From Octopus sinensis (lineage: Eukaryota), in contig NC_043001.1 in assembly GCF_006345805.1 (NCBI RefSeq), positions 94,178,001 to 94,242,000 of the forward strand: DNA of 64,000 nt. Direction: 5' to 3'. Below are positions 1 through 64,000 of this stretch, in pieces. Within the stretch, counting starts at the first letter, position 1, and each line of letters begins with the position of its first letter. The translations under genes and the position numbers were made by a program. The notes beneath the pieces are model-generated. The model was not told the origin of the DNA. It did not search any database and saw nothing but the letters and a program-made list of their open reading frames with translations.

Positions 1-59
1 TATATTCATACATGCATGCACACACACACGCACACACACATATATATATACATGCATAC

Positions 60-104
<45 letters not shown>

Positions 105-107
<3 letters not shown>

Positions 108-572
108 TTATATATAGAGGGCATTATACATACATGCCAGACGGCATTATACATACATGCCAAACGCTAAGAGGGACAATCAGTCATTTCTACCAAAAAT
201 ATTACTAATCCCACCGAATGCAATTTTTCAAAGTAAGACATTTAAAAATATAGACCTGTATCACAGTGATTTCATACTTACGTAAGTATGAAATCACTGT
301 GATACAGGTCTATATTTTTAAATGTCTTACTTTGAAAAATTGCATTCGGTGGGATTAGTAATATTTTTGGTAGAAATGACTGATTGTCCCTCTTAGCGTT
401 TGGCATGTATGTATAATGCCGTCTGGCATGTATGTATAATGCCCTCTATATATAAATTAATATGTCCAATAAGAATAATTATTTTCGAAATTTTTTCTCT
501 TATGAGGTTTTTACGCTATCTACCTGACAATTTCTTGTTAAGTTTTCCTTATTAAGTAGTTGCCCTTAATTG

Positions 573-573
<1 letters not shown>
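105..573. mobile_element. Fold-back element: perfect 354-bp palindrome (105-458) plus ~115-bp single-copy tail, between (TA)n tracts
   Basis: Arms are reverse complements around the centre 281/282 (…atacttac|gtaagtat…) with no spacer. The tail ends tgcccttaattgc before (TA)n. Confidence 0.8.
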
Positions 574-619
<46 letters not shown>

Positions 620-639
620 AGATGTATACACACACACAC

Positions 640-672
<33 letters not shown>

Positions 673-1174
673 CTCAGAGTTCAATTTTTATTTGTAATAC
701 ATACGAAGAAGAAAAAAATAAAAGTATCGCTGATTAATAGGTTGAAGTGTTTCAGACGGATCATTTCATTAAAATATATGGGAAAACGGAGAGAAAATAG
801 CAGGATAAAGGAGTATCATCAGCATTAACAAAAAGAATTTCACCAACAGGCCAAAAATATAGAAGACACAAACACAGGCACACACGCAGACGCACACAGA
901 CACGCATGCACACACTGACACTCATACGTAGACACACGCCTAAGCGCGCTCACACAAAACCAGTCATACACACACATACGCACAACAAATGATATCTCTT
1001 CAAATAGAAACTAATAAGAAAAAAATATTTCATACAAAATACAAATTATTTGGAAGTTATATTTTATTAAAATGTTTTCACGGGAAACGAGATAATATCA
1101 ACAGCAATGGACACTCAGGAATATGTGCATGCACATACAACACATTCATATGTACAGGTTATAAATGCAGGCAT

Positions 1175-1237
1175 TTATATATATAATATATATAGTATAT
1201 ATATATATGTGTGTATACATATATATACATATATTAT

Positions 1238-1268
<31 letters not shown>

Positions 1269-1511
1269 TATATATGTATATTATATATATATGTGTATAT
1301 ATATGTATATTATATATGTATATATATATGTATATATATATGTATATATATATGTATATATATATATGTATATATATATGTATATATATTGTATATATAT
1401 ATGTAATATATATTATATATATATGTATTATATATATATATATGTATATATATATGTAATATATATGTATATATATATGTATATATATATACATATACAT
1501 GTATATATATA

Positions 1512-1542
<31 letters not shown>

Positions 1543-1943
1543 ATGTATATATATATTATATATTATGTATATATATATGTATATATATATGTATATATAA
1601 TGTATATATATATATATACATGTATATATATATAATATACATATATTTATATATATAATATATATAACATGTATATATATATATACATATATTATATATA
1701 TATATAATATACATATATTATATATATACATATACATGTATATATATATATATATATAATATATATATACATGTATATATATAAATATACATATATTTAT
1801 GTATATATATATATATATATTACATGTATATATATAAATATACATATATTTATATATATATAATATATATACATGTATATATATAAATATACATATATTT
1901 ATATATATATATATATATACATATATTTATATATATATATATA

Positions 1944-1979
<36 letters not shown>

Positions 1980-2000
1980 ATGTGAGTATGTATGTATGTG
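1175..2000. repeat. Degenerate (TA)n/(TATG)n/(TG)n low-complexity array
   Basis: Almost only alternating T/A with sporadic G/C; source of the spurious Y/I-rich ORFs. Confidence 0.95.
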
Positions 2001-3059
2001 TGTATAAAATACACACGCATATATATGTTTCCGTACGTTCACAGAAACGTAAGCATATGAGCGATACTTGGACGGTATCTGATATTTTTTGGGGGGCAGT
2101 CTGAGAGCGTGTGTTTGACAAGTAGGGACTTGAAAACATTATCCGATGCAATGCGTTTAGCAGATAACAAGTTACAGGCCGTTGGCATATAGCCGGAAGT
2201 CAACCTAAGTGCTACAAAGCGTAAAAATGAATTATATTGCAAACGACGGAAGTAGACAACGTGTAAGAGAGAAAGAAAGATAATAACTTATGCAAACAGA
2301 AAAAAGAAAGAAGGCCCTATATATTGTTTCTACGAATATTGATGATTATTTCAGCTATTGATATCTTCACAGTTTCCCCCACCAACTTTCTAATAGATAT
2401 TTGAATGAAAAATCAGATAAAAAAAATAAAAGAACAGCTATCGTGTTCGGTATAAATATAGCAAATAACGTCAGTAATTTTAGCATACGAGAACAACTGT
2501 GGCAGATATTGCAATAAACGAACATGAATCCATGACGTAGAGAAAGGTTTTTCTTTTCTCTCTCTTCACATGGATTTATTTACGTCAGTGCTAAAAAAGA
2601 ATATATGAATATAAGTAATCATTACATGAAATATTGAAAATAATTTCAGATTTCCCATCTCAGTTTAAGCAATATGCAATTTCTAATATGTAATGCATCT
2701 TCATAATACTTTATTGAAATTGTTTTGTGTGTACATTTAATTTTCTTTATATCAAAGAATGTACAGTTATTTTTTTTGTTTACCTAGTGAATTGCGATCT
2801 GAATTCGAGTTTCGGTCATACATTTGAAATCCATCCTTAATTTTACATTAACTTGGTGTTCTTTTTCGCAACTTTCTTCATTATTCAACTGAAATTTTAA
2901 AATAACGAGGAATCTGAAATAGATATAAATACATACATACACATTTACATACAAACATATTTATATACACACATATGTATGTATGTATATATATACGAGT
3001 GTGTGTGTATGTATGTATATATATATACATATAAATATATGTATATATCATAAACACTG

Positions 3060-4420
3060 CTAGTATCCCATTTTAAACGGTTATTCCTAAGTGGTTGGCT
3101 TTTGGTGAATGTGGAATGTTGATTTTGCTAACCTCGTTCGAGTTTCTTGTTGTCATGTAGGTTCATCAGTGATCTTGGGCAGTAGAAGACGAATGTTTCT
3201 CTTGATGACATGTACCTTAATCCACGTAAATCCCTCAATATTTTTTCAGCAAGGTATTAAATAGCTGTGGGCCTTTGAAACCTAAGTTATTGTTGTAATT
3301 GGTCCTTATTCTAAAAGAGATGGTTGGAACGTTTATAACAGTGTAGTAGATGCTTATTCAGTTGTTGCGGCACCTGGTGATGACAAAGTTTTGTTCCAGT
3401 GCCCCTTCGATAATACATATGATTACCCCTTCATATCTCACATCTTCGTTGTAATTGTTTTTCAAATTTCGAAGAAGCCCAGGTGTTTCGCTGAAGTTAG
3501 CTTCTTGATGCAACACTGCTGGACCGCCTCGTGTTCCCCTACTAAACTGACACCGGGTTCTGACCATAGTTTTGATGAGAAGTCCAAAATAAATGTACTC
3601 CATGCGACGAGCATTGTTTCCTGGTCACTTGTTGTAACATTTCTCGGAAACTACCTGGCAACTCGTCTACACATGTTACAATCCCGATGATAAGTACATG
3701 AAATAATGCATCGTTGCTCATATCAATACCCTGGGCATGTGACTTCCTTTGACTTTGGGATTGCACCTAGTTTTGGCCCAAAGTATCAATGTTGTGGCGT
3801 GTTAGTAGAAGCTGCCTATTAGCGAAACACTTGGAGTTTCTCTGCGAGAAATTGTATATTGATTTATTCAGCCCGCTTTTATATGCCATGTACATCTTAC
3901 TATAACACTCGCTATTAATGTCTCCTTGGAGAAAACTTCATTGTTTGTTGCACCAAGTCTTTAACGATTCATGTAATCAAACACTCAATTTTCCAACGAT
4001 GCTGACTCTTGACATATCATTCCGTGAACAGCCTTATCAAAATCCTTTGCAAAATAAATATATATCACAACCAAGTTTGAGCGATACATAAGATACATTA
4101 ACACCCAGACATAATGATTCAAAATTGTAAAAGCTTCTTCCTGAGCGGTAGCCATGCTAGGTGGCAGGAAGCAAGTATTTACCTTCGGGGAATGTGATCA
4201 GCTTCCCCCTGACAATTCGTTCTATGAGTTAGATATCATGTGAAGTTAGCGTGACAGGCGTATCATTTATAACTCTTGCACTGCTCCCACATTTGTGGAT
4301 AAGACATATGCGCTCCTTTATCTTTCAGCGATCTCAACTACTTGCAAATAATATTTGGAAGAGGATTGATTTAGAATGTTTGCTGGGAATCCATCAGGGC
4401 CATTTCTGTAACTTAAGCTC
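3060..4420 (-). mobile_element. Old, heavily decayed CR1-type LINE (RT and C-terminal region)
   Basis: Minus-strand translation fragments DGFPANIL (~4390), VIYIYFAKDFDKA (~4050), TSDQETMLVAWSTFI (~3610) and LGFKGPQLFNTL (~3270) are colinear with the LINE at 49988-51610. Many stops and frameshifts. Confidence 0.85.
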
Positions 4421-4763
4421 ATTTCATCAATGACAGATATTATATCAGTATACATGAATCTCAATGTAATCGATAACCGCTATTAATTCATGTGGACATG
4501 TAGTGTTACAAAATTACTTAGGCGTGTTTATTTGCAATTGTCCTGTCGAAAGGTGGAAACATTGTTGTAAAGTACCGGCAAGGAAAATTTTCAGTTGAAT
4601 TAAATGACCCCAGTACTCATTCTCTTTGTCGATATGTTATGTTAAGGGGGCGTAAGCACACCGTCACTGGTTGCCAAGCGTACTCACACACATAATACAC
4701 ATAATATACACATACATACATACATACATACATACATACATACATACATCATATATATATATT

Positions 4764-4804
<41 letters not shown>

Positions 4805-4806
4805 TG

Positions 4807-5100
4807 AGGCGCAATGGCCCAGTGGTTAGGGTAGCGGACTCGAGGTCTCGATTCCCAGACCAGGCGTTGTGTGTGTTTTTTGAGCGAAAACACCTAAAAG
4901 CTCCACGAGGCTGCGGCAGGGGTTGGTGGCGAACCCTGTTGTACTCTTTCGCGACAACTTTCTCTCACTCTCTCTTCCTGTTTCTTGAATAACGCTACGA
5001 GGGACTGGCGTCCCGTCCAGCTGGAGGGGGGAACACATACGCCACAGAAACCAGGAAACCGGGCCCATGAGCCTGGCTAGGCTTGAAAAGGGCGACGCTT
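4807..5100 (+). mobile_element. tRNA-derived SINE, family C (head 1 + tail T1)
   Basis: A-box-like tggcccagtggttagg and B-box-like tctcgattccc; body shared with 37945, 49673 and 54165 copies. Confidence 0.8.
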
Positions 5101-5508
5101 GTCGTTAAATATATATATATATACATACAAACACACAGATATATATACGTATGGATGTATGTATATATGTATGCATCTATTGTAAATACAACTGGAAATA
5201 TATAATATTAATACTGGAAAAGCAAGCTGTAATAAATACTATATTATCTGAAGGTAAGACATATAATTTCAACCTTTCGAGAGTTAATACTTCATTAACA
5301 AAACTTTAAAGCCTAGATGGGATTGAAAACGCGGAATAGTCAGTGAGAGAATGAAATAGTTGTGGGGTGGAAGCTACAGATGGAAGAAGGTGGGGAATTA
5401 ATTCTACTGTATGCGTAGATGGTTCTTTTTTCCAGATGGGAAAAACGGCTGGATGGGGTTGTTGTTTAGTGGAAGTTTGAAATTTTTATACGACTGCTCA
5501 ATTGTTAA

Positions 5509-5553
5509 GCTTCCTGAAGAAAGCGTGATAAGCACGGGCGAAAAATGTGAAGC
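5509..5553 (+). ncRNA. Degenerate type I hammerhead ribozyme-like motif
   Basis: gcttc-CTGAAGA-aag cgtg ataag cacg ggc-GAAA-aatgt-gaagc. Stem I is perfect and both core boxes are intact; the base of stem II and the cleavage triplet are decayed. Confidence 0.45.
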
Positions 5554-7324
5554 AGAAGCATAGAAGCGTGTGAAAGGATGCGAGTGTAGATAACTGTGAC
5601 AAAGAAGATAGGTATCAACTCAGCGGAGATACGAAAGAAAAGATAACCCTCTCATACGCTCAGTACCAAATGCATTCACAAGAAGATACTTCAATGACAT
5701 ACACTCTCAGCCTTTGAAAACAGAACATATTACATATTTTCAATATTAGTATCGTTGCCCAGAAAGGCAGTCATTTAACTTGAAGATGGGAAATCGCTAG
5801 ACAATAGAAGATGCTAATTCTTACTGAACACCCACACACACACGCAAATACACGCGCTCGCACACACATACACACACACATACACACACAAGTGCCTGAT
5901 TTATTTGAGTTTGCGATCATTCTAAAATGTAGCCTTTATAAGATACATAGTGTGTGTTTGTACAGTTGATTGAACAAATGGAACGCTCCTAGACTACGCT
6001 AAATATAAAATCAATTAAAAGCATTAAAATATTGGAAGTTAATTTTCCCAAATAAATTATATTCCATAACGTGTTAAAAAATAATTATTGATTTTTGTGA
6101 AATAGTATGCACACACAAGATTCACACACACACATACATACATACAAACACACACACAAATTCTTGAAACTGTGAAGAATTTTGAAGCAATTCCATCTGA
6201 TAAAATATCGATGTGCCCGGTATCGTTTGTTGATTCTTATCAAAAATTGTTTTAAGTACCAAGCTCGAATAAAAACTAATTCAAGTCTATTGAGGTCAGC
6301 AACCTTATAAACATCTCCTTATTTATTTGACTTCAGAGCTGGGCATATGGCTTCACTTTAATCGAGGATCATGTCCTTTGGTAATGTTAACTAATTATAC
6401 TCCAAAGCTTCACTAATGACAGTTTGATATATATGAGTATTGCAAAAGATTATTTTGCACAATATAACTTGTTTGGTTTCCATTCTTACCTGCACAAGCC
6501 ATTTAAAAAAAAAAACTAACAACATATTCGTTAATAACGACAAATACGCTTTTACGGCATCATAATCTTACGAAAATCTAAGAAATGTCTGAAAAATTTA
6601 AAATTGAATGTAAATGTAATTTACCTTTATATGCAATTTAAAACCATCGATATTCCATGAATGTTTAACATATCTATATCCATATATGTAACTAAATAAA
6701 ATGCTGCCTCTGGATGAAAACATATAATCAAAAAGGTTTCGTAAGCATATTTTTCATTTGTTCACTTCGAAACTGCTCAGCTATACGAAACTCATAATAG
6801 CTGACATTTCAATTTACAATATAATAGAAAATCCTGTGAGTTTTAGATTTATCTAAAAACGCGTATTCTGTAACACGCTTGAATGCAATATTTTAAAGTA
6901 TCGAAAAACATTTAAAGCAAACACGGAAGACAATACATTCCAGATGGAAGAAAACTGTGTTGTAGATGAGTGGACAAGTGTAAATAGAACATCGCAATAT
7001 AAACCCAATTCTCATTTATATTCCAAATACGCATCATGGAAGGGAACAATAAAGATGGTATCTGCAATACACACTTGGCAACTTATCATGAGCTGACAGA
7101 TTATCTCTCCGATATAGAAAATACATAAATTTCAAAGAATATATATTGTCGTATATTAGAAGAAAAATTTAAAATTAGTACAAACACGTGCACGTGCTCG
7201 GTTCTTACATAAAATACACACATCCATTTTGTGAACTACGAGATTGTAAAGCTATTTGAAGTGAGAGCGTTACACACGCTCTCTTATTCACACACAGCCG
7301 TAAACACAAAAACAAAATCACATA

Positions 7325-7477
7325 TTACATGCATATATACACGTACACATATATGTACATACATACATTTATACATATATACATACATATATATACATAT
7401 GCATGTATATATACATATGTATATATATATATATATATAATATATATATATATATGTGTATATATATATATGTGTAT

Positions 7478-7511
<34 letters not shown>

Positions 7512-7603
7512 GTGTATATATATATGTGTATATATATATGTATATGTATATAATATATATATGTGTATATATATATATATATGTGTGTATATATATGTAT
7601 ATG

Positions 7604-7653
<50 letters not shown>

Positions 7654-7680
7654 TATATATTTATATATATACGTATGTAT
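7325..7680. repeat. (TA)n/(TATG)n low-complexity array
   Basis: Direct inspection. Confidence 0.95.
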
Positions 7681-8738
7681 ATTTGTCGTTGGTGATGGAG
7701 AAGGTTTAGTTGTTTAGGAGGCATTAATGATGAATTGGTAGAGCAAAATTGTTGTCTTCTGAGTTCGGCGTTCATGTGTTTCCAACACGCTAAGTTTGAT
7801 TGCACAATCTGATACGTCCATATCTGATTAATTACGTGTCCACTGATATTAATAAATTATCTTAGCCATTTTTCAATCTGTGTCATCACAGCTTCCCTCC
7901 TAACCTTTAAATTTCTTCATTTCCTATCATGTGTTAAACATAGCTATGAACAGTTTGGAGATCACAATGGACCGAACACGATTTTTCACATAGCGTAAGC
8001 GGCAGAATATTGTGCTGTCATTTCGCCAGGTATATGTCCCAGATAATATTAAGCATGATCTTGAACATAGTCAAAAATACCCTTCACATACGTAAAACAT
8101 GAATGAGAGTGCGTAACTGGAACATCTTTGATTATATAGCGGTTTATGCAGTTTTTAGTCCTAAATAATAACGAAAATCCCTACAACATATAATGTACTG
8201 ACGAAGGATTCTAAAGGTCATAAGTTTTCTGACAAACAAACTTTCATATATGCATATTCATATAAAAATCTATTAGAATACAAACATTGAGTTCATATAC
8301 AAACATGAAATTTTTTTATGCAGAATCATGTCTCTCACTATATAAGGAAGGAAAGGAAAGAAATTATCAGAATTATATTTTTGTAATAAGGCAAAATTTT
8401 ATAATTGTGTGAGTTGAAACCAAACCATCACAAAACTGTCGCTGCCAAGAGTGAATGTAAAAATACATGAATGCTCCACTTGAAATAACTACGTATTGAG
8501 ACGTATGTAAACAGAATTATTATATATTCTTTTGGAATAGACACAATGGTCGAAAAAGAACGAGTAGTTGTGAGATTGGTGATAAACCAGAGATCTACGC
8601 AGGTAATAGGGAACTGTATACTTGCAACCTACGGCCACTCCTTCGATATAAATTGTGTAAAAATATATTTATGTGAAGAGAAATGATACCAGGAACGCAG
8701 GCTGTTTGTTAAGAAAGTGGTGTCTGTGATATTTACTA

Positions 8739-9932
8739 TTGGATTGGCAAATAAGTTCCCGCCATTATTTTAAATTTTGGAATTTCTTGCGTTTTTAAAT
8801 TTTGGAATATATTTTTTCGAGAATTCTATTTTTGAATCATTTTGGAATATATTTTTTTCTAGTTGCTTTTAATTAATTTTTGTTTATTTTCAGATCAGTA
8901 AAATAGAATGTCAAGTTAAGAAAAACGAGCATTTTCGACACCTCCTTCTTTTTGCTTTTAATCCAGGTTCTAAGGCCGCAAAAGCTGCTCGCGATATTTG
9001 TGCAGTGTATGGAGGGGGTGCCATCGCTGAAAGAACCACTCGTGATTGGTATGCCAAGTTCAAAAATAGAAAATTTGACCTCAAAACGCACCTCATTCTG
9101 GCCGTCCAGTTGAGTTCGATGAAGAGCGATTAAACAGCAAAAGACAAGGGAACTGGCAGAGGAAATGGAATGCTCCCACACTGCTATAGAGAAGCATCTT
9201 CCCTCCATGGGAAGGCTCAGAAGTGTGAAGCATGGGCTCCGCATTCTTTAAGTGGCAGCAAAAATCAATGAGCCACAATTTCCGCTAGCTTGCTTGCTCG
9301 TCACCACTCAACTCACGGACACAAGCAACGATTTCTTTACCGAATCGTTACTGTCGACGAAAAATGGTGCGTGTACATCAATATGAAGCAGCGTAAGGAA
9401 TGGCTTAGCCTCGGTAAACAAGCGACATCGCGCGTGAAACAAGATGTTCACCCGCGTAAAATGATGTTCTGCTTGTGGTGGGACTGGGAAGGGATTATCC
9501 ATTAAGAATTGCTTGAACGGAACCAAACGGTCAACGGGGAACGACGCAACACGACTATTCAAGGGAAAAGACCTAATTGACAGCATGAAGTTCTTCTGCT
9601 TCACGACAACGTCCGCCCTCATATCGTCAATATGACTAAGGAAGCCATTCAAACGCAGGCCTCAGAAGTGATGCCACACCCAACGTAATCTCATGATTTG
9701 GCACGAACGGATTTCCACCCCTTTCGATCTCTTTCAAAGGCTATGCGCGGCGTTCATTCAATACTGATGCAGAATTGAGAGCTTGGCTGGATCAATCTTA
9801 CGAGTCGAAATCGGGTAATTTCTACCAACGAGGAATTGAAAATTTTGTTGAAATTTGTTGAACCTTTTGTAAATTTTTAAACGTTTTTAAATTTAAATTT
9901 AAAAATCGGCGGGAACTTAGTTCCCAACCCAT
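8739..9932 (+). mobile_element. Full-length decayed mariner DNA transposon; transposase pseudogene ~8903-9860
   Basis: Imperfect TIRs ttggattggcaaataagttcccgcc / ggcgggaacttagttcccaacccat flanked by TA. Translation gives HFRHLLLFAFN…AARDICAVYG, FLYRIVTVDEKW, LLHDN and SHDLARTDFHPFRSL, with stops and frameshifts. Confidence 0.93.
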
Positions 9933-9944
9933 TATAATGCTACT

Positions 9945-10519
9945 TCAACGCTTGCATAAAAAGACAGAGAAATGCATATCGTTAAAACATATTCCCATCT
10001 GCAATGACTGCTATTTCGAGAAATGGTAGACATATATAGCAAACAGAATATTATAAGAGAATATCTAAAAGTTTGTGTGATTTTAAACTTGATATTGATT
10101 GAGTGATAATTCCACCTTCGAAATAGACAAAAGTGAGATGGAGAAAGATTTTTAAAAGATATCAAATTATAAACGTAATCATCCCAGGAGACTAGAATAT
10201 AGCTAGCACAGAGGGAAAATAGTTAAGCAATTTTAGATATACCACGAATTTTCGACAGTCTGGAATATAGGAAATGAAGATATGTCGAAAGTAAGTGGAG
10301 CTCTTAGTTCTACTCCTATCAAGATGCTACGTATATCACCACGATATGTATAACATGTGATAATATAACCGGCAGATATTCGTCTCTAGTTTGGAGCACC
10401 GGGTAATCGAGAGAGGAACCTTTTACCAGAAGCCATATCACATGGAGAACGGTTCGCGGCAAAGGTCTGCTAAGGGGATACGATGATGGCGTTCAAGATT
10501 TTGATGCTGCTGCTGCTGC

Positions 10520-10555
<36 letters not shown>

Positions 10556-11115
10556 CACCTCCACCACCTCCGCTGCTGCTACTACTACTACTACTTAAAT
10601 GTAGGTATAGTAGTAGTTCATACTACTACTATTACTACTACTACCACCACCATCACTACCATCACTCCACCACCACCACCACCACCACCATCATCACAAC
10701 TGTTTCTTTAACGCTTGCAAAAAGAGAATAAGAATAGGTATATCGATAAAAGGTATTTGCATCTGAGAAGACTGATTTGGTAGTCAAGAAATGGCACACA
10801 CATTTGGAAAACACAGTATTATGGAAAGTATATTTAAAATCTGTGATTTTAAAATTTATTTTCATAGTGTGATAGTCTACCTTCGAAATAGACGAAATGG
10901 TATTGGAGAAAGATGAAAAAAATTAGTAAATTAGAAACAGTCATTCCAAGCGACCACAATACAGCGAGCATGGAGGAAAAAATGATTAAGAAAAGTAAGC
11001 AATTCTATGAATTTTCAACAGTCTGGAATACAGAAAATGAAGATATGTCAAAAGTAAGTGGCGTTTACGATTCTATTTCTAGGATGATTCTACGCACATC
11101 ATGGAGCTACGTAGC
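9945..11115. repeat. Diverged ~400-bp direct duplication (9945-10350 and 10705-11115) flanking a trinucleotide microsatellite
   Basis: Shared colinear blocks aacgcttgca, ccttcgaaatagac, acagtctggaata and aaatgaagatatgtc.aaagtaagtgg. Confidence 0.8.
10503..10695. repeat. Compound (CTG/CTA/CCA)n microsatellite
   Basis: Direct inspection. Confidence 0.95.
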
Positions 11116-11347
11116 TGAAGGTTACATGGCTTCCACTTCCGTCTTTTAAAGCCAAACCTAATTTATTTTGAAATCGTAAACATCATTCCAATCACATGTT
11201 ATCACTAACTTACACACTTTACAAGTGTTTCATTTTGTTATTCTGATTGGGAGAAAATCGCTTTACATTTTCCTTATACAGAAGGTGCACACTGGGTTTT
11301 TTCCAAGCATAAATCCACTTGTAAGTCCATTATTTAATGTACAAGAT

Positions 11348-11572
11348 CACGAATTTTACTGCAAAGTTCCTAGGTTTTGTTTAAAAGAACATACAAGAGG
11401 ATCACTTAATAATGATTTTATGCAGCATATTCCCCTCTCAGATTCACATACTTATTGCAGCGGTCCTTCAGTTTTTCTAAGCCCACTAAAAGAACTTGGA
11501 AGTAATGTTAGCCATCCTTCCAAGCTTTTCGCGATACCCTTAGAGCCAGGAACTTTTCAACACCCCCTCTTA
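11348..11572 (-). mobile_element. Internally deleted mariner-type MITE
   Basis: Imperfect TIRs (ctgcaaagttcctagg / gccaggaacttttcaacaccccctc). The minus strand retains a mariner-like C-terminal NKYVNLRGEYA. Confidence 0.65.
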
Positions 11573-12032
11573 ATAGTATTATTTATCTTTGTTTTGCAAT
11601 GTGACATGCTAGATGTCATGACATTGCCAAAATTATCAACGACGTCGCAACCATTGACATTCACTTCAATAGGCATGAAAGAGTTACAATAGCATAAGCT
11701 GTTTTGTAAAATCTGTTTACGGCATGCACAAGTTAATGCTTCAATTCTTACAGCTACACAAACTTGCCTTATCAATTGCCTGGTGATCCTTTGTTTAAAA
11801 ATGAATCTTTCCGGCATTATTTTAGTTTCACGGCAGACAACAGATCATTTTGTTGTAAGTTTTGATACGTTTACACATCGAAAATTTGCTGATAAGTGCT
11901 TCAATGGAAGGTTTATGTTTTAATGGTAATTCTCTAGAACTCTTTCTTCTATCTTATTTTCCATTATAAGAATTGACCTCCACCACCAGCATTTCACTTA
12001 CTCATCTAAACGAAAAGCACTTGTCAAAATAT

Positions 12033-12300
12033 TTGGTTTTTGGATTTAGTTTGCAAGATTCTTGATGAGTTCGTGTGTTGAAGCATATTCTGTTGTGTCT
12101 GGGGAGAGTCATTTTCCTTTTGTGCCCTATAATGTAACACACTCACCGGTAAAATTTCCACTTTTTTCTTATTGAGTCAAAACTATTGAAAAGGTTGCAA
12201 GACGCAACGAAAGATTTGGGAAAATAAAAATGAGAAAAATGTGGAAATTTTACCGGTGAGTGTGTTACATTATAAGGCACAAAAAATGACTTACCCAAGA
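12033..12300. mobile_element. Fold-back repeat (tail + hairpin), copy 1, with TSD-like flanks
   Basis: Arms tgtaacacactcaccggtaaaatttccac / gtggaaattttaccggtgagtgtgttaca; flanked by cacttgtcaa(a/g)atatt on both sides. Same family as 18750-19100. Confidence 0.8.
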
Positions 12301-12826
12301 CACTTGTCAAGATATTGTCAAACTTTCTTATTTAAAACATTGATATTCCTCAAACAAGAATCCTTAAACTTGATAAGGTTTAGGCACCTTCCAAATCGAG
12401 GTCTCTGCGAGTAGCTTCTCTGCAACATCATACTCAAATTTATTTCTAATTGATTTGAAAATGTCATTTCAAGTTTCTTGATAGGGTTGATAAATACCGT
12501 ATACAAAGCTTCGAATTAGTAACTCTGCAACTGGAGCGTTCTGAGATCGAATTCTGCTTAAGTCAACATTTTCTCTAATTTTGCCGGTCAATAAATATAT
12601 GGTATAATTGGGCGGTTTGGTTCAAAAATGATTGGGAACAAGAATATATAAAATCAAATGAAATAATTTGCGAAAAAACAGAGTTAACATAGAAAATTCT
12701 TCTCAATTTCCAACAGAAAGGGGTAAGAATTTGCAGACCAAATGTAGGGTCGTGAGGAGATTGAACTTTGACTCCTCAAATCAAATAGACTAAGAATCAA
12801 AACCTGAATATAAATAACGTGATCAA

Positions 12827-12882
<56 letters not shown>

Positions 12883-12889
12883 TTATATA

Positions 12890-13084
12890 AATAAGGATTA
12901 TTTAAATACCGATCATATTAAGTGACCAGCAAGGAATAAAAACCTTCAAAGGTAATAATTATTTAGAATTATAATTTAGGGTAACTAAGAGATAAACATA
13001 CAGTGTGGCTTTAGAGTCAAGGGTTGACTGCTATTTACAGGTTTGCAGCGTAGTAGTATCTCTTAGATACCCTAAATTATAATT
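12890..13084. repeat. Short fold-back element next to (TA)n (arms 12967-12994 and 13057-13084)
   Basis: aattataatttagggtaactaagagata … tatctcttagataccctaaattataatt, with a ~75-bp unpaired tail towards the (TA)n. Confidence 0.6.
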
Positions 13085-14306
13085 TACACACACATATATA
13101 TATATTTACACATATGTATGTACTTTTGTATGTATTGTGTGGGCGTGTATATATGCGTGTGTATTTACGTGCACGTGCATGTGTTTGTACGTGGGGTGGA
13201 TGAAACATAGTGTACTTCAAAGATGTGTACTTCTAAGTCGAGAAAAATTATAAAATCCTTCATGATGAAATATATATACATCAGCATTTGCATCTCTGAC
13301 TGCATAGCTTGGAGATTAATTAGACATGGCGCCTGAATATATGTGTCAGAATAGTAGTAAATAAATCTCTAATATTTTCCGGGCATTGATAGAGTTATCG
13401 TGCATTGTTGGTTGGCTATTGCTGTCGTCGACAAAATAGTTCGGAATTGTTAATTATAATATAACCATTTCAGTTCGTCTCAGAGCTAGTAATGAGCTCA
13501 AGGAATATGATACCAGCCTGAAATCAGAGGGTGATGTCTGCATATGATGCGCCCTTCCAGCATAATGTATTACTTTAATGGGAAGAGGATTTGATATGCA
13601 AATTTAATTACAATTTATATACAAGAGTCAATCTGACTAAGTAATTAAAATTAACAGTGGGGATGTAGGCCTTTGCCGTGTCCTCAAGACAGTTCAGAAG
13701 CGTCTACATATCGGTATATTTCTGAGTAAACCTGACGATCCTGCTGGATATCCAAACCATCCATGTGCATTTTCAGCTGTCCGTCGGACTAATGTCCAAC
13801 GATGGCGTACGGACTGTGTGGATTTGGTTTTTAATTTGAGAAACTGCAAGTCCTGTGTCTTCTCACTGTTTTGTTTTGCAATCACCACCGCCCCAGAGTA
13901 GTAACAACCAACTCCGAATTGTTTATATCCGATATCAACAATTAAAAATGATTATAGTTGTGTCATGATAAGATTCGTATTGAACGAATGTGATAATGTA
14001 GCAGAAAACTTATGAAGCCATATAGAAGCGTATATTATAAAGAAAGTAAACTCTGAGTGACATTCTATTCGAAAATCTTGTGGGAACACGTATTGAATAA
14101 TAAACTTTCACTTCAGAAGGATGTAAAAGTTAGTTTCAGATCAAGGGTTTCATTTACTATGAACATCTTTGTGAATAAATATAAAAGAAAATGCAAAATT
14201 TTCATAACAATTTGTGAGGACATTCATGAATATATTTAAGATTTTTAGATTAGTTATATTATTTCATCGAAATACATTCACGCTTCGTGGCACATTGACT
14301 GGACGG

Positions 14307-14411
<105 letters not shown>

Positions 14412-14661
14412 AGAAAGTTACTGTACAATAGAATAATAGAGAACGGAAAATATAATAACGATTCGATTTTCACATGTCAGTGCATGTACTCATGAAGTTG
14501 TAACCTACTGCTTTAAATTTCAATATACTTTAAATGCACTTCAATTCAAATCACTCACGATCAATGTGATTCATCCTTCTGCTCATTTCACCCTAAAATC
14601 TAATAAAATTACTACATCTACATTTAGTTCAACATATCAAAACTGGAATACTTGTGCATGC

Positions 14662-14876
14662 ATATATTTCAGAAAGAATTGCATATTTAATGAATCAAGA
14701 GACACACATGCATGTACATATGTGATTGTATTTATGTCAGCCTATCTATCCATTTACCCACCTACTCACCTATCCATCTATTTAGCTATCTATCTAGCTT
14801 TCTATCTATCTATATCTATATCTATACATACATGCATTTTTGTGCGTGTATGTGTAATATATTGAAATATATATAT

Positions 14877-14910
<34 letters not shown>

Positions 14911-15062
14911 GTAGTAGTAACAGAAAAGATGAATTTCGGTTGTCCCCACGTGGTGGATTGTAATGTATTTCAGAAACAAGTGCATATTTAATGATACAAG
15001 AGATACACATGCATGTACATATGTGTATGTATTTATGTCAGCCTATCTATCTATCTATCTAC

Positions 15063-15138
<76 letters not shown>

Positions 15139-15273
15139 GGATATGACTGTCCTTACCCCCACCCACCTACCCACCTATCCATCTATTTAGCTATCTATCT
15201 AGCTTTCTATCTATCTATATCTATATCAATATATACATGCTTTTTTGTGCGTGTATGTGTAATATATTGAAAT

Positions 15274-15320
<47 letters not shown>

Positions 15321-15372
15321 TTAGTAACAGAAAAGAGGAATTTTGGTTGTCCCCTAGTGGTGGATTGTAATG
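14662..15372. repeat. Diverged tandem duplication (14662-14965 and 14966-15372) containing (CTAT)n and (TA)n
   Basis: Both units begin tatttcagaaa…tgcatatttaatga and end ggttgtcccc…gtggtggattgtaatg, with substitutions between them. Confidence 0.85.
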
Positions 15373-16623
15373 CATATATATATAAGGTATAAAATAAACA
15401 TATGGAAGTATATATATAGATATATAGGAACATACTATATACGCGCAGACATACACAAACACGTCGTCATTCAGATATACATGCACACATACATACACAG
15501 TCATATATAATTATATATTCATGCGTGTGTTCATGCATTAAATTACATATTCCTCAGTTCTTTTCTTCAATTTTTCATTTAAGAAATTCTCTACGGAAAA
15601 ATTTATTCTTAATGCAATATACTTAAATATGATGAAATGTATTAGATGCCATAAAGTGCAGAAATATATATTTTTTATTTGATAATGTAATCGTGAGGTT
15701 TACTGTACAAAACTGAAATTGAATAAAGAAATATGTGTTAATCATTATTGTTATTTCTTTTGTATGATATTGGTTTGTAATATAGGCACAATTTCTCAGT
15801 CGTGGGAATAAAGAAATCGGCCCCCAGCCACGGGAAGGAACAAACCGACCTCCTTGACGACAGTCATTTCACATTATCTTCTCCCGAAGGATGAAACACA
15901 GTGAGCATTTCAAAGTCAATATGTGCAAGTGCGCAAAAGCAAAGGCATATTCTCTGATGCTGTACCGATTCTAGCCAACTATTAACTATCTTATATATAT
16001 TATCAGATTCACATTTTGGTACAAACTCAGGCATATCGGATGAGGAGTAGGTTGAATACATCAAACCAAGTGCTCAGCTGGTTCTTGTTTTATCATCCTC
16101 CCGTAAGTGATAGAATGCAATGTTGACCTCGGTGGATTTTGAACTCGTAAGTACAGACAAACGTTATATGTAATACTGATTTCAAATCTTGGGGCATGAC
16201 CAGCAAAACCACGGCAATGGATGAATCGATTACATCGATCCTGGTGTTCAATTATTACTTATTCTATCGGTCCCCAAAATTATGAAAGGCAACGTAGACC
16301 TCGGCAGATTTGGAACTAAAAACGTGAAAACAGACAAAATGTCACTAAACACTTTGCCCGCCGCGCAACCGATTCCGCTAGTTAATCGGTCTACACGTTA
16401 TATAAAATATCGTTTTAAAATTTTGGTACTAGACCAGCGGCTATCCGTTGAGCGATTAAGTCAATTTTATCAATATCAGTGTTCAACAGGTACTCTTTTC
16501 CTCGTTCTCGAAAGGATGATGGGTAAAGTCGCCCACGGTGGAATTTAAACTATGAACGTAAGGCCGTAAGAAATACTGTTATATATTTTGCCCAACGTGC
16601 TAGCATTATCTCTATTATTAACA

Positions 16624-16816
16624 GGACGGCGAGCTGCACACCGGGCGAAATGCTTAGCGTTCTGTCTTTACGTTCTGGGTTCAAATTCCGCCGAGGTCGA
16701 CTTTGCCTTTCATACTTTCGGGGTCGATAGATTAAGTACAAGTTGCGTACTGGGGTTGATCTAATCGAATGGCACCCTCTCCAAAAATGTTGGGCCTTGT
16801 GCCTAGAGTAGAAAAG
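16624..16816 (+). mobile_element. SINE family B with 19-bp TSD; older fragments of the family lie at ~16050-16600
   Basis: Central ggttcaaattccgccgaggtcgactttgcctttcat…ttcggggtcgata (resembles the Meta-SINE central domain, from memory). TSD attatctcta(t/c)tattaaca at 16605 and 16817. Confidence 0.85.
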
Positions 16817-17889
16817 ATTATCTCTACTATTAACATATCATAGTTTCTGTTTTAATAGCAATGAACTTGCAATATTGGTGGAGTGCATTTAAATGTTTCT
16901 TTTTTGAAATTCTTATTAACTGAATTTTTTATGAAGGAAATCCTGGTGACATCTCACAACTGCTCGAGTAAACCGCGTCAGCTTATGTGGGTATTAAAAG
17001 AACTTACATAATTAGAAATAAAAGTGTGCTTTTATCCAAGCGGAACGCTAATATGTTGCTTTTCGTAAAGGGTTTTAATCTCCGCTGCGTTTGGTGCACA
17101 TTTTGCAGTTTATTGGAATGTGAAATGAAGAGTACTAGTCATTCTAGTACTCTAACCTACGACTGAAAAATTCGTGAGCCGAGCACAGTAACCATTAAAC
17201 CATGCCCCTACAAAATACAGTGTAGCATTAAGTTACATCCCGATCCGTGTGTGACAATTCTTATCTGCTTTAGTTATCCTCAGTTCTTCCGAAACCAATC
17301 TTGAAATTGATTTATAACTTAACACACATCATATGTGGTTCACGCAAGAAGTTGATTTGTTTTGCAAAATAAAATACGTGGGACAAAATACGAACTAAAA
17401 ACGTGTGTACAACAAATTATTTCGGATTCTCATAAAACTAAATAACAATAATAAAATCTGCAATTCACTCCTGGAATATTGACGTAGATTAGATTTCCCA
17501 AGACCTTTATGACAATGAAGCTAATGTTAAAGTTTTAATCAGTATTTATAAATTAATGAAATTAACCATGTGATAAATCAATTTACGCAGATAATGATTT
17601 AATTGAAATAAAAATATATTGTCAGAATGGTGTTAGCATACATGTATAAATATTACTCATTTTTACGGCAAACCGCATACAAGTACCAAATAATTTAGGC
17701 GATAAATACGGAGATATAATGCATTTTTTAAAAAATGTATACCTAAAATTGCTAATTTCAGCATGTAACAAGCATTTGAATTTATAGAAGCATACATTTC
17801 TTTTGCGTAATAACTCTAGCGGAATATATAATTATTTCTAAATTATGCTTAAACTGCATTATTTTTATATGTGCGAGTAATAATTCTAC

Positions 17890-18130
17890 AAAGAGTAAAA
17901 GAGAGTAAGAGTATAGAAAATATGTCATAACTCAATTCTGTCTAAAGATTCGCAATGCCATCATCGGACCTAGATTTTAAAACACATTTTTAACTGTAAC
18001 GCAAAACATGTTGTTTTGCGTTATAGTTAAAAATGTGTTTTAAAATGTAGGTCCGATGATGGCATTGCGAATCTTTAGACAGAATTGAGTTATGACATAT
18101 TTTTTATACTCTTACTCTCTTTTACTCTTT
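17890..18130. repeat. Near-perfect 241-bp palindrome with 3-nt loop
   Basis: Centre gcaaaaca-tgt-tgttttgc (18001-18019); about three mismatches between arms. Confidence 0.9.
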
Positions 18131-18527
18131 TACTTGTTTCAGTCATTTGACTGCGGCCATGTGGAGCACCGCCTTTAGTCGAGCAAATCGATCCCGAGAC
18201 TTATTCTTTGTAAGCCCAGTACTTATTCTATCGGTCTCTTTTGCCGAACCGCTAAGTTACGGGGACGTAAACACACCAGCATCGGTTGTAAAGCAATGCT
18301 AGGGGGACAAATACAGACACACACACATATACACACACACTTATATATATATATATATACATATATACGACATGCTTCTTTCAGTTTCCGTCTACCAAAT
18401 CCACTCACAAGGCTTTGGTCGGCCCGGGGCTATAGCAGAAGACACTTGCCCAAGATGCCACGCAGTGGGACTGAACCAGGAACCATGTGGTTGGTTAGCA
18501 AGCTACTTACCACACAGCCACTCCTGC
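18107..18527 (-). mobile_element. SINE family A (tRNA-like head, CORE-like cttgggcaagtgtctt, internal TA/CA microsatellite, LINE-like tail)
   Basis: Homologous over its length to copies at 38610, 44446, 45588, 53415 and 62358. Confidence 0.9.
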
Positions 18528-18749
18528 TTTGTATTGGGTATAAATTCTGTCTTAAGGCAAACAAGTTCGAACAACGAGTGAACAGCTGGTACTTATTCTA
18601 TCAACTTCGTAAGTATGAATGGAAAAGTCGACCAAGACAGAACTTGAAAATAGAACGTAAAGACGGAAGTAATGCCGCCAAAAAATTTTCCCGGCGCGCT
18701 GACAATTTTGCCACCTCACCGACTTATTTCTGTATTTTATATTGAAGGA

Positions 18750-19100
18750 TTCGTTTTTGGATTTGGTTTGCAAGATTTTTTATATGAGTTCGTGTATTGA
18801 AGCATATTCTGTTGTTTCTGAGGAGAGTCATTTTCTTTTTGTGCCTAATAATTTAACAAACTCACCAGTAAAATTTCCACTTATTTCTTATTTTTATTTT
18901 CCTAAAATTTTCGTTGCGTCTTGCAACCATTTTAATAGTCTTGACTTTTGAAAATGTTGCAAGTCTTGACTATTGAAAAGGTTGCAAGATGCAAAGAAAA
19001 TTTTAGCAAAATATAAATAAGAAATAAGTGGAAATTATACCGGTGAGTGTGTTACATTATAAGGCACAAAAAGAAAATAACTCTCCCCACACACAACAGA
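18750..19100. mobile_element. Fold-back repeat (tail + hairpin), copy 2, with 10-bp TSD atattgaagg
   Basis: Arms of ~130 bp; TSD at 18740-18749 and 19101-19110; homologous to 12033-12300. Confidence 0.85.
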
Positions 19101-19316
19101 ATATTGAAGGTTGTTTATGTTAAGTGTAAATAAAATTATCTCGAAATATGCAATGTAGGGAATTATAGATATTTTACTATAATCGATGTACTGTAGTTAT
19201 ATATGCTTTATATCAGGGTCGGTAAAATGTTGGATCCGAGTACCTGATATTGAAATAATGAATAGATGGTGAGTCATATAAATGCCGGAAGAATATGAAA
19301 TAAGGGAACTATAGAA

Positions 19317-20305
19317 ATGTATATTAAACACGAGGAGCAAACAACGAGAAAATTTACGATTACTCTAATTATCAACCTTAGCAATTTCCGAATGTCTCAT
19401 CTCGTGAATGTATATGCTTAACATATCGAGGATCACATCATAAAGTCTGGCTTCTCCATTAAGATACTGAAAATACTTCACGCACAATAATCATTGTCAT
19501 ACTACAAATAAGTTGGGAAGTCTACAAGAGCGTATTGTTTTCATATATGAGACGTTGCTGCAGCGGTTGATGCTGCTGGTGGTGCGCAAAGGTATTCTCG
19601 TCTGCATTCAGAAGAATCCAGGCAACTAACATACTATGGCATACTGACAACCACAGCCACGTTTCAATCTCTGGCCCACAGGTGTGCTATCTCTCCTCTT
19701 CGCCATTGCAAATGTGACTGGCAGCGATCTAAGCATTCTTATCTCTCAGACATTCTTGACTTGCCGCACTTCTTACCTCGCTCAAATTTTCCTGGTCCCG
19801 TACTAGTCACTATATTCCCTCTTTCTTTTTTTTCCAAATCGATGCATGCCTGAGAAGCCTCTCGCATCATATGTTCGCGCAGGTGTTTGTTTGCAATGGT
19901 TCAAGAAGAACTTTTAGCGAATTTTATCTCAACAGTTTTTCAATGGCCTGTGAAATCTGCGGCTAGTTCTTCGTCCTCCAGTCAGAGTAAGTGGAAGGAA
20001 ATCTATCAGTAGTTTTAATCAAATCAACAAATGACACATTGCAGAAATATTTTCTTTGTGAATGATGTCAATTAGTGATCAAAACGCTTTTTTGTACTAA
20101 TTTTATGCATCCAGAAAATAAAAACTTAAAATATAATTTGTAAACATAAAACGTATGAGCGTCATACACTGAAATGTGGCAACATTAGATTGATAAAAAA
20201 GAATTCTTTCAATGTAATCAGACAACTTGTTATCGTGTTGTACGAAATCAAATACTTCGAGACAGGTTTGTTTATCCAGCTGGATCTCAATAAAGTTTTG
20301 TCAGA
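19317..20305. repeat. Left arm of ~990-bp inverted repeat
   Basis: Reverse complement of 23357-24346 with only about four differences seen. Confidence 0.95.
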
Positions 20306-20358
20306 GGCCGCTGGTGGCAAAAAAATTCTGCGAAATTTTTTTTGCCACCCTATATTGA

Positions 20359-20409
<51 letters not shown>

Positions 20410-20984
20410 ATATATATACTATATGTGTATTAATTTATGTATTTAAAGAGTGAGAGAGTGAGAGAGAGATTAAGAAATTGGGAGAGAAAGATTATATCAA
20501 AGAATAAATATATGCAAATAATACTGGATGTCAGCACTTTAAAATATCTTTGAATTCTCAAGTATTATGTGATATCTGTAAGAATAGCAACAGCAAGTAT
20601 GATATTGCATAAAGATTAAATTTAGTTAAACTGCATATTCACATGTGTGTGTATATAGTGTGTGTGTTCCCGTTCGAATGTGAGAGTACGTGCCCTTTGG
20701 TGCAGTGGTTGCTTGCATGTGTATGTTCTTGTATGTATGTGAACATATACCATTGTAATTACCTTTAATTCAAAGGTTAAAAGAAATTATTTCTCTCTCA
20801 CTCTAAAACATACGCTGCTGTAAGGAAATCTTTGTTTTCTGGGGTTTTTTTGAATAACTCACCGACTTACCCTCGTCCACCGTGTGTATCCTACAACTAA
20901 CCTCAGTACAAATTATAGATCAGAGCTGGAATCAACAAAAAAGACTATAGTCATATTCAAATATGTTTGTTTGGTCCTTCAATA

Positions 20985-22211
20985 ACTGAATTTTATTGAA
21001 AATGGTTATGAAGGCAGTGAATTATCAAAATAACTATTGCATACAAAGTATGGACTCGTGCAAAGTTTAGATTGTTTCCAAAGGGATTTTTGTCTATTCC
21101 ACAACTAAAAGAATCTCCAGTTTTTTTTGTGATAATGGTGGAGAACACCGACTCCTTACTTATTTTCTTTCTAAAATGCACCATAAATGTTCAATAATAT
21201 TGAGATCTGGCGCCTGTGGTGGCCAGATATGATGTTCAACTTCACAAGGATATTTTTCGTGCCATTCAGTAACAATTTTAGCTGTGTGAATTGGTGCATC
21301 CTGAAAGATTGCATTTTTTTCCGTAAGCAGTTCCGAAACCATAGGATGAATTTGATCAGATAAAATGCTTAAACAGACTTGACTATTCATTCTGATATGA
21401 AGGGAAAGAATTGGGCCGGCGAATTTCAAAGATATAGCCCCCCTCCCCCACCAGATCATCACAGATCATTCTCCATGTTTGACAGTTGGAAAAAGGCAGT
21501 TTGGGTCAAATGCTTCTTCTGGCTGTCTCCACACGTATATCTGGCCAGTGGATGGAATAATGTAAAGGATGACTCGTCCTAGAAAATAACATTTTTCTAT
21601 TGCTCTAGGGACCAATTCTGTAGTTTTTTATTTCACTCTAAACGCTCTACAACGTTTGTTTTTAAAAGTAGTTTTTTGCTGGTTGTAGCTAATCCATGAA
21701 ATCCAGCTTTCTGCAGCTCCTGGCAAACAGTTTTTGGTTTTGTGGAAATTGGGTTAGTAACGTGGTCATTAAGCTCTGCAGTAATTTTGGGAGCTGTACT
21801 TTTCTGATCCTTTCTAACAATTCGCGTAATTGTCCGACGGTCCCTATGTGAATGTTTTGGCTCTTTTCCGGAGTTTTGTTTCGACGAGGGTGTTTTTCTC
21901 CCTCTTTCGAGACTGTACTTCTTGAAATACCAAATATTTCGGATGTTTTCGTTACGCTAGCGCCTACCATACGGGCACCAACAATTTGATCTCTTTTAAA
22001 GTCCAATAGATCTATCATTTTAATAAATTTTAATTACCTTTCTCTGTTGATATCTGAAAAGAAACAGCAATTTTAGCAAAATATAGTAAGCACCACTAAT
22101 AATAAATAAAAAGAAAGAAACAAATATAAACAAACTTTTGATGGCTGTATAGATATTTCAAAATTATGATGCTATCATGCAAGGTATTTCCATTATTTTA
22201 TCCAACCCCTG
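20985..22211 (-). mobile_element. Decayed Tc1-family transposon
   Basis: ORF 21689-22018 is a paired-like N-terminus (DFKRDQIVGARMVGASVTKTSEIFGISRSTVSK). ORF 21160-21462 is the DDE region (FQDAPIHTAK, WPPQAPDLNIIEHLW). One TIR (tttccattattttatccaacccctg) ends at 22211. Confidence 0.9.
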
Positions 22212-23356
22212 CGCAACGTTAAGATTTTATGATTAAAAGGACACACTAAGCTGCCAGTGCACGACCAGCATGTTTAACTGTAGATGTCTTGGTATATGTT
22301 GCAATGAAAGATATTATGTATTAGATAGAAGCTGCTGATTTAAAATTAGAATCAAAGAAATATTCCTGTTGATATGAAACATCACCTGGGAATGTTGAGA
22401 TATTGGACAAGCCATTACTACATAATCGACCAGACTTCACATGAATCCATCAATCTCCCTGCAAGGACTGCCACACATTATTATTGAAACCTTCTTACAA
22501 ATGTCACCAGTGAAATTGCACTGCCTCAGATTATGATCATCATACTGATAATGTATCAAGAATGGCTGGGTAGAATTACAGCAAACATACACTGTTACAT
22601 GACAAAATGGAATACCTCTTTATTATACAAAACCTACTTAAAAATCAATGCGTTGTAAAATCAAGAGTAATTTATGCACAAATGTTAAGAGAATTAAAAT
22701 ATCTCATAGAGATTGCTTTGAAGATTGGGAATCAAATTTTATCTCATTTTATCAAATAATTAACATTTTCAAAAATTGTCAATGGACACGTATAAAGAAT
22801 AGGGTAACGTAAATTATTTTTGTTGCTTTAGTGCGGATAGATATACTGGGAAGAGTATTTGCAGTTAGGTATGTAGTGTTAATATTCTTTGTAAACAGCA
22901 AGTGTACGCGTTCGTGATCCATTCTTTGGCTGCGAATTTTGCATTTTAAGCGGGAATTATTTTCTGTTTAATTAACTTTCATTTACAAATTCAAGAAGTG
23001 GGTTTCTGAAGTGCAGTTTTCAATATATGATTGAAAATTTGCAATTACAGCACCATTAACATAACAAATTATGTGAATATGATCTCATGCATGGAATGGG
23101 ATCAAGTTATTTGATTATCCATTCGTTGTGTCACTGGATAGTGCAGCAGAACAAAAATATAAAACCGAATTAATTATTTGACGATATATTGAAGAGGAAA
23201 TTACCTTCTGATTCGTTGAATGCTTGACGTCTGTAGGAAGTTAGGAACCGAAATTAGTTATCCATTAAAAAGTTTTATATAAACATGTCTATCTATTTTC
23301 CCCATCACTTATAGGTTGGCAATTTATTTTACCTAATGAAGCATCCAAGAATAATT

Positions 23357-24346
23357 TCTGACAAAACTTTATTGAGATCCAGCTGGATAAACAAACCTGT
23401 CTCGAAGTATTTGATTTCGTACAACACGATAACAAGTTGTCTGATTACATTGAAAGAATTCTTTTTTATCAATCTAATGTTGCCACATTTCAGTGTATGA
23501 CGCTCATACGTTTTATGTTTACAAATTATATTTTAAGTTTTTATTTTCTGGATGCATAAAATTAGTACAAAAAAGCGTTTTGATCACTAATTGACATCAT
23601 TCACAAAGAAAATATTTCTGCAATGTGTCATTTGTTGATTTGATTAAAACTACTGATAGATTTCCTTCCACTTACTCTGACTGGAGGACGAAGAACTAGC
23701 CGCAGATTTCACAGGCCATTGAAAAACTGTTGAGATAAAATTCGCTAAAAGTTCTTCTTGAACCATTGCAAACAAACACCTGCGCGAACATATGATGCGA
23801 GAGGATTCTCAGGCATGCATCGATTTGGAAAAAAAAAGAAAGAGGGAATATAGTGACTAGTACGGGACCAGGAAAATTTGAGCGAGGTAAGAAGTGCGGC
23901 AAGTCAAGAATGCCTGAGAGATAAGAATGCTTAGATCGCTGCCAGTCACATTTGCAATGGCGAAGAGGAGAGATAGCACACCTGTGGGCCAGAGATTGAA
24001 ACGTGGCTGTGGTTGTCAGTATGCCATAGTATGTTAGTTGCCTGGATTCTTCTGAATGCAGACGAGAATACCTTTGCGCACCACCAGCAGCATCAACCGC
24101 TGCAGCAACGTCTCATATATGAAAACAATACGCTCTTGTAGACTTCCCAACTTATTTGTAGTATGACAATGATTATTGTGCGTGAAGTATTTTCAGTATC
24201 TTAATGGAGAAGCCAGACTTTATGATGTGATCCTCGATATGTTAAGCATATACATTCACGAGATGAGACATTCGGAAATTGCTAAGGTTGATAATTAGAG
24301 TAATCGTATATTTTCTCGTTGTTTGCTCCTCGTGTTTAATATACAT
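23357..24346. repeat. Right arm of ~990-bp inverted repeat
   Basis: Reverse complement of 19317-20305. Confidence 0.95.
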
Positions 24347-24405
24347 GCTGCTATATATATATATATATATATATTTACACATCTATATCGATCTGTCTGT
24401 TAATA

Positions 24406-24491
<86 letters not shown>

Positions 24492-24589
24492 CAGAGAAGG
24501 AGAGCGGAAGGCGACTCACAAAGATACATAATGAAACTGAGACAGGTAGGTGCATAAGTGTTTATGCGTATATCAATGTGTGTGTATAT

Positions 24590-24711
24590 AAATGTGTGGC
24601 TGTGTAGTAAGTTTTTGCTTCCTTACTACATCGTTCCCAGTTCAGTTCAAGTTCTTATTGAAAAAGACTTGTGAGAAGATTTGGTAGAGGAAAATTGAAA
24701 GAAACTCGTCC

Positions 24712-24755
<44 letters not shown>

Positions 24756-24960
24756 CATACATGTGTGTATGTATGGGGGTTTTTTCCCACTGTTTTTGTT
24801 TCCACCCCTTCAACACTTTTTCACAACCGGTCTTGGTGTATTTACGACCACGTGACTTAGCAGTTCGGCAAAAGTGACCAATAGAATATGTACGAGGGTA
24901 TAACAAATAAGTCCTCGGGTTGATTTGTTCGACTAAAATCCTTCAAGGTGCTCCAGCGGT
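24590..24960 (+). mobile_element. Diverged SINE family A copy
   Basis: tggctgtgtagtaag…gatttggtagaggaaaattgaaagaa…cttagcagttcggcaaaag…ggtgctccagc. Confidence 0.75.
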
Positions 24961-24999
24961 ACCCTGGTGCGGCGGCTGTGATATGACAAATAAATAAAA

Positions 25000-25029
<30 letters not shown>

Positions 25030-25037
<8 letters not shown>

Positions 25038-25410
25038 AAAGGGCTTAGTAAAATAAATACTTTGCCGCATACTGAACTCATTAGAAATAGCAGCTAAAAA
25101 ACTTTTTTAAGGCTATTTCTAATACTTAAAGAAAATCTCTCTCATATATAGTGTTTGCTTAATTCAACTCACAAGTTGAATTAAGCAACACTATATATGA
25201 GAGAGATTTTCTTTAAGTATTAGAAATAGCCTTAAAAAAGTTTTTTAGCTGCTATTTCTAATGAGTTCAGTATGCGGCAAAGTAATTTATTTTACTAAGC
25301 CCTTTTATATAATGTAATAATTTGAATTCGCCTTGAATGGTCCCTTTGCATACTGAACACTTGGTGAAATTGATTAATAATTAATTAATTTTGCCCTCAA
25401 TTGTTGAAAG

Positions 25411-25469
<59 letters not shown>

Positions 25470-25847
25470 TATATAAAAGGGCTTAGTAAAATAAATTACT
25501 TTGCCGCATACTGAACTCATTAGAAATAGCAGCTAAAAACTTTTTTAAGGCTATTTCTAATACTAAAGAAAATCTCTCTCATATATAGTGTTTGCTTAAT
25601 TCAACTCACAAGTTGAATTAAGCAAACACTATATATGAGAGAGATTTTCTTTAAGTATTAGAAATAGCCTTAAAAAAGTTTTTTAGCTGCTATTTCTAAT
25701 GAGTTCAGTATGCGGCAAAGTAATTTATTTTACTAAGCCCTTTTATATAATGTAATAATTTGAATTCGCCTTGAATGGTCCCTTTGCATACTGAACACTT
25801 GGTGAAATTGATTAATAATTAATTAATTTTGCCCTCAATTGTTGAAA

Positions 25848-25848
<1 letters not shown>
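25030..25848. mobile_element. Two tandem copies (25030-25410, 25468-25848) of a fold-back element: ~284-bp hairpin plus ~97-bp tail, within (TA)n
   Basis: Centre ttcaact-caca-agttgaa; tail ends ttgccctcaattgttgaaag. The copies differ only by single-base indels. Confidence 0.8.
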
Positions 25849-25890
<42 letters not shown>

Positions 25891-26724
25891 ATATGTATGT
25901 ATGTATATATATATGTACATATATGTATATATGTATATATATACACACACTTCCGCACACACGTACATACAGCACACACACACACCACACACACACATAT
26001 ATCAATCATTGATATACGCATAAACATTTAAATACTGTTCTTACACAAAGCGAAGAATGTATACATTGTGAATTTTCAATTTTTCACTAAGCCGTTCAAA
26101 ATATCTTTCTTTATCTTACTGAGTATATAAAGAAATATGATAAAAATATATCTCCGGTAAATTCCATCCACGTAATTACTATGTCACTTATCTCTCTATG
26201 CCAATACTCTTATTGGTTCAGAGTATTACGTGAATTATACTAATATTGTATTTAAATAGAGTGAAATCTTGTTCGATACATATTTCTCGTGAAAGCAATA
26301 ATCTCGGAGATTAGTGGCAGAATGCAACATATTAACGTTGTGGTAATATGTTTAGGAGTCTAAATAGTATTAACAGGCGTAAATAATAGGAAAAATGACA
26401 TTAGAAAGAGTTATTAATTGATAATCAAATTTGTTTACCGGACTTCAAATGTACATCTGTTTGAATGATGTGGTTTCGCTTATTACATTCGTGAAGCTCA
26501 TTTATCAACACGACTTGAATCATAGTTAAGCGTGCATTCACTCTCTGAGAATACGCCCAGTAATATATCCACGCCGATTTAAACCTTCCTCGATAAAGTA
26601 GTCACATATTTAAAGAAAATTTATATAAGTACTTTTAGTATTAAGTACAGAAGCAACAAAATCAACAGACTATGATTGTATATTATATATATCAATGAAA
26701 AATCACGTGCATCTTGTATATATA

Positions 26725-27045
26725 CTCTTTTCTACTCTAGGGACAAGGCCCAAAATTTTGGGGGAGGCGGCCAGTTGACTGCATCAACACCAGTACGTAA
26801 CTGGTACTTAATTTATCGACGCCGAAGGGACGAAAGGCAAAGTCGACCTCAGCGGAATTTGAACTCAGATCGTAGCGGCAGACGAAATACCTATTTCTTT
26901 ACTATCCACAAGGGGTTAAACACAGAGAGGAAAAACAAGGACAGACAAACGGATTAAGTCGATTATATCGACACCAGTGCGTAACTGGTACTTATTTAAT
27001 CGACCCCGAAAGGATGAAAGGCAAAGTCGACGACGGCGGAATTTT
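26725..27045 (-). mobile_element. SINE family B, partial tandem dimer
   Basis: Two copies of cgtaactggtactta…gaaaggcaaagtcgac…gcggaattt. Confidence 0.85.
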
Positions 27046-28563
27046 GTTTATATCATTCTTGTACGAGCGACCTATAACACAATTCAGTCCGAAAGGATAT
27101 TTTCAATTGAGTGGGTGTCTAACTTGATGTAATGAAGTTAAAAATAAAAAGCTAATAATTTTAATATTAACTTACCGGAAAAGGGACGTTAACTTTTTCA
27201 CACACACACACACACACACAGACACACACACACACACACAGACACACACACACAGGGTATTTCATTTACGGATCCCCTCTGAAGATATGTGAATATAATA
27301 TAAAGACGGTAATGCATTCTACCGTGAAATGAAACACTTATACGACAATATGTTAATATACGTTAATTTTACATTCATTTTGTGTGGAGGAATATGTTGG
27401 ACTCATGTTTATAGAAAACCCAGCGACGCCGATAGGGCCAATAGAGTAAAAGAATTGTTGTATTGCTGGAAGTCAACGCCTGCCACTAAGTATGGGCACG
27501 AAAGGAAAGGCAGAAAGCCATTGCGAAGATAATAAGGTCTTATATAGTATAAATAGCGAACGAGAAATCTTGGTATGACTCCAATGGATCATGGTATTGT
27601 GTATTCTGAGTACTAAAAGAAAATTATTTATTTACAATGTCATTAGCGGTAATCACACTTCTAACATTCTTATTATTTTCGCTTCTATTTTCTTTATGTT
27701 AACCCTCAGCAAACTCTGATAGAAAAAAAACGACTTGTATATACTCCTGTTATTTGTACGATCTGTCTTTTGACAGGTGTTTCTGTCAGGTCTGCCGACA
27801 GTGTTGTGTTTGTCCACAGTCTCTTAATATGATATTCTGCTATTAGTTTCCGTGTTTTCGCAAAAATAGATCTAAGACTAATATCAATTCGTATAACGTA
27901 AATGTATAACTACATAAACCATTTATTTTAGGAAATATCTATATCATTCATTATATCAATTACAGTAACATCAACATGGCCAAGACATGAATCAGGCATA
28001 TTTGACACAAACCTACTTAATCAATCGTTTTGTTTTCCAAGCGAAAATATTTAACAATAGCCATCTTTATTGCATTATTAGCACCCATTGTTAGAAATCA
28101 ATTGGAAAATTATAGAAATCAATATAATAAGCACCTATGAATATGTTGGCTTGGCGAATGATTGGTAGAGATGGTCAATCGCTGGAGAATATAGTTTATA
28201 TGTGATTCTTTTCCATTCGTGTCTGATTTCAAACCATATTTGTTCCAGTCGGCGTTTTATAATTCCATATTCGATAATGTAAATAATCAATCACCTAAAT
28301 CATCTTTAGTCAAGTGTGGCCTAACGTCAATGTTAGAAATAATTACTACTAGTACTGATCAATCGACTAATACTAAATTTCACTGCTGATGCATACAAAA
28401 TTCATAAGTGTCTTCACGTCGATAATGACCTACTATAAATAGTGGTGTTGTCATATGCTAAAATCTGAATGTCACTCTCCTTTGAATATTTACGATATTG
28501 CGAAAAATGTGATGTATGTACATCCCAGTCAAGCATAGATCCATCATAAACTTAGTCACATAT

Positions 28564-28795
28564 ATTTTGCTACCCACAAGGGGCTAAACACAGGGGTGGG
28601 GGGCAAACAAGGACAGACAAAGGGATTAAGTCGATTATATCTACCCCAGTCTCAACTGGTACTTAATTTTTCGACCCCAAAATGATGAAAGGCAAAGTCG
28701 ACCTCGGCGGAATTTGAACTCGCAACGTAACGACAGACGAAATATGGCTGCGCATTTCGCCCGGCGTGCTAACGTTTCTGCCAGCTCGCCGCCTT
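28564..28795 (-). mobile_element. Full-length SINE family B with 20-bp TSD
   Basis: TSD tcataaacttagtcacatat at 28544 and 28796; reverse complement of the 29828-30060 copy. Confidence 0.92.
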
Positions 28796-29810
28796 TCATA
28801 AACTTAGTCACATATTTCCGTATTATTGAAATATATCTCTTAATATCGACAATTGTATTTAAAAGCTAGATTAACTCCCTCCTACATCACGTATATTGAA
28901 ACAGAAACAATGATTTGTTATAAGAATTGAAACACACCTAAGGGATTTTCGTCTTGTAATTGCACACAGAATCTCACCCTGGTGAATCGAAGCCTTTCAA
29001 CTCTGATGATGTGTAGGATGCTACCGTTTTGGCTATATGTATATATATATATATATGTCTTACGTATATTTGATGTATATTATTGCAATATCTCAAATTT
29101 CATGACCTCTGCCTTTACAACATATGTCATTGACTAAATGATTGAAAAAGACACAGTTATGGCTCTCATCATGTGCTAAGCACTATTATTAATAGAAACA
29201 ACCAAAGCCAATCAAAACCGTCTATATATTACTAAAATAGTAATTTGTAAATTATCTACTGCTGATAGACATAATGGCGTATTTCTTGAAGAGAAAAAAA
29301 TGGTTAACACCTGTTGTATGCTTTATAATTTCAGATATTATTCATAATATTTGCACATCATATATTAGGTATTGAAAAATAATATATCCGTCTGCAATAT
29401 TTCATTGAATTACGATTAAATTAAACATGTCTAATAAATTAAAATAACCAAATTATATATATATATATACAGCCAGTTCGGCTCCTCTTGACACTACACG
29501 TTCAGAAATGCTGGCTCCCTAAGATATTATTTCATTATGTCAAGTTTCATGTCTGGAAACATTCTGTTTAAAATATTCAAGAGATTAATAAATATTACTT
29601 ATTTTTACTGCTTTCCTATAAAAACAAAATTTGATGAAAGATTATTATAATAAATTCAATGGTCATTGAAGTCTTCATCACCAATTAATAATCGAATAGA
29701 ATTATAAAATATAATAATTTTGTCAGTATTTCTCTGCTTCTGTACAGTTAGACTTAAATATTTCCTTGTATTGACTCACAAAACACATTGCTGTACGTAT
29801 ATTCAATAAA

Positions 29811-30060
29811 TTCTAGGCGTATATACAAGGCGGCGAGCTGGCAGAAACGTTAGCACGCCGGGCGAAATGCGTAGCCGTATTTCGTCTGCCGTTACGCTCT
29901 GAGTTCAAATTCCGCCGAGGTCGACTTTGCCTTTCATCCTTTCGGGGTCGAATTATTTAAGCACCAGTTACGCACTGGAGTCGATGTAATCGACTTAATC
30001 CGTTTGTCTGTCCTTGTTTATCCCCTCTGTGTTTAGCCCCTCGTGGGTAGTAAAGAAATA
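29811..30060 (+). mobile_element. Full-length SINE family B with 13-bp TSD
   Basis: TSD tatattcaataaa at 29798 and 30061; head ggcggcgagctggcagaaacgttagc. Confidence 0.9.
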
Positions 30061-30610
30061 TATATTCAATAAACCACATGCATTCAGGAATAATCAGAAT
30101 TACATACACATATACTTATGTTTATATTCATAAAATGTATGTAGGTAAATGAGAAGGGATGTGTGTAGAACGCTTTAGTGTATAATGTAACGCGAAAGTG
30201 AAACTAGCTATTATACTGCAAGCCGTATAAAGCAATTTCAATTCTTTTTATTAAAGACTTTCTCGGTGATTTCAAATGTCTTTCGTTATGTTCACATTAT
30301 CAGCCGCTCAAGTTTCTCAAGAGATATATGTGAAACTCGGTATGAACAGTTAAATATTACCTGGAGTGAAATATATCCACTGACATATATATATATATAA
30401 ATATTTAGCACCAAATATGCTAAACATTGACGCCAAATCGTCATCACCTCGAAGAGTGTGTTCTCAAGAAATATATCCGCTGTTCTACTTTGGTTGATGT
30501 TAGTGTCAGCCACGCTATTTGTTCACTATAGTTTTTTCCCGCCCTCTTTTGTCTGGGTAAATATATTCAGTCGAGTAAAGAAACGTGTTTACAGAGAATC
30601 CTCAACAGAC

Positions 30611-31425
30611 CATAGTCATTGATGATGATGACAAAGTTGAAAGGTAACCCAGGGCGATATGGAAACTCGGACCATGCTTCTTGAGGATGAAGAGAAAGTG
30701 GAAGTTGATGTTCGCATTGTAGAGAGCAATGTGGAAGAGAAGAAAGACGATACTGAAATGAAAGAGGAATAGGATGACAATACATTTAATTTGAGACGTC
30801 CATACCCCTATCTGTAGATAATTCATAAATTAAAGCTGGAGGACATCACGGTTGCTATGTCCGAGTCGTCTGATTACAAGGATGGTTCCTGTTCGACCAT
30901 CTGATATATTAGAAATCTGGTGTTAGGAAAGGGGTCATGCGGATGAAGTTTCCTTCTGAAGAAGCTGCTGAGGTTGTGTTTAACACGCCCATAAAAATCA
31001 ATGGGAAGACCTTCGAATATGAACCTACTATTGAGGGTAACGATGGCAAAGCTAAAGATGGTAAAGGGAACAAGAACGACTATTCCCTCTATGTCAACAA
31101 CATTCCCCAAGGAGTCACAGTGAAGGAGGTGCAGGCGTTGTTCCCGCAAGCCCGGAATGTGGTGATCCCCCATAATGAGGAAGACCAGTATCAGGGATAT
31201 GCGCTTTTGGAGTGCCATTCTTACCAAGAAGCTGAGACTATGCTTGACGAGAGTAAGGAGCTGAAACTTAAGGAAAACGTCTTGACATGTGACCTGATTT
31301 TTCACTCCTCTAAAGAGGGTGATAAAGAATCGAAGAAGCAACAGAACAATCAACAAAATATAAAGGGATGCTTTTCAAGCAGTCAGAATAACTGTAACCA
31401 CCAGAGAACACACTCTTCGTGGTAA
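30611..31425 (+). pseudogene. Intronless pseudogene or retrocopy of an acidic-region + two-RRM RNA-binding protein (nucleolin-like architecture)
   Basis: From 30659: METRTMLLEDEEKVEVDVRIVESNVEEKKDDTEMKEE* with further stops and a frameshift. Then RNP1-like KGVMRMKF, and a second RRM with RNP2 SLYVNNIP and RNP1 QGYALLEC in ORF 30937-31425. Confidence 0.8.
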
Positions 31426-31585
31426 TGGCGATTTGACGGGTATGTTTAGCATATTAGGTGTCCATTTTAGTGGTCATTCCTCTTAATTTTGTATGTAACA
31501 AAACTTTTATTCTTCGAATTCTTTAAATATGCTAAGCCATTGGTATTAATTGATTAATATCAATTTATACCCTTATTATTTAATT
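31404..31585 (+). mobile_element. 3' terminus of the hammerhead-bearing element family of 42581-43197
   Basis: gagaacac…gatttgacg…gtccatttt…ttaattgattaatatcaatttatacccttatt aligns with the reverse complement of ~42585-42768; followed by (TA)n. Confidence 0.8.
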
Positions 31586-31975
31586 ATATATATATATATA
31601 TATATAATTTCTCTTCTGAAAAATGGATCTCGAAGATCCTGAAGTTATACATTGTAGGATGTAATAAATATTGAAAGGAGGGGTGCCTGTGAAATCTGAA
31701 CAGACATCTTCTGTTCACATGGTGGGAATACCTCATGTATGAGAAAATGTTTAAATTAAAGATATTGAATGCAATGCCGAGTATTTTATGGTAAGAAACA
31801 TACCAATAACTGTCGTTTATGGTTTATGGTTTTATCGGTGCTGCACTTCAGTACCAAACAACGCTGGTGAGATTATGAATGTCATTCTGTAGGAACTGTT
31901 TCGTTTGACAAATACACACACACATACAATCGTGCGCATGCTCGCACGCACGCACACAGACACAGACACACACAT

Positions 31976-32009
<34 letters not shown>

Positions 32010-32509
32010 GCATGTATATATGAACGAATATGTATTTATTTACACACTGTCACACACGCGTAGACCCTGACCCCCAACCTCATATATATGCATACATAGA
32101 TATGTATATCTATGCATCTATGTGTGTATATGATGATTATATCACTGATAAATAAAAGCATTTGATGCAGTAGAGTAATGTCAGAGATCATTTCGTATAT
32201 AGACGACGAAGTCCTTTGAATCGAAACAGTCGGCCTCAGCACAAACATTAAATAAATTGAATATCACGTGATATGTCTGCAGTAAGTGAAAGTCATGATT
32301 TTATCATCTCAGACTTATTTTACCTTTCATTATTGTATCAGGTATCTTACCAAGCAACTATCACTGCCTTATGTATGAAACCATTTTACATATTATTGAA
32401 TATTAATTATTTGAATATTACATACTCAACGCATGTTGGATTCCAAGTCTTGCAGCTTAGATGAAAATGACTTATAACACACTTTTCAATTATTCGAAAA
32501 CATGCCAGG

Positions 32510-32715
32510 CAATTATTTCTATGGCGTATGTGTTCCCCAGCTGGACGAGACGCCAGTCCACCGCAGCATTACTCATTTTTGCCAGCTGAGCGGACTGGAA
32601 CAACATGAAATGAAGTGTTTTGCTCAAGAACACAACGCGTCACCCGGTCGAGGAATCGAAACCACAATTTTACGATCATGGCGCTGACACCCTAACCACT
32701 AAGCCACGCGCCTCA
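32510..32715 (-). mobile_element. SINE family C (head 2 + tail T1)
   Basis: Minus strand gaggcgcgtggcttagtggttagg…ggtttcgattcc…ttgagcaaaacactt…gactggcgtctcgtccagctgggg. Confidence 0.85.
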
Positions 32716-33320
32716 ACGGTTATATATTATATATACATTGATTTGTTTTGGTTATATATTAGAAATCTTGGATCTGATTTGAGCTACACTGGTGGTTGGA
32801 CCGTGATTCTGGAGAGCCAGGCTTTTGAGATTAGTGGAATCACGTTGTGATTCTATATATCAGCTCTAATTTGAGCGCGAGTAGTAGCTATGTCAGATCA
32901 CTGTCTCAAGTATGGATAAATAACATGTACCCACATTTTCTTGTGGAGTTTGGAGTCATAGTATGCAGTATGGTGTATGTGAAATATTTCGGAATATCAC
33001 TACTCTGAGTCCGACCAATGGCTATAAGAGTGCAGTATCGCAACTATGGGACCTTATTGAATAAATGGTGAATATCACTAGAGATTGTGTGAAAGAAAAG
33101 ACAACAAACTACCAAGGGCCCGGGATTAACCTGTTCGGTTAGTGAACTATTGCTATAATCTGTAGTCTTGACATACCCAAATGAGATATTTCAGCTAGTG
33201 GTTGACTAATATAATTTAATAGTCATGGCAGTTTGTTTGACTCGGATCGGATCAGAAATATCGAACGCAAAATTTGAAATACTCGTTTTATTGTGGCGTG
33301 CTGTGTATGACATCAACATA

Positions 33321-34273
33321 CAAGGGTTGCACAAAATAATGGAAACACCTTAAAATTTCAAACAAATTTATTTTAATATGGGACAGGACCGTCTTTGACA
33401 CTAATTACAGCTTGAATTCTACGAGGTATGGCCACGCACACAGTTTGAATTGCTTCCAAATGAATGTTGTCCATTCTTCAGCTAAAACAGCCTCCAGTTA
33501 TTGAAGTGATTTCCAACATATAGACACAGATCCTCCTCCATGTTTAACAGTTAGGAAAAGGCAGTCTGGGTCAAATGCTCCTTTTGGCTGTCACCACACT
33601 TATACTCGGCCAGTAGTCGGAAATAAGGTAAAGGATGACTCGTCCGGGAAAATAACGTTCTTCCACTGCTCTAGATACAAATTCTGTAGGTTTTTACGTC
33701 TCTCTAAACGCTCTGCAACGTTTGTTTTTAAAAGTATTGGTTTTCTGATTACTGCCATACCATGAAATCCAGTTGTGTGCAGCTCCCCGCGAACAGTTTT
33801 TGTGTGGAAATTCGGTTCTTAAGGTGGTCATTAAGCTCTACAGTAATTTTGGGGGGTTGTACGTTTTTGAACCTTTCTAACAATTCGCGTAAGTATCCAA
33901 AGGTCTCTATCTGAAAGTTTTGGTTTTCTTCCAGAGTTTTGTTTCGATGAGGAGGTTTTTCCCTCTTTCTGAAAGGCTGTCATTAATTTCGAAACTTTTC
34001 TTCTTGATAATCAAGCATTTTTGCTGTTTTCGTTATGCTAGTGCTTGCTATACGAGCACCAACAATTTGACCTCTTTGAAAGTTCGATAGATCTTTCATT
34101 TTAATAAATTTTAATTACCTTTTTCTGATGATATCATGAAAGTAACGGCAATTTTAGCAAAACATATTAAGCAGTACTAATAATAAATGAAAAAGCATAA
34201 CAATAAACAAGCTTTTGACGGTTGTATAGATATTTCAAAATTATAATACTATGAAGCTTGGTGTTTCCATTAT
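33321..34273 (-). mobile_element. Internally deleted Tc1 copy, same family as 20985-22211
   Basis: TIR caagggttgcacaaaataatggaaacacc after TA; truncated partner ggtgtttccattat. Colinear with the first copy but lacks most of the DDE region. Confidence 0.88.
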
Positions 34274-35519
34274 ATAGTGTGACGTATATTGGTGATTTTC
34301 CCGGTCATTCGAAAATAAAATAAAATGTAAGCAACATAGAATGAATGATAGTGAGGGAGAGACAGAGAGACAGAGAGACAGAGAGAAGAAGGATGAAATT
34401 TTGGTGCTGTGACTATAGTTTAAGTTTATAACAATGAGATTGAAACGAATGTGTAATGTTGGTATATGATGGAGTACAAAAATGGAATTCGTTTCCTATA
34501 ATCTGTCACTTATTTCGGCATATTCCGTTTTAACATGTTATATAATGCATAATCGAGGAGAAAAACCTATTAGACGATCGATGTTTCAAGTCAAATCACT
34601 TGGTGAACCAATCGTTTTATCGAAACGCTTTTGAACCCAGCCTGAATGAATACATTTGATTTTCATTGAGTTATTATAACTGTGTGTAAGAATGTAGTGG
34701 ACGATATTATTCTAGATGTCTTTATTTTATTTTGTTGTACGATTATTATTAATCCCAATACATGAAAGACAACCGACCACCCACACATGAAAGCACACGC
34801 GCACACACACACATATACGTATGTGTGTGTGTGTATTAGAGAGTGTGTGAGTGCGTGTACATGATCTGCTGCCTTCCTTTATCTCTCAATGTGTACCTGT
34901 ATGAATTGCATTTATAGTTAGTTTTTGATAGAAATGAAATCCTCCCAGTAATGGTAAAAACGCACCAAGTTATTCACTGCGGAGAAGAAAATGTGTATGA
35001 ACAGTGATATAAGCGCACTTCTGAACCACATCTAAATACGGTATTTGAATCTAAAACTGCCTTCGTCTATACATTCACCACCGAATTGAGCTCTTTATAC
35101 AAAAGCTCAAAACACGTCTTGATTTTACATTCAATCACTCTTCCATTATGGTGAAACCTTTCAAGTATTTTTATGTTTATTTCTCTATTAATTCATGATT
35201 TTTTCCAGTTCTTCTAGATATTAAAGTTGCTTTCCATAAACATATTTGAAAAAAAAATTATCAGAATATATAACTAAAATGAAAAAAGCTCGATATTAAT
35301 AATAAATAATATAGATATTGGCCATGATGGTGCTGTTAATAGACTTGATAATAATGATGCTGGAAATAATAAAATGCAAGTCACAAAGTAGAGTAGTTGT
35401 CGACAACAACAGCACCAACAATGATAACAAGAATAAAATAAAAAGCTTCCGTAGACGTAACAAAAAGAAGAATATTAATGCTGATAATAATGATGATGAT
35501 GATGAAGATGGTCATAATA

Positions 35520-35560
<41 letters not shown>

Positions 35561-35786
35561 GAAGTAGTGATGACGATGATAATAGTAGAAAAAATTATTT
35601 CCAACATTATCAACATTAAAGTGTAACTATCACAAAATTGGTCAGTAGCGTTAGCTTTCGAAAAATATATATAAAAGAGAGTATATATAGATACATAAAT
35701 GTGTCTTAGTGTGCGTGAGTGCGTACATATATATACATATACATATATGCATATATATATATATGTTTATATGTATATATGTACAT

Positions 35787-35820
<34 letters not shown>

Positions 35821-36000
35821 TTATATGTATATATATATATATATATTATATATATATATATATATGTTTACAACCTCCCCACATATATATAGATGTACAT
35901 ACATATATACATATTTAGTATGTATAAACATATATGTAAGTGTGTGTGTGTGTGTATGTATATAGATATGCATATATATATGTGTGTGTGTATGTGCCTA

Positions 36001-36036
<36 letters not shown>

Positions 36037-36254
36037 ACGTGCGTATGTGTGTGTGTGTGTTTGTGTGTATATATGTATGTATATGAACAATCTTTTAAAA
36101 ACCGTGAAGTTGCTTCAAAGGAGGCGGGAATGTTTTGAAGTATAGAATTGGTTTAAAGCCACATTATAACAGAAGAAAATTCTTTCATTCTGAAAGTAAG
36201 ATATTTTGAGAGAATAACAGATATTGGAACTGTGGATTTATATACAGGCACACT

Positions 36255-36299
<45 letters not shown>

Positions 36300-36586
36300 T
36301 ATAAATACATATATATGTATATATATGCATAACTTTTCAATATACGTTCACATATACAGTATAACGTATATGCAAGAATTAATCAATGTATACACGTACA
36401 CTATACATATATATGTATGAATGTATGCATATAAATTTCTCTCTAGGTATACGTGCACGGAGATATGTCTGTATATATATATATAAAGGAAATTAATTCA
36501 GCCATTTATAATATATTTATAAACACACACACATACACACACACACGCACACACACACACACACCACACACACAACCACACACATA

Positions 36587-36627
<41 letters not shown>

Positions 36628-36628
<1 letters not shown>

Positions 36629-36905
36629 GGCGCTGGAGTGGCCGTGTGTTAAGTAGCTTGCTTACCAACCTCGTGGTTGAGGGTTCAGTCCACTGCATGA
36701 TACCTTGGGCAAGTGTCTTCTACTATAGTCTCGAGTCGACCAAAGCTTTGACGACCGATGCTGGTGTGTTCACATCCCCGTATCTTGGCTGTTCGGCACG
36801 AGAGTTTGATAGATTAAGTATTAGGATTTCAAAGAATAAGTCCTGGGTTCGATTTGATCGACAAAAGACGGTGCTCCAGCATGGCGCAGTCAAATGACTG
36901 ACACA
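36628..36905 (+). mobile_element. SINE family A, internally deleted
   Basis: Head, ccttgggcaagtgtcttctactatag and tail cggtgctccagcatggcgcagtcaaatgactga present; microsatellite region absent. Confidence 0.8.
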
Positions 36906-37944
36906 AATATAGGCAAATATACAAAAATATACACGAATAAGTGCATACGCGCTTAAGCACTTTCACACGCACACACAAAGGTATATAGGTCACGTTAGAA
37001 AGCTTGTGAATGAGATATAAATTGAAGGCGAAAACGGCTGTTGTTTGAGTGTGACTTGTGGGTGAGGAAAGAAGAGAAACAGAAGGAAAAAACGTAAGTA
37101 AAAAGAACGAAGAAAGGAAAATACAGAGGATAAAAATATCGGAGAAGTCCTCGATATAGAGAGCATTAGACGCTGAAGTTAAAAATGAAGAGAGAAGCAT
37201 AGTAGATTTGAGGAATAAATAGAGTGATATATAAAATATATAAATTTTTCATATTTATAGTATGTATAATATAATACACACACACGCACACACACATACA
37301 CACACAGGCATATAAGCAATTATAACAAATACACAGGGCAGAAGTAATGGACATTTATAGAGAAAAAAGAAGTACGTGAAAAGAATGAGTTATAGATGAA
37401 AAGAAAGGATTTTAAAAAAGCGACCTAACGATGATTGTAGTAAAAACCAACACATTTTTTAAATGAAAGGAGGGAGGGAAAGAGACAGAAAGGAAGAGAT
37501 GTGTGTGGGCTAGGTTGAGAGCAAGAACGAGAGTGTTAGCCATAAAGATAAAAAAAAAAAGACTAACAAAAAAGCAGCACAAATTATGTACTGACACAAA
37601 TATGTAAAAACACTTCGGTAAGGTTATGTAAGAGCACTTAGAAATATGCATGAAAATACACGGATATGTTGGTTAATACGTAAGCATGCTCTTTTTTATA
37701 TTGGCTTATTATTTCAGTGGTTAGTAGCAATACTTTGCAGTTATACCATGGTAGCCTCTTCTGGGATTATATTAAATGAGATCAGACCAGAACTTTCTGT
37801 TCATTATATTTTTTTATCGATATTTGTTTGCAGAATCTAGTGCCAAACTTAACACACTAAACCATGCCGTCATAAACGTAACCAAAGATGTCTATAATAA
37901 ACACCTGCACAAACACGCGCGCGCGTACACACACTCATGTGTGT

Positions 37945-38237
37945 GTGTGGACTCGATTCCCAGAACTGGCGTTATGAGTGTTTATTGAGTGAAAAAACCT
38001 AAAACTCCAACAGGCCCCGGCAGGGGTTATTGGCGACATGATGTATTCTTTCAACACAACATCCTCTCACGTTTTCCTCCTGTTTCCGTTGTACCTATAT
38101 TTCAAAGGTACACTCTGTATCACGCTGAATCTCCCCTAGAAATATGTTAAGGGTACACTTGTTTGTGGGGTGCTCAGGCTCTTGCACGTTAACTTCACGA
38201 GCAGGGTGTTCCGTTGATCGTAACCGATGGAAGCCAC

Positions 38238-38240
<3 letters not shown>
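37945..38240 (+). mobile_element. SINE family C, 5'-truncated (head 1 body + tail T2)
   Basis: ctcgattcccagaactggcgtt…aaaacctaaaactcca; 3' half homologous to the reverse complement of 52070-52230. Confidence 0.7.
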
Positions 38241-38290
<50 letters not shown>

Positions 38291-38351
38291 AACATGTATA
38301 AAGGACAAAAGACAGCCAGTCAAGCACAGGTGAACACTCCTGTCATAACCT

Positions 38352-38395
38352 GGGACCTTGAAGACTGCTATAGTGCAAGAAATTATACTAGTCCC
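38352..38395 (+). ncRNA. Variant/degenerate hammerhead-like motif inside a ~300-bp insert (38289-38586) flanked by (TA)n
   Basis: gggac-CTTGAAGA-ctgc tatagt gcaa-GAAA-ttatac-TA-gtccc; stem I perfect. Confidence 0.5.
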
Positions 38396-38609
38396 TTAAT
38401 ATTTTATATTCAATATTTCATCTATTCAATAAGAGAATCTATACTTCATTTCATTTTATTATATATATTATTTATACTATATATTCTATATACTACATTA
38501 ATATCATAAAGACTATAAATAAAAACATAAAAAACCGGCAGAGTTGGAATTTCTTTGAATAATGTATATCCCTCTAAACACAATCATATATATATATATA
38601 CATTTTTAC

Positions 38610-38804
38610 CCTTTTACTTGTTTCAGTCATTTGCGGCCATGCTGGAGCACCACCTTTAGTCAAGCAAATCGACCCCAGGAGTTATTCTTTGTAAGCTTAG
38701 TACTTATTCTATCAGGCTCTTTTGCCGAATCGCTAAGCTACGGGGACGTAAACACACCAGCATCGGTTGCCAATCGATGTTGGGAGGACAACACAGACAT
38801 ACAA

Positions 38805-38842
<38 letters not shown>

Positions 38843-39025
38843 ACGCATATATATATATACATATACATATATACGGGGGCTTCTTTCAGTTTCCGTCTAC
38901 CAAATCCAATCACAAGGCTTTTGTAGGCCCGAGACTATAGTAGAAGACACTTGCCCCAAGTGGGGCTTAACTCGGAACCATGTGGGTGGTAAGCAAGCTA
39001 CTTACCACAGAGCCACTTCTGCGCC
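38610..39025 (-). mobile_element. SINE family A
   Basis: Full-length homology to 18107-18527. Confidence 0.9.
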
Positions 39026-39160
39026 TATCTATATATACATACACACATGTATACATACATACATGCATATATATATATATATATATATACAGGTGTGTAT
39101 TTAAAGGGCTAAAAAACACTGTGGTCAGCCATATGCTAGAAGTAGAACACCTACGATCAA

Positions 39161-39603
39161 ATTACAAAGAAAAGAATGTTCTCTAGAGAAAAATTCAGCG
39201 GTAACCAGAACAATATGCGGGCATGAATCACTTACATAATCTCTCGTCCGCAGGGCTCGTCAGTGCGATCGTTCCACATGTAATATATTTTGTAAAACTA
39301 ACCACCCGTTTTCCGTATAAAACTCAGACATTTGAAATTAACTCCAATATAATCGGTGAAACTAAGCACGTGTCTGTTTTTATACGGAAAACAGGTGGTT
39401 AATTTTATAAATTATATTACTTGTGGAACGATCGCACTGACGAGCCCTACGGACGAGGGATTATGTAAGTGATTCATTCGTTAATAGGCGAGACCGCCGG
39501 TCTGCGTGTAATTCTTCTTTTTATATAATTTTCTTCTGTCTTGCTCGCATATTGTTCTAGTTACCGCTGAATTTTTCTCTAGAGAACATTCTTTTCTTTG
39601 TAG
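39161..39603. mobile_element. Fold-back element containing a hammerhead motif (PLE inverted pseudo-LTR-like)
   Basis: Outer arms 39161-39223 and 39542-39603; inner arms ~39224-39330 and ~39372-39477. The left arm lacks the ~65 bp that hold the 3' half of the ribozyme. Confidence 0.8.
39433..39506 (+). ncRNA. Type I hammerhead ribozyme with one core substitution (GAAA to GAGA)
   Basis: cgca-CTGACGA-gcc…ggc-GAGA-ccgccgg-TC-tgcg; GUC cleavage triplet and near-palindromic stem III. Confidence 0.72.
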
Positions 39604-40254
39604 TTTCGAATGTAAATTTCGAATGGGTTATATCTGTGAAAAAAACCCAGAAAAATGGGTAATACGTGCTACTAAATGGATGTGGATGAAAAGTTGCCAA
39701 CAGGTGGCTACACGAATTTCAACTCTATAGTATATAGTGTGTTCCACTATAGCCTCAAGACGACCAAGTCCTGTGAGTGTATTTGGTAAACGGGATGTGA
39801 AAGAAGGACGTCGCATACACACACACACACACAACATATATATATATATGGGGTAGTGCAATTAGATATATGTGTTTGTTTGTGTCAGTGCTTGCGTCCC
39901 CGTAACTTAGCGGTTCGGCAGAAGAGACTGATACAATAAGCACCAGGTTTAATTTAAGGAATCTGAGACAATTAAGAGAATAAAAGAATACGAGAAGAAC
40001 ATTCCGTGCCACAAAAAACAAGAAGGTTCTTTGAATGCGTACGATGTATTTTAAGGCTTAATAGTAATTCTGTTTATGTTTACGTACCTGAGATATTTGG
40101 GTTGGATTATATAGTTATTGGTTTTACACTTCTTTCTATATTCTGTAACTGTCACAATATAGAAACATTTCTCATGGCACCTGCACACAATTTACAGATG
40201 ATTGCATTATCTACGTTGTCGCTGAATGTTTCATGCTAGTTATTGTTAGTATCA

Positions 40255-40264
40255 CTATTATTGT

Positions 40265-40347
<83 letters not shown>

Positions 40348-40441
40348 TTATTATTAGTGAATGAGAGAGCAGTATATGTCATCAAAGTGACACAGCGATA
40401 AAATTATTATTATTACAATAATAATAATAATAATAATAATA

Positions 40442-40476
<35 letters not shown>

Positions 40477-40481
40477 TAATA

Positions 40482-40516
<35 letters not shown>

Positions 40517-40585
40517 CATTATTGTTATTGTTGTTGTTGTTGCTGTTGTTGTTGTTGCTGCTGCTGCTGCTGTTGTTGTTGTTAG
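40255..40585. repeat. Compound (TAC/AAT/ATT/GTT/GCT)n microsatellites
   Basis: Direct inspection. Confidence 0.95.
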
Positions 40586-41643
40586 TATATTAGCGTGCTT
40601 ATAATTAGTATTAATATTATTATAGTCTTATTATCATTATACTGATCATATTTATCGTTATGAATATTAGTTTCATTTTGAATATAAGCTTAATGTTTCA
40701 TCTGAAATAGATTTTACTACAAATCGTAGCTAGTCGAGAGGTAACATATAATTTGTTACATTTTATGAAATTCAGTGTTGGCACGGAATTCAAACTGTAT
40801 AAATGAATGGAGCCTGTCTACTGGAAATGAGAAAGATTGTGTATTTAAGCATATTTTCGGAGCTGGATCACGTTAGGTTGACTAAATATCATTCATTCCC
40901 ACTTTTGTAAGTATACAACCGACAGAATTAATAGGAAAATATATTAAATAGATACTCCTATGCATATTTTAGGACAAAAACGAAATCAATATTCTCTGTT
41001 ACCAAAAGCTCTGTTACTACAAAAGCCACCCGTTAATACGATTATTAACAATGTATTCTACGCATTTGCAGTTTATGTAGAATATTGGCTGTTTGCCCAG
41101 CTTGCGTAATGTCACCAGCAATGTGGAGAGCATAAAATGCATTCAAAAATGTAGAAATAGCAAGGCAGAAACCATATACCTGCAAATGAACTAAATTTGG
41201 ATATTTCTAAAACTGCACTACTGCTAGGAAGGATGGAATTATAGAGAAACAATTTTTGCCTGCAGTACGGTATACTAGATTAACTATAGTCATGATAGTG
41301 GATAGATTTCGCTCCTGATATTTTTAAAAGATCTTCAGATTCACCCATAGTGTTAGAATAACAAATGCTAAAATTCATCTGCGAGGGAAATCCCCACTGA
41401 CGCGAAACATCGCTACATCGATGTCACCTGATGTTTATACGTCGTGTACCTGCCGGTTACTCAGCTGAAAGACTGCAATGACACGGATATTAGAAGAAAA
41501 GTTTTAAAAAATAAATAACCAACTTAATTACTATTGTTACCGAACATTGAAGAAATAATCCAAACGTTGGCAGTAGCAAGCGAACGGCGACTAATTGACT
41601 GCAATGTACAAAACGTTATCTTACTGACTATATATATATGTAT

Positions 41644-41722
<79 letters not shown>

Positions 41723-41758
41723 TATACACATATATAGACACACATATACATATATATT

Positions 41759-41808
<50 letters not shown>

Positions 41809-42430
41809 TAGAAGAAATGAGGTAATCAGAAGATTGGATGGTTCATATTTACAGATATTTATTTATATATTAATTTTTACATATATATATCATTCAGATC
41901 ATATCATTCAGATCATTAGCGCTTTCTCCCATTCTAGTGAGGGTTTCATATCAAAATAATTCCTTTGTGGGGAACTTTAATCATTTTATAGAGTTAGTTT
42001 CGTAGTGGTGGGGAGGAACAAGACAGCACAAGAGGGTGAATTGGATGAGGAGGAAGTGAGAGAGAGAACATGTGTGTATGTGTATGTGTGTGTGTGTGTG
42101 TGTGCGTTTGTATCTGATGCTAAAGGGAAAGAGGGGAAGGGAGAGGGAAGAAGAAGGATTTCCTTTGGCCTGCTGGACCCCAAGGGAGTTCTAAGAATTT
42201 TAGCTTTGTCCATTTTCGTGTCACTGAGTGTGTGTTGGTGGGTAGGCAGGCCATAAATTACGCCTTTTATGATTTTGAGGATGGTCAAATGCAATTTGGG
42301 GTCTAAGAACTCTTTCTACTTTGTATGATCGTTTTGTGGTGGTGTGTGTGTGTGTCTCTGTGTGTTTGGAGAAGGGGAGAGAGGCACAAAGAGAAAAGGG
42401 ACAATAAAAATAAAAATAAATATGAATATA

Positions 42431-42489
<59 letters not shown>

Positions 42490-42580
42490 GGGAGGAAGGG
42501 GAGAAGAAAAAAAATTGTGTTGATATTTATACCACTACATATATATACACAGACTTATACATGAAATATATATATATAAT

Positions 42581-43197
42581 TTAAAATTTAATAAGGGTAG
42601 ACATTGATATTAATCAATTAAAACCAGTGGTCCAGCATATTAAAAAATCAGAAGATTAAAATATATTTACATACAAAATTTAAAGGACTGATCCCTTCAA
42701 AAAGTGGACGGTCAACATGCTAGATATAGACGTCAAATCACTATTTTCGACAAAGAATATGTTCTCAAATAAATACTCAGCACAAAACCAAAGCATTAAA
42801 AATAAAAATGATTACCCATGTACTGAATCAATTTCGATTATTAATATCCGCAAGGATAAACTGTAATCTCGTCAGCATGGTCTGTCATATAGAAATACAA
42901 TTTGCAGGTCTAGATGCAAAAACGTTTGACCGGAGTCTCGCATGCATGGAGTCCAACCGATTATATTTTTGTGTATCTTTCAAATGCCTTCACTTTGGCG
43001 CGCTGAGATCGGAAAATCCACCCTGCAGCTAATAAGTAGCAGCAGTCAATTTACCGGTTAGAGAATATATTTATTTAATTAAAAATTTAATAAGGGTAGA
43101 AATTGATATTAGTCAATTAAAACCAGTGGCCCAGCATATTAAAAAATCCGAAGATTAAAATATTTTTACATACAAAAATTTAAAGGACTGACCACTC
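42581..43197 (-). mobile_element. Non-coding 1.2-mer element (499-bp unit, ~110-bp terminal direct repeats) carrying a hammerhead ribozyme; PLE pseudo-LTR or retrozyme-like
   Basis: ataagggtag at 42591 and 43090; repeats 42583-42691 and 43082-43191; short (TA)n on both sides; no credible ORF. Confidence 0.8.
42816..42880 (-). ncRNA. Intact type I hammerhead ribozyme
   Basis: Minus-strand RNA CCAUG-CUGACGA-GAUUA[caguuUAUCCuugcGGAUAuuaa]UAAUC-GAAA-UUGAUUCAG-UA-CAUGG. All core residues present, 5-bp stems I and II, GUA cleavage site predicted at 42821/42820. Confidence 0.85.
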
Positions 43198-43255
43198 ATA
43201 TATATATATTGTTATATTTCGCAATGGTCATTTCGCCAGTTTTTTTGCACAACAA

Positions 43256-43318
<63 letters not shown>

Positions 43319-43913
43319 TATATTATGTATATATATATATGTTTGTATATATATATATACGAATATCTAGCTATCTATCTATAAATTTTTCTCACTACAC
43401 ACATACACACATACTCATATATATATATATATATGAAGAATAATTCATTTAATACCGTGTATAGAGAAAATTCCTTCGCCACTTAATATATTTTCGTAAA
43501 ATGATGGATGGCTTGCAAATGCATTAATGTTTAAAGCAATAACGGAATACAATATACGTAGAGACAAATATCTAAAATCATATTCTATGTGAACGCAAAC
43601 ATAAATGTGTATCAAAAATGTCTCGTCTGAAAAGCAACTTGTGATTCTAGAACGCCACTTAGTAAAATAACTTGATTGATACAAGGAGCAATTTCAACAA
43701 AGCAAAACTGCTTAAATTATATCATTCATTACATAAACGAGAAGTGGGGTTAATTATCGAGGATTTTGATGGCATCTTCTGAACAAAATTCAGAGAAAAG
43801 TTTGTAATATGAAAAATACAGCAAAACACTGGAAGAAATAAACAAGACAGTGTTAATGGAAATAAAATAACTTTTAATGAATAACTCGTAATGATGTACA
43901 TACACAAATACAC

Positions 43914-44114
43914 CTTTCCTTACTGCTAAGTTTTTTCCGCATACACAACCAACACAACTTGCTGCAAAGAACGGTCGATTCCTCTGGGTGTAGACCGTTC
44001 CACGCATAAGTTCGCCTTGTCCTGTCTTTGATATCATTAATTCACCAAAGCGTTTCCCTCTTGCGAGATAATTTGCAATATTCTTCAGCTTTCTTGGGTG
44101 TGCGCATGTGTGAT
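43914..44114 (-). CDS. Candidate internal coding exon of a host gene (Cys-containing, unidentified)
   Basis: Acceptor tgtccgtgtttatgtttcag| at 44115. Only one frame is open: HTCAHPRKLKNIANYLARGKRFGELMISKTGQGELMRGTVYTQRNRPFFAASCVGCVCGKNLA(VRK). Possible donors GCA|gtaagg (end 43924) or AAG|gtgtat (end 43914). Non-repetitive and GC-richer than its flanks. Confidence 0.55.
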
Positions 44115-44269
44115 CTGAAACATAAACACGGACAATGCGTGAGTGTGTGTGTGTGTACTGGGTGTGGGTAGTTGTAAACTATACTCATTCTCCCATGCTA
44201 TTTCTCTCTCTTCTCTCTCTCTCTCTAGTATATATATATTAATATATATATATTATATATATATATAAT

Positions 44270-44381
44270 CACGTGATCACGTGACCGACCAGTCCATCAG
44301 ATGAGTTACACATCGCTGGTCACAATGCGTTCGCATTGTTTTAGCCTTCGAATGACGCCACCCGCTGGCTAAGCGAGCAGG

Positions 44382-44385
<4 letters not shown>
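44270..44385 (-). mobile_element. SINE tail fragment (tail T3)
   Basis: Reverse-complement match to 49813-49930. Confidence 0.7.
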
Positions 44386-44445
<60 letters not shown>

Positions 44446-44446
<1 letters not shown>

Positions 44447-44850
44447 GGAGTGGCTGTGTGGTAAGTAGCTTGTTTACCAACCACATGGTTTCCGGTTCAG
44501 TCCCACTGCGTGACACCTTGGGCATATGTCTTCTACTATAGCCTCGAGTCGACCAAACCTTGTGAGTGGATTTGGTAGACGGAAACTGAAAGAAGCCCGT
44601 CGTATATATGCATATATATGTGTGTGTGTGTGTGTGCATATGTTTGTGTGCCTGTGTTTGTCCCCCCAACGTCACTTGGCTATCGGTGCTGCTGTGTTTA
44701 CGTCGCCGTAAACTTGCGGTTCGGGTAAAAGCGACCGATAGAATAAGTTCTAGGCTTACAAAAATAAGTCCTGGGGTTGATTTGCCCGACTAGAGGCGGT
44801 GCTCCAGCATGGTCACAGTCAAATGCCTGAAACAAGTCAAGAGTAAAGAA
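44446..44850 (+). mobile_element. SINE family A, full length
   Basis: aggagtggctgtgtggtaagtagctt…ggttcagtccc…ggcggtgctccagcatggtcacagtcaaatgcctgaaacaag. Confidence 0.9.
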
Positions 44851-45587
44851 TATATATATATATATTATAATATATATATATATATATATATTACACACAT
44901 CACTGTAAGCTTTCATTTAATCAAGATATCTTTGGCTTGAAAAGTAGCCTGCGGTATACGACTCGCATGGATATTTACCACTTCCGATGTTCCTCTCTCT
45001 ATGAAACATATTTAGTCCGGATATTATCTACTCCATTCCTGTACTCTTGTATTGTTATTCGCATATCCGACATTTCTGGTTGCCTACCGAGACATATAAA
45101 AATAACTTTTTTCCAATTTATCGTACTTTACAACCTTACGTCTCAATAAACCATTACTACACATGAAAGTTGTGTTTTCTTGAAGTTAACTTGACCCTTA
45201 GATCTTATATATGTGTGTGTGTCACTCAGTCTCTCTCTCTCTCTCTGTATGTGTGCAATTGTGCGTGTGTGTTTATGTGTATGTACATGCACGCACACAA
45301 ACAAACACACTCACAAGCGCACACACACACACATATATAATCAAGTGAATTATAACCTACAATAGGTAATTGCCAGCTCATTACATCTTTTTCAGTAGAA
45401 GAATGAGAACAATGCTCAGTTTGATGCATACTATCCATAGGCCGATAGAATATAGGCAATTACAGGCCGCCCAGAAAGCATTAAATAGCTAAAGTATTAA
45501 AATTAATCAAAAGGATATATTAAGTATGCCTACCTGCTGGAAATTATAATCATTCAGCTATTTATGTATATATATATATATATATAT

Positions 45588-45993
45588 ACTCTTTTACTTG
45601 TTTCAGTCACTTGACTGCGGCTATGCTAGAGCACCGCCTTTAATCGAGCAACTCGAACCCGGAACTTATTCTTTTTTTCTTTGGGAAGCCCAGTACTTAT
45701 TCTATCGGTCTCTTATGCCGAACCGCTAAGTAACGGGGACATAAACACACCAGCATCAGTTGTCAAGCAATACTAGGGGGACAAACACAGACACACAAAC
45801 ACACACATGCATATATATATACATATATACGACGGGCTTCTTTCAGTTTCCATCTACCAAATCCACTCACAAGGCTTTGGTCGGCCCGAGGCTATAGTAG
45901 AAGACACTTGCCCAAGGTGCCACGCATTGGGACTGAACCCGGAACCATGTGGTTGGTAAACAAGCTACTCACCACACATCCACTCCTGCGCCT
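45588..45993 (-). mobile_element. SINE family A, full length
   Basis: Homology to other family A copies. Confidence 0.9.
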
Positions 45994-46011
45994 ATATATA
46001 TATAATATATA

Positions 46012-46052
<41 letters not shown>

Positions 46053-46066
46053 TTATATATGTAAGA

Positions 46067-46097
<31 letters not shown>

Positions 46098-46464
46098 ATG
46101 ATGTAGATAAATAGATAAATAGATAGATTGATAAAAGAAAAACAGACATGGGACCTATCCTATATTGGGGCTGAAGCTTGCATTGGATCGTAAACTTGCT
46201 TGCCTGTGTGCATGTGCATACGTTCACATGTATATGTATATTTATATGCATGTGTATATATGTACATGCCTATATAGGTGTATAATTATGTCAGTACATG
46301 GACGGCTCTATACAGACGTATTTCTATATAGTATATACACTTATGTGCCGAGTTCAACCCTCATTTCGTATCCGGAATATTAAAATTCCTTGCTTCAAGG
46401 AAAGTTAGATCGATAGATCGATAGAAATATATAGGTATTAATGTGTAAGTTAAGTTCTATATTA

Positions 46465-46536
46465 TCCCACGTGGTCTAGTGGTTAGGATTCCTGGCTTTC
46501 ACCCAGACAGCCCGGGTTCGATTCCCGGCAGGGGAA
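46465..46536 (+). tRNA. tRNA-Glu(TTC)-derived sequence, probably a pseudogene or retroposed copy
   Basis: TCCCACG-TGGTCTAGTGGTTAGGATT-CCTGG CT TTC AC CCAGA-CAGC-CCGGG TTCGATT CCCGG-CAGGGGA-A. A and B boxes are intact; two acceptor-stem mismatches and one anticodon-stem mismatch. Confidence 0.85.
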
Positions 46537-46550
46537 CTTGCTCTTTTTCT

Positions 46551-46610
46551 AATGGCGGTGCCCCAGCATAGCCACAGCTCGTGAGCTGAAACCAGATAAA
46601 ACAAAAAAAT
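46551..46610 (+). mobile_element. CR1-type LINE 3' tail fused to the tRNA-Glu
   Basis: aatggcggtgccccagcatagccacagctcgtgagctgaaac is 41/42 identical to 51556-51597. Confidence 0.9.
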
Positions 46611-47139
46611 AATAATATTAAACACATTAAAACATCAAACGAAGGATTACACAATACTTTTTAGTAGAGTACATAGATATTACTTTTAAAGAAGAGTTCC
46701 ATCTTGGATTCTTAGTTTCAATTCGGTGAAAGTGAGCAAGCCAAAACTTCGATATCATAATCGATTTTTTTCCGTGTAAAATTTTACAAACACATTCACA
46801 AATACATGACCACAATTGCACTCATGTGTACATAGTTGCACACATACACAAACTCGCACAACACACACTCACACACGCACGCACGCACACACACACACAC
46901 ATATATATGAATGTATTTGTGTGTGCGTCTGTGCATGTCCCCCACTATCCCTTGGTGTTTACGTTCGCGTAACTTACCAGTTCGGCAAAAGAGACCGACA
47001 GAATATGTACTAGGCTTACAAAGAATAAGTCCTGGAATTGATTTGTTCGATTAAAGGTGGTGCTCCAGATGACTGAAACACGTAAAAGAATTTAAAAAAT
47101 AAAAGAATGCACACACATACACACTCACGCACACACACA

Positions 47140-47178
<39 letters not shown>

Positions 47179-47556
47179 GTGTCTGACACTATATGTCTGT
47201 CTCATGCATCTAAAAAGCATTACGTCGTGCGTAGCTGGGTAAAACTGTTATTAATTTCATACGTAACTTCTACCGAATGCGTGGAGTGCAAATGCCTTCC
47301 ATTTGTTCACACATTCTTAAAAACACACACATACACAATCGCACACTCACACACACAGATACACACACACACACATACACAAATACATAAATATAAACAT
47401 GCATAGTTACATATATACAAACATACATACACGTATATGATACAAAGAAATTGTATGTTCACTTACTGAACTACATACACGTAATTGCACAAAATATCCT
47501 GCCGTATATGCATCAACAATAACAAAACCAGACACATTGACAGTCACACACACACA

Positions 47557-47597
<41 letters not shown>

Positions 47598-48189
47598 TAC
47601 ACACAAACTCACCTATTCAGACAAAACGACATTCACTCGCAATCTATATGACCGAAAAAGAAAACCTTTTGGAGTCATAGATTCTCCTAGTCTATGGCAT
47701 AAAATAGATGTTTTTAGTTGATTTGTTTTTCAATACAATTTTTGCCACGTGCTTCATAGAGTCAGTGATGCAGAAAATTGACTGGATGACTGCAAATATC
47801 ATGGAGTCCATCAAAACGATGGATATATAAAGCAATCATAGGAGGTGATTGTATCAAAATACAATCAGCTTCCTGGACACGAATAATTGAAGTAGTGCTT
47901 GACTTCCGTTTGTTATCAATCTTCAAACTACCATCAATCATGTTTTTTAAACATAAATGCGCACTCGCATGTACAGCTCACATGAATAACATAGAGATAT
48001 CGACGCATATATATATATATATATATATGTATTATATATATAATATATATATATATATAATATATATATAATAAATACTATATATATATGTGTGTGCTTG
48101 TTTGTGTATATATATATATATATATACAATACATATACATGTAGATAGATCCTATACGGATACATTCACATATATAGTCATACACACAT

Positions 48190-48245
<56 letters not shown>

Positions 48246-49084
48246 GGGTTTATATACCAGAATCACACACAGATACACATCATATAAAGATACATTTATA
48301 TACATAAAAACAAGACAGAAATGTATTCATATATATATATTTAAATGTCTATGGAAGTGTTTCTACACATCTTCTAAATAATATACCATATAGATTTAAA
48401 TAGTTATATTTTAACTGTTTGTGAAATCACGAATATGTGCGCAGATGACCACGAAAACACATCCATATATCCCCCCCCCACACCACATATATATTCTTAT
48501 ATATCTCATGTGTAACATGATGGATGGTACTTGAACAATAGTATAGATTCATCAGCGTAGAGACACTGAGATTCTTTCATATGTCTGGTCTGAAATAAGT
48601 TTGCAGAATTCACCACGAACGTAAAATCTACAACGTTTATGTAATGTGAAAAGATGGTGAATATTTCTAGAATTATAAGGAGATGCGTACGTGAATACAA
48701 AACTTATTCACTCAAGCTGCACGCAAATATATGCAAGCGTATTACTATCTCACTTTCTCATTCTCATTCTACCTGTTCACGAGTGGGTATATATTAATAA
48801 AAAAGAAGTTTGAAGACACCACTAGATAAGATAAATTTTACATGTTTTCAAACTTCTTTTTTATAAATATATATATATTTAATAATTTAATAATTACTGG
48901 TATCTTTATATATTAATATATTTTAAATGTAAAGCATAATATGTTATACATGTATGTAAATTCTTGTAATTGTCAGTTTAGTAAATAAATAAATAAGTTG
49001 ACATATAATGTCTAAAATTTGATGAGCCACCTTTTGATACCCTCCATTTTCTTATTGCTCTCCCTATCTCTATATAAATTATTT

Positions 49085-49569
49085 TACATTTTTCAATCAT
49101 TTGACTGTGACCATGATGGAGCACAGCCTTGAACAGTTTTAGTCGAACAAATCGAATCCAGAAGTTATTCGTTGTGAGCCTAGTTCTTATTCTATCGGTC
49201 CTTTGGGTTGAAACGCTAAGTTACGGATACATAGACACACAAAAAAACTGGTTGAAAAGACGTGATGCAGGAGAAGCATAAACACACATACACACACACA
49301 CACACATCTGACGGGCTTCTTTCAGTATCATCAACCAAATCCATTTACAAGTCTTTGGTCGGCGCGTGACTATATTGGAAGGAAGCTACTTACCACCATG
49401 CCAGACCTAAATATATACGTAGGCCCTGGCGTAGCAGTGTTTCAGAAGCGTACTTTCCATCCACATGCTCCAGGTTTCAGTCTCACTGCGTAAAGCCTTG
49501 GGCAATTGTCTTCTTCTCTAGCCTCAGGCTTAACAAAGACGGGAAATGAAAGAAGCCCTCGTAATTATG

Positions 49570-49608
<39 letters not shown>

Positions 49609-49616
49609 TATATATT

Positions 49617-49652
<36 letters not shown>

Positions 49653-49930
49653 ATATATATACATACATACATCGCGGTTTCGATTCCCAGACCGGGTTTT
49701 GTGAGTGTTTATTGAGCGGAAACACCTAAAGCTCCACGATCTCCGGCAAGGGGCAGTGGCGATCCCTGCTGTGCTCTTTCGCCACAACTTTCTCTCACTC
49801 TCTCTTCTGCTGTCCTGCTCGTTTAGCCGGAGGGGTGGGATCATTTGAAGGCTAAAACAATGCGAAGCGCATTGTGACCAGTGATGTGTAGCAAGATCTG
49901 ATACTCTGGTCGGTGACGAGGGTCACGATG
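49085..49930. mobile_element. Cluster of SINE copies: family A minus (49085-49400), family A head plus (49420-49562), family C head 1 body + tail T3 plus (49673-49930)
   Basis: Homology to the other SINE copies in the window. Confidence 0.75.
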
Positions 49931-49987
49931 ATATATACATACACATATACATGCACACACACAGTCATATATGTGTTTATATATATA

Positions 49988-51610
49988 AACTCAGCTACTG
50001 GCCCCGATGGATTCCCAGCAATCCTTCTAAAAGTATGTAAGAGAGTCCTAGCAAGACCACTGCAGTTCCCGTTTCAGAGCTTCCTTGCAACTGGCAAACT
50101 TCCAAGAAAACTGAAGGAAGGTAAAATATGCCCTATTCATAAAGGAGGTAGCAGAGCTGAGGCCAAGAACTACAGACCTATCTCTCTGACCTCACACATC
50201 AGCAAGGTCATGGAACGAATAGTCAGGAGGAAACTAATCACCTTCCTTGAAGAAAATGGTTTCCGACCAGGAAGAAGCTGCTTAACTCAGCTCCTACAAC
50301 ACTATGTCTGGGTGCTGAAACGACTGCTCAACCACTCAAATGTGGAAGTGATATATCTCGACTTTGCAAAGGCCTTTGATAAAGTCGATCATGGAATGAT
50401 ATGTCACAAACTGCGTGATCTTGGCATAGTTGGAAAATTGGGAGAATGGCTTCATGACTTTCTGAAGGATAGAAGTCAGGTGGTAGTAGGCAATGGGGCC
50501 ACTTCCATTAACACGCAAATAGTGAGCGGTGTTCCGCAATGCACTGTTCTGGGAACACTACTGTTCATAATGGCCCTCTCAGACATGCCCTCAGCCACGC
50601 AGAGAGCCACGATCACAAGTTATGCAGATGAAACAAAAATTTCACATGCAATACAGAACTCTGAAGACACTAAGCACCTGCAATGTGAGCTGGACAAAAT
50701 ATACAAGTGGGCTGAAAAGAATAGCATGCAGTTCAATGCTGAAAAGTTTGAAGCTTTATAATATCTGCATGAAAAACTAAATGCAATACCCAATAAATAC
50801 ACTGGACCTGGAGGGATTGCAATCCGAGAGGTACAATCAGTGCGAGACCTTGTTATTTACATGAGTGATGATGCAACCTTTCATGTGCATGTTGCTAAAT
50901 TGGCAATGAAATGTAGGCGGCTGACCGGATGTATTCTTAGAGCCTTTAGAACAAGAGACCAGGAAACCATGATGGTCCTCTGGAGGACACTTGTCCTAAG
51001 CCACTTTGATTATTGCTCTCAGCTATGGTCACCATCCAGTGTCAAGTTTATCACAGAAATTGAGGCGATCCAACGAAGCTACACGAAGCAGATAGCCTCT
51101 GTGCAGCATATAAGCTATTGGGAAAGACTCAAGAGATTGAGACTCTATTCCTTAGAGCGTAGGCGAGAAAGATATGCCATAATATACATCTGGAAGATCC
51201 TATAAGGACTTGTCCCAAACTTTGGCATCGAGAGTTACACAAATGCCAGAACTGGGAGCCACTGCATAGTGCCAAGGACTCCAAATTTGCCATCAAGATG
51301 TAGGACAAGATACCGTGATAGCCTGGGCTTCCGAGGCCCACAGCTCTTCAATATCCTCCCGAAGAACCTAAGAGACCTGCATGGGGTGGATGCAGATGTC
51401 TTTAAAATGAAACTGGATCTCTTCTTGTCAGGTGTCCCAGATGAATCAACTTCACGGCAGGAGGTGCAGATGAGTGCAGCTGCATCGAACTCTCTCATGC
51501 ACCAGATGGCAATTGATAAAAAGCATTCGTGAAGTAAAATCATGTAGCAACACCAAATGGCGGTGCCCCAGCATAGCCACAGCTTGTGAGCTGAAACTAA
51601 ATATAAAATA
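49988..51610 (+). mobile_element. 5'-truncated CR1-type LINE; reverse transcriptase pseudogene with complete 3' end
   Basis: GPDGFPAILLK, NYRPISLTSHISKVMERIV, GFRPGRSCLTQLL, YLDFAKAFDKVDH, GVPQC (QG mutated), YADE (YADD mutated) and LYSLERRRER. In-frame stops at 50759 and 51203. Confidence 0.95.
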
Positions 51611-51666
<56 letters not shown>

Positions 51667-51784
51667 AAAAACTCATCAAACTCATTAAAAAACCAATGTG
51701 TAAAAATACGCAAGACAAATGCTTATTTTTACACTTTGGTTTTTTGGTGAGTTTTTTTGGGTGAGTTTTTCTACAACTGTTACA

Positions 51785-52005
51785 ACTAGTAATAGTTGTA
51801 GTCGTAGTGTTATTGGTAGTAGAAGTGGTAGTAATAGTATTTGTAGTAGCAGTAGTTGTTGGAGTTATAGTGCTATTTATAGTAGTGGTAGCAGCAGCAA
51901 TAGTAGTAGTAGAAGTGGCAGCAGCAGCAGCAGTCGTTGTAGTAGTATTAGTTAGTTAGTTAGTAGTAGTAGTAGTAGTAGTAATAGTAGTAGCAGCAGC
52001 AGTAG
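51785..52005. repeat. Degenerate (AGT/AGC)n microsatellite
   Basis: Direct inspection. Confidence 0.9.
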
Positions 52006-52055
52006 TTTTCGTATTTAGTGTCAAGTGGAAAAGCAAAATCTTTTGGAAACTAAAT

Positions 52056-52382
52056 CTTAAAGACTCCGCCGGTTACGACGACGAGGGTCCCAGCTGATAA
52101 GATCAACGGAACAGCTTGCTCGTGAAATTAACGTGAAAATGGTTGAGCATTCCACAGACACGTGTACCCTTAACGTAGTTCTCGGGGATAATCAGCGTGA
52201 CACAGAGAGTGACAAGGCTGACCCTTTGAAATACAAATACAACTCATTTTTGCCAGCTGAGTGGACTGGAGCAACGTGAAATAAAGTGTCTTACTCAAGG
52301 ACACAACGCGTCGCCGGGAATCGAACTCACAACCTTACGATCATGAGCCGAATGCCCTAACCACTAAGCCACGCGCCCTCAC
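52056..52382 (-). mobile_element. SINE family C (head 2 + tail T2) with 12-bp TSD
   Basis: TSD tggaaactaaat at 52044 and 52383; A/B-box-like head. Confidence 0.9.
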
Positions 52383-52850
52383 TGGAAACTAAATGGAATG
52401 GTATTCAATACAAGATGATGTGAAGCGAACATGAAACGGCTATTTGTACGTGCTAGTGTAAGTCTATTACTTTGTCTGAGAATGGCCAGAACCGTGAGAT
52501 GGTGTCTCTGAGCTTTAGTATGATGTATGTATGTATGTATGTATGTATGTATGTAGGTATGTTGCAATATGCCTGTGCGCAAGATATGGTATAATCTAAC
52601 GTAGAAGAGCGATATTTTTTGCGTGTTTGTAAATCAACAGAAGGTATTTAGGTATTTTTGTTATGGGACTAATGTGCGTGTAAGTGTGAGGGAAATATTA
52701 CTGAATGAAACTGGCTTGCAGGAGAAATGGAAAAAATGTTTGATTGCTGTGTGTGCAACTTCAGGAGAAAATTACTTGGGAACTTAGCAGAGAGAATAAG
52801 CATCGGAAAGAGCATACATTATATGACAATAATCGGCCAAACATTACTCA

Positions 52851-53155
52851 TCTTTATATATAAAAGTGAAGTTGTGTGAGTGTCTGTCTCCTACGATTTA
52901 GATTCCTAACTACTCCAACATTTTGCGGTGCAGTTTAACCAAAAGCGGGTATCTTATTGTCGTGATTCATATCGAGCCATTCTGGGTATTAGCGCGCGTG
53001 TACGATGAGTCTACGATTAAAAAAAAAAAATTACCATAATTTTTTTTCCCATTTTTAATGCATTTTTGGCTATTATATAAGGGAAGTAACTCTCTAAAAA
53101 TGCTTATATAGTTATTTCCCTTACAAACCCGAGCAACGCCGGGCGATACTGCTAG
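52851..53155 (+). mobile_element. Non-autonomous Helitron (305 bp)
   Basis: A|TCtttatatataaaag 5' end, subterminal hairpin cccg-agcaacgc-cggg, CTAG|T 3' end, no TSD. Confidence 0.88.
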
Positions 53156-53344
53156 TCAATGATAAAAAGGCGGGTGAAATTAACAGAGGTAATGAGAAGT
53201 GTTGTTTGGAAGATGGCAACGTTAAATGAGAAGAAAGGACTATTGTGAAACTGTTCTATATAGACATACGTGACACTGGCTGAAGGAGGTGCATAGTTCT
53301 AAACATCGAAATCAATGTCGTCCTTTCCCTACTTTTAATTTTTT

Positions 53345-53395
53345 TATCTTGTTTCAGCTCACGATCTGTGGCCATGCTGCGTCACCGCCATTTGT
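53345..53395 (-). mobile_element. Solo CR1-type LINE 3' tail
   Basis: Reverse complement caaatggcggtgacgcagcatggccacagatcgtgagctgaaac matches 51554-51597. Confidence 0.8.
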
Positions 53396-53414
53396 AAACG
53401 ATCAATAAACTTTT

Positions 53415-53572
53415 AGGAGTGGCTGTGTGGTAAGTAGCTTGCTTACCAACCACATGGCTCCGGGTTCAGTCCCACTGCGTGCCACCTTGGGCAAGTGTCT
53501 CCTACTATAGCCTCAGGCCGACCAAAGCCTTGTGAGTTGATTGGGTAGACGGAAACTTAAAGAAGCCCGTCG

Positions 53573-53606
<34 letters not shown>

Positions 53607-53830
53607 ATATGTATGCATATGTCTATGTTTGTGTGTCTGTGTTTGTCCTCCCCCAACATCGCTTGACAACCGATGCTGGTGTTTACGTCCTCGTAACTTA
53701 GCGGGTTCGTCAAAAGATACCGATAAAATAAGTACTAGGCTTATAAAGAATAAGTATTGGGGTACATCTGCTCGACTAAAGGCGGTGCTCCAGTATGGCC
53801 ACAGTCAAATGACTGAAACGAGTAAAAGAG
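53415..53830 (+). mobile_element. SINE family A, full length
   Basis: Homology to other family A copies. Confidence 0.9.
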
Positions 53831-53949
53831 TATATATATAAATGTTATATAGAAAAATTAAAACCAAATCCATCACCTGGTCAATTAATCAACTTTCATT
53901 ACACACACACACACACACTTATGAGTAACAAAGATATACAGGTGTCACT

Positions 53950-54032
53950 TCATTACGGCCGTTTCAAGTGACTCCTTTAATCGATTAATGAAAACATTAC
54001 ATCGGTCCAAAGAAACCGTTTTCTTCAGATGA
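53950..54032 (-). ncRNA. Type I hammerhead ribozyme motif, core intact, weak stem II
   Basis: Minus strand tcat-CTGAAGA-aa…tt-GAAA-cggccg-TA-atga; palindromic stem III and GUA triplet. Homologues at ~57465-57530 (-) and 57682-57764 (+). Confidence 0.65.
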
Positions 54033-54164
54033 CTGCATAGTCTTCAAACAGAAATGACAAAACTACTGACTTAACATATTCGCATCTCCAATAGAGCTAA
54101 AATATTTACATTGATCCTGCTGTTATCTGTTTGGCAGAATGAATTTAGAAGATAGTGTATATGT

Positions 54165-54383
54165 TTCCCACCTGGATGGGACGCCCGTCCGTCGCAGGTG
54201 AGCTGCAAGATGCAGGAGGAAAGACTGAGAGAAAGTTGTGGCGAAAGAGTTAGCAGAAGATCGCCATTACACTCAGCCGGAGCCTTGGTTTGCTCATAAA
54301 CATACATATCGCCCGGTCTGAGATTCGAACCCGCGACCCCTCGACCACGAATCTGCTGCTCTAACCAGTAGGCCATGTGCCTC

Positions 54384-54385
<2 letters not shown>
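54165..54385 (-). mobile_element. SINE family C (head 1-like + tail T1)
   Basis: Minus strand ggaggcacatggcctactggttagagcagc…ggttcgaatctc…tcgccacaactttctctc…gggcgtcccatccagg. Confidence 0.8.
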
Positions 54386-54428
<43 letters not shown>

Positions 54429-54557
54429 GAAAAGTTCCTCTGTTTAATGGTATCAGTAAGGCCTGGTTGGAAGCCCAACCTTCTGAGTCCTCACTGGTCC
54501 TCGCTATTTTAGTCGTAAACAGCCGAAACAGCTGCTCAAATAATACATGGATGCACA

Positions 54558-54642
<85 letters not shown>

Positions 54643-54941
54643 GTTTACATAAACATTTACATGGTAAATTTTGCTAGTGACTTCGAAGTTTCTCTTTGCT
54701 CGTCTTCGTCAGGCGGTTTCACGCTATGTGAACATGGTGAAACATCAATGTTAATGACAACATTTTGCTATAAAAGTTTAATAAAGACATACTCCGTTGA
54801 AAAGTATTGTCTAATCATCCAGATTAATGTTGCATTGTTTTATATATAACCAGAAATATGAAGAAAAACATTCGCATATACACAATGCACACACACACAT
54901 ACACATGCACACAAACATATACATATACATATATATATATA

Positions 54942-54975
<34 letters not shown>

Positions 54976-55044
54976 TGTGTGTGTGTGTGTGTGTGTGTGC
55001 GTGTGTGTGTGTGTATGTGTGTGTGTCTGTGTATGAATATATAT

Positions 55045-55075
<31 letters not shown>

Positions 55076-55864
55076 GTATGTATATATGTATGTATATCTA
55101 TATGTATGTATGTGTGTGCGTGTTTATGAATTTTGAGAAGCATCAAACTTTTTCGGTAATAAATTTGCTACAGTGGACTAATTTTCATGGATGGTAGAGC
55201 TAGTGTTAATCTGTTGGCATAGCAATTCAATCAAACGTATTGCTTGCTGTTCAAAGCTAATTGATTCAATGGACACGGCATCTACAAACGCAAAATTGCA
55301 TTATATTATATCTATGTAGAACTGGCGAACAGTTGTGACTTGTCCAAGAATGGATTTGATGGAGATGGTAGGTTTACATATATCATACAAAATGATGTTA
55401 TAATGCAAATAACAGCACCGACCTCATAATAACCTCATATTATTTATCTGAAATAATATAATAACGTTCGAATATTAAATATCTTCCGAAAAAGATGAGA
55501 TTTTGTGTAGGATTGAATGTAATTGAACTGTACCTAAAATGTCTCGCATACACATATGTGTATATGATAATACATACAAATACGGCGGAATAAGTATATT
55601 GGTATGGTGTTGCTGGCCTGTTAAAATATAGCGAACAAATGGTCTTCAAATAATATCTTGCAATTATTTGTAAGAATATAGAGATCTGATAATACAGTCC
55701 AAAACAAACTGTGTCTAGAGAGAAGACTAGTTGTTTATGCATGGAACAAATTACACCAGATGTTAGATAGATAAGTTCCGATTTAGCTTACACAACAACT
55801 CCGCGGATTTCCCCTCAGATTACTAATGACATTGCAACAGTATTCAGTTTTTATTGATATCATA

Positions 55865-56026
55865 GTCGCAGGTTTTACAACGTGGCAATAAATTTGCTTC
55901 CCAACGATATGGTGCCGGGTTCAGTCCCGATGTGTGGCAACTTCCACTATTGTCTTCTGCTATAATCTCTAGCCGAAGAAAGCTTTGCGAGTGGATTTGG
56001 TAGACACCAACGTAAAGAAGCCCGTC

Positions 56027-56085
<59 letters not shown>

Positions 56086-56280
56086 GGGGGGGGTGTATGT
56101 TTGCGTGTGTTTGTGTCTGTGTGTAACGGCCACCACGCTTGACAATCGGCAAAAGAGCCCAGGGAAATATGTACTAGGCTTAAGATAAATAAGTCCTGGA
56201 ATCCATTTGCTCCACTAAAATACCTTTGCGGAGGTACTCCAGCATGGCCGCAGTCAAATAACCAAAACAAATAAATGGTG
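55865..56280 (+). mobile_element. Diverged SINE family A
   Basis: gggttcagtccc…gagtggatttggtagac…aaagaagcccgtcg…ctccagcatggccgcagtcaaat. Confidence 0.8.
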
Positions 56281-57419
56281 AAAAATAAAAGATCTGAGAG
56301 ACCATACTTTTAAACACTTTGTAATGCAACGCCAACATAAGTGAACATTTCTCAGTATAAAAGCTGTGGAGGGCAATATTCCAAGCCGTGCTACCATAGC
56401 TGTCACATAGAAGACACTTCTGATGAGGAAGATTATCAGATTTTCAGTATGTGGAGGCTACCGGAGTAGGTGGAAATAACACGATAGCAGGATAAAAGAC
56501 TTACTACTAAGAATGCACACATAAACATAACCAGATACCCATCTTCCGAAAAAATATATCATTGCCTATGACGAATCAAATGCCACTAAATGTACGAATG
56601 ACAAGCCTTGATCTCAAATACTTCATCTATCGAAACTTTTGTCGAATCACTAAGTTAGGGAGACGTAAAAAATAACTAACACACCGGTCGTCAAACTGCT
56701 GTGAGTACAACCACGCTCAAAACTACATACTTACGTAATAGGTACATATATACATACATATTAACATACCTACATATCTGTTAGGTCTAATTATCACCCG
56801 AAGAAACACATCTACACCGATGGATACTCGTAAACCATTTATCAAGTATCTCTCACGTGAGGAAACAATTATAGTGATTTTTAAAATTTTCGTATCTGCC
56901 ATCTTCCGTCTCTCATTAACCAAATATATATGTATATATATGTATACACACACACATACACATATATATTTATTTATATATATATACACACACATATATA
57001 TTTATTTATATATATATATATATATTGGATTCGAAATTCCACCACAACTACCGACGAAGGCAGGAGAGTAAATCAGCTGAAGCGTTGTGGTAATAAGAAA
57101 GTAGTTAAGGACACTTATCCATCCATTGTAAATAATACACGCTCAAGTATATGGAATATAATTAAGACTCCGTTCAGTTAGGTATTAAATTGTGGTACCT
57201 TGCTAGGTCGGTATCATCCGTACACCCAAACAATATCAATTTAATATTGAATGTGAAGACTCCGTGTAAGGGTGTTGTACCCGATATTCCTGCCGTGTGT
57301 GCAGACAACGTAACCCAGCTAAACGAAGGCTTCCGCTCGTGGTAATTCAGACGTATATTTTTGTTAAAGGTAATTTCTGTAGAATTTGCGATGTGCAGAT
57401 TCCAAGTTAGGTAAATAAA

Positions 57420-57794
57420 ATATAAATGAGGAACAAAGATTTATTGGTGTTAATTCGTACTGGTGGCACGGCCGTTTCAGGCAACTCCCTTAATTGATTA
57501 ATGAAGACATTTCATCATTTGAAAGAAAACATAAAATTATAGTACACTTATTTTCTAAACCCATTCTGCCAAAGATATGACAAAAAAACAAACAAAAAGA
57601 AAACAAAATCAATATTTTGAATTGCATTATTCATATGAAAAAAAAAAATATTTGTATCATATATGTTTGAAGTCTATGCGGTCAACTAACGAGAACGGTT
57701 TCTATCAAACGAGGTAATGTTTTCATTAATCAATTGAAGGATTTGTTTGAAATGACCGGAATGATTTGACACCTGTACATCTTTGCTATTCTTT

Positions 57795-57800
<6 letters not shown>
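57420..57800. mobile_element. Old inverted pair of the hammerhead-bearing family seen at 53925-54060
   Basis: cggccgtttcaggcaactcccttaattgattaatgaagacatt (-) faces aatgttttcattaatcaattgaaggatttgtttgaaatgaccg (+). Decayed core tcaa-CTAACGA-gaac…gttt-GAAA-tgaccg-GA-atga. Confidence 0.65.
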
Positions 57801-57829
<29 letters not shown>

Positions 57830-57951
57830 TGATACTTTGATAGGTTTCGGCCATTATTGGCCCAGGCCATGTCTAACTTAATAGCACCACCTGGTGAATT
57901 AAGATAGATAGATAGAGATAGATAGATAGATAGATAGAGATAGATAGATAG

Positions 57952-58006
<55 letters not shown>

Positions 58007-58067
58007 ACGTAAAAGGAGAAACAGAGAATTTGCTAAATTTGCTAAACAGAGAATATATATATATATT

Positions 58068-58103
<36 letters not shown>

Positions 58104-58566
58104 ATATATAATTATATATATATGGATCTGAGTTTCCAATCAGTTAAATTTTCCTAAGTTCAGTCATGAATCGTTAGTCCACATCAGACTGTGGTCTGCT
58201 TATTCACATTGCCATGTCTGTTCCCAAGGCAGTTTAGAAAGTGCCCATTCTATATAAATAAATTGACTCATTGTGATTTCAATGATATTGTGAACATTAC
58301 ATTTCAGCATCACACGAAATTTTTACATGAACTATTACCGTTAGATACTAGACAGGCACCTAATCCCTTTGCTAATATATATATAAGTTTAAATAACTAT
58401 TGTTATGCTCAAATGTATCACCTTTCAAGTGCGTAATTATTTAATTGTCTGTAGAATAATTGTTAGAATTGTTTTGTACATCAAAACATTTTACTAGGAT
58501 TCTAACGTGTATAGCTAGCAAATTCTCTGTTTCTCCTTTTACGTTCTATCTATCTATCTATCTATC

Positions 58567-58613
<47 letters not shown>

Positions 58614-58744
58614 AATGAACATGTCTGTCTATCGATTTATTTGTTTGTCTGTTTGTTCATCACCCTCTCTACCTCTCTCCATTTCCCGTCTCCAATTTTT
58701 CATTCACTAATTCTTCTTATATATATATGTATATATAGATATAC

Positions 58745-58778
<34 letters not shown>

Positions 58779-58789
58779 GCGTGTGTGTC

Positions 58790-58854
<65 letters not shown>

Positions 58855-59003
58855 TATATTTATATATATATATATACATTTATCGATAGTCATTATACTT
58901 ACACTAAATATACGCGTATGTACATATAGATGCATACATATATAGTGTGTGTGAATGTGCATACACACACACAAGCACACGCACAGACACACACACACAC
59001 ACT

Positions 59004-59065
<62 letters not shown>

Positions 59066-59949
59066 CATATATATGAGTCTGTGTATATAAGGTGTGCATA
59101 AACCTATCTCCATATGTACGTATGTTAAATCGATTTAATACAAGCTAAACCGATTTCAACTTCTATAAATTGCTGCAAATCAAAAGTCACCAAAATCATA
59201 CCCACCGTTTGACTCACTCATTTATATTTGTCTTTGATCTTTGCTATTTGGTAATATCATTGGAATTATTTGTGTGAAGTAAAGCAATTTATGTTGTACG
59301 AAAGTTAATTCATACATATTTAAGATTTATGTGATGGAAGGTAACAGGCTTGCTTTATAGTTACCAATGGAATCTATTGATGACCATCTTCTTCATACGT
59401 AATTCCTTTGATGATTGCACATTGCAGTTCTTGATATGCAACTTCACTAGCAAACGGGACATATAAAATATTTCACTGGACCTGTCAGTTATATCTGTAC
59501 ATGAAGTTTTTTCTCCTCGTAATATTGAGTGCATTTCATTTCCATAAAGTGCGTCTATCTCTAAGAAGGGAACCGCAAGAATGACAAATAATAGTGTTTT
59601 CCATTTGTGAATTGGTGGGGCTTTTCCTCTTTAAAGCGAATTTACATGGTCTTTGAATTGTCTCTCTGCCCCCACAAATTGTGGTTAAGATTGATGTAGG
59701 TGATCTTAGGAAGAAGATAAGAGAAACAATATCCTATACTCTAATAGGCAAGTCTTTTCAGTGCATGTCTGTGTAGTCCTATTTTTTAAATGCGTTGTAC
59801 GTGTATTCATGTGTGTGTTATGTGTGTACATACATATGTGATCTGTACCTCTCAGTCCTAGCGACGCACGGTAAAAATGGCTGCAAGTTAGACAAGAACA
59901 TTTGTATACAGGCAGAGTGTCGCTAAGCCCCTGCAAACCCTGCTGTCGG

Positions 59950-60340
59950 AGCCCCTTGTGGGCAGTAAAGAAATGAGTATTTCGTCTGCCGTTAGGTTCT
60001 GAGTTCAAATTCCGCCGTGCCTGATTTTGCCTTTCATCCTTTCGGGGTCGATTAAATAAGTACCAGTTACGCACTGAGGTCGATATAATCGACTTAATCC
60101 GTTTGTCTGTCCTTGTTTGTCCTCTCTGTGTTTAGCCCCTTGTGGGTAGTAAAGAAATAGGTATTTCGTCTGCCGCTACGTTCTGAGTTCAAATTCCGCC
60201 AAAGTCGACTTTGCTTTCCATCATTTCAGGGTCGATTAAATAAAGTACCAGTTACGCACTGGGGTTGATGTAATCGATTTTATCCCCTTGTCTGTCCTTG
60301 TTTGACTCTCTACGTTTAGTCCCCTGTGGGCAATAAAGAA
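59950..60340 (+). mobile_element. SINE family B, head-less tandem units
   Basis: Repeated gccccttgtggg.agtaaagaaat…gagttcaaattccgcc…ggggtcgattaaataagtaccag. Confidence 0.85.
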
Positions 60341-62357
60341 AAATATACATACATATGTACATACATATACAAACTCACTCACACATTTATATATTAGAAG
60401 CCTTGCTAACTGGACAGCTCCAACAGCGCTTCTGTAGGAATATTCACAAACCAGACTTTATCGAAATTTATTGACGATAATTTAACCTTCCACGATGCTG
60501 ACGTTCTATTTCATCTGAGCTTCGCACTGCATAACGCCGCCAAAATTAATTGATCGATGGCGTACAGGTTTGTTTCGATTTCCCTATTATTATGCTTTCG
60601 GGATGCAATGATGATATTTCCAAGAGATTTGGGTTTTCGTGTTTACTGTGATAACCCAGCCATTGATTTATCCATTATATACGGCACGTTGGATTACATA
60701 CTATTGATTTTGCTTTGTAATTCTCCTTTGAGTGCAGGTCTGGAATATTTATTTCATTAATTTAGTAGTCTGCATAAGTTGCTGATCTAAAGATGTCGTT
60801 TAGTGCGGTCATACAAAAGTACTAAAATGCTCAAATACTTTCAATGAATTATATCGTTACCAGATATATCAAAGGATGGATGGCTTCCTTGTTGTTCCTT
60901 CTACATACTGCTTAATATTATTTTCTCACCTTCCGCATTACCTGTGTCTCAATCTAATTTGCAGGATTGCTTGTTTTTGTATGTTTGTTGTACTTTTTCG
61001 ATCTCAAATGTTTATAGATGATTTATCTTTCTATTAATACCTCTGGCGTTTTTGTTTTCATAATTCTTCCATAATTACGGTTTGCAAATAATGTTTATGT
61101 GTGTGTGTTAGATATCTGTGTGTGTTTTTGCATGTGTGTGAGACAATATCTGTGTATCAATGTATGTATGTGTGTATGTTGGTTGGATGTATATATGTGT
61201 GCGCACCTGCGTGTATTGTTATATTATTACATTAGTCAGTAGAAGCAAAAGTTGTGTCTCACTGACAGTGAACATTCATCACCAGTTTCCAAAAGAATTA
61301 CACAAATTACTTTTTTAGAGTTACCAATGACTAGGTCTCGAAAGCAAAATAACAGTTGATACAAGCTTCGTTTACTCTATGTAACATTGAGTCTTCTGTA
61401 CGCAAATGTATTGTTTAAATATATATGTGGCATATATAACTATTTTTTGTTCCATATGATGAATTCTCATATGATTGTCAGTGTAACCTATTAGTGATAA
61501 GTAAATATTCCGTAGGTACAGATCTGTTATTATGAAACATGTTTTCACTGTCGAAAAAAATAAATTCTGGTTTACGTAGAAGTTTGAAAATAGGGAGAAT
61601 TCATTACCTCAACGCCTGAATACAAGTGACAACTGTATGAAATCCATAAATAAAAATATAATTAAATTATAACTAAATGAGATTGTGCATACATGAATAG
61701 GTATATCTCAAGAATATAAGAGCTATTTAATTTGTTTTATGTTTTAAGAAAATTATGAGGATGTCTATGGCACTTCCGAAGACATGTTCGTCATTCTGTT
61801 ACTCTCTTATTCTGAAAAGATTATTAAGGTAGTAATTAGTATTTGAGATTGAATGTTGTTAGTATCTGACTCAGAATATATTAAATCTGGAGTAACGCAA
61901 TACAGGAGTTGAGAAATACATAAATTGAAACAAGAAGATGTGAATGCATATCATGTTCATTAGAAAAAATAGTTACTGATAATCGATAAGATTTAAATTC
62001 AGTTCATCATATGTATACAGCTGTGGAAGTTGAAACCATTTTCTCAGCGATATTTAGCACTACAATTCGCAAACTATCATCAACATCTCCTCAACAAGAA
62101 AAGAGACGGAAATATAATACCACGTTAAGGTAATGTATAAAGCGTCTTTCTAGTATCGGAACGCAAGTAAATAGTGTGAACTAGAAAAAGATACAGTCAC
62201 ATGAGTGATTATATCAGCAATATATACTACAATAAAGGAAAGGAAAAACATCTGTGACATCCTGGTTAATATTGTGATTAACATACTGCATCGCTAAGGA
62301 TCTGGTGAATAAAATATTTGCATAAAATCATTTGCAAATTATTTGATATATATATAT

Positions 62358-62564
62358 TACTCTTTAACTCTTTTACTTGTTTCAGTCATTTGACTGTGGC
62401 CATGCTGGAGCACTGCCTTTAGTCGAGAAAATTGACCCCAGAACTTATTCTTTGTAAGCCTAGTCCTTTTTCAATCGGTCTCTATTGCCGAACAGCTAAG
62501 TTGCGGGGACGTAAACACACCAGCATCGGTTGTCAAGCAAGGTTGGGGGGACAAACACACACAC

Positions 62565-62633
<69 letters not shown>

Positions 62634-62635
62634 AG

Positions 62636-62681
<46 letters not shown>

Positions 62682-62755
62682 GACGGGCTTCTTTCAGTAT
62701 CCGTGTAGCAAATCCACTCACAAGGCTTTGGTCAGCCCGAGGCTATAGTAGAAGT
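62358..62755 (-). mobile_element. SINE family A, 5'-truncated
   Basis: Tail and body homologous to 18107-18440. Confidence 0.88.
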
Positions 62756-63272
62756 GCTTGAGAATCGTTTGCACTGGACATCGAGAACATTTCATTTCTG
62801 AGCATGTTGCCTTTGAGACATTCCCTCTTCATGATGATCTACGATTTGACCTCACTCACAATCACTCAAATTCCTTGTTTAAGGCATTTTATTGTCTATT
62901 AACTGTATCTACAACGTATTTTAGCATAAAACTCTGAAATAATCAACGAAACATAAGTTAACTTTGGACGTTGGTCTAACTCATAATTGGTTGCTTATAA
63001 AAGCAGTAACTGATGCTAAAGGATGGTCAACCAGATATTAAAACTAATGCATATTGTGAGATATACCGTAATCTGCCATGTGCATGAGTTTCATTAACAT
63101 TGAGATAGGAGAACTCCAAAACATTGGGTGGCCTAAAACATTTGGCCAAGTCTATATATATACATACATAAACATACATAGGCATATATACATATACATA
63201 TATGTGTGTGTAAATGAATATATATTCCTACACTGCCAATCACACATCCATGCATACAAATATTTATATTAA

Positions 63273-63322
<50 letters not shown>

Positions 63323-63546
63323 CGTGTGTGTGTGTGTATATATATAGCCCTGTATATCTAATTATACTTCCAGACACACACAACACACACACACATACAC
63401 CCACGCACATATGTGTGTGTGCGTCTGTGTATCTACGTTTTACGTATATTCATATGAAGAGCAAACTTATCTTTATGATTGTGTATGTTCCAGTGGGTGT
63501 ATATTTGCATGTGTATCCATAACCTGTAAGCAATTCAACACTGAGT

Positions 63547-63580
<34 letters not shown>

Positions 63581-63943
63581 CGAATTGTAATGATGCTATC
63601 CTATGAATCCATGTCTTTGCAATTGCAAATAACGCTTGCACGTACACATAAAATACATTACGTACCTGCAGCAGAAACCATTTATGTAGGCGATATCACA
63701 AGCAGCCCTCACGTGGAAAGCTTTCAAATGCTGTCTTAAAACATCACGTATGACAACTGCTAAACGTAGTAAATATCGGAGAAACTTGATAGATACTCAC
63801 TCAATAGGATTTCTCGTTTGGCACTGTGATATAACTGGTCGAGTTATGAATCTAGTATATTTGGCGAATTAATAATTACATATGGACAGATTCTACATGT
63901 CAACTAAAAACATACATGCCTGCGCGTGGACACAGATGCACAC

Positions 63944-63991
<48 letters not shown>

Positions 63992-64000
63992 ATATATATA

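Follow-up and report, generated by a model that had tools for sequence, protein, structure and literature searches.

A spliced host mRNA fragment within a two-armed hammerhead-repeat insertion of Octopus sinensis, probably acquired through template switching by a Penelope-type reverse transcriptase

Results

The retrocopy and its parent gene

The window analysed here is the whole stretch of 64,000 nucleotides from Octopus sinensis (NC_043001.1, positions 94,178,001 to 94,242,000). The features of interest, listed in Table 1, stand in the order (TA)n - inverted arm - spliced 5' part of an mRNA - direct arm - (TA)n.

Table 1. Window coordinates of the insertion and of a separate copy of the same repeat
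Feature	Position	Strand	Remarks
(TA)n, left end, likely target site	30385-30399		organism E contigs enter the run from the left flank and end there
Tentative: what may remain of the inverted arm's usual outer end at +94, then a 21-nt deletion	30400-30408	-	by-eye comparison with consensus
Inverted arm of hammerhead repeat, element +57 back to about -14	30409-30480	-	window self-comparison; +1 = window 31404
Copy of spliced parent exons 1-9	30478-31405	+	exon-by-exon match to G000:C27
Starts of the nine exons in the copy	30478, 30576, 30738, 30795, 30933, 31037, 31067, 31197, 31319
GA microhomology common to parent mRNA and element	31404-31405	+	likely switch point
Direct arm (element +1 to ~+182) without hammerhead; its end is the main 3' terminus of the family	31404-31585	+	supplies ORF stop
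(TA)n, right end, likely target site	31585-31606		adjoins direct arm
Separate, more distant repeat copy, 1.2 monomers, not part of the insertion	42570-43200	-	hammerhead motif at ~42875; 83% to subfamily consensus

The parent gene lies on the minus strand of contig C27 of the same genome (G000:C27 13742119-13773001), where its nine exons are spread over ~31 kb and all eight introns are GT-AG. In the window the nine exons are contiguous and the eight introns are precisely missing. The copy holds ~105 nt of 5' UTR upstream of the ATG, the acidic N-terminus and the RRM, and it stops in the middle of exon 9, 12 nt short of the exon end and near codon 278. Compared with the parent it shows 104 differences in 926 aligned bases (11%), and stops and frameshifts spread its coding sequence over three frames; by intron loss and disabled frame, it is a processed pseudogene. 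An earlier reading of this DNA, made from the sequence only, had thus correctly recognised an intronless and disabled copy of a host mRNA, though it placed the start at 30500 instead of ~30478; the acidic N-terminus and RRM that it described are there, but its second RRM is not, Pfam finding a single one. The parent product (P0001, 493 aa) shares the acidic N-terminus and has a single Pfam RRM and a tail rich in Gly and Gln; the nine relatives found for it were all RRM proteins, and the four with source names were all from cephalopods. A paralogue of the parent that has introns is found at G000:C5:45701397-45705248 (71-87% per exon).

The copy may reach the mRNA cap, as suggested by sequences upstream of parent exon 1 that we take to be promoter-like motifs from their consensus; the same upstream sequence can also be read as a splice acceptor, and the parent RNA contigs stop short of the 5' end. 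At the other end there is no poly(A), so that the mRNA 3' end with poly(A) typical of LINE-made retrocopies is lacking, and the later parent exons are absent from the whole window, including the part beyond the (TA)n. No RNA set was listed as carrying the retrocopy.

Layout and junctions of the insertion

From 31404 on, ~182 bp align with the 42570-43200 element on its minus strand (76%, E 2.6e-33). This is the strand that carries the hammerhead motif, and for that reason the proposal that the two are in the same sense holds. The reported homology of this ~180-bp stretch to the 42.5-kb element was likewise real, but both arms belong to a closer subfamily than that copy. As had also been proposed, the ORF at 30913-31425 takes its stop codon from within the repeat, which is followed by (TA)n and no poly(A). 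Mapping of the exact junction, with the intron-containing parent on C27 in hand, gave ...ACCACCAGA|TGAAT for the parent and ...TTTTCTT|GAGAACAC for the repeat, GA being present in both; this 2-nt overlap is within chance expectation. Splicing into the pyrimidine-rich AG of the element was ruled out, the parent having no donor there.

The inverted arm was detected in the self-comparison of the window (57 bp at 86%, E 1.4e-11). Its last 2-3 nt can be assigned either to the arm or to the mRNA, and it extends past the element point at which the mRNA joins the direct arm. Because this arm lies on the 5' side, the mRNA occupies the meeting point of two head-to-head arms; its flanks are inverted to each other, and are not co-linear LTR parts. 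Of the outer ends, that at +187 is clear and that at +94 tentative only. Both ends of the insertion, where a target-site duplication was looked for, fall within (TA)n. The arm ends, when folded, showed no clear signal.

Nothing indicates that the repeat was brought along from the parent gene: no sense copy of it exists at the parent junction or in the 3' UTR, which is therefore not its source. Within the 50 kb of the parent region that was covered, there is only one substantial family copy (G000:C27:13724644-13724851). It has two arms and stands ~5.6 kb downstream of the stop codon, beyond AATAAA signals; its segment from +82 to +189 runs antisense to the gene, and the copy lacks the C variant of the window arms (see below). 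A contig guessed to be RNA continues past the junction as normal spliced parent. Of the proposals of the sequence-only reading, 3' transduction is not supported; retroposition by a PLE-type insertion, as opposed to poly(A) priming, is.

The hammerhead repeat family

Candidate matches to the terminus found in the direct arm number 2177 genome-wide, with identities of 89-93% for the best. The repeat monomer is ~529 nt long, and several copies have arms longer than one monomer, i.e. tandem monomers. Twenty-five arm copies keep a hammerhead core (CTGANGA...GAAA...TA), in which stem I is present and stem III is short and largely palindromic; short palindromic stems III are read as dimer-dependent. 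Rfam gave no match to a hammerhead model, and it is by conservation of the pattern that the family monomer is predicted to carry a hammerhead ribozyme motif. The ribozyme is predicted to cut 82 nt upstream of the mRNA junction, at which no hammerhead is present, and a role of the ribozyme in the capture is not supported.

We examined 120 loci, i.e. 29 chosen by similarity to the window arm, 31 chosen by an exact inverted-end pattern (after one duplicate was dropped) and 60 drawn from the first 100 of 465 pattern matches, with omission of places already included, of several close pairs and of the last few. By automated assignment, in which a few are misassigned, 80 of the 120 were two-armed and head-to-head, and 65 of these 80 had one ~+94 and one ~+187 end. 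The arrangement of the window locus, a +187 arm accompanied by an arm with a different outer end, was seen in 10 of the 80. Single arms abutting unrelated sequence accounted for 40 of the 120 loci. Insertion in this family typically yields a head-to-head pair of arms whose ends fall at two fixed positions, ~+94 and ~+187.

No autonomous partner of the family was identified: the one autonomous PLE compared had a tail score of 88 against a shuffle mean of 97, a similarity not above that of shuffles. At another locus (L156:1347-3731; G000:C3:116339846-116342227), an intact ORF for a Penelope-type reverse transcriptase (RT) of 794 aa is joined head-to-head to a repeat arm that is only 84% identical to consensus. 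This RT family is young, with many copies at 97-99% identity and open frames of up to ~850 aa; neither a partnership with the repeat nor co-insertion was established for it. A few further joins were observed. At G000:C2:114.367 Mb (L077 and L051), an inverted arm stands head-to-head with ~260 nt that end in (TA)n and carry a different hammerhead-like motif, possibly a two-family insertion. At L018, L023, L107 and L021, single arms meet LINE fragments or a SINE with no (TA)n between, by co-insertion or target deletion.

One event or several

Both window arms have a C at +10, a variant that occurs in 18 of the 114 pattern-picked arm calls. Nine other two-armed copies were C/C and four C/T at this position, which gives a likelihood ratio of ~5 for a common source. 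If the 2177 arms were evenly spread, the probability of a separate arm within 1 kb in the required orientation would be ~4e-4, a value that clustering at (TA)n would increase. The direct arm differs from consensus at 12 of 182 positions (6.6%; the consensus was built from the copies most like it), the family median being 5.5%. The retrocopy compared with the parent gave pS 0.19 and pN 0.087, values that suggest ~6-9% divergence on the retrocopy branch. By these figures the ages of the direct arm and of the retrocopy are compatible. Two observations weigh against a single event: the inverted arm differs from consensus at 10 of 72 positions, more than the direct arm (p=0.08), and the two arms differ from each other by 14%, above the 90th percentile of the family (12.6%).

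Both junctions are present in organism D, a close relative whose contigs cover 30452-31024 and 31140-31470. In organism E, more distant, the flanks are ~9% diverged and the left one is present up to the (TA)n. Inside the insert, the eight pieces listed of 15 are all exon-sized, the listed loose ends carry intron sequence and depth is zero at 30549-30614; among the listed pieces, organism E thus shows parent exons only. No organism E contig bridges the empty site, since its contigs break at (TA)n. The retrocopy differs from the organism E parent exons at 71 sites, and from the parent of its own genome at 77 of 758 over the same intervals, which would place its origin near the split from E.

Three minor points came out of these comparisons. 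Organism E lacks cover at 31621-31822, a region left out of the evidence. It also lacks the SINE at window 29798-30060, one contig joining 29797 to 30061. Between the window genome and organism D, the retrocopy (30452-31470) differs by 3.9-4.5% and the flanks by 2.0-2.5%, small numbers in both cases.

Search for further captures

Fillers of at least 60 nt (60-373 nt) were found in 5 of the 80 two-armed loci. That of L043, searched alone against the genome, gave only simple-repeat matches (the search with the whole locus was flooded by a SINE); by eye, two of the other four resembled later SINE- or transposon-like insertions and two were without identity. Short non-element fillers are present at other arm junctions. 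Pfam was run on 97 ORFs beside the 40 single-arm loci and gave matches in seven (two LINE endonucleases, two zf-RVT, a Mos1 HTH, a histone and a C2H2). We did not include the histone and zinc-finger ORFs among the captures, since (TA)n stands between them and the arm. No second mRNA capture was recognised in the 120 family copies; capture would thus be rare in this family, and the suggestion that it captures genes generally was not borne out.

From the other side, a sample of Ribosomal_S2 and cyclophilin matches yielded 39 loci, for the most part ordinary exons or unplaced contigs dense in genes. The element of the window insertion was near none of them, but none was confirmed as a processed pseudogene. 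On some unplaced contigs (G000:C12465, C11928, C7512 and C8223) the sampled loci are without (TA)n runs, and some have ~30-nt gaps between exon matches; these contigs may be DNA of a co-sequenced organism.

Discussion

Origin of the insertion

We consider it probable that the processed pseudogene lies inside one two-armed insertion of the hammerhead repeat and was made by a Penelope-type RT that switched from element RNA onto a host mRNA. A borrowed PLE protein would have cut both strands in (TA)n and primed two cDNAs. Synthesis of the first would have begun at the internal +187 site and, after 182 nt of element RNA, would have passed at the GA into exon 9 of the mRNA and continued to or near its 5' end, while the other would have copied a second element template to about -14; the ends of the two cDNAs would then have been joined and the copy would have decayed afterwards as a pseudogene. 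Such a course would explain why the copy has its 5' end but lacks its 3' part and any poly(A), a pattern opposite to that of a retrocopy made by a LINE. The case rests on one locus.

A single insertion would also result if the piece of mRNA had been reverse-transcribed apart and then end-joined between the arm cDNAs, with no switch by the element enzyme. Such a patch would fit the junction overlaps of only 2-3 nt and the short fillers seen elsewhere in the family, but not so easily the orientation of the mRNA, which is that of the arm through which a polymerase moving on would come to it, or its extension to the first matched exon; moreover, a free cDNA begun in mid-exon would presumably need another primer. 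We regard this route as improbable, and we think no better of a chimeric RNA that preceded insertion, formed from an arm in exon 9 of a lost parent allele or by RNA ligation, the spliced read-through RNA being copied from an internal start. A 5'-complete spliced copy would then arise with no polymerase jump, and single arms with arbitrary inner junctions are indeed common (the 40 of 120 above). However, exon 9 is intact in G000, there is no element there in organism E or in the RNA contigs, and the junction is neither a ribozyme cut site nor a GT donor; since the inverted arm reaches back beyond +1 by ~14 nt, an ordinary element RNA would in any case have served as a second template.

These two schemes need a PLE insertion too, and a single event of the PLE type, whatever its form, is for that reason very likely. 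Quite different is an older, LINE-made retrocopy trimmed later by one or two independent repeat insertions, akin to the alternative kept by the sequence-only reading. The somewhat older look of the inverted arm is in its favour, and later insertions can truncate older DNA, as indicated by the single arms that abut foreign DNA and by the PLE ORF of L156 joined to an apparently older arm. But the presence of the inverted arm on the 5' side makes it unlikely: two rare insertions (~4e-4 per kb) would have had to land in complementary orientation with a shared minority variant, 211 codons and the 3' UTR would have vanished without trace, and all steps would be confined between the E and D splits. 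We give it very little credence.

Comparison with known systems

In LINE-1 systems, processed pseudogenes are spliced cDNA, twin priming uses two primers at one site and U6/L1 copies are RNA chimeras. The octopus locus differs from them in having no poly(A) and a reversed polarity of truncation; its arms overlap in sequence, which requires two templates.

Closer to the template switch favoured here are systems built on Penelope-like and LTR elements. In the rotifer Adineta vaga, a PLE enzyme moves host sequence in trans, framed by direct and inverted pLTRs; an NRPS gene there has kept all its introns between two direct pLTRs with a TSD, and intron retention is stressed by the authors (PMC3846280). 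The octopus cargo is likewise framed by direct and inverted element sequence and was presumably moved in trans by a PLE enzyme; unlike the rotifer one it retains no introns, being spliced, 3'-truncated and placed where two short arms meet in inverted orientation. LTR-mediated retroposition gives partial spliced mRNA with retroelement flanks, no poly(A) and microsimilarity at the switch points (PMC5131818), all features that it shares with the octopus locus. The latter departs from it in that its flanks are the inverted arms of a target-primed hammerhead repeat in (TA)n and that the overlap is 2 nt against a median of 6; Penelope goes unmentioned in the accessible text of that report (PMC5131818).

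As to the machinery, the protein of PAc/Poseidon, an anole PLE, cuts and extends both strands at AT-rich DNA in vitro, starting at two fixed internal RNA sites (the 'tail') (PMC11167929). The two ends (+94 and +187) and two arms of the repeat family match these internal starts and this two-strand extension; PAc is autonomous, unlike the hammerhead repeat, and capture of host RNA is not reported for it in the sections consulted (PMC11167929). Like the animal non-LTR retrozymes, non-coding hammerhead monomers related to PLE pLTRs, the repeat has a non-coding hammerhead monomer (~529 nt here); the main text on these retrozymes contains no mention of mRNA, capture, template switch or octopus (bioRxiv 10.64898/2026.07.22.740005).

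Significance

Penelope pLTRs framing intron-containing genes were known already, as were spliced poly(A)-less retrocopies made via LTR elements. What is new is the 5' part of a spliced host mRNA between PLE-type arms, so far in a single dead copy and, on present data, a rare accident; no report of such a capture was found in full-text searches of mostly open-access papers. PLEs are on record as keeping introns, and how they insert is understood only in part. An mRNA at the arm junction is a genomic record of separate templates for the two arms, and it would mean that the enzyme can likely move onto cellular RNA. That processed pseudogenes arise repeatedly from Penelope-type RTs, as a third source next to LINEs and LTR elements, is a tentative and rather doubtful extension. 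The same caution applies to the signature that it implies, i.e. mRNA 5' ends without poly(A) clamped by head-to-head arms in (TA)n. If true, N-terminal exons would have been copied around the genome in PLE-rich animals such as cephalopods, in retrocopies missed by poly(A)-based searches; the locus offers both a signature to search for and a direct in vitro test.

Other features of the window

Elsewhere in the window, a 990-bp inverted repeat (19317-20305 and 23357-24346, 99.6%) lies near a tandem repeat (25001-25914, 97.5%), an arrangement that may be a young two-armed insertion. A tRNA-like match at 46465-46536 (Rfam, 51 bits) recurs in part at 51554 and 53339 and is possibly the head of a SINE.
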